IMG/VR virus record: IMGVR_UViG_2537562231_000011
Source: a virus
Taxonomy: Duplodnaviria; Heunggongvirae; Uroviricota; Caudoviricetes
DNA length: 39,723 bases
Direction: 5' to 3' (one strand)
Part shown: positions 1 through 39,723 of the stretch, one piece after another
Position numbering within the stretch: position 1 is the stretch's first letter
Layout: every line of letters begins with the position of its first letter
The notes under the pieces: generated by a model
The model's database searches: none
Seen by the model: the letters and a program-made list of their open reading frames with translations, nothing else
Told to the model about the DNA's origin: nothing
Program-made: the position numbers and the translations under genes

Positions 1-8086: not shown

Positions 8087-8271
8087 TTTCTTTTCTTCCT
8101 ATCAATTTGAAATTATTAACTTTTAGTGTTGTCAGCAACCATTGATCCACAATAGACAAAAGAAAGATGTTTTTTTTGCTTTACATGAAGCAGAAGTGGA
8201 TCAATACTTATATCAAACTTGATAACTAAGTTTAGTTATCAAATTTCGTAACTTTTTAGGATAGATGAATC
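8087..8271. promoter_or_regulatory. Divergent early control region (operators and candidate early promoter)
   Basis: AT-rich 185 bp. 10-bp inverted repeat ATTGATCCAC (8141-8150) / GTGGATCAAT (8196-8205). 24-bp near-palindrome TTGATAACTAAG/TTTAGTTATCAA (8219-8242). Candidate -35 TTTACA (8180-8185) and -10 AATACT (8203-8208) with 17-bp spacing. Confidence 0.45.
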
Positions 8272-8502
8272 ATGGCGAGAAATGAAGTTAAGCCTGATTG
8301 GCATCCTCAAAGAATTTTGGGGGAAGTCAGAGCCAGAGAAGGAAGCATGAGGGCGCTGGCCCGTAAAGCTGGCGTGGGTCAGAACAATCTGTACAACGCG
8401 GTATACCGCCATGTTCCCAAGTATGAGGGGATTATCGCGGAATGCCTGGGGGTGCCGCCCGAGGAGATTTGGCCCAGCCGCTACATTCGTAAGGTCGCGT
8501 AA
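8272..8502 (+). CDS. ner: Ner-like DNA-binding regulator
   Basis: 76 aa; similar in length and in motifs (DWH...LS...WP..E.I...L......IWPSRY) to Mu Ner as I recall it; sits directly upstream of transposase A. Confidence 0.8.
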   Translation: MARNEVKPDWHPQRILGEVRAREGSMRALARKAGVGQNNLYNAVYRHVPKYEGIIAECLGVPPEEIWPSRYIRKVA

Positions 8503-8504
8503 TT

Positions 8505-10592
8505 ATGTTTGCTTCAGTTAAAGAACTGGTTGGATTACCGGGGATGCCGGGAACGGAGCAAGGCGTTCGCTATTCAATCAGGAAGTATGCAACCAGCGAA
8601 ACCAGCAGACGCCGCAAGAAAGGCGCTAAAGGTTTTGAATACAGCATTGACTGTTTACCTGAAGTGACACAGCAGGCATTACGCGAACGTTATGCCCTGC
8701 AACTGATGACGCAAAAAGCCGATGAATCACCGGCTCCGGTGGTGACAAAGGCCAGACGCTCACCTGCCGTGGTTGATGCGGTGGAGGCATATCGCGGATC
8801 ACCCCAACTGATGGTCGAACGCCTCAATGCCCTGACTGAAAACCAGCGCCAGGTGGCAGACGCACGCATTGCGATCGTCAGTGAGGTGCTGAAATTCACG
8901 CAACAACCCGGTTTCAGCTGCGCTAAAGCTATCCGGTTCCTCGTTAACAGCCTGGCACGATCACAACTGGACGAGCGCATTGTGGCAATGGTTGAGACGG
9001 CGAACGCCAAAAAGGGAAACAGCCGCGCGTTGAGTGAAATCACGCTGAAACGCTGGATTGCGGCCTTTAACAAGGCACAGAACGCCGCTGAACGCCTGCT
9101 TTTACTGGCACCGGGTAAACGCCAGGAAATAAAAGCCGAAGATATTAACTGGCTGCCCGAATTTCTGGCGCAGTATCGCCAGTCAAACGGCCGACCAATG
9201 ACCGAGGCTTACGAGGATTTTGTTGCTGAATGGCAGCACCGGCACGCTGATGAGCCTTATATGCTCGATATCATGCCCTCTTATGACACCATTCGCCGCG
9301 CAATGAAGAAACTGCCGGAAGTGGTGAAACAAAAAGGCCGGGTAACTGGCAGTGAATACCGTCAGCTTGAGGGATTCACGCGCCGCGACTGGTCCAGAAT
9401 GCCGGTGAATTATGTCTGGATTGGTGACGGTCACGGCATGAAGCTGAAATGCGCGCACCCGGTTCACGGGCGGCCATTCGCACCGGAAGTGACCTTTGTT
9501 ATCGACGGTGGCACGCGCTTTGTGGTGGGCTGGAGCCTTGACCTGGCTGAAAATGTTTTCGCCGTAGCCGGTGCCATACAGCACGGTATTCGCCATCATG
9601 GCAAACCGTTTCTGTATTACTCGGATAATGGCTCCGGGGAAACCGCCGACGTCCTGGATAAGGAGATTGTGGGGATACTGCCACGACTGGGGATTAATCA
9701 CCCGACAGGGATTGCCGGTAATCCGCAGGGACGGGGCATTATCGAACGGCTTAACCGCACATTACCGATGCGCATAGCCCGTAAATACCGCACCTATTTC
9801 GGGAAAGGAGCAGATCGCGAGACGTTACGTAAAACCAACCGCGATTTACGCTCGGCATTCAGTGCCCTGCAACAGGGCAAACGGCTGAACGCCCGGCAGC
9901 AGTCAGCGATGCGTGATTTACCGTCCTGGTCTGAACTGATTGATGCCATTCGTGACGGTGTTGAGTGGTACAACAACCGGCCGCACGATGAATTACCCAT
10001 GAAGCCGAACGGTAAACATTACAGCCCGGCGGAGTTCAGAAAAAAACGCCTGGCGGAAGAGGACACGGAAATTGAATGGCTGTCCGATGTTGAACTGCGG
10101 GATATGTTCCGGCCGATGGTGGAGCGCCCTGTAAGACGCTGTGAAATACGCTGGCTGAATAATATTTACTACGCGCCCGAGCTGCGTGACGAGCATGGCC
10201 GTAAGGTACTTATCAGCTATGACATTCATGATGCCGAACGAATTACCGTGCGCCGCCCGGATGGCAGCGTGATTTGCGAGGCGGTATGGGACGGCAATAA
10301 ACGCGAAGCCTTCCCTGTCAGCGCGGAATACTACAAACAGCAGCAGCGCCTTAAAGGCATGCGTAAACGCGCAGAGGAAAAAATCCGTGATGCCGAGGAT
10401 GAGGTTGTCAACGTGCTGGAGCACAAGCCGCAGGAGCCCTGGCTGGAAAACATATACCGCCCTGTGGGTAATACGGTGACCGTTCAGCAACCGGTCGCTG
10501 ACGATGAACCTGATGAAGAATACGAGCGTAATTTCCAGCGGGGATTGCAACTGCTCGAAGCGAAATTAAAAGAAAGTGATCCGCTGGCCTGA
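8505..10592 (+). CDS. A: DDE transposase, MuA-like
   Basis: 695 aa (Mu A is ~663). Catalytic-core-like motifs WIGDGHG, YYSDNGSGE and ERLNRTLP in the order expected for the D, D, E triad. Confidence 0.9.
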   Translation: MFASVKELVGLPGMPGTEQGVRYSIRKYATSETSRRRKKGAKGFEYSIDCLPEVTQQALRERYALQLMTQKADESPAPVVTKARRSPAVVDAVEAYRGSPQLMVERLNALTENQRQVADARIAIVSEVLKFTQQPGFSCAKAIRFLVNSLARSQLDERIVAMVETANAKKGNSRALSEITLKRWIAAFNKAQNAAERLLLLAPGKRQEIKAEDINWLPEFLAQYRQSNGRPMTEAYEDFVAEWQHRHADEPYMLDIMPSYDTIRRAMKKLPEVVKQKGRVTGSEYRQLEGFTRRDWSRMPVNYVWIGDGHGMKLKCAHPVHGRPFAPEVTFVIDGGTRFVVGWSLDLAENVFAVAGAIQHGIRHHGKPFLYYSDNGSGETADVLDKEIVGILPRLGINHPTGIAGNPQGRGIIERLNRTLPMRIARKYRTYFGKGADRETLRKTNRDLRSAFSALQQGKRLNARQQSAMRDLPSWSELIDAIRDGVEWYNNRPHDELPMKPNGKHYSPAEFRKKRLAEEDTEIEWLSDVELRDMFRPMVERPVRRCEIRWLNNIYYAPELRDEHGRKVLISYDIHDAERITVRRPDGSVICEAVWDGNKREAFPVSAEYYKQQQRLKGMRKRAEEKIRDAEDEVVNVLEHKPQEPWLENIYRPVGNTVTVQQPVADDEPDEEYERNFQRGLQLLEAKLKESDPLA

Positions 10593-10673
10593 AATAAAAA
10601 ATAACCCGAGGGGTGACTCAGGTTATTTGAGGTTTCAGTCTCGGAGAATGCTGTCTCAAGCGAGGTGAATAAT

Positions 10674-11606
10674 ATGACCGATATTAACGATGTAATCAAG
10701 ACCATTGATGAACTTATTGATGGCGGCGTACTGACGCAGTATGCCATCGCCAGAGAGGCGGGAATTTCCGACGGCACATTATCGGCTTTCCGTAAGGGAA
10801 AATATAAAGGCGATAACGCTGCTGTGGCTGCTTCCCTGCGCTCCTGGTATGAGAACTGGAATAAACAAAGCGCACTGCCGGAACCGCCGCAGTTTGTGGA
10901 AACTCAGACAGTCCAGGAGCTGCGCGCACTGTTTCAGGCGGTTCGCCTGATGGGCTGTATTAACGTTATTGTGGGCGTACCGGGTGTGGGTAAAACGGCC
11001 ACTGCCCGTAATTACTGCCAGGAGCAACCAAACACCTGGATGATCACCCTGTCACCCGCGCACTCCAGCGTCACGGAGTGTCTGCTGGAGCTGGCCGATG
11101 CGCTGGGGATTGATTACACCCGCGCGAACAAAGGGGCATTATCCCGCGCCATCCGCCGTCGCCTGATGGGAACGCGTGGACTGGTGATTGTGGATGAGGC
11201 GGATCATCTTGGTATTGACGGTCTGGAGCAACTCCGGGCAATTCAGGACGCCACGGGGATCGGGATGGTGCTTATTGGTAACCCGCGCGGATTGTTTAAA
11301 GGTGGACGCCGCGCCTTTGATGATTTATCGCGCCTGTTCAGCCGTCTTGCCCGTACAAAACAACTTCGCAAGGCCAAAAAGGCGGATGTGCTGGCCATTG
11401 CCATGGCGTGGGGGATCAGTGGTGAGGCCGAGCTGGCCGTCATGCAGGCTATCGCTGAAAAGCCGGGAGCGTTACGCGTTCTGACACATACGCTTAACCA
11501 GGCGTGGCTCACCGCCAGCGGTGAAGGCGCGGCGCTGACAGAAAAACATATTAATGCGGCCTTTAAAGAGGTTTATACCAACCCTGAATTACTCTCACAG
11601 GTGTGA
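10674..11606 (+). CDS. B: Transposition ATPase / target DNA activator, MuB-like
   Basis: ATG at 10674 with GAGGTG ribosome-binding site (track starts at GTG 10665). Walker A GVPGVGKT and Walker B VIVDEADHL; close collinear match to Mu B as I recall it (EPPQFVETQT, KPGALR). Confidence 0.85.
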   Translation: MTDINDVIKTIDELIDGGVLTQYAIAREAGISDGTLSAFRKGKYKGDNAAVAASLRSWYENWNKQSALPEPPQFVETQTVQELRALFQAVRLMGCINVIVGVPGVGKTATARNYCQEQPNTWMITLSPAHSSVTECLLELADALGIDYTRANKGALSRAIRRRLMGTRGLVIVDEADHLGIDGLEQLRAIQDATGIGMVLIGNPRGLFKGGRRAFDDLSRLFSRLARTKQLRKAKKADVLAIAMAWGISGEAELAVMQAIAEKPGALRVLTHTLNQAWLTASGEGAALTEKHINAAFKEVYTNPELLSQV

Positions 11607-11608
11607 TT

Positions 11609-11830
11609 ATGGCGGTATTTAATATTCCTGATATTTACGGACGCTTTTACCTGGTTAATTTCGATAACGTGAAGGTGATTTCACTGGCCGAAAATAAAGA
11701 ATGTGGCGATTTACTTTTTGAATTTAATGACCGCACACGAATGGTGATATCTGCCGGACTTGATCGCGAAGGTGCGACAGAAGTTTACAGCGGAATATGC
11801 CGTTCTGTTGGTGCGAAACAAGTCAGCTAA
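11609..11830 (+). CDS. Hypothetical early protein
   Basis: 73 codons from ATG 11609 directly after the B stop; co-directional in the early operon. No recognisable domain. Confidence 0.35.
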   Translation: MAVFNIPDIYGRFYLVNFDNVKVISLAENKECGDLLFEFNDRTRMVISAGLDREGATEVYSGICRSVGAKQVS

Positions 11831-11842
11831 ATGAGGTGTTAT

Positions 11843-12097
11843 ATGAATATGCAATCCTGCGGTAACAAAATGAATTTATTCGACTCCCTGAACAGCGCGC
11901 GCCGTCTGACCGAACTTGCCGGTGCGGTACTGGAACGCAGTAAGCGCTATCCGCAACGTTTTGCACTGAAAACCACGCCGCCGGTAGGCAACGTGCAGGG
12001 AACCGGTGAAATTGAAATCACCATACAGACCAACGGCCTGCGCCGCCGTGTGAAGGCCACCCGCATCAGCGGCTGCACGGTTTACTGGGAGGTGTGA
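11843..12097 (+). CDS. Hypothetical early protein
   Basis: ATG at 11843 preceded by GAGGTG; 84 codons. No recognisable domain. Confidence 0.35.
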   Translation: MNMQSCGNKMNLFDSLNSARRLTELAGAVLERSKRYPQRFALKTTPPVGNVQGTGEIEITIQTNGLRRRVKATRISGCTVYWEV

Positions 12098-12172
12098 GGT
12101 GAAAAAAATCTCATTGCATGGGCGTGGTCGAGTGGTCTTATTGAGTTTGGTTACGTCCTGCCGGAAGGTGCA

Positions 12173-12379
12173 TTGCCGATAGTTGCCGGAAAGCCTGCCA
12201 CGGTACGGCATGTGATTGAGGTTATGGCGCGTCATGGACGTGATGAACAGGAGCAGTTACTGGTTCCGGGGATACCGGAAGCGGTGACGGAGGAAGAAGC
12301 CTTTAATGCCATGATTCGGTTCTGCCGTGAGGTTAGACGCCGGGTCAGTTATCCAAACAGAACGAGGACCAGAGGATGA
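12173..12379 (+). CDS. Hypothetical early protein (start uncertain; frame open from 12098)
   Basis: Co-directional ORF ending 4 bp inside the next gene; only non-ATG start candidates. Confidence 0.3.
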   Translation: MPIVAGKPATVRHVIEVMARHGRDEQEQLLVPGIPEAVTEEEAFNAMIRFCREVRRRVSYPNRTRTRG

Positions 12380-12648
12380 GTAAAGTCGTACGCATTATTT
12401 TCGAATACAAGGAAGATGTTATCTGCAAAAACTCTGATGGCAGCACGCACAGAGGGGTAAGTCTGGATATACGTTCAACCGGAATAAAGAAGAAAGATAA
12501 TGGACCCGCCATGATTTTTGGGGTGGTTATGCTGGCAGAAAGCAGAAACTTCGCAGAGTTTGTGGCAATGAAAGCCAGTGCATTCATGAAAGACAGAGGC
12601 ATGGCTTCCGGGGTTATTAACGGTAATGAATTTAATCAACAGGGGTAA
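12376..12648 (+). CDS. Hypothetical small protein, tandem paralogue 1 (MSKVVRIIFEYK...)
   Basis: ATG with AGAGG ribosome-binding site; visibly AT-rich sequence; N-terminus similar to the next ORF. Confidence 0.45.
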   Translation: MSKVVRIIFEYKEDVICKNSDGSTHRGVSLDIRSTGIKKKDNGPAMIFGVVMLAESRNFAEFVAMKASAFMKDRGMASGVINGNEFNQQG

Positions 12649-12652
12649 TTCC

Positions 12653-12946
12653 ATGAGCAAAGTACGCGTTATTTTTGAATTTAATCATGTTTCGCATGAC
12701 GAAAAGTTGGCAGGCAATGACTGTGTTGAAGTGCATGAAAAGATTGGAGTGGATGTGAAAACAGAACGTGATACGGATAACAGGCCGACGTCACTCTGTG
12801 ACGTTTATGCAAGTATTCTCCAGTATCACAGTCCTGCAATTATTCAGTTTCTCTCAGCGGAATTTCAGGCATCTGCACAGTCTTTTGGAGCGGATGCCAT
12901 CATTAAACGCCACCGCGTGCATAAAGCATCAGGCACACTGCAATAA
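12653..12946 (+). CDS. Hypothetical small protein, tandem paralogue 2 (MSKVRVIFEFNH...)
   Basis: ATG at 12653 with AGGGG ribosome-binding site; same N-terminal motif as the preceding ORF. Confidence 0.45.
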   Translation: MSKVRVIFEFNHVSHDEKLAGNDCVEVHEKIGVDVKTERDTDNRPTSLCDVYASILQYHSPAIIQFLSAEFQASAQSFGADAIIKRHRVHKASGTLQ

Positions 12947-12957
12947 GGAAAAACAAA

Positions 12958-13488
12958 ATGGCTAAACGCGTTACAAAATTAAAGGCCGCAGCCGAGGCGG
13001 CACCGCAGACCCGGGAAGAAGTCAGCCGTGATATCCGCACCCTGGGAGATATTCAGCGAGAGGCGCTGCGCCTGGAAACGGCGATGAATGACGAAGTGGC
13101 AGAAATCACCGCCCGTTATACGCCGCAGATTGAAAATCTTAAAAAGCAAATCAAAGTGCTTTTTAAAGGGATTCAGGACTGGTGCAAAACCAACCGTGAT
13201 GAGCTGACGAACGGCGGCAAAACCAAAACAGCCAATCTGACCACCGGAACGGTGTCATGGCGGCTGGGAACGCCATCATGCAGCGTCAGCCGTGATGTGG
13301 AAGGTGTGATTGAAATGCTGCGCCGTATGGGGCTTGAGCGTTTCATCCGCACGAAAGAGGAAGTGAACAAGGAAGCCGTCCTGGCGGAGCCGGATGCTGT
13401 GAAAGGCATTGCCGGTATCAAGGTGAATAAAGGCGCTGAAAGTTTTTATGTCGAGCCTTTTGAACAGGACGCCGGACTGAATAAATAA
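12958..13488 (+). CDS. gam: Host-nuclease inhibitor Gam (Mu Gam-like DNA-end-binding protein)
   Basis: 176 aa; motifs shared with Mu Gam as I recall it (NRDELTNGGKTKTANLTTGTVSWR, LERFIRTKEEVNKEA, FEQDAG). Confidence 0.85.
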   Translation: MAKRVTKLKAAAEAAPQTREEVSRDIRTLGDIQREALRLETAMNDEVAEITARYTPQIENLKKQIKVLFKGIQDWCKTNRDELTNGGKTKTANLTTGTVSWRLGTPSCSVSRDVEGVIEMLRRMGLERFIRTKEEVNKEAVLAEPDAVKGIAGIKVNKGAESFYVEPFEQDAGLNK

Positions 13489-13633
13489 CACCACATTAAT
13501 CAATTAAATATCACTTCATTTTAATTATGGCGCTCGCGTCAGGGGACTGCTTGCGCCTGAAAACAGAAAATAAGGGTTAAGAAATATGAAATACGTTTAT
13601 ATCGTCATTAATAATGTGGTGGGGAAATAAATC

Positions 13634-14167
13634 ATGATTGATGCAAAAGTGCTTGAAGGGGTTAAAAACTGGCTGTGTATTTATGGCCGCCTGACCTGCG
13701 GTGTACTGGCTGAAAAAATGAATATGCCGCCATCCTCCATGGTTTATTTTTTGCGTGATGCGGTTGATGCAGGCGTGCTGACGGAATGTAACGGTTTTTA
13801 TGATATTCCGCGCCCCCGCCCGGTGCAGCCGGTTCGTCGCAAATGCAGCCAGGAATCTGCGGCTGATGATGTTCAGTGGTGCGGCTTCAGAAAATCCCTG
13901 CCATGGATTGAGGGGCATGATATTCCGTCGATGGCGTGGGAATTTGCTCAGGGCGTTCTGACCTGTGAAACCGTTTATGTGGTGGCTGAAGTTGATGAGC
14001 AGGCCATGAAAGAAGGCGTGCCCCAGTTTGTGATGGCGTATATCGACATACGCCTGGGCGTCATTATCTGCGGTTTAAGCGGCTGGAATATCACTGAACA
14101 TGTTCTGCGCTACCTGATTGTTGACCGGACAGCAGCGCCTGCCGGGATATCTGCGGAGGTGGCGTAA
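13634..14167 (+). CDS. Hypothetical protein (177 aa)
   Basis: Co-directional ORF after an AT-rich 145-bp gap; no recognisable domain. Confidence 0.4.
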   Translation: MIDAKVLEGVKNWLCIYGRLTCGVLAEKMNMPPSSMVYFLRDAVDAGVLTECNGFYDIPRPRPVQPVRRKCSQESAADDVQWCGFRKSLPWIEGHDIPSMAWEFAQGVLTCETVYVVAEVDEQAMKEGVPQFVMAYIDIRLGVIICGLSGWNITEHVLRYLIVDRTAAPAGISAEVA

Positions 14168-14682
14168 TGTTCTTTAAAACATCAAACCCTTCCGCGCTGG
14201 CTGCGTGGCAAAAATACCAGCAGGACTGCCAGAAAGTTAAGGATGAGGCAAAACGCCTTGAGGCCGTGCTGAATGTTGCGTGCCGGTCGGTATTTGTATC
14301 CGGTATCAGTGGATTTTACTTTAAGGGACTGCGTTTTACGGAGGACAAATATCCTTTTCATCGCGACTTATGGCGAAAACCGACTGCGTCGAATGGCTGG
14401 AGCTGCACACCGCGCACATCACGTATCCCTAAAACCCTGCGTGTTGCCTCTGATGAACTGAACAGTCTGTGGCGTGAATATTCGCCCGTCACGTATGCCA
14501 GAACCGATGCGCTGTTGTTCTGGTTGGGTATTGATTTCTCGGCAATCCTGTTTGGCCCTGTGAAGTGGTTCTGCGTTGACGATGTGATTTACCTTCAGTG
14601 CGGCGTAAAACCCGCAAAACAGAAAATGACCGAAATACTGTCTGATGAGTTTTATGCTGCTGAAAAGCGAGTCAGGGGGTGA
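14167..14682 (+). CDS. Hypothetical protein (171 aa)
   Basis: Start overlaps upstream stop (TAATG); no recognisable domain. Confidence 0.4.
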   Translation: MFFKTSNPSALAAWQKYQQDCQKVKDEAKRLEAVLNVACRSVFVSGISGFYFKGLRFTEDKYPFHRDLWRKPTASNGWSCTPRTSRIPKTLRVASDELNSLWREYSPVTYARTDALLFWLGIDFSAILFGPVKWFCVDDVIYLQCGVKPAKQKMTEILSDEFYAAEKRVRG

Positions 14683-14685
14683 TGC

Positions 14686-15237
14686 ATGATGAAATTACAA
14701 CCCATGGGACTAAAAGGTCGCGCCCCCGCTCATGTCCGTCCGTGGACACCTGAAGAAGATGCGCTGCTGATTGCGCTTTATTCATCCACCCCGGTTAAGG
14801 ATATTGCTGCCAGAATAAAAAGAACTGTCTGGGCTGTATATAACCGGACTGGTGTATTGCGCAGTTCATACCCGGAGTTACTGAAATATAAACACCCAAG
14901 ATTTACACCTGATGAAGATAAGTTTATTCGAAAAAATGCCAGAACAATGACCTGCCAGCAAATGGGAGAATATCTCGGACGTAATAAAGATTCTGTCAGA
15001 TGTCGGGCAGGAATGATTGGTGCTGGATTAACAAAGTGCGGAGAGTTACGCCCCGGCACGCGCATATCTGATGATGATGTACGTCTTATACGTGAGCTGC
15101 GTGATTCCGATTACCCACGCCGTCTGTCATTCCGGGAAATTGGCGAAAAGTTTGGAATATCTGAACATTCTGCTCACGCAGTTTATTACCGTCGCCGGAC
15201 TGCCGAGGACGCTGTATTACGGGAGTTAACGCCATGA
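14686..15237 (+). CDS. Hypothetical protein with three HTH / Myb-like repeats; putative DNA-binding
   Basis: Three ~45-aa repeats beginning WTPEEDALL, FTPDEDKFI and ISDDDVRLI, each followed by a helix-turn-helix-like stretch. Confidence 0.4.
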   Translation: MMKLQPMGLKGRAPAHVRPWTPEEDALLIALYSSTPVKDIAARIKRTVWAVYNRTGVLRSSYPELLKYKHPRFTPDEDKFIRKNARTMTCQQMGEYLGRNKDSVRCRAGMIGAGLTKCGELRPGTRISDDDVRLIRELRDSDYPRRLSFREIGEKFGISEHSAHAVYYRRRTAEDAVLRELTP

Positions 15238-15566
15238 TAACGACCTTATTTGTTGAATCAGATGAACCTCTTGTGTGTGCCGCCGGAATGCCGCTCTGTG
15301 GCGGAACGCTGACCGGCGTTTATTTCGGGGATTTGCGCGGTTATCCCTGGCATTCACTGGATGACGCATTTCCGCCTGATATGGAGGCTGTCGTGCTGAT
15401 TGTTCAGTATGGTGACCAACAGGAACTGCGCATCGGCCATATGGGGTATGAAGGCTTTTTTATTGATGAAGAAACCGGAGCCTGCCTTGAAGATGAGGAC
15501 GGACAGGTGACGCACTGGTGCCATCTTTCGGCCTTGCCGGAATTACAGGGGATACATAATGGATGA
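15234..15566 (+). CDS. DUF551-like phage protein
   Basis: 110 aa with W..L.D..PP...V...Q.....VTHW..L..LPE pattern as in the enterobacterial prophage DUF551 family. Confidence 0.45.
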   Translation: MITTLFVESDEPLVCAAGMPLCGGTLTGVYFGDLRGYPWHSLDDAFPPDMEAVVLIVQYGDQQELRIGHMGYEGFFIDEETGACLEDEDGQVTHWCHLSALPELQGIHNG

Positions 15567-15702
15567 GCAAATTGTTGAATGTCCCACCTGTGGAAATGAG
15601 GACCCGGAGTATCTGAAAGAGTGCCCACATTGTGGTGAGATAAAATGTAACCACTGCGATATGGGCGACGACACTGCATGTATAAATTGTGAGGATGAAT
15701 AA
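15559..15702 (+). CDS. Small zinc-ribbon protein (47 aa, four CxxC pairs)
   Basis: Own translation: MDEQIVECPTCGNEDPEYLKECPHCGEIKCNHCDMGDDTACINCEDE. Below the ORF-track length cut-off; start overlaps upstream gene. Confidence 0.4.
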   Translation: MDEQIVECPTCGNEDPEYLKECPHCGEIKCNHCDMGDDTACINCEDE

Positions 15703-15703
15703 T

Positions 15704-15991
15704 ATGGAAAAAGAAATCAAATTTGCGCCTAAATCTATCGACGAAGAACTGGCTAAAATCGGCATGCTTGAACGTATGCGGGACATTATCGAATATGCGA
15801 TAAAAGAAAATCTTGCAGCCAGAGAAGCCCTTTTGATAATGGAGCGGGAGATTAACCTGATTAAGGATGCTGTATCTCTGGATAATAAAATAGCCCGCGA
15901 GGAATACGTTCGCCGTAGGCTCGGTGTTGATGGTTCAGCAATTCTTACATCTGAACATTATGCAAAAATTTTTAATCTTTTTCAGCGGTAA
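15704..15991 (+). CDS. Hypothetical small protein (95 aa, predicted helical)
   Basis: ATG at 15704 two bases after the previous stop; AT-rich; 3' end overlaps the convergent minus-strand gene. Confidence 0.4.
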   Translation: MEKEIKFAPKSIDEELAKIGMLERMRDIIEYAIKENLAAREALLIMEREINLIKDAVSLDNKIAREEYVRRRLGVDGSAILTSEHYAKIFNLFQR

Positions 15992-16211
15992 TCCCCATAC
16001 AGGCCCGGAGATTGTCGAAATGCCAGTCGGTATTAATATATGAGCCATCCTGGATATCTTCTGCATTTTCCGGGGTAGAGTTTTTTTGAGCGAGATTGAT
16101 AATATGTATTGCCTCCTCACGGGAAATCAGCCCCTTATCGAACAGGGTTACCATAAGATTTCCAGCCATTGTGAATGCGGCAACATCAAGTGCATTTTTT
16201 ATATCTGACAT
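15972..16211 (-). CDS. Hypothetical small protein (79 aa), antisense to the early operon
   Basis: Minus-strand ORF with AAGGA-type ribosome-binding site ahead of its ATG; the only credible minus-strand gene inside the unidirectional block; AT-rich. Confidence 0.4.
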   Translation of the reverse strand: MSDIKNALDVAAFTMAGNLMVTLFDKGLISREEAIHIINLAQKNSTPENAEDIQDGSYINTDWHFDNLRACMGITAEKD

Positions 16212-16239
16212 AGATTTTTCCTTTTATGTTAATTGACAT

Positions 16240-16268
16240 GGCGGTGCGGTAACACCGCCCATTTTTTA
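16240..16268 (+). terminator. Rho-independent terminator (GGCGGTG-CGGTAA-CACCGCC then ATTTTTTAT)
   Basis: Perfect 7-bp GC-rich stem followed by T-run, 14 bp upstream of the GemA-like gene. Confidence 0.55.
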
Positions 16269-16281
16269 TGGAGCCACGATA

Positions 16282-16794
16282 ATGAATCGCGCTTCCCTGA
16301 TTACCTTAATACATGTCGCAAAACGCGATCTACAGCTTGACCATGATACCTATACATCCGCGCTGCTGGCAGCCACCGGCAAATCCAGTTGCCGTGATAT
16401 GTCACCCGGTGAGTTATCCCGCGTGCTGGATGTTTTCAAAAAACGCGGTTTTAAAGTGCGTCAGAAGCCGGTTAACCGGGCCTTAAAACCGGGTACGGTG
16501 ACCGCCAAAATTCGCGCCATCTGGAAAGTGATGCACCGGCAGGGATTTATCTCTGATGGCGGGGAAACGGCCCTTAACCGCTGGGTGAAATCGCAGACGG
16601 CCGCGCAGAACGACGGCGAAGGTGTGGCTAACTGGCAGTGGCTGGAGCAACAACCCGCGCTGGCCTCTGATGTGCTGGAGCGTCTCAAACGCTGGCACCG
16701 CCGCAAAATGCTGGCAGCCCTGGATATGTCGGAACGTGCAGTGATGAGTTATGAGCGTGTTTGCAGGCTGTATGAAAAATCATTCCCCCGTTAA
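16282..16794 (+). CDS. GemA-like regulatory protein (Mu gp16 / DUF1018)
   Basis: 170 aa; N-terminal LITLIHVAKRDLQLDHDTY...TGKSS motif typical of the family; position before the Mor/C activator. Confidence 0.65.
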   Translation: MNRASLITLIHVAKRDLQLDHDTYTSALLAATGKSSCRDMSPGELSRVLDVFKKRGFKVRQKPVNRALKPGTVTAKIRAIWKVMHRQGFISDGGETALNRWVKSQTAAQNDGEGVANWQWLEQQPALASDVLERLKRWHRRKMLAALDMSERAVMSYERVCRLYEKSFPR

Positions 16795-16797
16795 CCC

Positions 16798-16830
16798 CAA
16801 ATCCCGCCACAGCGCGGGATTTTTATTTTA
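16798..16830 (+). terminator. Rho-independent terminator (AAATCCCGC-CACAGC-GCGGGATTT then TTATTTTA)
   Basis: 9-bp perfect stem followed by T-run, directly after the GemA-like stop. Confidence 0.6.
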
Positions 16831-16864
16831 AACTTGCCCTGTGTAATGATGACCGGAGGCGGGT

Positions 16865-17287
16865 ATGGCTGAAACACAGATGAGCATGTTTGGTGACAGC
16901 GAACAGCTGCACGCGCTGATTGACCGTCTGGATGATATTCCTGATGATGAGCTGAAAAAGAACTGGCCCGGCACGCTGCGGGACCTGGTTGATGTGATCA
17001 GTGCTGAACTGCACCGTCAGGGGATTGAACCTGCTCAGGCGGGAATGCTTGCCCGTAAGGTTGCAGCCGCACAGGCCGGGTACATGGGCGGGCGTGGTTA
17101 TTATCTCCCGGTCGGTGAATCCCTTTTCACCGAACTGCGCAATAATGAAATTTTTTCCCGCTGGAGCCAGGGCGAAAAAATTGAAACCCTGCGCCGCCAC
17201 TACCAGATGTCAGAGACGCAGATTTACTCCGTTATCCGCAACCAGCGTCGCCTGCATCAGGAACGCACGCAGCCACGGCTTTTCTGA
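16865..17287 (+). CDS. Mor/C-family transcriptional activator
   Basis: 140 aa; C-terminal HTH and overall pattern consistent with the Mu Mor/C family; lies immediately upstream of the lysis cassette. Confidence 0.7.
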   Translation: MAETQMSMFGDSEQLHALIDRLDDIPDDELKKNWPGTLRDLVDVISAELHRQGIEPAQAGMLARKVAAAQAGYMGGRGYYLPVGESLFTELRNNEIFSRWSQGEKIETLRRHYQMSETQIYSVIRNQRRLHQERTQPRLF

Positions 17288-17358
17288 TATTCCGCAAATC
17301 CTGCCCACTTTTTCCCACGGTTACGCTGACTCAGAGAACACCATGAGACAGCGTAACA

Positions 17359-17859
17359 ATGCCAAAACTCCCCGCACCCCTGCGTAAAAAGCTGATTGCC
17401 CTTGTTCTGGCCGGAGCCGGGACGTTCACCATTGCCACGCACTACACCGGCTACTGGGAAGGGAAAGAAAACACCACGTACATTGATCCCACCGGCACCC
17501 CCACCATCTGTTACGGCCATACCGGCCCGGATGTGAAACCGGGGATGACAAAAACTGATGAAGAGTGTCTGGAGCTGCTGGAAAAGGACATGAAATGGGC
17601 CTTTGCGGCTATCGATCGTCATGTTCAGGTGCCGCTTACCCGTGGTCAGACGGTGGCGCTGGCCTCCTGGATTTTCTGGGCCGGTGAAACGAACTTTCGC
17701 AACTCCACGCTCCTGCGCCTTATCAATGCCGGGCAGATGCCCGCGTCCTGTAAGCAGTATATCCGCTGGATTTATTCAAAGGGGGTAAAACTCCCCGGTC
17801 TTGAGGCCCGCCGTTCGGCGGATGAATGGTTATGTCGTTACGATTTGCCGAAAGTCTGA
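17359..17859 (+). CDS. Endolysin (lysozyme-like) with N-terminal signal-anchor segment
   Basis: 166 aa; hydrophobic N-terminus (LIALVLAGAGTFTIA) then YIDPTGTPTICYGHT lysozyme-type motif. Confidence 0.8.
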   Translation: MPKLPAPLRKKLIALVLAGAGTFTIATHYTGYWEGKENTTYIDPTGTPTICYGHTGPDVKPGMTKTDEECLELLEKDMKWAFAAIDRHVQVPLTRGQTVALASWIFWAGETNFRNSTLLRLINAGQMPASCKQYIRWIYSKGVKLPGLEARRSADEWLCRYDLPKV

Positions 17860-17923
17860 ACCGCTTCTGGCGACCGCTCATGATTGCGCTGCTGTGTGCC
17901 GTTGTGCTGCTGCGGGGTGTGCT

Positions 17924-18322
17924 GTGTCTGCGGTGAACAATCCCTTACCGGCCCTGATTGCCGGAGGCTGTATGGCGGCGCTGGGGGTGATGAGCGTGCT
18001 GGCTGCCGTGGTATGGGGAATGCACCAGAAGACGCAGCGCCTTGAGGACAATAATCATGTGCTTGTGCGTGAACGGGACGAAGCCCGTCTGGTGCTGGCA
18101 AACCAGCAACGCACCCTGCAACTCATTTCACAAATCAGCAAGGCGGCCACGAATGAAAAACAGCAGAACATGCAGCACAGCGAGGAACAGCAGAGCATTG
18201 TCCGCCGGTCACTGGCAACGGTGCCTGCTGCCGCTGTGCCTGTGCCTGATGATGTGGCTGACCGGGTGCGGCGGGCCGTCTGTGAAATTCGTCCCTGTGC
18301 CGCCGGTGCCGATCCCCGCTGA
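17924..18322 (+). CDS. i-spanin (Rz-like); start uncertain
   Basis: N-terminal transmembrane stretch (ALIAGGCMAALGVMSVLAAVVWG) followed by a charged, coiled-coil-like region; GTG start at 17924 after GGGG. Confidence 0.5.
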   Translation: MSAVNNPLPALIAGGCMAALGVMSVLAAVVWGMHQKTQRLEDNNHVLVRERDEARLVLANQQRTLQLISQISKAATNEKQQNMQHSEEQQSIVRRSLATVPAAAVPVPDDVADRVRRAVCEIRPCAAGADPR

Positions 18323-18524
18323 ATGGCTGGCTGACTGCCTGGTCCCTCCCGCGCCGCAGCCGTTCACGTTTGGTGCATCGGTCACTTACAACCTGCAACT
18401 GCTGGCGGTGATTAAAAACTGCAACGTGGACAAGGCCAGCATCCGCCGTCTGGAGACACAGCGACAGCATGAATTTACTGATATGGCCGGAACGACTGCT
18501 GTTCCGGCAGGAAAGACGAAGTAA
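18153..18524 (+). CDS. o-spanin (Rz1-like lipoprotein), overlapping the i-spanin in another frame; start uncertain
   Basis: Lipobox-like LTGC followed by a proline-rich sequence (VPVPPVPIPAEW...PPAPQP); begins inside the i-spanin gene and extends beyond it. Confidence 0.45.
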   Translation: MKNSRTCSTARNSRALSAGHWQRCLLPLCLCLMMWLTGCGGPSVKFVPVPPVPIPAEWLADCLVPPAPQPFTFGASVTYNLQLLAVIKNCNVDKASIRRLETQRQHEFTDMAGTTAVPAGKTK

Positions 18525-18534
18525 GGAAAAAGGT

Positions 18535-18762
18535 ATGGATGATTCAGATTGTGCTCAGGCAGTCATGGAGCGTGCAACAGAACGCGCCCTTTGTGACCGG
18601 CTGACACGTAAGCGCCGGGTGGCGGAGACACCGGGCAGGCGTGTATGCGCGGACTGCGGGGGTGACATTCCGGCTGCCCGTCTGGTTGCCGTGCCGGATG
18701 CCATCCGTTGTGTGAACTGCCAGAACATCATGGAGGCCGGTCATGTGGGTCAGCATCGTTAA
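18535..18762 (+). CDS. TraR/DksA-family C4 zinc-finger protein
   Basis: 75 codons from ATG 18535 with AAGGAAAAAGG ribosome-binding site; CADCGG...(17)...CVNCQ zinc-finger spacing. Confidence 0.6.
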   Translation: MDDSDCAQAVMERATERALCDRLTRKRRVAETPGRRVCADCGGDIPAARLVAVPDAIRCVNCQNIMEAGHVGQHR

Positions 18763-19054
18763 AGATTATGTCGTGCCGATCCTGTCGGCAACGGCCACAG
18801 CCGGGGGGATCTTTATGGCGCTGATGCGCAAAACCTTTGTCCCCCGCGAGGCCTTTGAAAAACTCTCCGACCGGGTTGAGCGGGTGGAGAGCCGGATTTC
18901 CGGCCTGCCCACGCAGCAGGAGGTGAACAGACTCAATATCGAAATCACCACCCTGCGCGGTGAGCTTAAGGCCACCAATGCCACCCTGAAATCCGTCTCC
19001 CATCAGAACGAACTGCTGCTGGAGCAGGCTGTAAGGAAAAAACACAATGAGTGA
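18743..19054 (+). CDS. Small membrane protein (Mu gp25-like position)
   Basis: 103 aa; N-terminal hydrophobic helix then coiled-coil. Confidence 0.45.
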   Translation: MWVSIVKDYVVPILSATATAGGIFMALMRKTFVPREAFEKLSDRVERVESRISGLPTQQEVNRLNIEITTLRGELKATNATLKSVSHQNELLLEQAVRKKHNE

Positions 19055-19337
19055 TTTCATTACTGAAGATCAGCGTCTTGTCATTCTGCGGTCGCTGGCG
19101 GATTACAACGGCGAACTGGGCGAATCCGTGCTTCAGGACTGCCTGGATGATTACGGCCACCGCGTGTCCCGCGACACCGTTCACACCCACATTGCCTGGC
19201 TTGCTGAGCAGGGACTGGTGCGTAAGCGCACGCTTGTTAACGGTTATTTCATCGCTGAACTGACCGGCCGGGGTCAGGATGTGGCGGAAGGTCGTGCCAC
19301 CGTTCCGGGTGTGAAGAAACCACGCGCAAGGGGGTAA
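19047..19337 (+). CDS. Hypothetical protein (Mu gp26-like position)
   Basis: 96 aa, translationally coupled to neighbours. Confidence 0.45.
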   Translation: MSDFITEDQRLVILRSLADYNGELGESVLQDCLDDYGHRVSRDTVHTHIAWLAEQGLVRKRTLVNGYFIAELTGRGQDVAEGRATVPGVKKPRARG

Positions 19338-19339
19338 CG

Positions 19340-19921
19340 ATGGATAAGCCGACGCGTGGCCGTGTACGCAAGGTGGATTTGCTCCCCGACAGCATCCGTA
19401 AGCCGCTGCTGGAAATGCTGCGTGAAAAACGCCTGACGCAGGTCCAGATCCGCGAGGAAATCAACCGTCTGATCCGTGAGGCAGGCCTGCCGGAAGAGCA
19501 GCAGCTTTCACCGGCGGCCATCAGCCGGGAAGCCTCCCGTAATGAGCTGATTGCCCGTAATCTGCGTGATTTACGCGAGCAGACAAAAGCCATGATGGCC
19601 GAACTGGGGGATAAGCCGACCGGTGAAACCACGGCACTGATTCTGGAGATGTCCCGTGCCCTGATGTACCGCCGTCTGCGTGCCGCCACCGAATCCCTGA
19701 ACAGCGACAGCGATGTGGATATGCGCCTTATTAAGGACATCCTCCTGTCGGCACAGCGTGCGGAAAGTGCCGCCGAGCGCAGCATTAAGCGTGAAAAAGA
19801 AATCCGGGCCGCATTTGCTGAAGAGATGGCGAACGCCGTCACCGACGAGTTGCGCGGCGTGGATGGCATGAGCGAGCAGATAGAATTCCGTATCAGGCAG
19901 ATGCTGCTTGGTAAGGCGTAG
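19340..19921 (+). CDS. Putative terminase small subunit (Mu gp27 / DUF3486-like)
   Basis: 193 aa, basic N-terminus, immediately upstream of the large terminase module. Confidence 0.55.
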   Translation: MDKPTRGRVRKVDLLPDSIRKPLLEMLREKRLTQVQIREEINRLIREAGLPEEQQLSPAAISREASRNELIARNLRDLREQTKAMMAELGDKPTGETTALILEMSRALMYRRLRAATESLNSDSDVDMRLIKDILLSAQRAESAAERSIKREKEIRAAFAEEMANAVTDELRGVDGMSEQIEFRIRQMLLGKA

Positions 19922-19931
19922 GAGGTGAATC

Positions 19932-20180
19932 GTGGTAACAGATAACCGCTCACTGATGAGCAGTGCTCATCAGAAGGCATTCAGTCTTGCAACACAGTTA
20001 CCTCCTGAAACCATAAAAGCGTGTCGTGAGTTGACTGAACTCAGCATTGCCGGGGAAATATCCCTGGAACAACTGCATTCGCTGCTGGCAGGGGCTGTCA
20101 CTGATGAGTTGAGTGGCGTGGACGTGATGACTGAAGAGCTTGAGTTCCGAATCAAAAGCATTCTGACAGGTAAAGCCTGA
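19932..20180 (+). CDS. Small protein carrying a duplicate of the gp27-like C-terminal tail
   Basis: GTG start after GGAGGTGA. C-terminus AVTDELSGVDVMTEELEFRIKSILTGKA parallels AVTDELRGVDGMSEQIEFRIRQMLLGKA of the upstream gene. Confidence 0.4.
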   Translation: MVTDNRSLMSSAHQKAFSLATQLPPETIKACRELTELSIAGEISLEQLHSLLAGAVTDELSGVDVMTEELEFRIKSILTGKA

Positions 20181-21844
20181 TGAACAAAGCCAAAGAAAAG
20201 TCTCCTTCACTGATACAAATGACACCTCCCCGCAAAATTGATCTGTCCGGTGAAAAAGCCCTGCTGGGCGTGGATGTGCCGGACAGCCTTGATTTGCCCG
20301 GTGATATGCCGGTGTTTCTGGATTATCAGGCCCGCTGGTTTGCAGATGAAAGTCAGGTCTGCATCGCGGAGAAATCCCGACGCACCGGGCTTACCTGGGC
20401 GGAAGCCGGGCGTAACGTCATTACCGCCGCAAAGCCTAAGCGTCGTGGTGGCCGTAATGTGTTTTATGTGGGGTCAAAACAGGAGATGGCGCTGGAATAT
20501 ATTTCTGCCTGCGCGCTGTTCTCCCGTGCCTTTAACCAGCTGGCAGATGCTGATGTGTATGAGCAGACATTCTGGGATCGGGATAAAAAAGAAGAAATTC
20601 TGACCTACATGATCCGCTTTCCGAACAGTGGATTCAAAATTCAGGCATTGTCTTCCCGTCCGTCAAACCTGCGCGGTCTTCAGGGGGATGTGGTGATTGA
20701 TGAAGCCGCGTTCCACGAGTCACTGGATGAGCTTCTCAAGGCGGCAATGGCGCTTACCATGTGGGGCGCACGCGTGCGCATTATTTCCACGCATAACGGC
20801 GTCGATAATCTGTTTAATCAGTACATTCAGGAAGCCCGCGAGGGGCGCAAGGATTACAGCGTCCACCGCATAACCCTGGATGATGCCATTGCGGACGGGC
20901 TGTACCGTCGTATCTGTTACGTCACCGATCAGGAATGGTCACCGGAAAGCGAGCAGAAATGGCGTGATGATCTCTACAAAAACGCCCCGACCCGTGAGGA
21001 TGCCGACGAGGAATACGGCTGTATCCCGAAAAAATCCGGCGGTGCCTATATTCCTCACGCGCTTATTGAAATGGCGATGATTCGTGACATCCCGATTCTG
21101 ACGTTTGAAGCCCCGGACGACTTCATCAGCCGTGCCGCATGGCTGCGTGAATCGGAAGTTTTAACCTGGTGTGAAGAACATTTAAAACCGCTTACAGAGA
21201 AATTAAATCCCCGTTCCCGCTTCAGCTTCGGGGAAGACTTTGCCCGCACCGGTGACCTGTCCTGCTTTGTGCTGCTGGAAATCACCGAACTCCTGGCAAA
21301 GCGCGAGGTGTTTCGCGTGGAGCTGCGCAACCTGCCGTATGCCCAGCAGGAACAGGTGATGATGTACATCCTGACCCGCGTTCCGGCGCTGGTCGGTGCG
21401 GCGTTCGACGCCACCGGTAACGGCGGCTATCTGGCAGAGGCCGCACTGCTGGCCTTTGGCCCGGACATCATCGACTGCGTGATGTTGTCGCCGAAGTGGT
21501 ACGGCGAGTGGATGCCAAAACTGAAAGCCGAGTTTGAAGATCAGAATATCCTCGTCGCCCGCCATCAGACCACGCTTGATGATTTGCGCCATGTGAAGGT
21601 GGTGAATGGTATCCCGCAAATCGACAAGGGGCGCACGAAGGACCAGAACGCAACGGCTGCGAACGCCCGCCGCCATGGTGATTTTGCCGTGGCACTCTGT
21701 ATGGCAAACCGGGCGTCATACATGGAGGGTTTCATCCTGGATGAATCAGCCTGTCAGGCGCTGCCGGAGCGGTCGCGGGCAATGGAGGGCGGTTATCGTG
21801 ATGACGATGAGGCATATCATGAATTTGATCGGGGGTGCTGGTAG
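20180..21844 (+). CDS. Terminase large subunit (Mu gp28-like)
   Basis: 554 aa; ATPase-like motifs (VVIDEAAFH) followed by a nuclease-type C-terminal domain; correct position. Confidence 0.85.
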   Translation: MNKAKEKSPSLIQMTPPRKIDLSGEKALLGVDVPDSLDLPGDMPVFLDYQARWFADESQVCIAEKSRRTGLTWAEAGRNVITAAKPKRRGGRNVFYVGSKQEMALEYISACALFSRAFNQLADADVYEQTFWDRDKKEEILTYMIRFPNSGFKIQALSSRPSNLRGLQGDVVIDEAAFHESLDELLKAAMALTMWGARVRIISTHNGVDNLFNQYIQEAREGRKDYSVHRITLDDAIADGLYRRICYVTDQEWSPESEQKWRDDLYKNAPTREDADEEYGCIPKKSGGAYIPHALIEMAMIRDIPILTFEAPDDFISRAAWLRESEVLTWCEEHLKPLTEKLNPRSRFSFGEDFARTGDLSCFVLLEITELLAKREVFRVELRNLPYAQQEQVMMYILTRVPALVGAAFDATGNGGYLAEAALLAFGPDIIDCVMLSPKWYGEWMPKLKAEFEDQNILVARHQTTLDDLRHVKVVNGIPQIDKGRTKDQNATAANARRHGDFAVALCMANRASYMEGFILDESACQALPERSRAMEGGYRDDDEAYHEFDRGCW

Positions 21845-23433
21845 TGGGACGCATAATTGATCTTGACGGAAAACCTTTCTCCTTTGACCCGGAGATGCAA
21901 AGTACCGCGCTGGATATTCCGCAGATTGCCAGCCGTTATGTTGAGCATCCCGCCTCGGGTATCACCCCGAACCGGGCGGCGCAGTGCCTTCGCGGGGCTG
22001 AACGTGGCGATCTGATTGCCCAGTCCGATCTGGCGGCTGACATTGAAGAAAAGGACACCCACCTTTTTGCGGAGCTGGGCAAGCGACGTCTTGCCATTCA
22101 GGGGGTGCCATGGAGCATTGAGCCGCCACCGAACGCCAGCGCGAATGAGAAAAAGGACGCGGAAATGCTCGACGAATATCTGCATTCCGCCGACTGGTTT
22201 GATGCCATGTTATTTGATGCCACCGATGCCATCCTGAAGGGCTATTCCTGCATGGAGATTGAGCACGGGATGCTCGGTAAGATGCACATCATCCGCGCCA
22301 TCCGATGGCGTGACAGCGGGCATTTCTGCCTTAACCCGGATGATTTGAGCGAACTGCGGCTGCGTGACGGCAGCCATGCCGGGGTGGCGTTTCAGCCCTT
22401 TGGCTGGATAGTGCATCAGTCGCGTTCACGCACCGGCTACGGTGGTGCGACGGGGCTTGTCAGAACGCTTATCTGGCCGTTCATTTTCAAAAACTATTCC
22501 GTGCGCGATCTGGCGGAATTTCTGGAGGTGTACGGCCTGCCAATGAAGGTCGGGAAATACCCGTCCGGGGCAACACCGGAGCAGAAAAGTGCCCTGATGC
22601 GGGCGGTGATGGATATCGGGCGACGTACAGGCGGGATCATCCCGGCCGGGATGTCGCTGGAGTTTCAGGCGGCAGCGAACGGTCAGGCCGATCCGTTTGA
22701 AACCATGATTTCGTGGGGTGAGCGTTCCATCTCCAAAGCAATACTCGGCGGCACGCTGACCACAGAAGCCGGAGACAAAGGCGCGCGCTCGCTGGGTGAG
22801 GTGCATAACGAGGTGCGCCGGGAAATCAGGGATTCTGATTTACGCCAGCTGGCTGCAACCCTGAACCGCGATCTGGTGTATCCGCTGTATGCCCTGAACA
22901 CCGCCCACGCCATTGATATCCGTCGCCTGCCGCGTATCTGTTTCCAGACCAAAGAACCGGGGGATATCACCAAAATAGCCAGTGCGGTGATGCAACTCAG
23001 TGCGGGGATGGATATTCCTGATCCCTGGGTACGGGATCAGACCGGTATTCCACAGCCCACGCCCGGTGAAGCCATATTCCGTGTCCGTCAGAGCAGTAAT
23101 GAACCGGCCATGCCTGACAGGGAAACGCTACCGGAAAAACAGGAAAAGACAGAACAGACGGCGCTTTCAGCCCGACTGCCGGAAGCGAAAAACACGCCGC
23201 GTGATGAACTGGACGACATGGGGGACGCGGTGCCTGCCCGCCGCTTACAGGAGGCCATCGATCCGGTGCTGGAGCCGGTCATTGATGTCATCAGAACGCG
23301 GGGGCTGGCGGAGGCACTGGCAGACCTGCCTGCCCTTTACCGTGAAATGGATGATTCCCGCCTGATGACGCTGCTCAGTGATGCCATGTTTGCTGCGGAA
23401 ATGAAGGGGATGCTGGATGGCTCAGGGGATTGA
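21835..23433 (+). CDS. Portal protein (Mu gp29 / DUF935-like)
   Basis: 532 aa, size and position; GTG start overlapping the terminase end. Confidence 0.8.
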   Translation: MLVVGRIIDLDGKPFSFDPEMQSTALDIPQIASRYVEHPASGITPNRAAQCLRGAERGDLIAQSDLAADIEEKDTHLFAELGKRRLAIQGVPWSIEPPPNASANEKKDAEMLDEYLHSADWFDAMLFDATDAILKGYSCMEIEHGMLGKMHIIRAIRWRDSGHFCLNPDDLSELRLRDGSHAGVAFQPFGWIVHQSRSRTGYGGATGLVRTLIWPFIFKNYSVRDLAEFLEVYGLPMKVGKYPSGATPEQKSALMRAVMDIGRRTGGIIPAGMSLEFQAAANGQADPFETMISWGERSISKAILGGTLTTEAGDKGARSLGEVHNEVRREIRDSDLRQLAATLNRDLVYPLYALNTAHAIDIRRLPRICFQTKEPGDITKIASAVMQLSAGMDIPDPWVRDQTGIPQPTPGEAIFRVRQSSNEPAMPDRETLPEKQEKTEQTALSARLPEAKNTPRDELDDMGDAVPARRLQEAIDPVLEPVIDVIRTRGLAEALADLPALYREMDDSRLMTLLSDAMFAAEMKGMLDGSGD

Positions 23434-24748
23434 TTTAGGTTATGCCGCCACGCTTCCCTCAAAAGAGACGGTGGCATACTTCCGCGCCAAAGGGGCGCAT
23501 ATCAGCTGGAACTGGTTCGAAACAGACGCGGATGTTCATGCCCGCTCATTCACGGCAGCAAAAACGGCACGGCTGGATGTGGTAACCACATTACAGGCCG
23601 AAGTGCAGCGGGCCATTGATGAGGGGATTTCACAGAAAGAATTTATCCGCACACTGACGCCACGCCTGCAAAAGCTGGGATGGTGGGGAAAGCAGATTGT
23701 GGTGGACAGCGACGGTAACGCGGAAGAAGTGCAGCAGGGCAGTCCCCGTCGTCTGGCGCTGATTTACAACGTGAACACCCGTGTGGCTTACAATGCCGGG
23801 CGTTACACGCAGATGATGAACAACACGGACACGCATCCGTTCTGGCAGTATGTGGCGGTCATGGACAGCCGTACCCGCCCGTCGCATTCCGCCCTTAACG
23901 GTCTGGTATTCCGCTATGACGATCCGTTCTGGAAAACACACTACCCGCCCAATGGCTGGAACTGCCGCTGCCGTGTGCGGCCATTGTCTCAGGCCCGTCT
24001 GGATGCAATGGGGTTATCCGTTTCATCCGGTGAGGATCATCTCTCCACCCGCAATGTTGAGGCTGGCGTGGATAAACAGACCGGAGAAGTCAGAGAAATG
24101 CCGGTGACCACATATTCAGATGGCGCCAGAACCATGACACCGGATGTGGGCTGGTCATATAACCCCGGCTCGGCAGCGTTCGGCACAGACCAGGCGCTGA
24201 TCCGCAAACTGATCGAGGTGAAAAGCCCGGCGTTACGGGAAATGGTGGTTCAGGAGATGAACAACAGCCCGGAGCGGCAGCTGGCGTTCCGCATCTGGGC
24301 AAAAAACATCATGCAGACCCGGCGAGGTGGTAACGATATCCGCACGCTGGGCTTTATGACTGAAAGCATTGCGCAGGCAGTGGAAAGCCGGACGGGAACG
24401 CCACCGGCCCGCCTGCTGGCGATGAGCGGTAAAAATGTGCTCCATGCGGACAGTGTGAAACATCAGAATGACGGCATCGCTCTGACGCCGGAGGACTTCG
24501 GGCGCTTACCGGCAATGCTGGCAAGGCCAAAAGCGGTACTGTGGGACAAACGGCACAACAATCTGATGTATATCGTGGAAAATCAGGATGGCAGTGTGCA
24601 GATTGCCGTTAATGCACCGTACAGTCTGAAACGTCAGCCCGACAAACTGGATGTGATTGTGAATGCTTACCGGGTTATCAATATGGATAAGCTGAAATCG
24701 GATATCCGGGGCGGAATGCTTGAGGTGCTGGAAGGACAAATTGATTAA
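23417..24748 (+). CDS. Head morphogenesis protein (Mu F / gp30-like)
   Basis: 443 aa; motifs RTRPSH...NGWNCRCR typical of the phage head morphogenesis (F-like) family. Confidence 0.8.
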   Translation: MAQGIDLGYAATLPSKETVAYFRAKGAHISWNWFETDADVHARSFTAAKTARLDVVTTLQAEVQRAIDEGISQKEFIRTLTPRLQKLGWWGKQIVVDSDGNAEEVQQGSPRRLALIYNVNTRVAYNAGRYTQMMNNTDTHPFWQYVAVMDSRTRPSHSALNGLVFRYDDPFWKTHYPPNGWNCRCRVRPLSQARLDAMGLSVSSGEDHLSTRNVEAGVDKQTGEVREMPVTTYSDGARTMTPDVGWSYNPGSAAFGTDQALIRKLIEVKSPALREMVVQEMNNSPERQLAFRIWAKNIMQTRRGGNDIRTLGFMTESIAQAVESRTGTPPARLLAMSGKNVLHADSVKHQNDGIALTPEDFGRLPAMLARPKAVLWDKRHNNLMYIVENQDGSVQIAVNAPYSLKRQPDKLDVIVNAYRVINMDKLKSDIRGGMLEVLEGQID

Positions 24749-24749
24749 C

Positions 24750-24830
24750 GGTCAGTGGCGGGGGTCGAACCCGCATACATGATCCACCCGGAGGCAGGCA
24801 CCGACTTTACCAGTTAAGCGTACACTGACC
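24750..24830 (-). ncRNA. tRNA-like structured element (T-arm and D-arm consensus, no anticodon stem); function unknown
   Basis: On the minus strand: 9-bp closing stem, D-arm-like GCTT-AACTGGTA-AAGT and T-arm GCGGG-TTCGACC-CCCGC. I could not form an anticodon stem. On the plus strand it is followed by TGTTTATTTTAT. Confidence 0.25.
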
Positions 24831-24869
24831 GCCTGTTTATTTTATATTCATCCTTTATGCGGAGGCAAT

Positions 24870-25343
24870 ATGTCATCCATTGATGCAGCTGTCGTTGTTG
24901 ACGTTACGCGTCTCCAGCGAGTGTTTGCCCGGCTTCAGTTTGTGGGCGGCGGAAAAGACCTGGCCCGCAGTGTGGCGGCGAGTCTTCTGTCATCGTCAGA
25001 AATGGCGTTTGAGCAGGAAAAAGAGCCGGATGGTGAACGCTGGCATGACTGGTCAGATCCTTACCGTGAGTGGCGTACCCGTAAGGGATACACGCCCGGC
25101 AAAATCCTGACGCTGAACGGCGATCTGGCCCGCCGCCTGACCACGGATTATGGCGATACCTGGGCGCTGATTGGATCAAATGAACCTTATGCAGCCATTC
25201 ATCAGTGGGGTGGCCTGCCTGGTATGCCACCGGGACCGGCGGCCATTGGCGCACGTCCGTATATGGGCTTTGATCAGGTGGCAGAACAGGAGATCATGGA
25301 CGAAATCAGAAAACGCTTTAAAAAGGCCACAGAAACGCCGTAA
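24870..25343 (+). CDS. Virion morphogenesis protein (Mu G / gp31-like)
   Basis: 157 aa with GCGGAGG ribosome-binding site; position between F-like and I-like genes. Confidence 0.7.
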   Translation: MSSIDAAVVVDVTRLQRVFARLQFVGGGKDLARSVAASLLSSSEMAFEQEKEPDGERWHDWSDPYREWRTRKGYTPGKILTLNGDLARRLTTDYGDTWALIGSNEPYAAIHQWGGLPGMPPGPAAIGARPYMGFDQVAEQEIMDEIRKRFKKATETP

Positions 25344-25520
25344 TGGTTTAAGGTATGCAAACGTATTACCTTACCCCCTTCAGGCGCGTGTCGTGATTTT
25401 CTAACCTGTATTTAACGGGCTTTAAAATCTGCGTGAAGCGCCTTTCTCATTCCCCCCCTGTCAGCACTTTCTGAAGTCCCGCAAAACCAGCCCCAAAAAT
25501 ACCCGGCTTATGCTGCCGGT
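25344..25520 (+). promoter_or_regulatory. G-I intergenic region: candidate late promoter and candidate strong gyrase site
   Basis: 177 bp with no credible ORF; C-rich tracts (CCCCCCC, CAGCCCCAAAAATACCC); about 18.1 kb from the inferred left end, the position of the Mu centre. Confidence 0.35.
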
Positions 25521-26654
25521 ATGAAGACAGAAAATCACCCAAAAGACGCAAATCGCCCCTCCGGTTTAGCCGTGCTTTCAGCTTCGCTGACTGCATCCGG
25601 CGACGGATGGTGTCAGTTACTGCCAGCCGGTCGGGTAAAGGCCCGTGACGGTCGCCCGGAAAAACCGACTGAAGGCTGGCTGATTAACGAATCCGCCTGT
25701 AACCGGATGAAAGCCGGGCTTTCCGCCCTGCATCAGCCGTTACTGATTGATTATGACCATCACTCCGTGAATGCGCAGAAAAACGGATTCAAGGCTATTG
25801 CTGCAGGATGGGTTAAGCCGGAAAACATCGAATGGCGTGAGGGTCAGGGGGTTTTCATTAAACCTGAATGGACACCACAGGCACAAAAACATATTGATGA
25901 CCGTGAATATGCCTATCTGTCTGCATATATGCATTATTTCGCTGACACCGGGGAACCCTACCTGTTGCGCATGGCTTCCCTGACGAATGATCCGGGTATT
26001 ACGGGTATGAACCCTGTCGCGGCACTCAGTGCTGATGATCTCTATGTCGTTTCCCCTTCTCAGGAGCAATCCCCCATGAATGAGCAATTACGCCAGTTGC
26101 TGACGGCGCTCGGTCTGACCGTGGCTGACGGTGACGAATTTACACCGGAACTGGGCACGGCGGCGCTGTCTGCCCTTACCGGGATCAAAACCCGTGCGGA
26201 TGCGCACGACACCCTGAAAACGCAGGTTGCCAGCCTGTCGGCAGAACTGGAAACCGCAAAAGGCACACCAACTGGCGGCACTATTGATCTGACGAAATAT
26301 GTGCCCGTTGAGACGTATAACGCCCTGCGTACCGAATATGCCGCGCTGTCGGCACAACACGGCAGCACCACGCTGGAGCAGTTGCTGGATAAGGCCGAGT
26401 CCGAAGGACGCATTTTCAAAAGCGAACGCGGATACATGGAAGGACTCGGACAACAGATTGGCGTCGCGGCACTTTCTGCACAGCTTGACGCCCGCCAGCC
26501 GGTTGCGGCTCTGACCACTCTTCAGACCGACACCGTAACCGTGCCGGATAAAAAGACCGCCACCGCTGTGCTGTCGGCTGAAGATATCGCCGCCGCACGT
26601 CTGTTGGGTAAAACCGAAGCCGAGTTCCTGAAAATGAAAGAGGAAATGCAATAA
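25521..26654 (+). CDS. Head maturation protease / scaffold (Mu I / gp32-like)
   Basis: 377 aa; position before the major head gene; Ala-rich coiled-coil C-terminal half consistent with a scaffold domain. Confidence 0.75.
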   Translation: MKTENHPKDANRPSGLAVLSASLTASGDGWCQLLPAGRVKARDGRPEKPTEGWLINESACNRMKAGLSALHQPLLIDYDHHSVNAQKNGFKAIAAGWVKPENIEWREGQGVFIKPEWTPQAQKHIDDREYAYLSAYMHYFADTGEPYLLRMASLTNDPGITGMNPVAALSADDLYVVSPSQEQSPMNEQLRQLLTALGLTVADGDEFTPELGTAALSALTGIKTRADAHDTLKTQVASLSAELETAKGTPTGGTIDLTKYVPVETYNALRTEYAALSAQHGSTTLEQLLDKAESEGRIFKSERGYMEGLGQQIGVAALSAQLDARQPVAALTTLQTDTVTVPDKKTATAVLSAEDIAAARLLGKTEAEFLKMKEEMQ

Positions 26655-27601
26655 TGCCTACCCCGATTACACCGGCGATGATCACCGCCCTGATGACGGG
26701 CTACCGTTCTGATTTTCAGGCCGGGATGTCCATGGCTCCGTCGCAGTACCAGAAAATTGCGATGACCGTGCCGTCCACCTCGAAATCCAACACCTACGGC
26801 TGGCTGGGGCAGTTCCCGCAGTTCCGTGAGTGGATCGGCTCCCGCGTCATCGAGAAGATGAAAGCCTATGGCTACGCCATCGTGAACAAAACCTTTGAAG
26901 GCACCGTTGCCATTAGCCGCGATGACTTTGAAGACGACAATCTCGGCATCTACTCCCCGTTATTCCAGGAAATGGGTCGTGCCGCTGCGGCACAACCGGA
27001 TGAACTGGTCTTTGCTGCACTGCGTGATGGTCTGAATGCGGCCTGCTATGACGGCCAGAACTTCTTTGATACCGAACACCCTGTTTACCCCAAAGTGGAT
27101 GGCTCCGGTGATGCACAGATGGTCAGCAATATGTTTGTGGCAAAAACCGGCTCTGTCGGTGCACAGGCGGATTACAGCGGCCCGGCCTGGTATCTGCTTG
27201 ACTGCTCCCGCGCGGTAAAACCGCTGATTTATCAGGATCGCCGCAAAGCCGAACTGGTTGCCCAGACAAAAGTCGATGAAGGCCGTGCGTTTACTGATAA
27301 CGAGTTTGTGTTCGGTGCTTCCGCCCGTCGCAATGTGGGCTACGGCTTCTGGCAGATGGCCTACATGATGCAGTCACCGCTGACGCTGGATGCGCTGTGG
27401 CACGGCTGGTCAGCCATGCGTGACTTTAAGGCTGACGGTGGCCGCAAACTCGGCATCAAACCCACCCATATTGTTGTCCCCACCTCGCTGGAAAAACAGG
27501 CGGTGCAGCTGCTGGAGCGCGAGCTGTTCGCAGACGGTAACGCCACAGTCTCTAACGAGATGAAGGGCAAGCTGGAGCTGGTTGTCGCGGATTATCTGTA
27601 A
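26654..27601 (+). CDS. Major head subunit (Mu T / gp34-like)
   Basis: 315 aa; start overlaps the I-like stop (TAATG); size and position. Confidence 0.8.
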   Translation: MPTPITPAMITALMTGYRSDFQAGMSMAPSQYQKIAMTVPSTSKSNTYGWLGQFPQFREWIGSRVIEKMKAYGYAIVNKTFEGTVAISRDDFEDDNLGIYSPLFQEMGRAAAAQPDELVFAALRDGLNAACYDGQNFFDTEHPVYPKVDGSGDAQMVSNMFVAKTGSVGAQADYSGPAWYLLDCSRAVKPLIYQDRRKAELVAQTKVDEGRAFTDNEFVFGASARRNVGYGFWQMAYMMQSPLTLDALWHGWSAMRDFKADGGRKLGIKPTHIVVPTSLEKQAVQLLERELFADGNATVSNEMKGKLELVVADYL

Positions 27602-27644
27602 ACGGTGAGCCGGGCTTACGGCCCGGCCCCTGCGGAGGGCAAAT

Positions 27645-28004
27645 ATGAATGAACATCACACTGTGGCAGCAACAGATGATTCAGGCCTTCAGGTCAGTGG
27701 TGACAGTCCTGTCACGGTACTGGCAGAAGTGCGTTGCAGTCGTACGCATTTTCGTCGTGCGGGGTTCCTGTTCATGCGGGGACGCCAGCAGGTTGACGTC
27801 ACCCCGGAGCAGCTTGCCCGACTGGAAGCGGAGCCATGCCTCACTGTACGAATACTACAGACGCCTGGTGATGATGCGGGAGCCGTGGCGGGTGTGGTTC
27901 ATGCAGAGACCGGTGCAGATTTAGCCGAAGCCGAAACCGTACAGGATGCTCCCCGGAAAAAGACCGGCAATAACGCCAGACAGGCGAAAAAGGCGCGCGC
28001 ATGA
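27645..28004 (+). CDS. Hypothetical protein (Mu gp35-like position)
   Basis: 119 aa with GGAGGG ribosome-binding site; basic C-terminus. Confidence 0.4.
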   Translation: MNEHHTVAATDDSGLQVSGDSPVTVLAEVRCSRTHFRRAGFLFMRGRQQVDVTPEQLARLEAEPCLTVRILQTPGDDAGAVAGVVHAETGADLAEAETVQDAPRKKTGNNARQAKKARA

Positions 28005-28420
28005 ATTACGCCACCGAAACCGATATGCGGGCACGTTACCGCGAGGATTTGCTCAGGCCATTACTGGCCGTGCCCCGTTCGGATGAACCGGACACGCGCA
28101 AGCTGAACCGGGCACTGACGGACGCGTCTGCCCTTATCGACAGCTATCTGTCTTCCCGTTACACGCTGCCGCTGGCGGTGGTTCCGGCGGTCCTTGTTCA
28201 GCATTGCTGCACGATTGCCTTTTATTACCTGTGCGATCAGCGGGCATCCGATCAGGCGCGTGACCGTTACCGTGAGGCGCTGGCCTGGCTGAAAGATGTC
28301 ATGAACGGTAACGTGCCGGTCGGCGTGGATACAGACGGTGCGGCCCCTGAATCCGGGGATTTACCGCAGGTGCAGTCTGATGCGGCGGTGTTCGGGCGCA
28401 ACCAGAAGGGCTTTATATGA
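28001..28420 (+). CDS. Head-tail joining protein (Mu gp36 / DUF1320-like)
   Basis: 139 aa; position and size. Confidence 0.55.
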   Translation: MNYATETDMRARYREDLLRPLLAVPRSDEPDTRKLNRALTDASALIDSYLSSRYTLPLAVVPAVLVQHCCTIAFYYLCDQRASDQARDRYREALAWLKDVMNGNVPVGVDTDGAAPESGDLPQVQSDAAVFGRNQKGFI

Positions 28421-28980
28421 TTACGGAAACCGAGCAGGCGTACATCGCCCGTATCCGTGAGTATTTCGGGAATGAACTGGTGTCTGTTGACACACATCCC
28501 GGCGACTGGAGCGACAGCGTACTGCGCACCATGCTGATTAACGCCCCGGCTATCTATGTTGCCTGGCTGGGTGCCGGTGAAGGGCGTACCCGTGGGCGTC
28601 TGGTCAGTCACTGGGTGTTCTACGTCATCGGCGACATGCTCAATGGCCGTGAGGTCAGCCGTCCCGGGCTTTATCAGATTGTGGCCCGCCTGATTACCGT
28701 GCTGGACGGCTTCAGAGCAGAAAAAACCTCACCGCTTTACTTTGAAAAGGCGGTCAACGGTTACACCGAAACGCAGGCAGGCAGCGGTGCCGTGATGTAC
28801 GCCCTGTATTTCTCATGCGAGGAAATGATCGACCCGCTGACGGATATCAGCTCGCTGGATGATTTCCTGCGCCATTACGAAACCTTTACCGAACCGGAAG
28901 GCACGCCGGAATTTAAGGCACACATCCGTCTGCCTGGTGCAACTGCCGCCGGTGAAAACGCCGGACTGTCAGAGGAATAA
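28417..28980 (+). CDS. Virion protein (Mu gp37 / DUF1834-like)
   Basis: 187 aa; position and size. Confidence 0.55.
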   Translation: MITETEQAYIARIREYFGNELVSVDTHPGDWSDSVLRTMLINAPAIYVAWLGAGEGRTRGRLVSHWVFYVIGDMLNGREVSRPGLYQIVARLITVLDGFRAEKTSPLYFEKAVNGYTETQAGSGAVMYALYFSCEEMIDPLTDISSLDDFLRHYETFTEPEGTPEFKAHIRLPGATAAGENAGLSEE

Positions 28981-28983
28981 CAG

Positions 28984-29262
28984 ATGACAACCATTTTTAT
29001 TAAACCTGCGCCGGGATGCCTGATCCGCGATCCCGACACGATGACTCCGCTCTCTCAGGACGGGGAAGAGAAACCCTTCACTCCGTTCTGGTGCCGCCGT
29101 CTTAATGATGGCGACGTCATTGTGGTGGATAAAACGGCGGAGCCTGCCCCGGCTGCCACAACTGCTAATACCGGCGCGGCGGCAAAACCAGCGGGAGCGG
29201 TAGCAGAAAAAACTGCGGCGGTGGCTGAAAAAACCGCAGCATCAGATAAGGGGACGTCCTGA
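28984..29262 (+). CDS. Small protein (Mu gp38-like) with Ala-rich low-complexity C-terminus
   Basis: 92 aa, directly upstream of the sheath gene. Confidence 0.45.
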   Translation: MTTIFIKPAPGCLIRDPDTMTPLSQDGEEKPFTPFWCRRLNDGDVIVVDKTAEPAPAATTANTGAAAKPAGAVAEKTAAVAEKTAASDKGTS

Positions 29263-30764
29263 TGATTAACTTTGATTATATCGGCGATAACAATCGCATT
29301 CCGCTGGTACAGATTGAAATCAATAATTCAATGGCCGTGACCGGCACTCCACCACAGCGTCAGGCGGTACTGTTGTTTGGTCAGGCTGCAATGAAAGACA
29401 CTACCATTCAGGGGCGCGGTCAGCTTGATGTACCAGTACGTATTACCCGAGCTTCACAAGCAAGAGAACTCTGGGGGCGAGGTTCCATGATTGCACTGAT
29501 GGTAGAGGAATTTATCGCCATTAACCCTGACACAGAGTTATATGCCATTGCACAGGGGGCTGGAACAGGTCAGTCCAGGGCATGCGTGATGAATATCATT
29601 GGAACAGCATTGGCAGACGGGGTGTTAAGTGTTTACATCGGCGGTCGCCGTTACCTCCTGCCCGTCAGTAAGGGGAAAAAAGGTAAAGAGCTTGTGGCAG
29701 AGCTGGCTAAGGTCATTAACGCTGACACTGATGCGCCATTCACTGCTATCGCAGCTGAAGTCAGTGGTGATAATGCTGAAGGACTTAAAGGCAGCATGGG
29801 GGTTAACGCCCGCTTTATCGGTGAATGCTCAGCTCATGATTTACGGGTGAACTATTATGACGGTGAAACTACACCGGCCGGTCTTACGCTGGAGCTCGTC
29901 GCGCCAACACAGAAGGCAACAAACCCCGATATCACCCGTAGCGTCTCAGGGATGGGGAATCGTCAGTACAACTACATCGTCATGCCCTATAAGGATGCGG
30001 CAAATCTCAAAATTCTGGCGGATGAACTGCTGAAACGCTGGGGACCGGTAAAAATGTCGGACGGTATGGTCTGGATGGCGCATACCGGCACCTTCGGTAC
30101 GGCAACCAGTTTTGGTGAATCCCGTAATGACTTCCTGTTTACCTGCACTTCTATTCCTAAAGCACCAGAGCCGGATTATGTCTGGGCGGCCTCCATTTGT
30201 GCGGTCTGTGCGCCCTCCCTGTCAACGGATCCGGCCCGACCATTACAGACACTGGCGCTGCCTGCCCGTATGGCACCTGAAGCACCGGCTCGTCTGACGC
30301 GGGAAGAGCGAAACAGCCTGCTTTATACCGGCATGTCCACGGTGACCGTCGCGGCCGCGGATGTGGTGCAGATTGAACGTCAGGTGACGATGTACCGTCA
30401 GAATGCATACGGCGAAATCGATCCCAGCTATCTGGATGTGGAAACCATCTACACCCTGTCATATCTGCGTTATTCCCTGCGCACCTTTATCACGCAGCGT
30501 TTTCCGCGCCATAAACTGGCTGATGACGGGACGCCCGTTCGTGCCGGTCAGAATATCGTGACACCGGAGATCATGAAACTTCAGTTAATTTCGCTGGGGG
30601 AAGAATGGGTGGATCTGGGACTGGTCGAAAATCTGGACACCTTTAAAAAGAATCTGCTCGTGGAGCGCAACACAAAAGACCGTAACCGTCTGGATGTGAT
30701 GTGTACACCGGATCTGGTTAACCAGTTCCGCTTCATGGCCGCGCAGATCCGTTTCATTTTGTGA
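29262..30764 (+). CDS. Contractile tail sheath protein (Mu L / gp39-like)
   Basis: 500 aa; position followed by a small tube gene. Confidence 0.85.
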   Translation: MINFDYIGDNNRIPLVQIEINNSMAVTGTPPQRQAVLLFGQAAMKDTTIQGRGQLDVPVRITRASQARELWGRGSMIALMVEEFIAINPDTELYAIAQGAGTGQSRACVMNIIGTALADGVLSVYIGGRRYLLPVSKGKKGKELVAELAKVINADTDAPFTAIAAEVSGDNAEGLKGSMGVNARFIGECSAHDLRVNYYDGETTPAGLTLELVAPTQKATNPDITRSVSGMGNRQYNYIVMPYKDAANLKILADELLKRWGPVKMSDGMVWMAHTGTFGTATSFGESRNDFLFTCTSIPKAPEPDYVWAASICAVCAPSLSTDPARPLQTLALPARMAPEAPARLTREERNSLLYTGMSTVTVAAADVVQIERQVTMYRQNAYGEIDPSYLDVETIYTLSYLRYSLRTFITQRFPRHKLADDGTPVRAGQNIVTPEIMKLQLISLGEEWVDLGLVENLDTFKKNLLVERNTKDRNRLDVMCTPDLVNQFRFMAAQIRFIL

Positions 30765-30772
30765 GGTAAGGC

Positions 30773-31138
30773 ATGAGCGGAAAACAGTATCAGGGCACGG
30801 CCACCATCCGTGTGAACGGGCAGGAGTACGACACCCTTGAGGGGGCCACGTTCTCCCCGTCCGGCTTTGAGCGTGAAGTGGTGAAAGGCGCGAAAGTTTA
30901 CGGCTATCGCGAGAAACCCCGTGAGGCGACGCTGGACTGTAAATTCCCGGCGGGCGGAGAAGGTTCACCGGCTGCCGATGAAATCAACACCTGGACTGCG
31001 GTCACGATTGAGTTCGTGGCCGATACCGGTGAAGTCCACATGATGACGAAGGCCTGGAGCAGTGAACCGGCCTCGCTTGACGGTGGTGGTGATATCTCCG
31101 CGAAGTTCGCCAGCGCCACCAGTACCCGTGTCCAGTAA
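30773..31138 (+). CDS. Tail tube protein (Mu M / gp40-like)
   Basis: 121 aa immediately after the sheath gene. Confidence 0.75.
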   Translation: MSGKQYQGTATIRVNGQEYDTLEGATFSPSGFEREVVKGAKVYGYREKPREATLDCKFPAGGEGSPAADEINTWTAVTIEFVADTGEVHMMTKAWSSEPASLDGGGDISAKFASATSTRVQ

Positions 31139-31152
31139 TCAGGAAAAATGTA

Positions 31153-31629
31153 ATGAGCACACGTAAGAAAAAAACGGCGGTTTCTGACGAGGCCGTGATG
31201 GAGGCTATCCGGGATGCACTTGAAGACGGCGATCCCCGCACCGCCGGGCTGGCTGAACAACTGGCGAACGGCTATGTGGATCTGCTCGACGGTCTGCCGT
31301 TCGGGGAATCCCGTGAATACCGCGTCACCTTCCGCGAACTGACGGCAAAAGACAGCATTGATGCGGAGAGCGAGGCCGAGCGTCTTATGGAAACCCGAAA
31401 CGGTCCGGTTCTTGTGGCCTCACCGGCACTGCGCGGCATTGCGCTGCTGCGCCGTCAGATTGCCGCTGTCGGCCAGATTGAGGGGCCATTGTCTCCGCGT
31501 CAGATAGGACAGCTCAGCGAGCGCGATCTCTCCCGACTGATGGCGGCAGTAAGCCTGCTTGATTCCGCGATGGCCGGAAAGCTGGTCGCTGAACGGGGGC
31601 GACCAGATGCAGTGCCGGGATCAGATTGA
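31153..31629 (+). CDS. Tail assembly chaperone (Mu gp41-like)
   Basis: 158 aa, acidic, between tube and tape measure. Confidence 0.55.
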   Translation: MSTRKKKTAVSDEAVMEAIRDALEDGDPRTAGLAEQLANGYVDLLDGLPFGESREYRVTFRELTAKDSIDAESEAERLMETRNGPVLVASPALRGIALLRRQIAAVGQIEGPLSPRQIGQLSERDLSRLMAAVSLLDSAMAGKLVAERGRPDAVPGSD

Positions 31630-31753
31630 AGAAGCCGCAATTGTGCTGGGGATGGTGACAAAAAGCGGCCCGGAGTGGGCGCTTAACCTCCCCTTATCGC
31701 AGCTTTACCGGCACTGCCGACAGACCGAAAAAATTCTCAGAACGAAGCAGTAA
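31607..31753 (+). CDS. Small ORF filling the chaperone-to-tape-measure gap (48 codons, +1 frame relative to the chaperone)
   Basis: ATG at 31607 after GGGGG; ends 3 bp before the tape measure start. Independent gene or frameshift extension is unresolved. Confidence 0.3.
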   Translation: MQCRDQIEEAAIVLGMVTKSGPEWALNLPLSQLYRHCRQTEKILRTKQ

Positions 31754-31756
31754 CCC

Positions 31757-33814
31757 ATGGCAAAAAACCTGAAAGCCTCCCTGATTGTCGATTTACTCGG
31801 CAATATTTCTGCCAAATCCCGCCAGTGGTCACAGGAGCTGGGGGCATTCTCCCGTTCCGGCAGGACGGGGCTGGGTGGTCTTGGAAATGCAGCACGTCGT
31901 GCCGGTCAGGAGACAGAACTTGTCGGCTCCCGTATGCAGCGAACGCTTGCCGGTGTTCGTGGCAGTATCCGCACGGTGACGTCAGATTTTGACCGCCTTC
32001 AGGGCAGCATTACCGGCACCATCGGGCGGATAAGCAACCTTTACGGGATGCTGGCGGGAGGGGCTGCGGTCTACGGGTTTAATAAAGCCTTTATCCGCCC
32101 GGCCGCAGAGATGGAGAACTATATTCTGCGTCTCAACGCCATTAATCATGGCGATACGGCAAAAACGGAAGCAGTGAAAGCCTGGGCGGTACAGAACGCC
32201 AAAGACACCACCTGGGGGCTGGCGGGGGTTATGCAGGAATACGCCTCCAGTCGCGGGTTCGGTATGAGTGACAGGGAAGCCCGTCGCTTTATTACCATGC
32301 TTCAGGATCAGGGCGGCTATCACGGCTGGTCACTGTCAGATGCACAGGGTGCGTCCCTGCAACTCAAACAGATGTTTGCCCGCCAGAGTATCCAGGCAGC
32401 GGACGCCAATATTCTGACCGGATACGGGATTAACGTTTACCAGTTGCTGGCCGATAAGCTGGGTGTAAACCAGAAGATCATCCGTGAGAAAGGCGAGAAA
32501 GGAAAACTGGGACCGGACAGCATTCGCCTGTTATTTCAGGTGATGGCCGAACAGGCAAAAGGTGCCCAGAAAAACGCCATGAATTCCTGGACGGGAATGA
32601 CGTCCATGATGGGCGATGTCTGGGACGGATTTGCCCGCGAGGTGATGGCAAAGGGACCGTTTGACAGCCTGAAAAAGAGCCTGAAAGGCTTTCTGGATTA
32701 TGCTGATGCGGCACAGAAAAGCGGCTTACAGGATAAGCTGGCCACACAGACGGCCTCAGCCCTGAATCAGGGATTTGAGTATGCCAGAGACGCTGCGACC
32801 GGCTTTTACCGGGTCATTCAGAAAGTCAGGGAAACGCTTCAGGCACTGCGCGACGCCGGTTATGGCGATGCGCTGGATCGCATTGGTCAGGGTGCGCAGA
32901 CCGCCGCAAAGTACCTGATGTATATGTATCTCGCCTCCCGTGCGCTGAAGGTGCTCAGGTTTGCGGGGACGGGGGCATTACGTCTCGGCGCAACCCCCTT
33001 ACGCTATGGCATGGCGATGACCTCCGTGCTGACGTCGCCCTTCCGCAAACCGCAGACCACTGTACCGGGAACGCAGCCCGGACGCGCTGGCCGGTTCCTG
33101 AATTTCCTTACCGGGGTAAATCCGGCTGCCGTTCAGCCCGTGCTGGTCACCAATTGGCCTGCGGGTGGCCTGGCCTCAGGTGGCGGGGATGTGGTGGTCA
33201 GCGGTGACGGCAAAACCGTGCGCGGCCGTAAAAAACGCGGCCCCGGACGTGGACGGGGTGTCACGACCGTCGTGACTGCCGGTGAGCAACTGGCGGAGAG
33301 TGCCGGTAAACAGGGCTTCTTCGGTCGTATGATGAGCCGTGCCGGTGGTCTGCTAACGGCGGCCGGAAACCGCATGGGGCTGGGGCGTTTTGCCGGGCTG
33401 TTCCGTGGTGCCGGTCGGCTGGGTGGTGGTGCCCTGTGGGCCGGTGCCATGGCGGCTCCTGTACTGCTGGACAGCAGCGCCAGTGCAGCCGATAAAGCCG
33501 GTGCCGTGGGTTCCCTTGCCGGAAGTATCGCCGGTGGCGCGCTGGGGGCGGCTGCCGGTCCGGTCGGGGTTGCCATTGGTTCCACGGTGGGCAGCTATCT
33601 CGGTGATTATCTGGGGGGCTGGCTGACGCAGGCCTGGCAGAAACTGCGTGGCGGCAGTGACGAAAACGGCGGACAGGCCACCGCGAAAACCGCCGCACGG
33701 GTGGAGCTTGTTGCCCCTGAAGGCTGGCGGGCGCGCAGTATTGATGTGGATGATACCGCACAGCATGGCCTGGATGTGAACGTCTGGAACGGAGGGAACT
33801 ATGGCCTCTACTGA
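31757..33814 (+). CDS. Tail tape measure protein (Mu gp42-like)
   Basis: 685 aa, Gly/Ala-rich C-terminal region, position after the chaperone. Confidence 0.8.
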   Translation: MAKNLKASLIVDLLGNISAKSRQWSQELGAFSRSGRTGLGGLGNAARRAGQETELVGSRMQRTLAGVRGSIRTVTSDFDRLQGSITGTIGRISNLYGMLAGGAAVYGFNKAFIRPAAEMENYILRLNAINHGDTAKTEAVKAWAVQNAKDTTWGLAGVMQEYASSRGFGMSDREARRFITMLQDQGGYHGWSLSDAQGASLQLKQMFARQSIQAADANILTGYGINVYQLLADKLGVNQKIIREKGEKGKLGPDSIRLLFQVMAEQAKGAQKNAMNSWTGMTSMMGDVWDGFAREVMAKGPFDSLKKSLKGFLDYADAAQKSGLQDKLATQTASALNQGFEYARDAATGFYRVIQKVRETLQALRDAGYGDALDRIGQGAQTAAKYLMYMYLASRALKVLRFAGTGALRLGATPLRYGMAMTSVLTSPFRKPQTTVPGTQPGRAGRFLNFLTGVNPAAVQPVLVTNWPAGGLASGGGDVVVSGDGKTVRGRKKRGPGRGRGVTTVVTAGEQLAESAGKQGFFGRMMSRAGGLLTAAGNRMGLGRFAGLFRGAGRLGGGALWAGAMAAPVLLDSSASAADKAGAVGSLAGSIAGGALGAAAGPVGVAIGSTVGSYLGDYLGGWLTQAWQKLRGGSDENGGQATAKTAARVELVAPEGWRARSIDVDDTAQHGLDVNVWNGGNYGLY

Positions 33815-35159
33815 CACGCCGGGGCGTGGCTCCTTTCGTGGCGTACCGTTCCTGGTTTATCAGGAGCAGCGGGAACGGGGCGGACGTAACATTGTGCGCC
33901 GTGAATACCCACTGCGTGAAAGCGGCGGTGCGGATGATCTGGGGCCAAAACTCCCGGAGTTCACATTCACGGTTCTGGTGACCGGAGACGATCTTCAGAC
34001 ACAGCGAAGCCGCCTGCGTGATGCGCTGCGTGCACCCGGTGCCGGTGAACTGATGCACCCGGATTACGGCACGTTAAACGTGCTGATAAACAGCTTTGAA
34101 AGCCGTTATAACGCCAGCGAGCAGGGAACGGTTGAGTTCACGATCAACGTGATCCCCGCCAGTGACGATACCGCCCCTGCGGTGGCAGAAGATACGGCAG
34201 CTGCGCTGGAGCAGAAAAGCGGCTCAGCAATGAATCAGCTGTTTAACACGCTTTCAGACGGCTGGACGGTGATTTCAGACGGTCTGCATGATGTACAGGC
34301 CATGACCGACACCATCAGCGATAAGATTGATGCACTGGAGAATGCCGTTTCGGGGATGGGGATTGTGCAGGATATCAGTGCCTTTACGGCCAGTTTTACT
34401 GCCCTGAAAGGCAATGCCGCCGCCCTGATTAATGCGCCCCGTCGCATGGCTGAATCGCTGGCCGGAATGTTTGCCGTGCTGACCGGGCTGCCCGGCGATC
34501 CTTCCCTGTCTCTGACCGGAAAAGCCGGAACGCCGTCCGGCAGCCTGACCACAAACCGTGACAGCATGGCAGAGCAGGCCATGCCGCAGCTGTACCGCAC
34601 ACTTTCCTCCCTGCGTTACACCCTCAGCGAACAGGATGATCCACAGCGCCTGATTGGCCTGACGCCTGCGGCACAGAAAAATATCCGTCTGCTGCGGAGC
34701 GTGATGCAGAGTGCAACCCTGGTGTCGCAGGCACAGACGCTCGGAAAACTGCTGGATCAGGTCATCCGGCAGAATACGACGCACGTTCAGGATACTGACC
34801 GTTCGGGCGGACTGGCCTGGCTGGAAAGTTCTGCTGATGTGCAGCGTATCAACCGGGATTTGAGCGATGCCATGGAACAACAGGTGCTGGATCTGTCCGC
34901 ACAGGGCTATACCGGGACTGCCCTTGCATTACGTGATGCAGGGCTTGCGCTGACAGAAGATTTAACCACACGGAGCGTGCATCTTCCCGGTGCTTTTCAG
35001 GTCATGGTTCGCACCACCGAACCGGCACTGGTCACGCTGTACCGTGCCACCGGCAACAGCAGTCGCTGGCAGTATTTTGTCCGCAGAAACAATATCCCCG
35101 ATCCGGTTTTTGTTCCGGGTGGCCGCAGCGTGGAGGTGATCAGTGAGCAGCAGGATTGA
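33801..35159 (+). CDS. DNA circularisation protein (Mu N / gp43-like)
   Basis: 452 aa; position after the tape measure; N-terminal FRGVPFLV...RRNIVRREYPLRE matches the family as I recall it. Confidence 0.7.
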   Translation: MASTDTPGRGSFRGVPFLVYQEQRERGGRNIVRREYPLRESGGADDLGPKLPEFTFTVLVTGDDLQTQRSRLRDALRAPGAGELMHPDYGTLNVLINSFESRYNASEQGTVEFTINVIPASDDTAPAVAEDTAAALEQKSGSAMNQLFNTLSDGWTVISDGLHDVQAMTDTISDKIDALENAVSGMGIVQDISAFTASFTALKGNAAALINAPRRMAESLAGMFAVLTGLPGDPSLSLTGKAGTPSGSLTTNRDSMAEQAMPQLYRTLSSLRYTLSEQDDPQRLIGLTPAAQKNIRLLRSVMQSATLVSQAQTLGKLLDQVIRQNTTHVQDTDRSGGLAWLESSADVQRINRDLSDAMEQQVLDLSAQGYTGTALALRDAGLALTEDLTTRSVHLPGAFQVMVRTTEPALVTLYRATGNSSRWQYFVRRNNIPDPVFVPGGRSVEVISEQQD

Positions 35160-36267
35160 ACTGTATATCGGTGGCAGTATTTTTTCCGGCTGGCTGACGG
35201 TCAGCGTCCGTCGCTCGCTGGAGCATCTGGCCGGGTCGTTTGAACTGGGGCTGATGCTGCCCGGTGAGCGCATCCCCTCAGCCCTGCGAACCGGTCAGTC
35301 CCTGACGCTCAGAATTAACGGGCAGACGGTCATCAGTGGCTGGCTGGATCAGGTCAGTCAGCGGATCAGTGCAACCCGTCATCAGATCAGCATCAGCGGT
35401 CGGGATAAAACCGGCGACCTGGTGGACTGTGCCGCCATCCATCCCGGCAGCCAGTGGCGCAACCGGACGCTGGCACAGATTGCCGCAGATTTATGTGCGC
35501 CCTTCGGGATAGCCGTGCGCTGGCAGGTTAACGACGACACGGCTGCACGCCCCTTCAGCTCTTTTACGCTGGAAAACTCAGAAACCGTGGCGGATGCGCT
35601 GACCCGTGCTGCCCGGCATCGCGGGGTGCTGGTGACCAGTAATGCTGACGGCGATCTGGTGTTCACCCAGGCAGGAAGCCAGCAGACGGACAGACTGGTG
35701 CTGGGAGATAACCTGCTTGATGCCGATTACAACACGGACTGGCGAGGACGATACAGCGAATACCGTGTCCGGGGACACGGGCGCGGTGGTGGCAAACGGG
35801 GAGACAGCGAATCCGCCGCCCGTCTGGCAGCACCTGTGGGCGTCATCAGTGATGAGCAGATCGGCCGCTACCGGTCGAAAATCATCCTCGCCGATCAACA
35901 GACAGACACCACCGGTGCACGGCAGCGTGCCCTGCGTGAAATGCGCCGTGCGATTGCCCGTTCAGAACGGTTTTCTGCCACCGTGCGTGGCTGGTTCCGG
36001 GATGATGGCCGGTTATGGGATGTCAATCTGCTGACCGGTGTTTCAGCCCTGCGTTTCGGTATAGAACAGACTGAACTGCTGGTCTGTCAGGTGGAGTTTT
36101 TACTTGATGAACATAACGGGGAAGTCACCCGGCTGGTACTGGCACCGCGTGACGGCTTTATCGTTCCGGCAGAGCCGGACAGTAAGGGCCGGGGTGGTTC
36201 CGGTGACGATGTTGATGCCTTTATTCGCCAGCAGATGAAAAAACAGGGGATCAGCTTTGATGAATGA
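35143..36267 (+). CDS. Baseplate hub protein (Mu P / gp44-like)
   Basis: 374 aa; GTG start; position. Confidence 0.7.
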   Translation: MSSRIELYIGGSIFSGWLTVSVRRSLEHLAGSFELGLMLPGERIPSALRTGQSLTLRINGQTVISGWLDQVSQRISATRHQISISGRDKTGDLVDCAAIHPGSQWRNRTLAQIAADLCAPFGIAVRWQVNDDTAARPFSSFTLENSETVADALTRAARHRGVLVTSNADGDLVFTQAGSQQTDRLVLGDNLLDADYNTDWRGRYSEYRVRGHGRGGGKRGDSESAARLAAPVGVISDEQIGRYRSKIILADQQTDTTGARQRALREMRRAIARSERFSATVRGWFRDDGRLWDVNLLTGVSALRFGIEQTELLVCQVEFLLDEHNGEVTRLVLAPRDGFIVPAEPDSKGRGGSGDDVDAFIRQQMKKQGISFDE

Positions 36268-36871
36268 TGAAGTGTTCAGCCGCCTGATTGCCCCGGTAAC
36301 GCGCGGTATTCGCCTGTTGTTTGGCCGGGGCGTTCTGACCGGCACACATGACGAACTGAAAATGCAGAATGTGCAGCTCACCGGCATGGACGGCGAAACC
36401 TTTGATGATGTGGAGCGTCCCCAGCAGTACGGGCAGATCAGCGTTCCCCTGCCGGGTGCGGAAACCTTTTTTGCCTGTCTGGGCGGACAGCGGGATCAGA
36501 CTGTGGTGCTTGTGGTGGAAGACCGGCGCAGCCGCCCGACCGGACTCACAGCCGGAGATACGGGGGTGTATCACCATGAGGGGCACCGGATACGGTTAAC
36601 AAAGGATGGTCGCATTATTGTGACATGCAAAATGCTGGAGATTTACGCCGATGAGGGGATGCGGGTGGATACGCCGGAGGCCACCTTTACGGGCAATGTG
36701 ACGGTGGATAAAAACCTGCATGTTAAGGGTAATTTCGTGCTTGATGGTACAGGTAAATCAGACGGGCTGTTCACGATGTCTGATGCCGTTATTGCCGGGA
36801 TCACCTATTCCGGCCATGTGCATCAGGATAACGGCAAAGGCAGTAAGACAGGAGCGCCGGAGAATGGCTGA
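36260..36871 (+). CDS. Baseplate spike / assembly protein (Mu gp45, V-like)
   Basis: ATG at 36260 (track begins at TTG 36257); ~200 aa; position. Confidence 0.65.
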   Translation: MNDEVFSRLIAPVTRGIRLLFGRGVLTGTHDELKMQNVQLTGMDGETFDDVERPQQYGQISVPLPGAETFFACLGGQRDQTVVLVVEDRRSRPTGLTAGDTGVYHHEGHRIRLTKDGRIIVTCKMLEIYADEGMRVDTPEATFTGNVTVDKNLHVKGNFVLDGTGKSDGLFTMSDAVIAGITYSGHVHQDNGKGSKTGAPENG

Positions 36872-37301
36872 TATTGCAATTGTATGGGATCAGGGGTGCG
36901 GTTCGCTGCAACTGAACGGTGCCGACTTGCTGACGGATGACAGTCTGCTGACGGCCGTTCTGATTTCGCTGTTTACTGACCGCCGGGCGCTGGCATCGGA
37001 TGAAATCCCTGACGGTACGCGCGACCGCCGGGGATGGTGGGGAGACAGTTTTCGCCCGCGCCCCATTGGCTCCCGTCTGTGGCTTCTCAGCCGGGAAAAA
37101 ACGCTGGCCTCGGTGATAAGCCGTGCCCGTGCTTACGCGGATGAGGCGCTGGGCTGGCTCAGTCAGGATGGCGTGGCGTCATCCGTGGTCTGTCATGCAG
37201 AACGTGTGGGACACGCGCGGCTGGCGCTTTCGGTGCGCATAACCCTGCCTGATGGTTCAGTGAGGCCCATGATTTTTTATGCTGATCTTAAGGGGGAGTA
37301 A
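36864..37301 (+). CDS. Baseplate protein (Mu gp46-like)
   Basis: ATG at 36864 overlapping the upstream stop; MADIAIVWD N-terminus; 145 aa. Confidence 0.6.
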   Translation: MADIAIVWDQGCGSLQLNGADLLTDDSLLTAVLISLFTDRRALASDEIPDGTRDRRGWWGDSFRPRPIGSRLWLLSREKTLASVISRARAYADEALGWLSQDGVASSVVCHAERVGHARLALSVRITLPDGSVRPMIFYADLKGE

Positions 37302-38383
37302 TGCCTTATCAGCCTTTACCGCTGGCACAGTTAATCACGCAGACACAGCAGGATATCAGCCAGCGCCTGCCCGGCTCGCAGCCGGGTGTGAATGAAACCA
37401 CCCTGAATGCCATTGCTTACGCTCAGGCAGGGTTATCTGCTCAGGAGCATGAGCATCTGGCCTGGATTGCGCGTCAGATCATCCCGACCGAAGCCGATGA
37501 AGCCGAACTGCTGAAACACTGTGCATTCTGGGGCGTCATGCGTAAGCCTGCCTCTCGGGGGGACGGGCCGGTTCAGCTGATGCTGACCACGGATGCGGGG
37601 ATCAAGGAAGGTGTGCTTCTCCAGCGAAGTGATGGCGTGGTTTACCGTATCACCACCTCCCTGACCGGTAAGGCCGGTACGCTGAATGTCAGTGTGGAAG
37701 CCGAAAGTGCCGGTCGTGCGGGGAATGCCCCGGCAGGGACAAAACTGACATTTATCACACCGCAGGCGGGGATCAACCAGACGGCCACGGTGACCGGAAC
37801 GGGGATCACCGGTGGTGCGGATGTGGAAACCGTGCCGGAGCTGCTTTCCCGTCTGGTTTTCCGGGTGCAGAATCCACCGTCCGGCGGCACGCAGTATGAT
37901 TTTGAACGCTGGGCGCGTGAAGTGCCGGGCGTGACGCGGGCATGGTGCCGCCCGGAATGGCCGCAGGCGGGCAGCGTGGGGGTAACGTTTGTTCAGGATA
38001 ATAACCCGGATATTTTCCCCGGTGACGGTGATGTTCAGCGGGTGGCGGATTATATCCGCAGTCATGATGATCCGGCGACCGGCCAGCCTGTCGGACAGCC
38101 TCTGGGGCCGACGGTGACCGTGTTTAAACTGACCAATAAGCCGGTGCCCTTCAGCATCAGGATCATCCCGAAAACACCGGAGAATCAGGCGGCCGTAAAA
38201 CAGGCGCTGACCGACCTGTTGTATAACGAATCCCGGCCCGGCGGTCTGGTTCTGCCGTCGTCTTTCTGGCGGGCGGTGGCAGGGGTGAAAAATCTGGAGG
38301 ATTTTGAAGTGCGCAGTCCGCTGACGTCAGTTCAGGCGGGAGACAGTGAGCTGCTGACGGTAGGAGAAATCACATGGCTGTAA
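37301..38383 (+). CDS. Baseplate J-like protein (Mu gp47-like)
   Basis: 360 aa; start overlaps upstream stop; size and position typical of baseplate wedge J-family proteins. Confidence 0.75.
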   Translation: MPYQPLPLAQLITQTQQDISQRLPGSQPGVNETTLNAIAYAQAGLSAQEHEHLAWIARQIIPTEADEAELLKHCAFWGVMRKPASRGDGPVQLMLTTDAGIKEGVLLQRSDGVVYRITTSLTGKAGTLNVSVEAESAGRAGNAPAGTKLTFITPQAGINQTATVTGTGITGGADVETVPELLSRLVFRVQNPPSGGTQYDFERWAREVPGVTRAWCRPEWPQAGSVGVTFVQDNNPDIFPGDGDVQRVADYIRSHDDPATGQPVGQPLGPTVTVFKLTNKPVPFSIRIIPKTPENQAAVKQALTDLLYNESRPGGLVLPSSFWRAVAGVKNLEDFEVRSPLTSVQAGDSELLTVGEITWL

Positions 38384-38934
38384 CCCTGACCCCGCATCAG
38401 CGCGCCCTGTTGCAGTTACTGCCTGACGGGCTGGCATGGGACAAGCGTCCGTCATCCGTACTGGCATCATTATGTCTGGGCCTCAGTCATTCGACAGCGC
38501 GTGTATCCTGGACGGGTAAACAGCTGCTTGCCGAGCGTTTCCCTGACACGTCGCGCCTGCTGCTGGAAGACTGGGAGCGTTATCTCGGGCTTCCCGAGTG
38601 TGATATGGCCGGAGCCACCCTCACGGAGCGACAGCGTTATGCCGGAAATAAATACCGGATGAAGCCCTCGCTGAACCGTGAATTTTATATCCGGTTTGCG
38701 GCGGAGTTTGGTTATCAGATTGACATTCAGCCCTCACCGGATTCGCAGTGGGTCAGTATTGTCACGATTAACAGTGAAACCGGCTACCGGAATATGAATG
38801 TGCTGGATGATATTCTCACGCCGCTGCGTATTTATGAAGGCGGTGCGCTGGAATGTATTCTGAACCGTTATAAGCCTGCATGGCAGACGTTTATTTACGT
38901 TTATGCAAACAGCCATGAAGAGGAGACTATTTAA
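38374..38934 (+). CDS. Tail protein (Mu gp48 / DUF2313-like)
   Basis: 186 aa; position between J-like and tail fibre genes. Confidence 0.65.
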
Positions 38935-39723
38935 TGTTTCATGTTGATAATAATTCCGGCGTGGCGAATATGCCTGCGCTGGCACCGGCGCAGAGTAATA
39001 CCACCACCTGGTTTACCGAAGGTGACGGACAAAAAGGTATCAGCTGGATTGGTCAGGACTGGCTGAATATTCTCCAGGCCGAACTGCTGAATATTCTGGC
39101 TGAAGCCAGTATTCAGCCGGATAAGGCGCAGTTAAACCAGCTTACGCTGTCCATTAAAGCCATTATCGCTGCGAATGCCTTTTCCCGGAAAAATAACCTG
39201 AAAGAAATTGCTGATGCCGGTGCGGAGGCCCAGCGTCTGGCCCGTGGTTATCTTGGTCTGGGGACGCTTGCCACAAAAAACAGTCTTGGTCCCGCTGACG
39301 TTAATGCCCTGGCGAAGGATCAGAATCTCGCCGACCTGGAGAATAAGGGAACCGCCCGTAATAATCTGGATGTTTACAGCAAAAGCGAAGGTGATAACCG
39401 TTACCTGCGCAGGGAGCAGAACGGCGCAGACATTCCGGATAAAGGGGCTTTTATCGATAACGTCGGTTTACGGGAAACGGTAAACAGGGCGGCGAATGCC
39501 CTGCCATCGGACGGCACCGCCGTTGCCGCGAACAGGCTGGCAAATGCCCACACAATTAATGGTGTTCCCTTTGACGGGACGCAGGATATCACTATCTCAT
39601 CAGGAACAGTAACCGCCATAAGACTGGGGTCGGTGACCGCACATATGCCCGGAACATGGGAAAGCTGGGATCTGAATCTGGGGGGCGGCAATGTTCTTAC
39701 CGGAATTAAAGTACAGGATGTCG
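38934..39723 (+). CDS. Tail fibre protein, N-terminal 263 codons; continues beyond the window
   Basis: Own translation from ATG 38934 (TAATG overlap) is open to the window end: [58 protein letters not shown]..., a typical myophage tail-fibre N-terminus. Absent from the ORF track because no stop is reached. Confidence 0.7.

What the first reader, a model, noticed from the sequence alone, without database searches (positions are those of the whole stretch)
12376..12946. AT-rich island with two tandem paralogous small genes
Two adjacent ~90-aa genes share an N-terminal motif (MSKVVRIIFEYK / MSKVRVIFEFNH) and sit in sequence visibly more AT-rich than the flanks. That points to separately acquired cargo that then duplicated, the kind of locus where anti-defence or host-takeover genes are usually found.
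Basis: partly seen in the sequence, partly recalled or inferred. Interest (0 to 1): 0.55.

Follow-up and report, generated by a model that had tools for sequence, protein, structure and literature searches.

The report
Two diverged small Mu-phage early genes
Two neighbouring small genes in the early operon of a Mu-like prophage of E. coli are real, AT-rich and distantly related to each other, but they are old, fast-diverging parts of the phage's known "semi-essential" region with unknown function, not a fresh foreign island.

Summary
Gene A (12376-12648, 90 aa) and gene B (12653-12946, 97 aa) have 43.3% GC, against 55.1% for the window and 51-54% in the 300-bp flanks. They are distant homologues: about 22% identity, hhalign probability 94%, and the same predicted beta-hairpin-plus-helix topology.

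The window is a Mu-like transposable prophage. A and B lie in its early operon between Kil/p93 and Gam, which is the semi-essential region. They are tightly packed, and no own promoter or terminator was detected.

B occupies a conserved slot directly upstream of Gam or DUF3164 in E. coli, Salmonella and Serratia Mu-like prophages. It is the fastest-diverging syntenic gene there. A is an extra paralogue found only in E. coli/Shigella lineages.

Both are under purifying selection (dN/dS 0.30 and 0.45, Gam 0.10). Both exist as old allele classes swapped independently of their flanks (B dS 0.88 where the adjacent Gam has 0.085).

Pfam, NCBIfam, PADLOC, PDB and BFVD give no informative match. They belong to PHROGs 4107 and 2230, both of unknown function.

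Best reading: small non-enzymatic early proteins, probably aimed at host factors. An anti-defence role is plausible but untested. Interest is modest.

The parts
12376..12648 (+). Gene A: 90-aa basic protein (pI 9.3), PHROG 4107, lineage-specific paralogue of B
   Evidence: ORF. RefSeq CDS WP_000049428.1. phrog_4107 E = 1.7e-54. dN/dS 0.30 over 18 alleles. pI. AF2 gives beta-hairpin plus long helix at pLDDT 57.7.
12653..12946 (+). Gene B: 97-aa protein (pI 6.3), PHROG 2230, the conserved slot gene directly upstream of gam
   Evidence: ORF. RefSeq CDS WP_000049310.1. phrog_2230 E = 1.8e-38. dN/dS 0.45 over 20 alleles. AF2 pLDDT 82.6, beta-beta-alpha-alpha. Syntenic relatives in Salmonella and Serratia.
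12364..12379 (+). Shine-Dalgarno GAGGA (12364-12368) and the ATGA overlap: A's start (12376-12378) overlaps the stop of the upstream p93 gene (12377-12379), suggesting translational coupling
   Evidence: Read directly from the sequence.
12641..12655 (+). Shine-Dalgarno AGGGG (12641-12645) inside the 3' end of A, A's stop TAA (12646-12648), B's start ATG (12653-12655)
   Evidence: Read directly from the sequence.
12388..12406 (+). First copy of a 19-nt direct repeat (GTACGCATTATTTTCGAAT) encoding the shared N-terminal strand VRIIFE
   Evidence: the repeat finder family D2, 89% identity, spacing 274 nt. The first 12 codons are 82% identical at nucleotide level, against 27-48% for the rest.
12662..12680 (+). 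Second copy of the 19-nt direct repeat, in gene B
11831..12097 (+). Context: Kil-like septation inhibitor gene
   Evidence: phrog_2679 E = 7.8e-46. BLASTP to Mu Kil E = 1e-4.
12098..12379 (+). Context: p93 gene (PHROG 1518, labelled 'host nuclease inhibitor'). In this window its GTG start at 12099 is out of frame because of an A7 run.
12958..13488 (+). Context: Gam (Mu Gam-like DNA-end-binding host-nuclease inhibitor), 11 nt downstream of B
   Evidence: PF07352 E = 5.5e-42. 57% identical to Mu Gam.

Best explanation
A and B are two anciently diverged members of one small-protein family in the semi-essential early region of an enterobacterial Mu-like transposable prophage. B is the family's standard gene and always lies directly upstream of gam (or of the DUF3164 gene that replaces gam). 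A is an extra paralogue placed in front of B in E. coli/Shigella lineages.

Shown here: both genes sit in a run of same-strand, tightly packed early genes. A's start overlaps the upstream stop (ATGA), and B starts 4 nt after A's stop. The consensus scan finds no promoter or terminator of their own.

Inferred: they are transcribed on the long early transcript after infection or induction and are silent in the repressed lysogen.

Predicted: each folds into a long beta-hairpin packed against one or two helices. The conserved positions are hydrophobic core residues. There is no catalytic-type motif. The exposed sheet suggests they form homo- or hetero-oligomers.

Inferred mechanism: they act as stoichiometric binding proteins aimed at host factors during early lytic development, in the same class as their neighbours Kil and Gam. 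The target may be a variable host factor such as a defence or DNA-metabolism component.

Shown here: their diversity is maintained by cassette-like exchange of old alleles between related phages, not by recent acquisition.
For: Phage identity and position: MuA, MuB, Kil, Gam, Gp11_C, GemA and Mor lie in Mu order. Public records call the element a Mu-like phage.

Operon packing: read from the sequence. No promoter-like or terminator-like site on the + strand in 11400-13800, and the total number of hits is no higher than in shuffles.

Homology of A and B. Same predicted topology.

They are real coding genes. dN/dS is 0.30 for A and 0.45 for B, against 0.09-0.24 for the six neighbouring genes (Gam and Kil 0.10).

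B is syntenic and diverges fastest. Window against Salmonella/Serratia-type loci: B 33-41% identical, Gam 68-83%, MuB 62-79% (contexts).

A is lineage-specific. It is absent from L083, L085, L086, L088, L090 and L134, and present in L089 and L092.

Old alleles are swapped. B dS is 0.88 against Gam 0.085 in L090. A dS is 0.66 against B 0.05 and Gam 0.13 in L089. IMG/VR shows two B allele classes, about 92-100% and 57-60% identical.

No enzymatic signature: the invariant B-family columns are V6, F8, F10, Y52, I55, L56, E70 and G79.

Literature: in Mu the SE region is part of the long early transcript, is dispensable, holds 14 mostly unassigned ORFs and is lethal to the host (PMC3325207). [quoted passage not shown]

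Against: The A model has low confidence (pLDDT 57.7), so the shared fold rests on secondary-structure order and on profile similarity.

Elevated dN/dS and old alleles are also what weakly constrained small proteins in a recombining mosaic region would show, so an arms race is not demonstrated.

Early-only expression is inferred from a consensus scan and from analogy with Mu, not from data.
Confidence: 0.55

Rival explanations
1. A foreign AT-rich cargo gene, of the moron or anti-defence-island type, was recently inserted into this phage and then duplicated in tandem.
For: GC is 43% against about 52-54% in the flanks, and GC3 drops to 0.38-0.46. A 19-nt direct repeat lies at the two 5' ends. 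A is present in some related prophages and absent from others.
Against: A and B are only about 22% identical, and A is as far from the window's B as from any other B. B-like genes occupy the same slot, and are also AT-rich, in Salmonella and Serratia Mu-like prophages. A is in 229 and B in 233 E. coli records, against 233 records with this Gam type. No own promoter or terminator was found.
Confidence: 0.08
2. The proteins serve the phage's own DNA transactions rather than targeting host defences. They could be accessory factors for transposition, replication or DNA-end handling that work with Gam or DUF3164, like the classical non-essential Mu early functions that stimulate replication.
For: B lies invariably next to Gam or its DUF3164 replacement. 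A is basic (pI 9.3), which would suit nucleic-acid binding. Both are in the same operon as MuA and MuB.
Against: B diverges far faster than Gam, MuB or Kil (33-41% against 62-83% identity). B alleles swap while Gam stays 99% identical. That is hard to reconcile with a tight partnership with conserved phage proteins. B persists when Gam is replaced by DUF3164. No DNA-binding fold was detected.
Confidence: 0.2
3. A and B are unrelated small genes. The shared N-terminus is convergence or a nucleotide-level constraint, for example on translation initiation.
For: Most of the pairwise signal is in the first 12 residues (z drops from 6.1 to 2.2). HMM-to-sequence searches between the families are not significant: E = 0.05-4 in a small database. 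PHROGs keeps them as separate families.
Against: The profile-profile score without the N-terminus is still 5 SD above the column-shuffle null. The alignment is colinear over 62 columns at 94% probability. Secondary-structure order is identical in the two independent AF2 runs. Salmonella B-like proteins bridge the two (GISVRVRSQGL against GVSLDIRSTGI).
Confidence: 0.1
4. The ORFs are spurious, and the AT-rich segment is a non-coding regulatory or structural DNA or RNA element.
For: The region is AT-rich. The ORFs are short and have no Pfam match.
Against: pN is far below pS in the annotated frames. The ORFs are intact across hundreds of genomes. Shine-Dalgarno sites are correctly spaced. There is no Rfam match; the best hit has E = 0.42. 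No inverted repeats were found.
Confidence: 0.02

Closest known systems
PHROG families phrog_4107 (A) and phrog_2230 (B), both 'unknown function'
   Same: Full-length matches: E = 1.7e-54 and 1.8e-38. A and B are members of these catalogued families.
   Different: PHROGs treats them as two unrelated families. Here they come out as distant homologues.
Phage Mu semi-essential early region ORFs, especially gp7 (E6, 87 aa, MAKVIIEIKN...)
   Same: Same operon and same region between kil and gam, similar size and a similar N-terminal strand. Mu gp7 hits phrog_2230 weakly (E = 0.009). Its family aligns colinearly over 70 columns with the A+B profile: hhalign score 21.5 against a null of 10.6 +/- 2.0, 0 of 150. 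Mu gp7 is also AT-richer than its neighbours (42%).
   Different: hhalign probability is only 15% (and 0.2-6% against the single families). BLAST finds nothing. No structure comparison was possible. In Mu two other genes (gp8, gp9) separate gp7 from gam. The relationship is suggestive, not established, and Mu gp7 itself has no known function.
Accessory ORFs in 'regions of genomic plasticity' of Pseudomonas aeruginosa Mu-like phages, including the anti-CRISPR locus (PMC4378225)
   Same: Small ORFs (34-100 codons) at fixed positions between conserved genes, mostly in the left arm. They are variable between otherwise syntenic phages, and some coincide with GC valleys.
   Different: There is no sequence or fold similarity. 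The anti-CRISPR region is a different locus from this one. B here is always present in its slot rather than present or absent. Function here is untested.
Lambdoid-phage morons
   Same: Small accessory genes with deviant base composition between conserved genes.
   Different: By the usual definition (my own knowledge), morons carry their own promoter and terminator and are expressed from the prophage. Neither signal is detectable here, and the genes are packed inside the early lytic operon.
Neighbouring early host-directed proteins Kil and Gam
   Same: Same transcript, small size, dispensable for growth and directed at host processes. Septation for Kil and RecBCD/DNA ends for Gam are the functions given by the annotations.
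   Different: There is no homology. Kil and Gam are much more conserved (dN/dS 0.10; 43-83% identity across genera, against 33-41% for B).

Membership tests
phrog_4107 (gene A) / phrog_2230 (gene B) | Significant full-length match to the family HMM | tested here: met
   E = 1.7e-54 (residues 1-90 on profile 1-90/90) and E = 1.8e-38 (residues 3-97 on profile 1-88/89).
Single A+B superfamily (paralogy) | Profile-profile similarity beyond the N-terminal motif, above an empirical null | tested here: met
   hhalign probability 94%, E = 1e-7, 62 columns. Without the N-terminus the score is 21.8 against a null of 10.8 +/- 2.2, 0 of 200.
Single A+B superfamily (paralogy) | Same three-dimensional fold | tested here: inconclusive
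   Both AF2 models have the same beta-hairpin-then-helix order, but A's model has pLDDT 57.7. No structure superposition tool was available.
Mu gp7/E6 family (phrog_10252) | Significant sequence or profile match | tested here: inconclusive
   BLAST finds nothing. hhalign probability is 0.2-15%, though the score exceeds the shuffle null. Mu gp7 against phrog_2230 gives E = 0.009.
Mu-like semi-essential early region gene | Located between the transposition genes A/B and gemA/mor, on the same strand, within the early operon of a Mu-like phage | tested here: met
   Gene order is MuA, MuB, p75, Kil, p93, A, B, Gam, Gp11, Gp12..., GemA, Mor.
Mu-like semi-essential early region gene | Dispensable for phage growth | not testable with these tools
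   Natural variants lacking A exist (L090). An IS66 element lies directly downstream of the A-type gene in L091, in a prophage whose transposase is frameshifted. No growth data are available.
Moron | Own promoter and terminator flanking the gene | tested here: not met
   No sigma-70-like promoter or intrinsic terminator on the + strand in 11400-13800. This is a consensus scan only.
Moron | Base composition deviating from the flanks | tested here: met
   43.3% against 51-54% GC.
Known anti-defence or defence proteins | Sequence or fold similarity to a characterised member | tested here: not met
Known anti-defence or defence proteins | Inhibition of a host defence system | not testable with these tools
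   This needs an experiment.
Toxin-antitoxin pair | Match to TA families, or an own promoter with autoregulation | tested here: not met
   No family hits. The two proteins are homologues of each other, and there is no own promoter.

The most novel reading that the evidence does not exclude
A and B, and perhaps Mu gp7/E6, would define a previously unrecognised superfamily of small beta-hairpin/helix proteins. These would be encoded at a fixed slot next to gam in enterobacterial Mu-like phages and would act as allele-specific inhibitors, or decoys, of variable host defence or DNA-repair components. The deep B1/B2 allele classes and the extra A copy would then reflect frequency-dependent selection for different host targets. 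That would be an early-operon counterpart of the anti-CRISPR loci of Pseudomonas Mu-like phages.
Probability: 0.25. Interest if true: 0.6.

Novelty: new member of a known kind. Interest (0 to 1): 0.35.

Why it matters
The semi-essential early region of Mu-type phages has been known for decades to be dispensable, harmful to the host and full of unassigned small ORFs. Only a few of its genes (kil, gam, gemA) have functions.

This work adds three points:
- One slot, directly upstream of gam, is filled throughout enterobacterial Mu-like prophages by a single fast-diverging protein family.
- Two PHROG families are really one.
- Old alleles are exchanged while the flanks stay nearly identical.

That gives a concrete, cheap candidate for host-takeover or anti-defence screens in a phage carried by about 4% of complete E. 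coli genomes, including many O157:H7 strains.

It is not surprising to a specialist, because small variable early genes are expected here. No function is established.

Tried and rejected
- Direct homology to phage Mu proteins by BLASTP: none for A or B.
- tblastn against 50,697 phage records, even at E <= 10: only two Stx phages that carry the same inserted Mu-like element.
- Pfam, NCBIfam and PADLOC: nothing.
- PDB sequence search with profiles: nothing below E = 0.7.
- Exhaustive HMMER scan of 1.84 billion representative proteins with the B profile: only 10 hits, 4 of them informative remote members. The A family did not appear among them, so homology had to be shown by profile-profile comparison.
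- The AFDB50 library was unavailable.
- The A model was too poor (pLDDT 57.7) to use for a fold search.
- Link to Mu gp7 and to the tandem 71-aa and 76-aa ORFs of locus L054: not established.
- Rfam and inverted-repeat searches for a non-coding element: nothing.
- Literature searches by protein accession and by Mu SE-region terms: no functional study of these proteins.

Full report
**What the window is**

The window holds two elements. Positions 1 to about 7307 carry morphogenesis genes of a lambdoid/HK97-like siphovirus: portal, head completion, tail tube and a tape-measure gene that stops short. From about 7.4 kb onward it is a Mu-like transposable prophage. Its gene order is repressor (minus strand, 7541-8086), MuA (8505-10592), MuB (10665-11606), a 75-aa ORF, a Kil-like gene, a 93-aa ORF (PHROG 1518), gene A, gene B, Gam (12958-13488), Gp11-like, Gp12-like, and further on GemA, Mor, lysozyme and late genes. 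The same DNA occurs in GenBank Stx-phage records, annotated as "region of the inserted Bacteriophage Mu-like phage". It also occurs in 233 records of 5,426 complete E. coli genomes, where A and B are "hypothetical protein".

**Checking the observation**

The coordinates are exact. A is 12376-12648 (90 aa) and B is 12653-12946 (97 aa). The longer mechanical ORF from 12626 is not the gene.

The region has 43.3% GC, against 55.1% for the window, 53.7% in the left flank and 51.3% in the right flank. GC3 falls to 0.46 and 0.38, against 0.57-0.65 in the neighbours. The region is in the 3rd percentile of all 571-bp windows. It is not unique, though. The early region as a whole has lower GC (50.9%) than the late region (57.0%) and contains other low-GC small genes: 11603-11830 at 41.7% and 15689-15991 at 39.6%.

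The two proteins are 22% identical by BLASTP (E = 6e-4). In pairwise shuffles most of that signal comes from the first 12 residues (z = 6.1 with them, 2.2 without).

Homologue collection gave narrow families. A is found in E. coli/Shigella only. B is found in E. coli/Shigella plus four remote clusters from Salmonella, Serratia and one metagenome-derived assembly. With these remote members the A-family and B-family profiles align colinearly over 62 columns at hhalign probability 94%, E = 1e-7. The real score is 43.0, against 11.2 +/- 2.4 for column-shuffled profiles (0 of 200). With the N-terminal motif cut off, it is 21.8 against 10.8 +/- 2.2 (0 of 200).

AF2 models were made from separate alignments. 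Both give the same order of elements. B has strands 4-21 and 24-39 and helices 48-58 and 60-77 at pLDDT 82.6. A has strands 6-18 and 24-35 and a helix 44-73, but at pLDDT 57.7 only.

**Anatomy**

The genes are packed as in an operon. The Shine-Dalgarno GAGGA lies 7 nt before A's ATG, and that ATG overlaps the stop of the upstream gene (ATGA). The Shine-Dalgarno AGGGG lies inside A's 3' end, 7 nt before B's ATG, which follows A's stop by 4 nt. Gam starts 11 nt after B's stop. The consensus scan finds no promoter-like or terminator-like site on the + strand between 11400 and 13800. There is no Rfam match and no inverted repeat.

The only internal repeat is a 19-nt direct repeat (89% identical, 274 nt apart) that encodes the shared N-terminal strand. 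The first 12 codons are 82% identical at nucleotide level, and the rest is 27-48% identical.

Across 18-20 distinct alleles from about 35 related loci, pN is well below pS. dN/dS is 0.30 for A and 0.45 for B, so both are real coding genes. They are less constrained than Gam (0.10), Kil (0.10) or p93 (0.09).

A is basic (pI 9.3) and B is slightly acidic (pI 6.3). The invariant columns of the B family are hydrophobic core positions plus one Glu and one Gly, with no catalytic-type pattern.

**Comparative picture**

All related loci are Mu-like prophages. B-like genes always occupy the slot directly upstream of Gam, or of the DUF3164 gene that replaces Gam:
- Salmonella, L083 and L134: Kil, p93-like, B, DUF3164.
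- Salmonella, L086: Kil, p93-like, B, Gam.
- L088: Kil, B, Gam.
- Serratia, L085: Kil, small zinc-ribbon ORF, B, Gam.
- E. coli CI5, L090: Kil, B, Gam.

A is present only in E. coli/Shigella-type loci (the window, L089, L092), always directly in front of B.

B is the most divergent syntenic gene. Between the window and the Salmonella/Serratia-type loci it is 33-41% identical, against 68-83% for Gam, 62-79% for MuB and 43-75% for Kil. B-like genes are AT-richer than their loci everywhere (41-50% against 50-56% GC).

Within E. coli, presence is nearly universal for this phage lineage. Gam at >=90% identity is in 233 records, B in 233 and A in 229. The alleles, however, are deeply split and exchanged independently of the flanks:
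- L090: Gam 99% identical to the window, B 60% identical; dS 0.88 for B against 0.085 for Gam.
- L089: A 57% identical, B 93%, Gam 97%; dS 0.66 for A, 0.05 for B and 0.13 for Gam.
- L092: a window-like A (81%) combined with the other B class (55%).

IMG/VR shows the same two B classes.

The high dS shows that these are old alleles moved by recombination. They are not the product of rapid in-place change.

**Interpretation**

The segment does have its own composition and its own history, and the genes are paralogues.

It is not a recent island, however:
- B is a conserved slot gene across genera.
- The A/B split is at least as deep as the split among B lineages.
- Both genes are near-core in this phage lineage.
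- They have no expression signals of their own, so they are not morons.

The locus is a typical part of the semi-essential early region of transposable phages. Published work describes that region as part of the long early transcript, dispensable, harmful to the host and full of small unassigned ORFs (PMC3325207; PMC8705779). The closest described analogue for the evolutionary pattern is the set of "regions of genomic plasticity" in Pseudomonas Mu-like phages. There, small accessory ORFs sit at fixed sites, some in GC valleys, and one such region holds anti-CRISPRs (PMC4378225).

**Mechanism**

Shown:
- operon packing and start/stop overlap;
- purifying selection;
- conserved synteny;
- allele exchange;

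Inferred:
- expression only after infection or induction;
- oligomerisation through the exposed hairpin sheet;
- action by stoichiometric binding to host factors.

Early expression, neighbours aimed at the host (Kil, Gam), the fastest divergence in the operon and old alleles that keep being exchanged between phages together make a variable host target the most likely reading. That target could be a defence or DNA-metabolism component.

I hold that reading with only moderate confidence. A phage-intrinsic accessory role next to Gam is the main rival. The mismatch between B's divergence and Gam's conservation weighs against it.

**Comparison with the known**

A and B are members of PHROGs 4107 and 2230, both of unknown function. 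Recognising these two families as one is new but minor.

Mu gp7 (E6) may be a very distant relative. It hits phrog_2230 at E = 0.009, and its family aligns colinearly with the A+B profile above the shuffle null, but at only 15% probability. I do not file A and B with it.

No membership in any anti-defence, defence or toxin-antitoxin family is supported.

**Verdict**

The feature is real and correctly observed. It is an ordinary kind of locus, a variable small-gene slot in the Mu semi-essential region. Two modestly interesting details emerged: a cryptic paralogue pair, and deep allele classes next to nearly identical flanks. Function remains unknown. The anti-defence or host-takeover reading is plausible and cheap to test.

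Noticed in passing
window 1-7400: The first 7.3 kb belong to a different, lambdoid/HK97-like prophage: portal 327-1529, head completion 2921-3271, HK97-gp10-like 3268-3714, Ig-domain tail tube 4122-4838. Its tape-measure gene (5580-7307) matches only positions 1-177 of the 295-position HK97_TLTM model. The Mu-like prophage therefore appears to be inserted into the tape-measure gene of another prophage. This agrees with the GenBank note in Stx phages LC727881 and LC727895.
   Followed up: partly
window 12095-12115: The p93 gene (PHROG 1518, labelled 'host nuclease inhibitor') has its GTG start at 12099 out of frame, because a homopolymer is A7 here. Of 24 related loci, 20 have A8 (in frame, MKKNLIAWAWSS...), one has A9 and two have the run interrupted (AAACGAAA). 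RefSeq instead calls a shorter CDS starting at an ATT codon (12113). This could be a slippage-prone tract or a 1-nt deletion that inactivates or down-tunes the gene.
   Followed up: partly
L085 4823-5001 (Serratia Mu-like prophage): An uncalled small ORF with two CxxC-type motifs (MSNFKPCPFCGDTQLG...SCQTCGAQ...) sits between Kil and the B-like gene. It looks like a zinc ribbon and, from memory, resembles Lar-type restriction-alleviation proteins. This was not tested.
   Followed up: no
L054 3515-3960 (IMG/VR contig, Gam 58% identical): Another Mu-like phage carries two tandem small ORFs (71 aa MSKIVIELKD... and 76 aa MAKQVITITLDD...) in the same slot between a p93-like gene and Gam. They have no detectable profile similarity to A or B. 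The first shows a weak N-terminal match to the Mu gp7 family (hhalign E = 1e-3 over 19 columns).
   Followed up: partly
L083 5303-5941 and L134 2796-3440 (Salmonella Mu-like prophages): In some Salmonella Mu-like prophages Gam is replaced at the same position by a DUF3164 protein (about 212 aa), followed by DUF5420. The upstream B-like gene is retained.
   Followed up: no
L091 2826-5161 (E. coli 23CRST049): An IS66-family element (ISEc22) lies directly downstream of the A-type gene, whose C-terminus is altered. This is in a prophage whose transposase is frameshifted, that is, a decaying copy.
   Followed up: no
window 11603-11830 and 15689-15991: Other small early-region genes are also markedly AT-rich (41.7% and 39.6% GC; PHROG 3375 and an unassigned 100-aa ORF). 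Low GC is therefore a recurrent property of small accessory genes in this early region and not peculiar to A and B.
   Followed up: partly

Follow-up and report, generated by a model that had tools for sequence, protein, structure and literature searches.

The block at positions 13634 to 15702 of the window, the 39,723-nucleotide stretch of viral DNA analysed here, belongs to an E. coli Mu-like prophage, where it makes up the distal half of the semi-essential early (SEE) region. Three of the five block genes (g1, g2, and g5) match phage Mu gp11, gp12, and gp13, and the other two (g3 and g4) are inserted cassettes, so the region is of a familiar kind; the SEE region of Mu is already known and the block is no new kind of system. 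Taking the evidence as a whole, we consider it fairly probable that these are co-transcribed accessory genes among which g3 would act as a DNA binder and g4 and gp13 would block host proteins.

The five ORFs are real genes. A preliminary description of this DNA had placed five co-directional genes here, and the ORF coordinates bear this out exactly: all lie on the plus strand and are tightly packed, with junctions consisting of overlaps of 1, 4, or 8 nt or a 3-nt gap, and the next gene, a gp14 orthologue, begins 1 nt past the stop of g5. Each of the five proteins has a PHROG family match (E from 1e-26 to 1e-105). Five E. coli chromosomes carry the block at 99.9% identity, and it is present in part in 232 of 5426 complete genomes. 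That it lies in a Mu-like prophage, with gam on one side and gemA on the other, is confirmed by Pfam, which recognised Gam, GemA, and Mor around it. The gene order, here gam, gp11, gp12, g3, g4, gp13, gp14, an antisense gene, gemA, and mor, agrees with that in RefSeq relatives and in about 95 IMG/VR loci.

The genes between gam and gemA in phage Mu (NC_000929, Mup11-Mup14) have the same order and orientation, with identities to the present proteins of 68% for gp11 over the full length (177 aa; E 9e-83), 55% for gp12 (169/171 aa; E 4e-70), 88% for gp13 over a 41-aa core, and 49% for gp14 (E 2e-30). Mu differs in having neither g3 nor g4, so that 885 bp are extra here between gp12 and gp13, and in the N-terminus of gp13, where 19 residues precede the core in Mu and a different, shorter stretch of 6 residues does so here. 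The Mu genes are as uncharacterised as those described here: the SEE region is described as poorly conserved, its small proteins being functionally uncharacterised (PMC8705779), the functions of the Mu SEE region are given as largely unknown to date (PMC3820752), and we found no characterisation of Mu gp11, gp12, or gp13 in the literature. Likewise, no characterised relative was found for any of the five proteins, and no block gene matched a characterised function, a defence model, or an anti-defence protein; a scan of all block proteins against NCBIfam gave no usable match, and the PADLOC-DB defence models gave no match at E values up to 0.1 for the seven proteins tested. The earlier statement that these genes have no assignable function thus holds in that no function was matched, but it missed the orthology of three of them to Mu genes that already have names. 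The preliminary description would have been refuted by homology to characterised core proteins of replication or transposition; none was found, the Mu orthologues being themselves uncharacterised.

The first gene, g1 (13634..14167, plus strand), encodes an acidic protein of 177 aa (charge -6) and is the first gene after gam both here and in Mu. By its similarity to the Mu protein, its match to the Pfam family Gp11_C (PF25754; 139.2 bits against a cut-off of 27, spanning profile positions 1-78 of 78), and its match to phrog_1949 (E 4e-105), g1 belongs to the Mu gp11 family. Directly after it, g2 (14167..14682, plus strand) encodes a basic protein of 171 aa (charge +8) that is the orthologue of Mu gp12; this family is PF26885 in newer Pfam and bears the PGAP name 'Mu-Gp12 family protein', and PF26885 is annotated in all 46 database relatives. 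PDB sequence searches with gp11 and gp12 returned no relative, and a fold comparison of gp12 with PDB structures gave no match either. In nearly all of the full-length Mu-type loci retrieved, the pair comes after gam; four Mu-type loci (L065-L068) gave no match to gp12. These two genes are syntenic Mu orthologues rather than variable cargo and would be early Mu proteins conserved in the lineage.

The stretch between gp12 and gemA, in contrast, is hypervariable. Across 48 distinct intervals of 299-2861 bp, in a sample baited with g3 or gp13, we counted at least nine gene-content patterns, so the idea of a variable slot between Gam and GemA, put forward in the preliminary description, holds for the distal part and not for gp11-gp12. 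Its further suggestion, that such a slot holds host-interaction functions, gains no support from the PADLOC models or from characterised relatives. A gp12 search of contigs yielded one Citrobacter locus only, which is no unbiased sample of the slot. Cassettes are present or absent independently of one another. In Mu-like and P2-like settings, g3 is followed by genes that include g4, small membrane proteins, a C5 methylase, and a PAPS reductase, or by nothing, and ten alternative slot cassettes scanned with Pfam and PHROG were all of 'unknown function'.

The last gene of the block, g5 (15559..15702, plus strand), encodes a 47-aa acidic protein (charge -12) with four CxxC pairs (C8/C11, C22/C25, C30/C33, and C41/C44). 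Three close RefSeq genomes (NZ_AP022815, NZ_CP027586, and NZ_AP042574) carry it unannotated by PGAP. An ORF this short, skipped in the closest genomes, could be a chance reading frame in the spacer between g4 and gp14 and not a gene; we regard this as highly improbable, since the pattern of conservation already contradicts it. The annotated Mu gp13 is the orthologue at 88% identity, and over the 41 aligned codons there are 15 synonymous and 5 non-synonymous differences; gp13 is under purifying selection. All eight cysteines are kept in 10 of 11 relatives, the protein matches phrog_5584 (E 3e-26), and homologues occur in the early regions of non-Mu phages, that is, in unrelated phage contexts. 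At 6 nt upstream of g5 there is a Shine-Dalgarno-like motif (AGGGGA), and the start of g5 overlaps the stop of g4. The hallmarks of the gp13 family, a 41-aa core with eight cysteines and gp14 directly downstream, are both found here. We also considered that g4 and g5 might be one frameshifted protein and rejected this because relatives of gp13 keep the core constant behind differing upstream genes and N-termini.

The preliminary description had singled out this 47-aa protein as a distinctive zinc-ribbon micro-protein. Its four CxxC pairs are indeed present, with cysteines conserved in almost all relatives, but the protein is Mu gp13 and so is no novelty of this element. Eight cysteines would be enough for two Zn sites, and the CxxC spacing resembles that of zinc ribbons of the double zinc ribbon or rubredoxin-like type; the matches to Pfam DZR and Zn_ribbon_LapB are weak (13-17 bits, below the curated cut-offs of 25-27), and a PDB sequence search gave zinc-ribbon matches at chance level only. 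gp13 differs from those families in consisting of a free-standing core of 41 aa that is very acidic and contains the invariant motif CDMGDDTAC.

Several further elements lie around the block. A GC-rich hairpin in the spacer between gam and gp11 (13529..13557, plus strand; -15.6 kcal/mol, z -2.3) is conserved, also in Mu and in the relative L004; in L004 and L005 a DUF5420 gene is inserted between gam and gp11 at the point of the hairpin. A 10-nt inverted repeat around the same spacer was considered as a cassette boundary and rejected because it is not conserved in relatives. Our sequence scan predicted a weak promoter-like site directly upstream of gp11 and no plus-strand terminator-like site within the block or before 16240. 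Downstream of g5 and outside the five-gene block, the gp14 orthologue (15704..15991, plus strand) is part of the same unit and accompanies gp13 in most loci. It is followed by an antisense gene of 79 aa (15972..16211, minus strand) that is annotated in RefSeq and matches phrog_32893 (E 1e-45); Mu likewise has an antisense gene before gemA, gp15, but the gene occupying that position here is unrelated to it (no sequence similarity; E 0.38). Upstream of gemA, a terminator-like hairpin (16240..16268, plus strand) with a 7-pair stem containing 6 G-C pairs is followed by a T run, CATTTTTTAT; by its match to the consensus it may be the 3' end of the unit. An Rfam scan of positions 12900-16900 gave just one match, a sub-threshold Trp-leader. 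By analogy with Mu, the block genes would be co-transcribed from the early promoter, their products appearing when lytic growth begins and staying at a low level in the lysogen, and they would be accessory genes rather than part of the transposition machinery. The argument for co-transcription draws on the tight packing and on Mu; the weak promoter-like site in front of gp11 counts against it.

The first of the two cassettes, g3 (14686..15237, plus strand), is absent from Mu at this position and encodes a basic protein of 183 aa (charge +12, pI 9.9) with three predicted helix-turn-helix (HTH) modules and a Myb/SANT-like character. The AlphaFold (AF2) model (pLDDT 84.6) contains three-helix bundles at residues 22-59, 75-110, and 129-169. 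Repeat 1 (aa 18-60; 14737..14865, plus strand; helices 22-32, 37-43, and 48-59) and repeat 2 (aa 72-112; 14899..15021, plus strand; helices 75-84, 90-97, and 101-110) are Myb-type and clearly homologous to each other by hhalign (probability 98%, E 1.7e-13). Module 3 (aa 126-170; 15061..15195, plus strand; helices 129-140, 149-156, and 160-169) shows marginal similarity to repeats 1 and 2 (E 1e-3 to 3e-3 by hhalign) and weak matches to the AsnC-type HTH and HTH_10 in Pfam, both under their curated cut-offs; it is the most conserved part of the family, with many invariant columns. The preliminary description had read g3 as three repeats of a WTPEEDALL type: three bundles are indeed modelled and the first two repeats are homologous, but the third is a divergent HTH and not a WTPEED-type copy. 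The N-terminal 17 residues form a conserved, disordered peptide, and the predicted recognition helices differ among relatives.

Several lines of comparison relate g3 to Myb domains. Its profile aligns across the c-Myb R2R3 DNA-binding domain (E 1.2e-6). As a single sequence it scores 19.7 bits against Pfam Myb (PF00249), below the cut-off of 24.4, and in precomputed tables several relatives at 45-50% identity bear PF00249 or PF13921. The AF2 model, hhalign, and the profile alignment agree on tandem repeats of about 50 aa, each predicted to be a three-helix bundle with an HTH, and repeat length and spacing correspond to those of c-Myb R2R3 (PDB 1h88 and 1mse) and SANT domains, as does the acidic WT-x-EED motif that opens each repeat. 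The three regularly spaced Trp of a Myb repeat are not kept in g3: in the profile alignment only the first (W20) is retained, aliphatic or polar residues occupying the other two positions, and repeat 2 has F or W at the first position only. g3 further differs from c-Myb in that its third module is of another HTH flavour and in its context, a phage early operon. Among more distant comparisons, the DNA-binding domain of GcrA (PDB 5yiu) is only 15% identical to g3. GcrA combines one such DNA-binding domain with a sigma-70-interacting domain, and g3 has no recognisable partner domain of this type. The g3 profile also matches PDB 2lvs (chain 2lvs_A, E 5e-4), a small basic archaeal protein of tandem homeodomain-like HTH modules. 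Its table entry reads 'putative uncharacterized protein', and we take it to be Cbp2, a multi-HTH CRISPR-repeat-binding protein; it is a distant archaeal host protein whose DNA target has no known counterpart here.

Within phages, g3 matches phrog_323 (E 5e-53), a family that includes Mu gp9. The two-module Mu gp9 aligns with modules 2 and 3 of g3 at 27% identity and lies upstream of gam, whereas g3 carries one more Myb repeat, at its N-terminus, as well as the conserved 17-residue peptide, and lies downstream of gam. Other multi-HTH phage proteins in BFVD, for example from Goslar, BcepSauron, and a Vibrio phage 'D5 protein', are likewise strings of HTH modules. PGAP names close relatives of g3 as AsnC/Lrp family members. 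We rejected this assignment as a name transferred in error: the score of 18.8 bits for the AsnC-type HTH falls short of the cut-off of 27, the C-terminal (RAM) domain of AsnC is not matched, and the protein stops 13 residues past the third HTH.

The earlier suggestion of a multi-site DNA binder is supported by the charge of g3, its homology, and its predicted fold, which point to a multi-module protein that would bind double-stranded DNA as a string of three HTH modules, perhaps reading an extended asymmetric site in the manner of c-Myb R2R3 or the bipartite Tc3 domain. Against this, the ligand of SANT-type domains can be a protein rather than DNA, and the predicted recognition helices differ among relatives, as noted above. 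One account of such a binder is that it is directed at the phage itself, controlling early-to-middle transcription or transposition through repeated sites in the Mu-like genome. Consistent with this account, the early-operon position of g3 puts it just ahead of the regulators gemA and mor, it directly follows gp12 in every Mu-like prophage that carries it, Mu has the two-module paralogue gp9 in the same operon, and the PHROG family of g3 is labelled 'transcriptional regulator' ('transcriptional regulator, D5-like' for PHROG 323). Yet Mu and all of the Mu-type loci L065-L087 develop without g3, which is also missing from L089-L091 and the Citrobacter locus L103 among its close relatives. Homologues at 38-46% identity occur in P2-like contigs, flanked by a D12 Dam methylase, alone or together with DUF4406, on one side and Phage_GPA (replication gene A) on the other. 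The control circuits of these phages are unrelated, and no repeated candidate site for g3 was noticed on non-systematic inspection. We judge this phage-directed role unlikely. Because g3 is also found in P2-like early operons with different replication and regulation, its target would more likely lie in the DNA of the host, or in DNA common to the cell, than at a site particular to Mu, and g3 would most likely be a modulator of transcription or of the nucleoid. The basis of this host-directed argument is the occurrence of g3 in two phage types.

The second cassette, g4 (15234..15566, plus strand), encodes a very acidic protein of 110 aa (charge -17, pI 4.05) that matches phrog_6925 (E 2e-51) and is found both with and without g3 among the loci. 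Tblastn found no counterpart in Mu, and a PDB sequence search found no relative. The whole DUF551 profile (PF04448) aligns with residues 39-102, in the C-terminal half, including a VTHW…LP motif, but the score of 14.6 bits is under the cut-off of 22 and the likeness is a resemblance only. Being small and strongly acidic, g4 and gp13 most likely bind and block host proteins, plausibly nucleic-acid-binding ones. The acidity of the two proteins is weak evidence for an inhibitory role.

A more specific proposal is that the block is an anti-defence islet with an Aca-like anchor, in which g3 marks and possibly regulates a hot spot while g4, gp13, and the alternative cassettes inhibit host defence. 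Many anti-defence proteins are small and very acidic, as g4 and gp13 are, and in Mu-like and P2-like phages alike g3 borders the variable stretch on its 5' side. To be set against the proposal, the Aca proteins known to us are single-HTH dimers encoded downstream of their acr genes. Aca regulators are taken to be small HTH repressors that sit beside anti-defence genes and have a promoter and an inverted-repeat operator of their own. At the gp12-g3 junction there is a 3-nt gap with no promoter-like site or inverted repeat, gp13 occurs independently of g3, as in Mu, the alternative cassettes all fall in PHROGs of unknown function, and no block protein resembles a known anti-defence protein in sequence or fold. 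Another Mu early gene, Mup07, located upstream of gam, acts at the host surface as gnarl2 (bioRxiv 10.1101/2023.04.06.535777), which lends the proposal some plausibility. It is the only host-interaction precedent that we found in the Mu early region. On balance, we hold the islet proposal to be quite doubtful and prefer to regard the block as co-transcribed SEE accessory genes.

A broader conjecture, which we offer only tentatively and think improbable as a whole, is that the three-HTH Myb-like g3 marks an accessory hot spot shared by the early operons of unrelated Mu-like and P2-like temperate phages, that the acidic proteins travelling there, among them the putative two-zinc gp13 shared by Mu and non-Mu phages, are produced as lytic growth begins and inhibit proteins of host defence or DNA repair, and that g3 reprogrammes the transcription of the host or of competitors.

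For the biology of Mu-like phages, the analysis sorts one widespread E. coli version of the SEE region into the conserved gp11, gp12, gp13, and gp14 and the exchangeable g3, g4, and their alternatives. It draws attention to an annotation gap, the conserved micro-gene gp13 being skipped in three close RefSeq relatives. Both g3 and gp13 cross the boundaries between phage families, and the region yields a short list of candidates for host-takeover or anti-defence screens.

The five genes under study match the ORF list exactly at the position first proposed for them (13634-15702, + strand) and encode proteins of 177 aa (g1, 13634-14167), 171 aa (g2, 14167-14682), 183 aa (g3, 14686-15237), 110 aa (g4, 15234-15566), and 47 aa (g5, 15559-15702). 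Their junctions are overlaps of 1, 4, or 8 nt or a 3-nt gap, and a single nucleotide separates the g5 stop from the start of the next gene. By Pfam match, the block is flanked by genes for Gam (12958-13488) on one side and GemA (16282-16794) and Mor (16865-17287) on the other, and genes for a Mu-type transposase and MuB lie farther upstream, which places the block in a Mu-like prophage. Across five E. coli chromosomes the 2.3-kb block shows 99.9% identity, and of 5426 complete E. coli genomes 232 contain part of it. Regions described as "inserted Mu-like phage" within two Stx phages share ~90% identity with it.

By transposition, the element itself seems to have entered a resident prophage at its tape-measure gene, an insertion inside another phage that parallels those Stx phages. 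The tape-measure ORF (5580-7307) covers only positions 1-177 of the 295 in PF06120 and stops where the Mu-like left end starts (TGAATCATTTGATACCG at about 7306), which carries three copies of the motif CATTTGATAC[CT]G within 160 bp. The first 7.3 kb of the window (1-7400) hold structural genes of this different, siphovirus-type prophage, among them a portal (327-1529) and an Ig-bearing tail tube (4122-4838).

Comparison with phage Mu (NC_000929) identified three of the five genes as orthologues: g1 of gp11 (68% identity over the full length; 139 bits to Pfam Gp11_C), g2 of gp12 (55% identity), and g5 of gp13 (88% identity within a 41-residue core). The gene directly after g5 is 49% identical to gp14. 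No counterpart of g3 or g4 was found at the corresponding position in Mu; Mu gp9, upstream of gam, aligns with modules 2 and 3 of g3, which is only a distant paralogue of it. These orthologies, together with the absence of g3 and g4 from the Mu site, give the order gam, gp11, gp12, [g3, g4], gp13, gp14, antisense gene, gemA, mor. The preliminary description of five anonymous, variable genes does not hold for the block, in which three are Mu genes. The antisense gene (15972-16211, − strand; 79 aa, acidic, phrog_32893) shares 20 nt with the 3′ end of gp14; at this place Mu has an unrelated antisense gene, gp15, and relatives carry a DUF2513 gene.

Variability is concentrated distal to gp12. Across 48 distinct gp12-to-gemA intervals, a sample biased by the use of g3 or gp13 as bait, we counted at least nine gene-content patterns spanning 299 to 2861 bp, including g3-g4; g3-g4-gp13-gp14-antisense; gp13-gp14; g3 alone; and g4-gp13. 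Small membrane proteins, another Cys-rich protein (65 aa), and DUF2513 serve as alternative cassettes, all belonging to PHROGs of unknown function. The variable slot once drawn from Gam to GemA does not, however, include gp11 and gp12, which follow gam in nearly all full-length Mu-type IMG/VR loci, with gp12 unmatched at the threshold used in four of them (L065-L068). The gp12 family is narrow, extending among database relatives and scanned contigs to E. coli, Salmonella, and one Citrobacter locus. Some relatives have an additional gene at the gam-gp11 junction, encoding either DUF5420 or a different protein of ~180 aa. In Salmonella and Citrobacter relatives (loci L046, L047, L088-L092, and L103), g4 is 78-80% identical, versus 50-68% for gp11 and gp12, which suggests recent exchange of g4 or stronger constraint on it. 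The g4 protein is very acidic (charge −17), and its C-terminal half weakly resembles DUF551. Scans of the block proteins against NCBIfam and PADLOC models returned no matches.

The 47-aa ORF g5 is a real gene, and the evidence contradicts its being spurious. Among 41 codons compared with Mu gp13, 15 carry synonymous changes only and 5 carry amino-acid changes; its eight cysteines (C8/C11, C22/C25, C30/C33, and C41/C44) and the motif KCNHCDMGDDTAC are kept in nearly all relatives. A Shine-Dalgarno-like AGGGGA precedes g5, whose start overlaps the g4 stop, and the gp13 N-terminus differs according to the preceding gene. PGAP left gp13 (window 15559-15702) unannotated in three close RefSeq genomes, which show a gap of ~137 nt instead (L001 6067-6205, L004 4088-4226, and L005 4489-4627); Mu's own record does annotate it, as Mup13. 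Contigs of non-Mu phages carry gp13 homologues too, beside genes for DnaQ-like exonucleases and other early genes, and gp13 is portable between phage types. With a charge of −12 over 47 residues the protein is extremely acidic, and every zinc-ribbon match in a Pfam scan fell short of threshold.

The g3 protein is basic (pI 9.9, charge +12). In an AlphaFold model built from a 22-sequence alignment (mean pLDDT 84.6), three-helix bundles at residues 22-59, 75-110, and 129-169 are followed by a C-terminal helix; the N-terminal peptide is disordered yet conserved (G11 and H16 invariant in the alignment). The three helix-turn-helix repeats originally proposed are borne out as three bundles, of which the first two are homologous in profile-profile comparison (probability 98%, E 1.7e-13) but the third resembles them only marginally (E about 1e-3). 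Myb-type homology is established by the family profile, which hits the c-Myb R2R3 DNA-binding domain (E 1.2e-6); of the three canonical tryptophans g3 keeps only the first, its single-sequence Pfam Myb score is under threshold, and the protein is best called "Myb-like". Relatives of g3 named "AsnC family" owe that label to mis-transfer, because the AsnC C-terminal domain is missing. Searching 1.84 billion representatives with the profile yielded ~25 full-length relatives of ~180 aa (the few source organisms looked up were Salmonella and Hafniaceae) and thousands of long multi-Myb proteins aligning to repeats 1-2. These long proteins, P0085-P0087 and many others among them, measure 300-1500 aa and carry 3-9 Myb-type stretches in tandem; one is labelled as derived from a Propionibacteriaceae MAG. 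Strings of HTH modules are common among phage proteins in BFVD, all uncharacterised.

Among 51 IMG/VR loci, g3 comes directly after gp12 in every one that has a Mu-like context. Homologues 38-46% identical occur in another phage type, with a P2-type replication protein GPA, in the order D12 Dam methylase, usually DUF4406, g3, variable genes, GPA, the variable genes being a C5 methylase, a PAPS reductase, or small ORFs. In the P2-like IMG/VR contigs (L048-L053, about 4700-7600), the Dam methylase and g3 homologue lie just upstream of gene A; three of the five loci examined have DUF4406, and the variable position after the g3 homologue holds the C5 cytosine methylase in L051, the PAPS reductase in L052, and small ORFs in the others. 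This stretch resembles an accessory hot spot in its own right. Occurrence in both settings marks g3 as a portable early-operon gene common to Mu-like and P2-like phages, and in both it borders a variable stretch on the upstream side.

Gene packing, the absence of any terminator-like site internal to the block, and analogy with Mu suggest that the block genes would be co-transcribed from the early promoter. Between the antisense gene and gemA lies a strong terminator-like hairpin (16240-16268, + strand; 7 pairs, 6 of them G-C, then a T run), at which transcription of the gam-to-gp14 unit would be separated from that of gemA-mor. Just downstream of gam, a GC-rich hairpin (13529-13557; −15 to −17 kcal/mol, z about −2.3) is kept with an altered internal loop in Mu (L003, about 6368-6397) and L004; it is not a classical terminator, since a T run is absent, and might act in RNA processing or stability. 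The gam-gp11 spacer is bracketed by a perfect 10-nt inverted repeat (CACCACATTA at 13489-13498 and TAATGTGGTG at 13612-13621), which is not conserved in relatives and so probably reflects chance.

This part of Mu-like genomes is known as the semi-essential early region, transcribed from Pe, at low level in the lysogen too, with functions called "largely unknown" (PMC3820752). Upstream of gam, the Mu early gene Mup07 is reported to be gnarl2, a host-surface-modifying accessory gene (bioRxiv 10.1101/2023.04.06.535777); literature searches turned up no study characterising gp11, gp12, gp13, or the g3 family. We propose that g3 may bind DNA, with a target more plausibly host-directed than phage-directed because g3 is found in two phage types; a phage-directed regulatory role is a less likely rival reading, as is an Aca-like role anchoring an anti-defence islet. 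The acidic g4 and gp13 may bind proteins and act as inhibitors. The initial observation holds and its interpretation was half correct: the block combines conserved Mu early genes with exchangeable cassettes in a mosaic. It belongs to a known, functionally unexplored kind of region, and its value is a sorted list of candidates and a missed micro-gene rather than a new system.

Follow-up and report, generated by a model that had tools for sequence, protein, structure and literature searches.

The convergent gene pair upstream of gemA

The window, by which we mean the whole 39,723-nucleotide stretch of DNA that was analysed (IMG/VR record IMGVR_UViG_2537562231_000011), is, by its gene content, a transposable, Mu-like prophage of E. 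coli. It has genes for the repressor, ner, MuA, MuB, Gam, GemA, Mor and lysozyme, and the DNA of phages Mu and D108 can be aligned to it across gp13–gp14. The genes and coding features at the locus are as follows.

15559–15702, plus strand: zinc-ribbon ORF of 47 aa, homologue of Mu gp13 (E14) (phrog_5584, E = 3e-26; DNA match to Mu gp13)
15704–15991, plus strand: gp14-like gene of 95 aa with ATG start and Shine–Dalgarno (SD) sequence GAGGA, homologue of Mu gp14 (E15) (phrog_6075, E = 5e-44); hereafter gene 14
15972–15991, both strands: tail-to-tail CDS overlap of 20 bp, from the ORF coordinates
15972–16211, minus strand: gp15-like gene of 79 aa with ATG start, homologue of Mu gp15 (phrog_32893, E = 1e-45); hereafter gene 15
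16081–16087, minus strand: A7 run in gene 15 (CAA AAA AAC), just 3′ of which rare frameshifted variants branch
16282–16794, plus strand: gemA (Mu gp16) homologue (PF06252, E = 2e-28)
16865–17287, plus strand: mor (middle operon regulator) homologue (PF08765, E = 7e-31)

Both CDSs of the pair are annotated at the same coordinates in a RefSeq prophage that is 100% identical over window positions 15500–16400; that annotation has no CDS for the gp13-like ORF at 15559–15702. The sequence-only reading had described an AT-rich convergent pair overlapping by 20 bp, and both points held: the overlap is exactly 15972–15991, and GC content is 0.40 in the plus gene and 0.42 in the minus gene, against 0.55 in gemA and 0.553 in the prophage from 8272 onward. 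The same GC dip at the gene pair was common to every homologous module examined. It had also called gene 15 the sole minus-strand gene in about 30 kb. The only leftward CDSs in the RefSeq-annotated prophage are the repressor (7538–8083) and the gene at 15972–16211, and all others in 8270–39723 (31.4 kb) are rightward; the claim therefore stands from ner onward and fails before it, because the repressor is also leftward. An Rfam scan of 15000–17500 returned nothing relevant.

Several lines of coding evidence mark the 79-aa minus-strand ORF as a genuine gene, as had been supposed. It is preceded by an SD sequence (AAGGA, 16219–16223, minus strand) 7 nt from its ATG, and pN/pS is 0.31 in its frame, compared with 0.70 and 1.37 in the other two. 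Furthermore, full-length distant homologues (P0011–P0017; 31–49% identity) align over the whole frame and share the motifs FDxAAFTLAGNLL and DWHLDNL. We give almost no credence to the opposite possibility, that the minus-strand ORF is an artefact and that the true gene runs rightward, as Mu_54 does in the GenBank Mu record. That record (AF083977.1) does show a 55-aa ORF running rightward through the corresponding Mu interval, but no rightward ORF of comparable size occurs in the window or in the diverged homologues, the leftward frame is conserved as a protein down to 31% identity and is the one favoured by pN/pS, and the leftward gene is the one annotated in RefSeq Mu, in SfMu and by PGAP in E. 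coli. The rightward ORF that the GenBank Mu record gives in place of gene 15 is probably wrong.

On present homology, the two genes correspond to genes 14 and 15 of phage Mu. The gene 14 protein is 48–52% identical to Mu and D108 gp14. For gene 15, hhalign with its family gave probabilities of 93.1% for Mu gp15 and 94.6% for the D108 ORF, the family HMM scored the D108 ORF at 36.6 bits and Mu gp15 at 20.1 bits, and the D108 ORF and Mu gp15 cross-matched phrog_32893 with library-wide PHROG E-values of 5e-7 and 6e-4. In RefSeq Mu, gp15 is leftward at 7896–8162, 70 bp from gemA, and UniProt lists it as GP15_BPMU (NP_050619.1), labelled uncharacterised.

The gene 15 product is predicted to be a small soluble helical-bundle protein (AF2 model, pLDDT 80) and carries no membrane segment or enzymatic motif. 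Fold and profile searches with it yielded no functional analogue, a PDB-sequence profile search gave only insignificant Hsp70-lid and miscellaneous matches (E ≥ 0.03), and a single-protein scan of species-representative genomes found no relative. The remote-homology and structure searches proposed for the pair thus produced the Mu gp14/gp15 homologues and neither a fold nor a functional analogue.

At the A7 run, five variants (P0005, P0007, P0008, P0009 and P0010) switch frame after K43. Each frameshifted variant is represented by 1–3 contigs, whereas the intact protein is found in at least 1000. Programmed frameshifting or phase variation at this run was considered and rejected: the shifted forms are rare, their sites differ, and the alternative frame is closed in the distant homologues.

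Terminator-like hairpins on both strands

Hairpins resembling intrinsic terminators lie on both strands of the locus.

15883–15921, minus strand: terminator-like hairpin (15892–15921) with U-rich tail (15883–15891), within the gene 14 codons for NKIAREEYVRRRLG
16212–16281, intergenic: divergent region of 70 bp from the gene 15 start to the gemA start, containing the gene 15 SD, a hairpin and the gemA SD (16270–16273)
16240–16268, plus strand: GC hairpin with T6 tail, putative intrinsic terminator or attenuator before gemA (GGCGGTG-CGGTAA-CACCGCC at 16240–16259, then CATTTTTTAT)
16799–16832, plus strand: second terminator-like hairpin, in the gemA/mor gap (9-bp stem and T-run; z = −4.45)

A leftward hairpin with a U tail was present in 10 of 11 modules, 19–86 nt past the gp15 stop; the L073 locus had no leftward terminator-like hairpin past that stop. 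It coincides with gene 14's conserved peptide motif AR(D/E)..VRR(E/R)L. In seven relatives, the hairpin is more stable than at least 99% of synonymous recodings (fraction ≤0.009), and RNA of the gene 15 sense forms it more stably than RNA of the gene 14 sense, by 3–8 kcal/mol. Moreover, the embedded hairpin had 89.6% of cells paired, compared with 32–47% when slid. These comparisons argue that the leftward terminator in relatives is maintained by codon choice, that is, by selection on synonymous sites. Because relatives keep it in this way, gene 15 appears to constitute a leftward unit of its own, and there is thus indirect evidence that a leftward RNA is made and ended at the embedded terminator. 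The window copy is weakened or degenerate: its hairpin reaches −10.8 kcal/mol, whereas 25 close relatives, with a synonymous C at 15916, reach −16.8; it is no better than 10–24% of synonymous recodings, and a stricter terminator scan did not call it.

The plus-strand hairpin fits the strong terminator that the sequence-only reading had placed after the pair, with a GC stem and U-tract and a conserved stem. It has a 7-bp stem (6 GC), a 6-nt loop and a T6 run 2 nt past the stem, with an MFE of −13.3 kcal/mol (z = −2.6 vs shuffles). Over the 4-kb region, terminator-like sites in general show no enrichment (5 observed, 4.4 expected). Mu, D108, L030, L034, L035 and L076 carry the identical stem in the same position, with diverged flanks, and this retention in Mu-like phages whose flanks have diverged indicates that the hairpin is more than chance. 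Stems of different sequence occupy the equivalent place in L019, L072, L073 and L074, and the T tail is weaker in Mu and D108. Overall, a rightward hairpin was found in every examined locus with a leftward gene and was absent from loci without one. The plaque-forming Yersinia Mu-like phage vB_YpM_3, from which gene 15 is precisely deleted and in which gene 14 is intact, keeps it.

A role for the rightward hairpin as a Mor-type protein operator was not favoured: it is a single copy in the window, and the distant stems differ in sequence and length. Symmetric half-site changes in an operator would mimic covariation in such a stem. The plus strand is favoured by three G.U pairs, a number short of significance (p about 0.125).

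A promoter search upstream of 16211 on the minus strand, by consensus scan and by weight-matrix scan of seven loci, found no convincing sigma-70 promoter for gene 15. The sigma-70-like matches are weak, and no match at a usable distance is conserved; the best (CTGCCA-18-TATCAT) falls within gemA and lacks conservation, and candidates with a −35 in the hairpin loop would leave gene 15 almost no leader. A plus-strand "semi-early promoter" is marked in the corresponding gap of the Mu record, which cites PMID 9454718. In the literature, we found no functional data on gp15, on this promoter or on antisense transcription of Mu.

This arrangement raises the question of whether the unit serves mainly to make RNA rather than protein. 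Gene 14 and read-through into gemA–mor would then be tuned by convergent transcription, or by a cis-antisense RNA lying over the 3′ end of gene 14, and the rightward hairpin would act with it as a lock on, or timer of, the lytic cascade. The convergence is universally conserved, and a terminator inside gene 14 would guarantee an antisense overlap of about 50–150 nt. The linkage between the rightward hairpin and the leftward gene fits such a role, as does the persistence of the hairpin in vB_YpM_3, where the deletion is recent. Moreover, in a read-through RNA the gemA SD can base-pair with the sequence complementary to the gene 15 SD, a promoter in gemA would yield a transcript covering the gemA ribosome-binding site, and the lambda oop RNA/cII pair would offer a precedent by analogy. 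However, the gene 15 protein itself matters, given the purifying selection on its sequence and its conservation over the full length. SD/anti-SD complementarity is also automatic for any divergent gene pair, the length of the overlap is variable, and vB_YpM_3 grows without gene 15. Taken together, we regard RNA as the main product as quite unlikely.

A conserved module in an exchangeable cassette

Among homologous modules the gene 14/15 overlap ranges from 4 to 98 bp, and the 20-bp overlap itself is therefore no specific element. The arrangement around it is far more constant. All seven distant members looked up (P0011–P0017, 7/7) lie antisense within an early operon, and a gp14 homologue is the tail-to-tail partner wherever this was tested among distant gene 15 members. 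The gp14 HMM scored 46–132 bits against the partners of all further gene 15 family members, and gene 14 is 39–44% identical to the partners in L030, L034 and L035. The co-inheritance of gp14 and gp15 would suggest that the two proteins interact, but the position of the terminator within gene 14 accounts for it equally well.

The gap between gene 15 and gemA is 64–74 bp in 9 of 11 modules, and 70 bp in both the window and Mu. Leftward placement near gemA is common to L030–L038, L074–L076 and SfMu; L072 and L073 are exceptions, in which another gene intervenes. The family is spread among Mu-like phages from Enterobacteriaceae, namely E. coli, Shigella, Salmonella and Klebsiella, and from uncultured samples. 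Conservation of the minus-strand ORF in relatives had been made a condition of the sequence-only reading, and P0011–P0017 do keep its place, orientation and gene 14 partner. Sporadic recent acquisition of gene 15 was rejected, since these three properties persist down to 31–49% identity.

Comparison with sister prophages by blastn showed that the module sits in a segment that is exchanged as a block.

15550–16262: swappable cassette of 713 bp, comprising the gp13-, gp14- and gp15-like genes and the hairpin

Against the DUF2513-type prophage L019, homology stops at 15549 and restarts at 16263; against L047, it stops at 15572 and restarts at 16309. The L019-type slot holds a different leftward gene (DUF2513), and the gp14 HMM did not match the partner gene of that cassette. 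A site of cassette exchange thus lies upstream of gemA, where three or more different contents are represented. The version present in the window occurs in 14 of 5426 complete E. coli genomes. Gene 15 appears accessory and moron-like because it lies in an AT-rich swappable cassette and a viable phage lacks it; the example of vB_YpM_3 supports its being dispensable for plaque formation.

The sequence-only reading had expected an independently transcribed moron, of a lysogenic-conversion, toxin–antitoxin or defence type. The independent moron survives in part: gene 15 is predicted to have a leftward unit of its own, with its own SD and, in relatives, a terminator, in a swappable cassette, but it is not a sporadic recent insertion. 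A defence-type role found no match in PADLOC, Pfam or NCBIfam. At E ≤ 1, PADLOC-DB 2.0 returned nothing for the gp14-like and gp15-like proteins, Mu and D108 gp15, P0011, P0014, P0017 or the DUF2513 alternative, and Pfam and NCBIfam scans of the gene 14 and gene 15 proteins and their homologues returned no family match.

We nevertheless consider it unlikely rather than implausible that gene 15 serves lysogenic conversion, superinfection exclusion or anti-phage defence, its protein being made in lysogens and protecting or changing the host. Its orientation antisense to a repressed operon, its AT-rich composition, its exchangeable setting with a different leftward gene in the same slot of another prophage, and its dispensability for lytic growth would all suit such a role. 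In addition, PMC9936078 reports that in the Pseudomonas transposable phage Fc02 a pair of opposite-strand overlapping genes (olg1/gene 10) near the repressor gives superinfection exclusion. Apart from the missing family matches, the protein lacks a membrane segment or enzymatic motif, no promoter was identified for it, and its fixed position and coupling to gene 14 across deep divergence are unlike freely exchanged cargo.

A toxin–antitoxin-like pair, in which gp14 is toxic and gp15 neutralises it or the reverse, seems very improbable to us. Two small genes are strictly co-inherited, and their regulation would differ, one being under Pe and the other independent. Yet the genes are convergent and form no operon, neither has a toxin or antitoxin family match (Pfam, NCBIfam, PADLOC) or a PDB sequence match, and their co-inheritance is more simply explained by the gene 15 terminator. 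Gene 14 also survives alone in vB_YpM_3, which is a weak test given that gene 14 is repressor-controlled anyway.

A probable leftward accessory unit against the early operon

Our preferred reading, to which we assign a probability of about 60%, is that the pair is the Mu gene 14/15 counterpart and that gene 15 is a self-contained leftward accessory unit set against the Pe-driven early operon. Gene 15, with its own SD, would form a short leftward transcription unit opposing that operon; in most relatives its predicted intrinsic terminator is written into gene 14 codons, and the conserved GC hairpin with its T-rich tail would punctuate rightward early transcription before gemA–mor. A weak or factor-dependent promoter may lie at the gene 15/gemA junction. 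Because the unit opposes a repressor-controlled operon, gene 15 is probably transcribed when Pe is shut, as in lysogeny; after induction, its transcription may be damped by collision or occlusion. The product probably binds another protein, possibly its co-inherited neighbour gp14 or a host factor. In Mu lysogens, low-level Pe transcription and constitutive gem expression are reported in PMC3820752, which cites Paolozzi and Ghelardini 1992.

A more far-reaching proposal, which we hold to be improbable, is that the gene 14/15/hairpin block is a conserved regulatory checkpoint in transposable phages, gating Pe-derived transcription into gemA–mor, through collision or pairing combined with a rightward attenuator. 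If true, it would time the middle/late cascade or shield lysogens from leaky Mor, and would constitute an unrecognised extra layer of control on the classical Mu early–middle–late switch.

The finding itself is ordinary: the leftward gene 15 has been rediscovered here, having stood in Mu annotations for two decades, everywhere as a "hypothetical protein". The additions are modest and consist of the spread of the family, the dual-coded terminator, the doubt about the Mu annotation and the cassette-exchange site. For Mu geneticists, the preferred reading, that of a self-contained leftward unit, offers a defined and easily deletable element with which to study lysogeny, immunity and Mor timing.

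Like the pair in the window, olg1 and gene 10 of Fc02 overlap on opposite strands in an early/immunity region, and one of them is expressed in the Fc02 lysogen (PMC9936078). They differ in lying beside the repressor and ner and in encoding unrelated proteins, and the exclusion was shown in Fc02.

Mu itself offers the closest comparison. Like gene 15 of the window, Mu gene 15 (phrog_8747) lies leftward between gp14, to which the window's gene 14 protein is 48% identical, and gemA, with an identical GGCGGTG-N6-CACCGCC hairpin, and Mu gene 14 also contains a leftward hairpin and U tail (TransTermHP terminator 7839–7873 in the Mu record). By contrast, homology between Mu gp15 and the window protein is confined to the N-terminal ~50 residues, at about 24% identity, and the DWHFDNL motif found C-terminally in the window family cannot be recognised in Mu gp15; the PHROG families are separate (window 32893, Mu 8747, D108 38610). 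Furthermore, gemA and mor overlap in Mu, whereas in the window they are separated by the second terminator. In SfMu, SfMu_15 and SfMu_16 are likewise annotated as convergent (plus strand 100 aa, minus strand 88 aa), 69 bp upstream of gemA and with the same hairpin, but the protein is of the Mu type and the two genes overlap by 62 bp instead of 20 bp.

Lambda oop is a non-coding cis-antisense RNA of 77 nt directed against the 3′ end of the cII mRNA. The predicted leftward transcript of the window would resemble it as a short RNA with its own terminator over the 3′ end of a rightward early gene. Unlike oop, it would encode a conserved protein.

A moron, in the concept of Hendrix and colleagues, is an additional gene within a phage operon that is transcribed independently, between a promoter and a terminator of its own. 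Like morons, the gene 15 unit is extra, dispensable and compositionally deviant and occupies a slot with alternative cargo; in relatives it also has a predicted terminator of its own. Unlike them, it is ancient and fixed with gene 14, and the block that is swapped consists of three genes and the rightward hairpin.

A convergent gene pair in a Mu-like prophage

Pfam, PHROG and DNA searches identified the window as a Mu-like (transposable) prophage of E. coli, with the following layout.

about 7541-8086, leftward: repressor
after the repressor: ner, MuA transposase, MuB, Gam, then small "semi-essential early" genes
15704-15991, plus strand: gene 14, 95 aa
15972-16211, minus strand: gene 15, 79 aa
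16240-16259, plus strand: hairpin GGCGGTG-CGGTAA-CACCGCC
16282-16794: GemA
16865-17287: Mor
after Mor: lysozyme, then head and tail genes

The convergent pair picked out by a sequence-only reading was confirmed as an observation: the two ORFs share 20 bp, they are AT-rich as claimed (GC 0.40 for gene 14 and 0.42 for gene 15 versus 0.55 for gemA; prophage GC from 8272 onward, 0.55), and the plus-strand terminator placed beyond them corresponds to the hairpin, which is followed by CATTTTTTAT (MFE −13.3 kcal/mol, z = −2.6). Gene 15 had also been called the sole minus-strand gene in ~30 kb. The only leftward CDSs of an annotated twin prophage are the repressor and gene 15, so this is correct from ner onward and breaks down further left, where the repressor is also leftward.

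Copies of window 15500-16400 at least 99% identical occur in 6 complete E. coli genomes, five of them at 100%, and for one of these RefSeq gives both ORFs with matching coordinates and the label "hypothetical protein". Upstream of gene 14, a 47-aa CxxC zinc-ribbon ORF (15559-15702, plus strand) is homologous to Mu gp13/E14 (phrog_5584, E = 3e-26) and is unannotated in the RefSeq record of an identical prophage. RefSeq annotation of the identical prophage also lists a "tRNA-OTHER" at 24750-24829 (minus strand); ARAGORN found no tRNA in the whole window. DNA left of the repressor (window 1-7300) differs from the flank in strain 600029, where the prophage lies within an SgrR-family gene adjoining lon-hupB-ppiD, as expected of a randomly inserting transposable phage.

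Gene 15 as a protein-coding gene

Comparative sequence evidence indicates that gene 15 is a genuine gene. A word-indexed protein search with its product returned near-identical proteins only, and an exhaustive HMMER search recovered seven further distant homologues (P0011-P0017, 67-85 aa). Their alignment spans the entire 79-aa frame, with 31-44% identity to the query when measured on the multiple alignment, or 37-49% when only HMMER-matched stretches are counted, and the family has the motifs FDxAAFTLAGNLLxTL..KG..S.EEA and DWHLDNL in common. Across eight distinct close alleles, pN/pS was 0.31 in the annotated frame versus 0.70 and 1.37 for the two alternative frames. AlphaFold2, supplied with the homologue alignment, predicted a compact bundle in which a short fourth helix joins three long ones (pLDDT 80).

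Conservation of the minus-strand ORF in related phages, on which the sequence-only reading had staked its interpretation, was borne out: all seven distant homologues looked up are encoded on the opposite strand within the early operon of a transposable phage. Each gene lies tail-to-tail with a ~90-120-aa gene (overlap 4-98 bp) and, in most cases, 68-75 bp from the gemA start; all partner genes are Mu gp14 (E15) homologues, at 39-52% identity or 46-132 bits against a gp14 HMM. Gene 15 is a conserved protein-coding gene in a fixed antisense, tail-to-tail geometry with gene 14. Remote-homology and structure prediction yielded homology to Mu gp15 and the helical bundle; family, structure and defence-system searches gave no match pointing to function, and a literature search on gp15 found no functional account.

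Some database entries change frame just past K43, at an A7 run (16081-16087, minus strand), and rare variants of a sister lineage likewise show a frameshift at a C-run. A programmed frameshift at the A7 run was considered and rejected. Frame-switched entries come from 1-3 contigs each versus at least 1000 for the intact protein, and the alternative frame, open to 91 aa in the window lineage only, is closed in the distant homologues; the entries thus represent sequencing errors or sporadic mutants with a frameshift.

Hairpins on both strands

The rightward stem GGCGGTG...CACCGCC is shared without change by the window, Mu, D108, SfMu and the compared loci L030, L034, L035 and L076, whose intergenic flanks can barely be aligned. 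More distant modules (a module being the gene pair with its flanks in one phage) carry GC-rich hairpins of other sequences at the equivalent position. Stems in other compared loci were:

L019: GGCGGCG...TGCCGCC
L074: GGCCGCGC...GCGTGGCC
L072: GGTGGCGG...CCGCCGCC
L073: 12-bp stem

The T-rich tail is variable and strongest in the window. Hairpins are absent from sister prophages that lack a leftward gene, in which the upstream gene runs into the start of gemA. A hairpin is present in a prophage whose leftward gene is of another kind (DUF2513), and Yersinia phage vB_YpM_3 has retained it after losing gene 15. We read this hairpin as a putative rightward intrinsic terminator or attenuator ahead of gemA-mor. 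A protein-binding dyad is a possible alternative; wobble pairs favour the plus strand in three cases, a bias that is not significant. In the GenBank record of Mu, a "semi-early promoter" for gemA is marked across the equivalent region, and the gem operon is reported to be constitutively expressed in Mu lysogens (Paolozzi and Ghelardini 1992, as cited in PMC3820752), so the gene 15/gemA junction may also start a separate gemA-mor transcript.

In read-through plus-strand RNA of most modules, the complement of the gene 15 Shine-Dalgarno sequence (16219-16223) can pair with that of gemA (16270-16273) around the hairpin; this is automatic for two divergent Shine-Dalgarno sequences and was thus not counted as evidence. 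A second strong terminator-like hairpin (16799-16832, plus strand; 9-bp stem, T-run, z = −4.45) occupies the gemA/mor gap. These genes overlap in Mu, whereas in the window gemA is bracketed by two rightward terminators, a layout that poses a puzzle for mor expression.

On the minus strand, 10 of the 11 modules (all except L073) have a hairpin with a U-rich tail 19-86 nt beyond the gene 15 stop, embedded in the part of gene 14 that encodes the best-conserved motif of its protein, N.KAR(D/E)..(I/V)RR(E/R)LG. Its arms correspond to the Ala-Arg-Asp/Glu and Arg-Arg-Glu/Arg-Leu codons, and its tail is complementary to the Asn/Lys codons; a TransTermHP terminator in the Mu record (7839-7873) matches this spot. 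When the same gene 14 peptide was recoded 1000 times with synonymous codons, the native hairpins of Mu, D108, L034, L035, L072, L074 and L076 (−18 to −23 kcal/mol) beat at least 99% of recodings. In these seven phages, folding in the gene 15 sense is favoured over the gene 14 sense by 3-8 kcal/mol, because the non-Watson-Crick pairs of the hairpin are G.U on the gene 15 strand. A codon-anchored alignment had 89.6% of cells paired versus 32-47% with the partner slid; true covariation was sparse. Stability relative to recodings, together with the strand asymmetry, indicates that gene 14 synonymous sites have been selected for a leftward-only terminator hairpin. This codon-kept terminator provides the strongest indirect evidence available for transcription of gene 15 as a short unit of its own, and it lends support to the earlier suggestion of an independent unit. 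The window has a weakened copy.

15883-15921, minus strand: leftward hairpin

At 15916, a synonymous T (Arg CGT) breaks a pair where 25 close relatives have C (CGC), giving −10.8 versus −16.8 kcal/mol with C. The window hairpin is no better than 10-24% of synonymous recodings and was not called by a stricter consensus terminator scan.

A promoter search upstream of 16211, the gene 15 start, produced weak matches and no convincing sigma-70 candidate. The best match, CTGCCA-18-TATCAT (16372-16343), lies within gemA and is unconserved, and recurrent weak candidates with the −35 placed in the loop of the hairpin would leave hardly any leader ahead of the conserved Shine-Dalgarno sequence. Two distant phages, L072 (about 3906-4000) and L073 (about 1502-1650), have long inverted repeats of the form CC(T)TGTTAG...CTAACA(A)GG upstream of their gene 15 homologues; these span the gene 15 Shine-Dalgarno region and could be an operator or 5′-UTR structure.

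Cassette exchange, role and relation to phage Mu

Homology with a DUF2513-type sister prophage ends at 15549 and restarts at 16263, which delimits the gp13-like, gp14-like and gp15-like genes plus the hairpin as one 713-bp exchangeable cassette. Among 26 related viral loci, seven had a DUF2513-type hairpin, one a gp15-type hairpin and 18 none, with five further gp15-type loci from the same search lying outside this count. The gp15-type version occurs in only 14 of 5426 complete E. coli genomes; this gemA type is found in ~145. In L019 1409-2500 (E. coli JKHS016), L040, L042-L046 and L069, the slot is filled by another leftward gene (DUF2513, 136 aa, phrog_585), also AT-rich and tail-to-tail with a rightward gene, whose cassette has a GC hairpin before gemA and another past its own stop. 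A third variant (L047 and L051 types) encodes a rightward ~100-aa hydrophobic protein without a hairpin. The plaque-forming Mu-like isolate vB_YpM_3 (MT374852) has lost gene 15 through a clean ~218-bp deletion between TGAT repeats (L079 about 2335-2350) that spares gemA, the hairpin and gene 14. Lytic growth therefore does not require gene 15, and gene 14 can be carried in its absence.

The leftward terminator is under selection in relatives, the rightward hairpin is conserved and gene 15 is dispensable. Gene 15 would be transcribed independently of Pe, the repressor-controlled early promoter, so lysogens probably express it, and head-on transcription of the early operon would damp it once the prophage is induced. 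Its small helical protein may act by binding a partner, gp14 or a host protein, and the rightward hairpin would limit read-through into gemA-mor. Antisense action or transcriptional interference at the RNA level is a viable competing explanation, but conservation of the protein means that such a role cannot account for everything. Defence or exclusion, also raised by the sequence-only reading, is possible by analogy with opposite-strand genes described for phage Fc02 (PMC9936078), but neither protein matched a defence system and the present analysis lends it no support. The toxin-antitoxin idea fails, as the pair lacks the defining features of such systems.

The closest known counterpart is Mu itself. 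RefSeq NC_000929 has a leftward gp15 (7896-8162; "Uncharacterized protein gp15" in UniProt) that overlaps gp14 and is separated from gemA by 70 bp; SfMu has the convergent pair annotated likewise, and D108 has an unannotated 119-aa leftward ORF at this position. The D108 ORF and Mu gp15 scored 36.6 and 20.1 bits against the gene 15 family profile, 94.6% and 93.1% probability by hhalign, and library-wide E values of 5e-7 and 6e-4 in phrog_32893 cross-matches, with sequence homology limited to the N-terminal ~50 residues. Since position, orientation, partner and flanking hairpin are shared, the minus-strand ORF is a Mu gene 15 homologue, and hence a new member of a known uncharacterised family rather than a recent acquisition. 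The current GenBank Mu record (AF083977.1) instead shows a rightward 55-aa ORF, Mu_54 (7960-8127; L001 1933-2100), in the RefSeq gp15 interval. It probably mis-annotates gene 15: the leftward protein is conserved across diverged phages, where no rightward equivalent of Mu_54 was found, which favours the leftward call. Only this probable mis-annotation and the embedded, codon-maintained terminator are possibly new to specialists; the convergent pair is unremarkable for Mu-like phages, in which it has been annotated before.

Follow-up and report, generated by a model that had tools for sequence, protein, structure and literature searches.

A putative hybrid gene between the terminase genes of an Escherichia coli Mu-like prophage carries a diverged small-terminase tail

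The window analyzed here is a stretch of 39,723 nucleotides (IMG/VR record IMGVR_UViG_2537562231_000011) that holds the left two-thirds of an Escherichia coli Mu-like prophage together with flanking chromosome. Positions 19000 to 20600 are 100% identical to several complete genomes, e.g., JE86-ST05. The late operon runs in the order gp25-like (DUF2730), gp26-like, gp27-like, orf82, gp28, and portal (Table 1). Mu gp26 is annotated as a winged helix-turn-helix (HTH) protein, and the gp27-like product scores 116 bits against PF11985, for which the gathering cutoff is 28. The original prediction, made from the letters of the sequence alone, had placed an extra 82-codon gene with a strong ribosome-binding site between the gp27-like and large terminase genes. 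This gene, which we call orf82, is real; it occupies 19932 to 20180 and starts at a GTG that lies 6 nt downstream of an AGGAGG motif. A fusion of gp27 with orf82 by read-through or frameshifting was considered and rejected, as a TGA at 19926 to 19928 interrupts the orf82 frame just before its start.

TABLE 1 Features at the junction between the small and large terminase genes (positions in the window)
Feature	Position	Strand	Description or evidence
gp26-like winged-helix gene	19047-19337	+	Upstream member of translationally linked chain; weak HTH Pfam matches; phrog_436
gp27-like small terminase, 193 aa	19340-19921	+	PF11985 Phage_Mu_Gp27, E = 3.1e-33; phrog_426 "terminase small subunit," E = 8.6e-55
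gp27 C-terminal tail, residues 163-193	19826-19918	+	Original of the repeated motif; BLASTP and hhalign
Variable patch, sharply bounded	19864-20240	+	Sliding identity, informative tail sites, GC dip
Shine-Dalgarno AGGAGG of orf82	19920-19925	+	Overlaps gp27 TAG; duplex, -11.5 kcal/mol; retained by every allele and by the related orf67
orf82, putative hybrid small gene	19932-20180	+	PHROG 30922 member; phrog_30922, E = 7.6e-57
orf82 N-terminal part, residues 1-54	19932-20093	+	Homologous to orf67 (L012) and orf69 (Salmonella L020); predicted three-helix unit
Perfect 21-nt palindrome	19953-19973		Within orf82 codons 8-14; repeat search
orf82 tail, residues 52-82	20085-20177	+	Diverged copy of a gp27 C terminus
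CTGATGA junction	20176-20182	+	orf82 stop TGA (20178-20180) overlaps gp28 ATG (20180-20182)
gp28 large terminase	20180-21844	+	phrog_2 "terminase large subunit," E = 6.3e-43; first ~20 codons inside the variable patch

The last 31 residues of orf82 resemble the C terminus of the protein encoded immediately upstream. By BLASTP, residues 52 to 82 of orf82 align with residues 163 to 193 of gp27 at 20 of 31 identical and 26 of 31 positive positions (E = 1e-12). When the two families were compared by hhalign, residues 49 to 82 of orf82 were paired with residues 160 to 193 of gp27 (probability, 95.9%; E = 6e-9) and nothing else was aligned; conversely, the gp27 tail matched positions 51 to 82 of the orf82 PHROG profile (E = 6e-8). 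The underlying DNA is ~70 to 79% identical across ~95 nt. Both at the protein and at the DNA level the similarity lies well beyond chance, which bears out the C-terminal likeness on which the original prediction was built. The conserved tail of the gp27 family, A-x-A-V-T/S-D/E-E-L-R-G-x-D-G-M/I-S-E-..-L-G-K-A, is present in orf82, still in frame and, by our own count, with 14 of the 17 gp27-invariant positions retained. The remaining invariant residues R172, G176, and S178 have been replaced by fixed changes (R172S, G176V, and S178T).

Upstream of this tail, no relationship to gp27 was detected. No Pfam family matched orf82 at E of ≤0.1, PF11985 included, and neither the HTH region nor the central helical core of gp27 was found in orf82 when its N-terminal part was compared with gp27 residues 1 to 162 (shuffle p ≥ 0.1). 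Two specific sources within gp27, namely the "LPxxxxK" HTH region and residues 128 to 162, looked plausible by eye and were rejected: Smith-Waterman shuffles gave p ≥ 0.1 throughout, and hhalign pairs only the tail. Judged by these comparisons, orf82 falls outside the gp27/DUF3486 family and shares only its C-terminal 31 to 34 residues. Compared with the Mu gp27 family (gene D; PF11985/DUF3486/phrog_426), to whose conserved C terminus these residues are homologous, orf82 is without the N-terminal HTH region and the long central helices, and it is under far weaker constraint.

AlphaFold2 predicted orf82 (mean pLDDT, 73) as three helices spanning residues 5 to 22, 25 to 39, and 45 to 59 (pLDDT, 79 to 86), followed by a low-confidence loop (residues 60 to 67) and a short terminal helix (residues 68 to 79). 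In the gp27 model, which is of low confidence (pLDDT, 58), a long helix ends in a loop (residues 172 to 178) that is followed by a terminal helix (residues 179 to 189). The two tails share a predicted helix-loop-helix shape in these models. A Foldseek search of the orf82 model against viral structures returned no match at E of ≤0.001, and no solved structures related to gp27 were found.

Over its full length, orf82 belongs to PHROG 30922, a family listed as of unknown function (residues 1 to 82 on profile positions 1 to 82 of 82). Relatives of its N-terminal part are a 67-codon ORF (orf67) at the same place in the sibling prophage L012 and a 69-codon ORF (orf69) in the Salmonella prophages L020 and L021, with Smith-Waterman scores of 137 and 79, respectively (p < 0.002), and a HMMER match (P0013). 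Both orf67 and orf69 are without a gp27-like tail, and orf67 ends in GKT, as though the tail had been internally deleted. The spacer that separates these ORFs from gp28 holds a complete antisense ORF in L020 and L021 and a 39-codon remnant in L012. A further small ORF, orf87 of the Salmonella prophage L016, overlaps the gp28 ATG, and its 3' end is a frameshifted relic of a gp27 tail. Searches with orf67, orf69, orf87, and the antisense 72-amino-acid ORF against Pfam, NCBIfam, and PHROG returned nothing beyond PHROG 30922. A search of IMG/VR with orf69 gave no match, and the orf67-type spacer was not found in complete E. coli genomes.

The tail and the start of gp28 lie together in a short region of unusual divergence. 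Outside this patch, sliding identity to the insert-free relatives CI5 and O157 Z1835 is at least ~90% and mostly 93 to 100%. Its edges fall at about codon 175 of gp27 and at codon 20 of gp28, and between them identity is 60 to 73% or the sequence is absent. GC content is 0.45 to 0.53 across 19850 to 20300, compared to 0.57 to 0.61 in the flanks. By these measures of identity and composition, the patch is a bounded mosaic cassette of low GC content.

The original prediction had taken orf82 to duplicate the tail of its neighbor, but a recent copy of that tail is not borne out. Between the neighboring gp27 tail and the orf82 tail, dS is saturated (dN, 0.25). In its 3' half and at the TGATG junction, the orf82 tail resembles another allele. 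The closest sequence to this 3' half is the O157-type gp27 tail, which is itself mosaic: its 5' half is like the window gp27, and its 3' half and junction are like the orf82 tail. Taken together, the orf82 tail and the 5' end of gp28 (first ~20 codons) are ~80% identical to the O157 gp27/gp28 junction. Tails that are saturated at synonymous sites, the second of them resembling another allele type, point to exchange between phages.

These comparisons indicate that orf82 is a two-part hybrid, with an N-terminal part from an accessory small ORF and a tail from the 3' end of another gp27 allele that has diverged. It would have arisen by recombination within the short hypervariable gp27/gp28 junction patch in a lineage of E. 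coli Mu-like prophages. The 5' 160 nt, along with the strong ribosome-binding site overlapping the gp27 stop, would derive from the small accessory ORF family, and the 3' ~90 nt, along with the TGATG overlap, from the second gp27 allele. Such a hybrid could be the product of an orf67-type phage recombining with an O157-type one, or a tail-bearing, orf82-like form could be ancestral to orf67 or to the whole small-ORF family. The reverse route, in which the O157 type is a recent deletion derivative produced by recombination between the two tails, was rejected: its mosaic tail would fit, yet identity reaches ~80% at best. This ceiling, for the 3' half of the O157 tail and the gp28 start against all orf82 alleles sampled, would allow change in either direction between insert-free and orf82-bearing forms.

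We also weighed an origin by tandem duplication of a ~260-nt unit reaching from the gp27 tail through the first ~50 codons of gp28. In that case, the N-terminal part of orf82 would be a rapidly diverged gp28 N terminus, and orf67 and orf69 would descend from this form by later loss of the tail. The layout is as such an event predicts, since 259 nt separate the two tails and the order is tail, start, N-terminal part, tail, gp28, and the sequence CTGATGA occurs at orf82 codons 8 to 9 and again at the gp28 start. That Salmonella orf87 is also a tail-bearing small ORF, and that orf67 terminates in GKT, would fit as well. As to descent of the N-terminal part from gp28, residues 9 to 46 of orf82 align without gaps to residues 1 to 38 of its own gp28 (shuffle p, ~0.0014) in a register common to several alleles; this value fails correction for ~40 comparisons, the corresponding values for orf67 and orf69 against gp28 N termini are 0.3 to 0.99, and the profile-profile probability between the small-ORF family and gp28 N termini is 0.1%. 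With the two tails also saturated at synonymous sites and the second resembling another allele type, we consider tandem duplication unlikely.

Among 5,426 complete E. coli genomes, 231 carry the 1.6-kb region and 25 of these carry the orf82-specific part. The original prediction had named absence from close relatives as evidence against it, and the gene is missing from ~206 of the 231 genomes. In insert-free genomes such as O157:H7 Z1835 and CI5, gp28 follows directly after gp27 with a TGATG overlap. The region matches Mu, D108, SfMu, and Yersinia Mu-like phages in two separate pieces; orf82 is absent from all of them, and tblastn with orf82 recovered gp27 tails only. The suggestion that Mu has no equivalent gene was thereby confirmed, and D108 and SfMu are likewise without it. 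With carriage in 25 of 231 genomes and no copy in Mu, D108, or SfMu, the gene is dispensable.

Searches across billions of predicted proteins found orf82 in E. coli only, at 79 to 98% identity, and one cluster at 90% identity contains 79 sequences; IMG/VR yielded eight further copies, and the species representative genomes of GTDB yielded no relative. We read 16 copies, namely the window and 15 other loci, which represent nine distinct DNA alleles. In each of the 16, the 82 codons are intact, the start is ATG or GTG, and the TGATG junction is present; among metagenome-derived proteins, a few have deletions that keep the frame, or a frameshift. Salmonella prophages and L012 have other cassettes at the same gp27/gp28 site.

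To gauge constraint, we compared eight orf82-bearing prophages. Seven of the eight loci encode the same gp27 protein, and that of L005 differs from it by one residue; the 42 segregating sites of gp27 are distributed 1/1/40 among first, second, and third codon positions. Across this set, orf82 has 48 segregating sites in 249 nt, distributed 13/15/20. Its dN/dS is ~0.44 (four independent pairs; Fisher p = 0.016), compared to ~0 for gp27 and 0.04 to 0.12 for gp28; within orf82 the ratio is 0.38 for the N-terminal part and 0.2 to 0.6 for the tail, the value of 0.60 not being significant. With 50 mutations inferred and a stop arising from 3.4% of point changes, chance alone would leave the frame intact in 18% of cases. 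On these substitution patterns, purifying constraint on orf82 is weak and close to neutral. Some protein-level selection is nevertheless indicated, because dN/dS is significantly below 1 and the N-terminal part is recognizable between E. coli and Salmonella prophages, where dN/dS is ~0.3 at a gp27 dS of ~1.5.

The tail is invariant among gp27 alleles, whereas the orf82 tail has at least eight variable residues. Its polymorphisms include G61S, V56A, L69P, F71S, K74R, S75G, and A82S/V, and one allele has a proline within the terminal helix. Selection on the orf82 tail comparable to that on the gp27 tail was not found.

These patterns bear on a decoy or adaptor function, the use that the original prediction had proposed for the tail. 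In such a reading, the orf82 tail would bind the N-terminal region of gp28, competing with gp27 or bridging to it, and so modulate terminase assembly, nuclease activity, or the timing of packaging. The premise that small-terminase C termini contact the large subunit is sound for lambda and P22, in which C-terminal residues of TerS bind the first ~23 to 58 residues of TerL (review PMC9611059), and this precedent makes a decoy or adaptor mechanistically possible. In its favor, the tail has stayed in frame, with 65% identity to that of gp27 and most gp27-invariant residues kept; both tails are modeled by AlphaFold2 with one helix-loop-helix shape, whose flexible loop would be typical for a peptide that binds; and the tail and the variable gp28 N terminus are inherited as a single block. 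The strong ribosome-binding site predicts an abundant protein, and dN/dS is below 1.

An abundant, high-affinity competitor of gp27 would, however, be expected to harm packaging, and an adaptor seems superfluous when one gp27 tail works with two different gp28 N termini (those of the window and L012). The sequence that would do the binding is polymorphic in orf82 and invariant in gp27 of the same prophages, with R172, G176, and S178 changed. The gene is missing from Mu and from ~89% of related prophage-bearing genomes, orf67 and orf69 manage without a tail, and the tail of Salmonella orf87 is decaying. The evidence thus leans against a decoy or adaptor, which we regard as improbable. Its most specific form, in which orf82 would mimic the small-terminase tail, with a three-helix body presenting a gp27-type peptide to the N terminus of the large terminase, is quite improbable in our estimation. 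Were it true, such a mimic could tune terminase assembly, restrain the nuclease until packaging begins, or hide the large terminase from sensors of the host, and fusion of an accessory gene with the tail of a core gene would be an evolutionary route to such regulators.

The expression signals suggest a different use for the open frame. The predicted duplex between the ribosome-binding site and the 16S rRNA tail is strong for both orf82 (-11.5 kcal/mol) and gp27 (-11.8 kcal/mol). For gp28 it is -3.7 to -3.8 kcal/mol where the start is overlapped by an upstream gene (the window, O157, and Salmonella L016) and -6.3 to -6.4 kcal/mol where gp28 stands alone (Mu and L012). The TGATG at 20178 to 20182 is retained in 16 of 16 orf82 copies, and in insert-free relatives the same junction joins gp27 to gp28. 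A consensus scan of positions 18400 to 21000 found no sigma-70-like promoter, and no plus-strand terminator-like site was found at orf82.

From these signals we infer translational coupling from orf82 to gp28. orf82 would be translated as part of the late operon, and its main present role would be to hand terminating ribosomes to the weakly initiating gp28 start, a relay that would substitute for the gp27-to-gp28 coupling of insert-free relatives. Such a relay is the most likely role because the gp28 ribosome-binding site is weak wherever its start overlaps an upstream stop. Coupling of this kind would keep the orf82 frame open and leave the protein little constrained. The tail may survive because it arrived together with the gp28 initiation region; it would then be a relic kept for that region and not a maintained terminase-binding module, and a protein-level function, if any, would more probably reside in the three-helix N-terminal part. 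In orf67-type prophages gp28 works uncoupled, an observation that counts against the coupling reading.

A further possibility is that the segment is not protein coding and acts as RNA or DNA, for example through the hairpin at 19953 to 19973, the open frame being incidental. As RNA, this hairpin has a predicted stability of -17.2 kcal/mol (z = -3.8). Relatives have a different palindrome located 5 nt upstream of that in the window, such that each allele group has a strong palindrome and divergent alleles have a strong hairpin in the same place. Substitutions spread near evenly over codon positions and the 18% chance of an intact frame would also suit a noncoding segment. Conservation of an RNA hairpin toward the 5' end of orf82 was nonetheless rejected, as pair counts were not above those of controls, covariation was not significant, and no Rfam family matched. 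A strong, well-spaced Shine-Dalgarno sequence in every allele, starts that are only ATG or GTG, a stop/start overlap that is always retained, a dN/dS below 1, and an N-terminal protein sequence conserved between E. coli and Salmonella all argue against this possibility, and we hold a noncoding segment to be highly improbable.

We favor, at a probability of roughly 55%, the reading that orf82 is a hybrid made by recombination, tolerated at an exchange hot spot, its frame kept mainly for coupling to gp28. Observations that run counter to it include that all 16 copies are intact, with some protein-level selection, and that the tail, in frame with 14 of 17 gp27-invariant positions, has not simply decayed. 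On balance, orf82 looks more like a tolerated scar than a new regulator.

Small accessory ORFs of 34 to 100 codons have been described in the "regions of genomic plasticity" of Mu-like phages (Cazares et al. 2014, PMC4378225). orf82 resembles these ORFs, and lambdoid morons (PMC4378225), in being short, in occupying a fixed site between core late genes, and in having no known function; as with the plasticity-region ORFs, it is present or absent among close relatives and coincides with a dip in GC content. Unlike a classical moron, it has neither a promoter nor a terminator of its own by consensus scan and is apparently chained translationally to both neighbors. It is also partly copied from an adjacent core gene, and such copying is not described in PMC4378225. 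Nor was a description of the tail repeat found in the literature searched.

orf82 further resembles the coupled pairs with ATGA or TGATG overlaps in phage late operons in that its stop overlaps the gp28 start and the gp28 Shine-Dalgarno sequence is weak. What sets it apart from the usual coupled pairs is that the upstream partner has been swapped from the essential gp27 to a dispensable hybrid ORF. Phage satellites hijack terminases with small proteins that disturb assembly of the small and large subunits (SaPI Ppi, TerS variants, and PICI Rpp); these proteins redirect the helper phage, and most bind TerS and are not mimics of its tail. Unlike them, orf82 is phage encoded and lies within the phage's own terminase operon.

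The duplicated segment corresponds to the TerL-binding part of TerS at the gpNu1-gpA interface of lambda and the gp3-gp2 interface of P22 (PMC9611059). The variable patch takes in the last part of the gp27 tail plus ~20 codons at the start of gp28, and its likeness to the lambda and P22 interfaces is by position only. Within that analogy, the gp27 tail and the gp28 N terminus form what may be an exchangeable patch of Mu-type terminases and an obvious candidate for the subunit interface. Should orf82 prove to bind the large terminase, packaging would be modulated by a factor that the phage itself encodes, for which we know of no described precedent; the evolutionary evidence makes this unlikely. 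As far as we know, the interface between the subunits has never been mapped in Mu.

The feature is real, neatly explained, and mostly ordinary. Its value lies in offering a clean, datable case in which a mosaic phage junction would have given birth to a hybrid ORF. The small-terminase tail, a piece of an essential gene, appears to have been fused to an accessory gene, and the hybrid may persist because the translational link to the next essential gene was preserved.

Three copies of the heptamer CTGATGA lie in orf82, the 82-codon hybrid gene between the gp27-like small terminase gene and the gp28 large terminase gene, and the first two of these sites are linked by an 11-nt exact repeat, TCACTGATGAG. 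We also observed a perfect 21-nt palindrome, CTGATGAGCA-G-TGCTCATCAG, within the gene; folded as RNA, it gave -17.2 kcal/mol (z=-3.8). Other orf82 alleles and the tail-less relatives orf67 and orf69 carry a different palindrome ~5 nt upstream of the window's position, which in the sibling prophage at L012 reads GGGCGCTGA-TTA-TCAGCGCCC. Covariation counts for the orf82 palindrome and its hairpin were not significant, so it may be an RNA element, a protein site or a recombination hot spot.

Coordinates of short motifs in orf82 and of other open reading frames at the gp27/gp28 junction
Feature	Location	Strand	Position
CTGATGA copy 1	window 19953-19959		orf82 codons 8-9
CTGATGA copy 2	window 20100-20106		start of orf82 tail
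CTGATGA copy 3	window 20176-20182		stop/start overlap of orf82 with gp28
21-nt palindrome	window 19953-19973		orf82 codons 8-14
72-codon antisense ORF	L020 3429-3647	-	between orf69 and gp28, Salmonella prophages
39-codon remnant of the 72-codon antisense ORF	L012 about 4205-4323	-
87-89-codon ORF	L016 3093-3356, L017 3087-3356		between gp27 and gp28, Salmonella Mu-like prophage

Other small open reading frames occupy this junction in related prophages. The antisense remnant in L012 has a strong ribosome-binding site, GAGGAGAG, and searches of Pfam, PHROG and NCBIfam returned zero matches for either this remnant or its longer Salmonella counterpart in L020. The 87-89-codon frame of L016 and L017 overlaps the gp28 ATG with its stop codon, and its 3' end contains two collinear gp27-tail patches with a 16-nt deletion between them. 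This 3' end is a decayed and frameshifted relic of a gp27 tail.

Elsewhere in the prophage, the left end consists of an XRE-type repressor gene followed by transposase A (window about 5930-8100, approximate coordinates converted from the annotation of the complete E. coli genome JE86-ST05). Directly next to this end are a fragment of an rhs gene and ybfC, and remnants of ISAs1 transposase lie close by; the prophage is therefore located in an rhs region. Base-for-base collinearity with the JE86-ST05 record did not hold over the whole length of the window, so there are indels between the two; the JE86-ST05 annotation lists the tail sheath, tail tube, tape measure and DNA circularization genes (window about 29260-35160) as frameshifted. 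Its RefSeq annotation also places a 'tRNA-OTHER', flanked by a minor head protein gene and a virion morphogenesis gene, at a position matching window about 24750-24829 (minus strand). A search of the window with ARAGORN gave no tRNA, and nothing in Rfam passed the gathering thresholds.

On a 2.1-kb Logan contig (L004 371-613), orf82 codons 1-24 are joined to sequence adjoining baseplate genes, reflecting either a large internal prophage deletion or a chimeric assembly. A 291-residue protein from one assembly (P0017, also a Logan contig) fuses gp26 and gp27 in frame across the gp26 stop-codon position, and represents a read-through variant or else a sequencing error. In L007 (E. coli strain 48), the lysis genes and gp26 are of the O157 type, yet the gp27 allele and orf82 are of the window type. 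The gp27-tail/orf82 block is therefore transferred among backgrounds via homologous recombination.

Follow-up and report, generated by a model that had tools for sequence, protein, structure and literature searches.

A small gene on the minus strand of a Mu-like prophage, inserted between the F-like and G-like head genes, specifies an RNA that has the shape of a tRNA and no anticodon. We analysed it in a 39,723-nt stretch of viral DNA (IMG/VR record IMGVR_UViG_2537562231_000011), hereafter called the window, and we conclude that it is under selection and probably independently expressed, a conclusion that we hold much more firmly than the reading of its product as a tRNA mimic. The promoter and the RNA gene fully occupy the 121-nt spacer between the F-like stop codon and the G-like start codon, and in the annotated late region of the prophage this tRNA-like element is the sole minus-strand feature. 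Its parts and neighbours are listed below; both ends of the RNA are predictions, on which our own covariance model, the extension of the closing stem and the promoter spacing agree.

23417-24748, plus strand: F-like head morphogenesis gene, 443 aa
24521-24745, plus strand: 3' end of the F-like gene (last ~75 codons), in linkage with the RNA gene
24747-24833, minus strand: predicted full RNA of ~87 nt, from the predicted start (nt -3/-4) to the last paired base (nt 76)
24747-24757, minus strand: 3' strand of the acceptor stem, CACUGAC (nt 66-72, 24757-24751), then C73, G74, U75 and U76
24758-24774, minus strand: T arm, GCGGG-UUCGACC-CCCGC
24775-24778, minus strand: variable loop, GUAU
24779-24801, minus strand: central arm of type A, replacing the anticodon arm
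24802-24822, minus strand: U8, A9, extra C (24820) and D arm
24823-24829, minus strand: 5' strand of the acceptor stem, GUCAGUG (nt 1-7), the helix being extended by 24830-24833 (nt -1 to -4)
24839-24844, minus strand: predicted -10 box TAAAAT, 9 nt ahead of base +1
24863-24868, minus strand: -35-like hexamer TTGCCT, from a promoter scan
24870-25343, plus strand: G-like virion morphogenesis gene, 157 aa, with its ATG at 24870

The initial annotation, made from the sequence of the window, had proposed a 9-bp closing stem, a D arm and a T arm, all of which are borne out. The closing helix comprises nine Watson-Crick and two wobble pairs (11 bp in total), with a 7-bp acceptor stem, GUCAGUG (24829-24823) with CACUGAC (24757-24751), extended by the flanks through the pairs G:C, C:G, G.U and G.U (24833-24830 with 24750-24747); the last two paired bases of the RNA, 24747-24748, are part of the F-like stop codon. 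The D arm consists of the stem GCUU/AAGU and the loop AACUGGUA (24819-24804), a region that harbours the core nucleotides A14, A15, G18, G19 and A21, and the extra C after A9 (24820) pairs with G 24802, which brings the D stem to 5 bp. The T arm (24774-24758) is complete, and the last base of the variable loop, U48, is able to pair with A15. Nucleotides of the tRNA tertiary core are present throughout, namely U8, A14, A15 with U48, G18, G19 and the UUCGA T loop with G53:C61. Among the hallmarks of canonical tRNAs, we thus found the 7-bp acceptor stem, the T-loop motif in its T arm and the D arm with G18 and G19, but not the 5-bp anticodon stem with a 7-nt loop carrying U33 and the anticodon.

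At the place of the anticodon arm, the base pairs G.U, U-A and G-C (24801-24799 with 24779-24781) are followed by bulges and a distal stem, which is capped on the minus strand by a UCCG tetraloop (24792-24789). The initial annotation had found no anticodon stem there; a bulged arm does form, but the 7-nt anticodon loop is indeed absent. The folding energy of the window's arm, which is of type A, is no better than that of shuffled sequence (z = -0.16), and across the types z ranges from -0.03 to -2.7, which is weak for most; support for the central arm was taken from the comparison with relatives rather than from energy. All 17 arms tested fold into a single hairpin in a common register, and their terminal loops are tetraloops or have 5-14 nt, depending on the variant.

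ARAGORN detected no tRNA or tmRNA in the window and no tRNA in the loci of 13 relatives, and a default Rfam scan of the whole window reported nothing. The tRNA model RF00005, whose gathering score is 29, matched 24750-24829 of the minus strand with 31 bits (E = 8e-5), in a permissive local scan of 301 nt only. This score was reached only by skipping the anticodon arm, 18 model positions being replaced by 24 unmodelled bases. Rejection by ARAGORN and the skipped arm support the original view that the element is not a normal tRNA. The other families of the tRNA clan in Rfam scored below tRNA, and no Rfam family besides tRNA matched the element in a scan up to E = 10; the other match in the scanned stretch, to STnc480 (E = 4.8), lies within the adjacent promoter spacer.

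Using a covariance model built from the relatives, we obtained 89.6 bits for the window copy (24748-24831), the next best score being 11.5 bits. This score indicates that the element is more than a chance resemblance, as do the compensatory changes described below. Our model is specific, as a genuine tRNA-Ile of the island described below went unreported at E up to 0.1, and it recovered an extra copy, in the metagenome contig L072, that the search pattern had missed. It found no second copy near the window phage's own mor gene.

We collected 26 distinct variants by pattern scans and G-protein-anchored scans of viral contigs, metagenomes and one genome per species, and aligned them to a cloverleaf of 22 pairs specified by hand. 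As much of the D arm and of the T loop was prescribed by the pattern used for retrieval, their invariance is partly built in, and one of the 26 rows, L074, is a probable genuine tRNA-Val. In this alignment, 92.8% of the stem cells pair and 14 of the 22 pairs show compensatory changes, values that none of 500 shuffles reached, with the proviso that related sequences inflate covariation counts and that shuffle counts are not probabilities. When the partners were slid sideways, pairing amounted to only 38-55%. We read these values as selection on the structure, and RNAalifold, unaided, likewise arrives at the acceptor, D and T stems.

Each of the four helices is supported by compensatory changes. 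Such changes affect eight of the nine pairs of the closing helix, including pair -1:73, which occurs as G:C, U:A, G.U or A:U, and pair -2:74, which occurs as A:U, C:G or U.G. The pairing between the extra C and the G after the D stem is held in 25 of the 26 sequences, and the D-stem pair 16:25 alternates between U-A and C-G. The base of the central arm is 94.9% paired, with compensatory changes in two of its three pairs (C-G with U-A, and A-U with G-C), and the T arm is 99.2% paired, two of its pairs being compensatory (GCGGG/CCCGC, GUGGG/CCCAC, GCAGG/CCUGC). A15 is invariant, and the final base of the variable loop is U in all 26 sequences. The alignment also identifies the RNA strand: it contains 53 G-U cells versus 2 A-C cells, an excess that designates the minus strand, and its stems pair at 92.8% when read as minus strand versus 83.9% as plus strand.

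All E. coli-type Mu-like copies harbour a TAAAAT box (TACAAT in one variant) 8-10 nt before base +1, in a spacer that has otherwise diverged. The Edwardsiella-type variant L063 has no clear -10 box, and distant copies have boxes of their own, TATACT in L072 and TACTAT ahead of the island arrays. The promoter is predicted as a consensus match, of a kind that arises by chance at ~0.9 per kb. A gap of 8 nt between the -10 box and base +1 goes with a helix that extends to nt -2, gaps of 9 or 10 nt with extension to -4, and a gap of 14 nt with extension to -7. As the gap tracks the extent of the helix, a start at the seventh base after the box would fall within one base of the first paired nucleotide. 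The -35-like TTGCCT partly coincides, on the opposite strand, with the G-like ribosome-binding site (GGAGG, 24861-24865), and its conservation is inseparable from that of this site; the hexamer is also present in L062, a locus without the RNA gene, and it must therefore pre-date the insertion. A scan for terminator-like sites found none on either strand. The coincidence of the predicted start with the helix end, the covariation of pairs -1:73 and -2:74 and the absence of an encoded CCA from every variant lead us to infer a primary transcript with both ends sealed in a 9-11 bp helix, which argues against ordinary tRNA maturation and charging.

A 106-nt stretch covering the element was found in 228 of 5,426 complete E. 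coli genomes (~4%), the hosts including many O157:H7, O26 and O111 pathogens. Among the matches listed, many E. coli copies bear the label 'tRNA-OTHER' from the NCBI pipeline and others are unannotated, and the match lies at or beside an F-like gene in 59 of 60 rows. The tRNA-OTHER label is missing from some E. coli copies with a single difference from the window (99.1% identity). We opened five Mu-like loci, and in all five the match sits in the spacer between F and G, on the strand opposite to these two genes; a sixth locus opened, H64, has a different element. Two Stx-phage records also carry the element, within an inserted Mu-like phage. Scanning one genome per species with the strict pattern yielded nothing, and a looser pattern yielded Edwardsiella anguillarum and Citrobacter braakii only, so that either the family is narrow or its detection depends on the strain that represents the species.

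Among the Mu-like loci that we fetched, all those whose G protein is at least 61% identical to that of the window have the element, except L062, in which the F stop codon abuts the G ribosome-binding site. It is also absent from Mu, in which F and G overlap by 4 nt, and D108 and SfMu look the same as Mu in this respect. Its absence from L062 and Mu identifies the element as a ~108-nt insertion in one lineage. Like phage morons, it is missing from close relatives at the same junction and has its own conserved, predicted promoter.

Minor variations occur within the family. The T-loop base A58 is changed to C (UUCGCCC) in L007 and 10 other loci of type A, as well as in the island b copies L002 and L083, and G57 is changed to A in two loci, L042 and L043. 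The 1.1-kb metagenome contig L072 contains two members (120-196 and 754-832), each behind a TATACT box, with part of an F-like C-terminus and a duplicated G-like start between them; the cassette has apparently been duplicated or rearranged there. We rejected L074, also found as L082, as a member of the family. On this high-GC metagenome contig, ARAGORN identifies positions 1452-1526 as a tRNA-Val(CAC), probably a real one, which also has an extra C after A9 and a 5-bp D stem. It is preceded, 8 nt upstream, by a putative promoter TTGACA-N16-TAAGAT, and its neighbours match no Pfam or PHROG family.

The central arms fall into discrete types, which we labelled A to H, plus the island types. Between two phage clades, type A elements are 96-98% identical and their flanking F/G DNA 57-85%; type B elements are 95% identical and their flanks 60-83%, although part of this within-type conservation could reflect recent transfer of the element alone rather than selection. 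Differences among the type A elements compared lie in loops or in the leader, or convert a pair to G-U. The converse is also seen, arm types differing between phages with 92-100% identity elsewhere. Within one clade, the 3' stretch of F and the RNA gene are only 50-75% identical, versus 92-100% for their surroundings, and this divergent patch runs from ~240 nt inside the 3' end of F to the start of G. The F tail and the RNA gene therefore appear to diverge together, as one exchangeable cassette.

The C-terminal part of the F-like protein is itself mosaic. Among clade I phages the protein is 91% identical overall and diverged after residue 369, and its tail has a hypervariable 10-residue segment before a conserved GGxLExLEG end. 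In two clades, this segment of ~10 residues co-segregates with the arm type (NMDKLKSDI with type A, NKFDIEKAIE with type B). Types E and F, however, have one common F tail and different arms, and between clades the RNA is 96-98% identical versus 69-73% for the adjacent F coding DNA. We therefore read the association between tail and arm as linkage.

Members of the family were also found outside Mu-like phages, on an integrative island of ~8 kb that lies next to a tRNA-Ile gene and ends in two or three family members in tandem, with different arm types. Examples are L094 (1500-9400, E. coli JNEC-KY179), L079, L083, L087 and L089. The island codes for an integrase, an HTH regulator, Ash, two Icd-like proteins, a DUF4222 protein, a RepA-family helicase, SSB, PerC and Mor, and that of L089 additionally carries a Bro-N gene. 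Its RNA copies point the same way as mor, and the strand opposite them is empty. Mor (48% identity; 16964-17266 in the window) and this RNA are all that the island and the window phage have in common. The island looks like a phage satellite. Downstream copies of its arrays lack their own promoter, and they must therefore be cut from a longer transcript. Between mor and the first tRNA-like copy of L002 (4273-4338) lie arrays of 10-bp tandem repeats, with the units ATTTCACCTG and TCACCTTCTT, which could be iterons for the RepA helicase. The NCBI label 'tRNA-Tyr' on the island b copy is probably an artefact, the GUA lying in a palindromic loop of 4-6 nt and ARAGORN being negative.

How does this RNA compare with known systems? 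It resembles canonical tRNAs (RF00005) in its 7-bp acceptor stem, U8/A9, G18/G19, 4-nt variable loop with U48, UUCGA and G53:C61, and it resembles phage tRNAs in being carried by mobile elements singly or in short arrays. It departs from canonical tRNAs in lacking the 7-nt anticodon loop and the anticodon, in having a 5-bp D stem with an extra base after A9, and in pairing nt 73-74 (up to nt 76) with its leader, without an encoded CCA. It is not a tRNA-Sec, a tRNA with an 8+5 bp acceptor/T stack, a 6-bp D stem with a 4-nt loop, a long variable arm and the anticodon UCA, as its D stem has 5 bp with an 8-nt loop, its variable loop has 4 nt and there is no anticodon.

tmRNA and the Y-RNA-like YrlA are non-decoding RNAs that keep the tRNA elbow and the acceptor/T stack and are recognised by tRNA-binding proteins. 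tmRNA has a G3.U70 pair for charging with alanine, a reduced D arm and a coding segment. The element, in contrast, has C:G or U:A at 3:70, a complete D arm and no coding part in its ~87 nt, and with the negative result of ARAGORN this rules out a tmRNA. In YrlA, the RNA ends are located at the other side of the fold, and there are a Ro-binding helix and an adjacent rsr gene, none of which was seen for the element. We rejected this identity, there being no Rfam match, the neighbours being the head genes F and G, and the sequence of the closing helix not being conserved among variants.

The C4 RNAs of P1 and P7 and the CI RNA of P4 (RF01695) are structured immunity RNAs of phages and satellites, ~70-90 nt long, with variable loops as discrete specificity types, and they act through base-pairing with nearby target sites. 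The element is similar in size and also comes in discrete types, and the island with the arrays carries P4/P1-like genes (ash, Icd-like). Unlike these RNAs, it has no complementary site beyond chance in the window, several of its arms have plain tetraloops, and RF01695 did not match it up to E = 10; we therefore set aside this identity as well. Pseudo-ToxI and RNA anti-CRISPRs are phage RNAs with known targets that imitate an antitoxin RNA or CRISPR repeats. The element would similarly engage a defence protein by resembling a host RNA, but the molecule imitated would be tRNA, and the likeness is an analogy of mechanism only.

Of the three options in the initial annotation, a tRNA-derived remnant, a tRNA mimic and a structured 3' element on the plus strand, the mimic is the best fit. 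Our working proposal, which we regard as plausible yet tentative, is that the element produces an independently transcribed, end-sealed tRNA mimic that acts in trans, with the arm setting its specificity. The small, self-contained gene is inserted between the head genes of one Mu-like lineage, and the host sigma-70 RNA polymerase would start transcription at the conserved TAAAAT promoter. The first transcribed bases would pair just beyond the 3' side of the acceptor stem to form a closed terminal helix of 9-11 bp, leaving the RNA without a free 3' tail and without CCA. The predicted product is a stable RNA of ~87 nt whose 5' end carries a triphosphate and is part of the terminal helix; it would adopt the L shape of a tRNA. 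With a rod-like hairpin in place of its anticodon arm, such an RNA cannot decode, and its sealed ends make amino-acid charging improbable.

The mimic would occupy a protein that reads tRNA by shape, without itself being consumed as a substrate, and the hypervariable arm would decide which partner is engaged. The most likely partners, by analogy, are tRNA-directed nucleases of host defence systems or bacteriocins, for which the RNA might serve as a decoy; this role is suggested by its shape, by the missing anticodon, by the existence of discrete arm types and by its presence on mobile elements. The sequence holds no pointer to a particular nuclease or defence system. Two features fit such a mimic poorly: the plain, stable tetraloops on several arms are an odd way to mimic an anticodon loop, and the window-type arm folds no better than shuffled sequence. 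More speculatively, and doubtful in our view, the arm types might be specificity alleles, each sealed mimic neutralising, or being sensed by, a different immune nuclease or toxin that reads tRNA shape, with the island stacking types to widen coverage. Bolder still is the idea that the island is a satellite of Mu-like phages, whose RNAs and Mor homologue would interfere with the helper.

An improbable alternative is that the RNA matures like a tRNA, through RNase P, 3' trimming and addition of CCA, and is charged by an anticodon-independent synthetase, so that a non-decoding charged RNA would donate or sequester an amino acid or compete with a real tRNA. In favour of this view, the element has canonical acceptor and T arms and canonical core nucleotides. 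HisRS would be the candidate enzyme because a G-1:C73 pair, which defines tRNA-His, is present in the window and in 12 of the 26 distinct variants. Excision from a longer transcript, which the downstream copies of the island arrays need, would also fit, and some tRNAs of phage T4 likewise lack an encoded CCA. However, type B has U and the island copies have A at position 73, which means that pairing is conserved and not the G:C identity, and covariation of -2:74 is unexpected if nt 74 is trimmed and replaced by C74. The coincidence of the predicted start with the first paired base of the extended helix, and the lack of an encoded CCA in the whole family, also speak against charging.

It is likewise quite unlikely that the gene acts in cis on the late operon, either by pairing of its RNA with the F-G spacer of the late mRNA or by interference of its convergent promoter with late transcription, thereby tuning or silencing the G-like and downstream head genes. 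Its location invites such a view: it is alone on the minus strand of the late region, it spans the whole spacer together with its promoter, and the latter overlaps the G ribosome-binding site. An antisense RNA, however, always matches its target and is free to drift, yet the types are 95-98% conserved across clades, and the copies of the island form co-directional tandem arrays with an empty opposite strand. The tertiary nucleotides of tRNA are of no obvious antisense use, and the fold would probably bury the D and T loops. The retention of a tRNA core, the conservation of types across clades and island arrays that are antisense to nothing thus argue against a purely cis-antisense role. A window-wide search for sequences complementary to the RNA yielded 10-11-mers only, in about the number expected by chance, which does not support a base-pairing small-RNA model. 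One such 11-mer, GGCAGGCACCG, which could pair with the 5' side of the central arm, has two further occurrences on the minus strand of the window, at 673 and 23228, about as many as chance would give.

A partnership with the virion, in which the RNA would bind an assembly protein, namely the C-terminal tail of the F-like minor head protein, and be packaged or associated with assembly, is very improbable. It could account for the location of the gene in the head-morphogenesis module and for the co-segregation of the F-tail segment with the arm type in two clades. This association is explained by simple linkage, in view of the single F tail shared by types E and F and of the far stronger conservation of the RNA than of the adjacent F DNA between clades; moreover, the island has these RNAs and no F gene, and Mu assembles without any such RNA.

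That the element is a functionless relic, i.e. a decaying tRNA gene or an integration scar, is extremely unlikely. Standard tRNA finders do fail on it or return an undetermined call, and some lineages have the T-loop mutations A58C and G57A. Nevertheless, the remnant considered in the initial annotation is at odds with conservation far above that of the flanks, with compensatory changes in all helices, with substitutions in type A being confined to loops, leader or changes to G-U pairs, with a conserved promoter placed at the helix end, and with the presence of the family in two different kinds of mobile elements. Finally, a structured 3' element or terminator of the F transcript, as envisaged for the plus strand, has a nearly negligible likelihood: this strand does fold at -29.9 kcal/mol and a T-rich run follows, but the fold is not better than that of shuffled sequence (z = -1.16), G-U cells far outnumber A-C cells, no terminator-like site was found, and the T-rich run corresponds to the conserved -10 box of the minus-strand promoter, read on the other strand.

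Public databases already flag this tRNA-like non-coding RNA, as 'tRNA-OTHER'. Literature searches, including one with the exact sequence, did not return its description, nor that of conserved, non-decoding tRNA look-alikes under strong selection, with exchangeable arms and arrays on a second mobile element; reports on the Sp18 prophage, on Pas small RNAs and on cleavage of tRNA-Tyr by Septu proved unrelated. In E. coli genomes, including those of O157:H7, O26 and O111 strains, these genes are currently unexplained 'tRNA-OTHER' entries or are unannotated. Genuine phage tRNAs are known to make up for host tRNAs that defence nucleases have destroyed, but without an anticodon the element cannot replace a cleaved tRNA in translation. 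Should the mimics act as decoys, RNA mimicry would be a further layer of the conflict between phages and bacteria over tRNA, and the RNAs would provide compact natural tRNA scaffolds with swappable arms.

A role at the DNA level, as an attachment site or a gyrase-related site, was set aside, as selection is visible on RNA pairs, including G-U pairs; covariation and the G-U bias argue against it, as they do against a relic and a plus-strand element. Of note, the 177-nt spacer that separates the G-like gene from the protease gene (25344-25520 in the window) lies where Mu has its strong gyrase site; the Mu record NC_000929 places the cut site 20 nt after G.

Follow-up and report, generated by a model that had tools for sequence, protein, structure and literature searches.

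The G-I intergenic gap of an Sp18-group transposable prophage as a probable central control region of the Mu type

Bacteriophage Mu carries a strong gyrase site (SGS) in the interval that separates its G and I genes, near the middle of the genome, with an annotated cut at 17,880 of 36,717 bp (0.487 of the length). The terminator of the Mu lys transcript was reportedly mapped to the same G-I region by Zha, Zhao and Howe in 1994, and Oram and Pato are said to have described, in 2004, the central gyrase site of the prophage of strain Sakai. [quoted passage not shown] According to a 2023 review that covers Pato's work, the sole foreign site, of all those tried, able to replace the SGS in Mu replication is that of the Sakai Mu-like prophage (PMC10052514). 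The late activator C of Mu, for its part, binds a 16-bp imperfect dyad centred at -43.5, in promoters that have a -10 hexamer and lack a -35 hexamer (PMC2582627).

Here we compare with these elements the G-I gap of a Mu-like Escherichia coli prophage contained in a 39,723-bp viral sequence (IMG/VR record IMGVR_UViG_2537562231_000011; the whole of this stretch is called the window below). The gap is the counterpart of the Mu central control region and belongs to a well-understood kind of element; it is not a new one. On the evidence set out below we think it likely that the prophage is a transposable one of the Sp18 group and that the gap serves as its central control region, combining an SGS, a probable terminator and a late promoter.

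The last base of the G-like stop codon is 25343, the I-like gene opens with an ATG at 25521, and the gap between them (25344-25520) therefore measures exactly 177 bp. The G-like gene (24870-25343, plus strand; Pfam Phage_tail_S, E 1.2e-33) encodes a virion morphogenesis protein with about 55% amino-acid identity to Mu G and is the last gene of the lysis/head (lys-to-G) operon, and the I-like gene (25521-26654, plus strand; Pfam Mu-like_Pro, E 2.7e-88) encodes a protease/scaffold protein. Pfam also identified homologues of the Mu transposase MuA (8505-10592), MuB (10665-11606), the Mu portal protein (21835-23433), F (23417-24748) and the major head protein T (26654-27601), and for all seven of these genes the Mu order is kept. 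The gap itself holds no credible open reading frame, being overlapped by short spurious ones at most, and an Rfam search of it matched no family. The initial annotation had described a 177-bp gene-free interval between G-like and I-like genes, and Pfam and the reading-frame coordinates bear this out. Across 25200-25700 the window is 100% identical to a prophage of Escherichia coli JE86-ST05 and about 87% identical to a prophage carried by many Shiga-toxin-producing strains; the latter prophage is Sp18 of O157:H7 Sakai, as shown by 100% identity between the Sakai sequence and the aligned O157:H7 locus.

A neighbouring intergenic region also drew our attention. The F-like and G-like genes are separated by 121 bp, whereas F and G overlap in Mu, and on the minus strand this interval contains a tRNA-like element (24750-24829) that matches the Rfam tRNA model with 31 bits (gathering score 29). 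Its acceptor, D and T arms are good and its anticodon/variable region is oversized; RefSeq lists it as 'tRNA-OTHER' in the JE86-ST05 copy, and ARAGORN made no call on 24750-24829.

Whether the gap is central depends on where the prophage ends. The left end, TATAACCAGGTGAATCATTTGATACC (7295-7320, plus strand), served as the reference point for the calculation. Close relatives inserted independently in sgrR, elyC, citD and other sites all lose their match to the window within 7293-7295, and the alignment of the JE86-ST05 copy, with 99.2% identity, begins at exactly 7295; for these two reasons we take 7295 as the left end. The distance from there to the gap is 18,049-18,225 bp, in agreement with the distance of about 18.1 kb given in the initial annotation. 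The right end is outside the window, and the total length was estimated from relatives as 38.6-39.3 kb (38,635 bp for the JE86-ST05 copy, 38,759 bp for Sp18 and 39,337 bp for an annotated Mu-like insert in an Stx phage). On this estimate the gap sits at about 0.46-0.47 of the genome length, 1.1-1.6 kb to the left of the exact centre, and the Sp18 gap, at 18.26 kb of 38.76 kb, is likewise at 0.47. In Mu, a site shifted about 6 kb off-centre lowers end synapsis just 3- to 7-fold (PMC3820752), and for that reason the position of the gap can be counted as central. The earlier placement of the gap at the genome centre therefore holds in the form of a near-central position, about 0.47 on a length estimated from relatives, as against 0.487 in Mu.

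The ends of these prophages have features of their own. The Mu-like prophage of the window is inserted in the tail tape-measure gene of another prophage (5580-7307; junction 7294/7295), the flank up to 7294 matching genes that other E. coli genomes list as 'phage tail tape measure protein', and the junction itself occurs in 0 of the 5,426 complete E. coli genomes searched. At 7295-7296 the left terminus begins 5'-TATAACC, as it does in several independently inserted relatives, and 5'-TGTAACC in Sp18 and the Stx-phage insert. The right terminus reads ...GCGCTATA-3' in all three copies in which it is readable (L003, L010 and L011), which is a TA end, as opposed to the CA typical of Mu, and the target duplications of the same three copies are of 4 bp (CGTG, TAAA and AGAG), not 5 bp.

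The most direct link between the gap and the Mu SGS is a 27-bp island, CGTGATTTTCTAACCTGTATTTAACGG (25392-25418), which matches Mu 17908-17934 at 23 of 27 positions. The initial annotation had proposed alignment with the Mu G-I sequence as a check, and similarity is indeed present, limited to this island. The local alignment of the two gaps scores 34, whereas 500 shuffled sequences gave 16.4 +/- 2.3 with a maximum of 26 (z about 7.5), and the island is offset from the G stop codon by the same distance in both phages. Counted rightward from the annotated gyrase cut of Mu (17879/17880), it occupies nucleotides 29-55, inside the SGS right arm. The gap outside the island showed no alignment with Mu. 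The genes on either side have 56-66% DNA identity to those of Mu; about 6% of aligned 27-mers reach 23/27, all of them coding except for the island, and no further non-coding 27-mer at this level was found from F to T.

One could suppose that the gap is a neutral spacer and that its resemblance to Mu arises by chance or is a functionless leftover of common ancestry, and a global alignment of the whole gap with that of Mu, at 45% identity, is indeed close to random. Such an explanation sits badly with the shuffle z of about 7.5 and the identical offset from the G stop codon, with an island conserved between clades to the degree of the best 6% of coding 27-mers, and with the dyad-plus-hexamer described below, which recurs at three intergenic sites where about 0.005 would be expected by chance. 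We regard a neutral spacer as very improbable.

In a wider search, a 24-bp pattern taken from the island core (25395-25418) was found in 39 IMG/VR contigs, which were chosen by exact match to the island and which fall into just two clades, Mu-like and Sp18-like. It stands 51-52 nt past the G stop codon in every one of these contigs that includes the end of G, and upstream of an I homologue in all that reach I. In the representative genomes of 185,579 species the island-core pattern had no match and a search with the I protein yielded no confirmed locus; as both species-wide searches came back empty, we have no intermediates between the Mu and Sp18 clades.

The comparison with Sp18 provides a link to an experiment. 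Overall, the gap is 90% identical to that of Sp18, and this figure is made up of 96% in 25344-25446, 73% in 25447-25476 and 86% in 25477-25520. In the first of these segments 4 of 103 positions differ, and in 25379-25446 only 1 of 68. The Sp18 gap is in turn 100% identical to the O157:H7 locus of our alignment (L008). From the description in the review cited above, we infer that the fragment tested from the Sakai prophage is the Sp18 G-I gap. Of 5,426 complete E. coli genomes, 228 contain Sp18-like prophages.

Sequence variation in this clade also has a mosaic aspect. A boundary runs through the gap, divergence beginning at about 25447 (window 25447-26654 compared with L005-L009 and L012-L050). 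Throughout the Sp18-like clade there is near-identity over G and over the left 103 bp of the gap, but the I proteins of the relatives range from about 51% to about 99% identity with that of the window, with main groups near 64% and at 97-99%.

Within the gap, the parts of a gyrase site can be assigned tentatively. An imperfect palindrome, AAGGTA...TACCTT (25350-25372), at which a hairpin is seen, encloses the predicted gyrase cleavage zone (about 25356-25367). The Mu cut lies about 29-31 nt upstream of the conserved island, and in register with it gyrase is predicted to cut after about 25363. Two stretches here, GGTAT^GCAA (25352-25360) and CGTAT^TACC^TTACC (25362-25375), resemble the palindromic core GGTAT-N4-ATACC of the Topo-Seq consensus. 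The predicted right arm follows at 25368-25446.

Positions 25379-25445 are almost invariant in the 13 haplotypes of the Sp18-like clade; in the left half of the gap, polymorphism among relatives is greatest at 25350-25372. The Mu clade likewise shows no variation in the homologous right arm, its variable positions being to the left of the cut site and around it. This within-clade pattern fits a site of which the right arm is essential and the left arm dispensable, and the invariance in the Sp18-like clade may be due in part to a G module inherited from a recent common ancestor. Spectral power at 10-11.5 bp, used to gauge A/T phasing, places the putative right arm in the top 6-9% of prophage windows, and the Mu right arm in the top 1-2%, by a measure that discriminates weakly. 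We also tried a crude gyrase score built from the published 133-bp consensus (PMC6379681); it ranked the Mu SGS only about sixth, at a position 5 bp off, and was discarded as unreliable. In sum, the proposal in the initial annotation that the gap is a candidate SGS is supported by an island that falls in the Mu right arm, by 96% identity to Sp18 over the left 103 bp and by a position of about 0.47; neither an absence of Mu similarity nor a clearly off-centre location was found.

The initial annotation had named two elements in the gap, and to these we add a third, a hairpin that overlaps the right arm of the SGS. It is long and imperfect (25382-25443) and with its tail, UUCUCAUU, extends over 25382-25451 on the plus strand, folding as RNA with -23.7 kcal/mol (z -3.9). 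In the window, in Sp18 and in Mu alike, the conserved island lies at the loop and inner stem. Sp18 has the same hairpin followed by UUUGUAUUUUU (z -2.8), and in Mu a hairpin at 17907-17948 is followed by a U-rich tail (z -3.0). In the window, UUCUCAUU runs into seven C residues and makes a poor U-tract; a simple terminator scan called the hairpin in none of the three sequences. We consider the case evenly balanced for this hairpin being the Rho-independent terminator of the lys-to-G operon. As the island is within the hairpin, the constraint on it could act at the level of DNA, of RNA or of both.

It is here that a purely transcriptional explanation of the gap has to be weighed. The gap might serve as punctuation and nothing else, a terminator followed by the I promoter, its island conserved as part of the terminator hairpin, with no special affinity for gyrase and no part in synapsis, and this would suit the location of the island in the middle of a stable hairpin in all three sequences, an A/T phasing of the arm that is unremarkable and a consensus-based gyrase score that failed its positive control on Mu. 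The corresponding stretch of Mu, however, lies within the experimentally defined, essential right arm of the SGS, and, according to the review, the Sakai site, which is nearly identical, can take the place of the Mu SGS (PMC10052514). Moreover, a near-central position is kept in three prophages of differing length, and whereas terminator hairpins usually tolerate change, both arms of this one are conserved and no compensatory substitutions were found among the sequences compared. We therefore regard punctuation alone as unlikely, and continue with the reading in which an SGS and a probable terminator occupy the same stretch.

The right part of the gap appears to contain a late promoter of the I operon. 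An 18-bp imperfect dyad, TTTCTG-AAGTCC-CGCAAA (25468-25485, plus strand), is the predicted site of a C-like activator, and 23 nt past it stands the predicted -10 hexamer TATGCT (25509-25514, plus strand), with no match to a -35 hexamer. The motif was defined with the help of the late promoter of the lysis gene (17281-17327, plus strand), which has the dyad TTTCTG-ATATTC-CGCAAA (17281-17298) and the hexamer TACGCT, and whose -10 and downstream sequence, TACGCTGACTCAGAGAA, is homologous to that of Mu Plys, TAGACTGCCATCAGAGAA. Around the dyad, the upstream regions of the lysis gene and of I have 21 of 27 positions in common, and TAYGCT follows in both at identical spacing; taken alone, this similarity is of modest significance (p about 0.03). 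The composite TTTNNG-N6-CNNAAA-N22-23-TANNNT occurs in the window at these two sites only, the chance expectation being about 0.005 per strand. A third match, with one mismatch in the dyad, was found in the JE86-ST05 copy beyond the end of the window, upstream of a DUF6645 gene, and this site had been left out when the composite was defined. All three sites are intergenic and on the plus strand. In Sp18 the dyads and hexamers are kept and the spacers between them have diverged, and the -10 hexamer TATGCT is conserved in all relatives.

The presumed factor for this promoter is a late activator of the Mor/C family, encoded at 16865-17287 on the plus strand (Pfam Mor, E 7e-31). The protein has 40% identity with Mu C (E 2e-37) and 28% with Mu Mor, and its gene is directly upstream of the lysozyme gene, as C is in Mu. 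Taking +1 as 7 nt past the hexamer, a predicted start, puts the centre of the dyad at -44.5. A sigma-70 scan of the plus strand of the gap gave no full promoter. That a late promoter precedes I is well supported, and the activator on which it is predicted to depend is the C-like protein.

The initial annotation had deduced a C-dependent late promoter from the C-rich tracts upstream of the I-like gene. The promoter stands, in the form of the dyad and TATGCT that recur at the lysis gene; the C-rich tract as its signal does not. In place of the C7 tract (25452-25458), Sp18 has T5C4, and other relatives have C9 or a differently flanked C7; the tract belongs to the tail of the hairpin, not to the conserved promoter signals. 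The comparison of the lysis, I-like and tail operons for a shared motif, also proposed in the initial annotation, gave a partial result: the lysis gene and I have it, but no dyad-plus-hexamer was found upstream of the tail genes, nor was an equivalent of Mu PP. As a separate candidate we considered a 16-mer, YCCGCAAAWCCWGCCC, that the lysis-gene and I upstream regions have in common; it had no further good matches, was not significant alone and was replaced by the dyad-plus-hexamer.

An alternative position for the late promoter, further upstream and collinear with Mu PI, which corresponds in essence to the proposal of the initial annotation, was suggested by the alignment of TCCCGCAAAAC (25477-25487) with TCCCGCAAACT, which contains the -10 that we assign to Mu PI, and of CCCCTG with Mu CCCCAG. 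The activator site would then be the C-rich stretch at 25450-25463 and the -10 would be CAAAAC (25482-25487), giving a leader of about 30 nt, which is more conventional than a leaderless transcript. CAAAAC, however, is without the near-invariant final T of a -10 hexamer, and the C tract that would form part of the activator site is the one replaced by T5C4 in Sp18 and variable in length elsewhere. CGCAAA, furthermore, occurs also at the lysis-gene promoter, about 23 nt upstream of a -10 homologous to that of Mu Plys; its place there marks it as part of an activator site and not as a -10. The upstream promoter thus seems improbable to us, and we keep to the dyad at 25468-25485 with the hexamer at 25509-25514.

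With that assignment, transcription would start at the I ATG or within a few nucleotides of it, the predicted +1 being A25521. No Shine-Dalgarno sequence precedes the ATG in any of the relatives, and, with the predicted +1 on the ATG, the I transcript may be leaderless. For a gene that has to supply its product in large amounts, such a start point would be unusual. On the minus strand, an inverted repeat, CCGGC-TTATGCT-GCCGG (25503-25519), encloses the predicted -10 and is conserved in Sp18; it is followed by a T-run and looks like a terminator, though scan matches of this kind were no more frequent than in shuffled sequence.

Two further observations concern late regulation in this prophage. 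Among the open reading frames tested (13634-17287) there is one Mor/C-family gene, directly after the GemA homologue, whereas Mu has both Mor and C, and the regulatory cascade may be one step shorter than that of Mu. The DUF6645 gene (684 aa) mentioned above sits between the invertase and com/mom; its upstream dyad-plus-hexamer is at 36242-36288 in the JE86-ST05 copy (L002) and at 35861-35907 in Sp18 (L011), and this accessory gene may be subject to late control.

These elements can be combined in a model of how the gap would work. [quoted passage not shown] The RNA of the same stretch, through the hairpin (25382-25443) and its pyrimidine-rich tail, would end the lys-to-G late transcript. A dimer of the C-like protein (16865-17287) would bind the dyad (25468-25485) and help sigma-70 RNA polymerase at TATGCT (25509-25514), which has no -35 partner, and transcription of the I/T head operon would begin at or within a few nucleotides of the I ATG (25521). 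The more specific form of this model, in which one stretch does double duty as SGS arm in the DNA and as terminator in the RNA, and in which a C-like activator with a non-Mu dyad drives a leaderless I mRNA, we put forward as a tentative possibility.

There is little here that is new in kind, the Mu layout of a central gyrase site beside the late promoter of the I operon having been kept in Sp18-like prophages. What the comparison adds is, first, that a 27-bp piece of the right arm is the sole part of the SGS conserved between the Mu and Sp18 clades, which narrows what may matter in the site. It also supplies a candidate operator sequence for the late activator of the Sp18 type and, finally, a late phage transcript whose possible lack of a leader can be put to the test.

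Among the closest described systems is the central site of Sp18. It is orthologous to the site of the window: over 25344-25446 the two agree at 99 of 103 positions, and over 25379-25446 at 67 of 68. It has the same hairpin and the same place in the prophage. It differs by two substitutions in the predicted cleavage zone (25362 and 25364) and by a tail after the hairpin that is T-rich in Sp18 and C-rich in the window, and at the prophage level the left terminus is TG in Sp18 and TA here. The Mu SGS has the same flanking genes and a similar near-central position (0.47 here, 0.487 in Mu); of its essential right arm, 27 bp recur here with 23 identical positions and an equal distance to the G stop codon, and in each clade variation lies around the cut site and in the left arm while the right arm is invariant. 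The remainder of the Mu site, in contrast, is unalignable, the sequence around the expected cut differs, the window is without the first A/T tract of Mu (+10 to +21) and its A/T phasing is weaker.

The transcriptional elements show the same mixture of likeness and difference. As at the Mu lys terminator, where a stable hairpin and a U-rich tail come directly after G, a hairpin with a U- or pyrimidine-rich tail is present in Sp18 and in the window, although the hairpin of the window is longer and has a GC-rich outer stem (AGGCGC/GCGCCU) that is absent in Mu. Compared with the C-dependent promoters of Mu (Plys, PI, PP and Pmom), the half-sites differ, being TTTCTG/CGCAAA here and TTAT/ATAA in Mu, and the predicted start is on the ATG, whereas Mu PI, by our estimate, gives a leader of about 25 nt that includes a Shine-Dalgarno sequence. 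Like the Mu promoters, however, those of the window have a -10 and no -35 hexamer, with a dyad at about -44 (-43.5 in Mu), and this layout recurs in front of both the lysis gene and I, with a C homologue encoded just upstream of the lysis gene.
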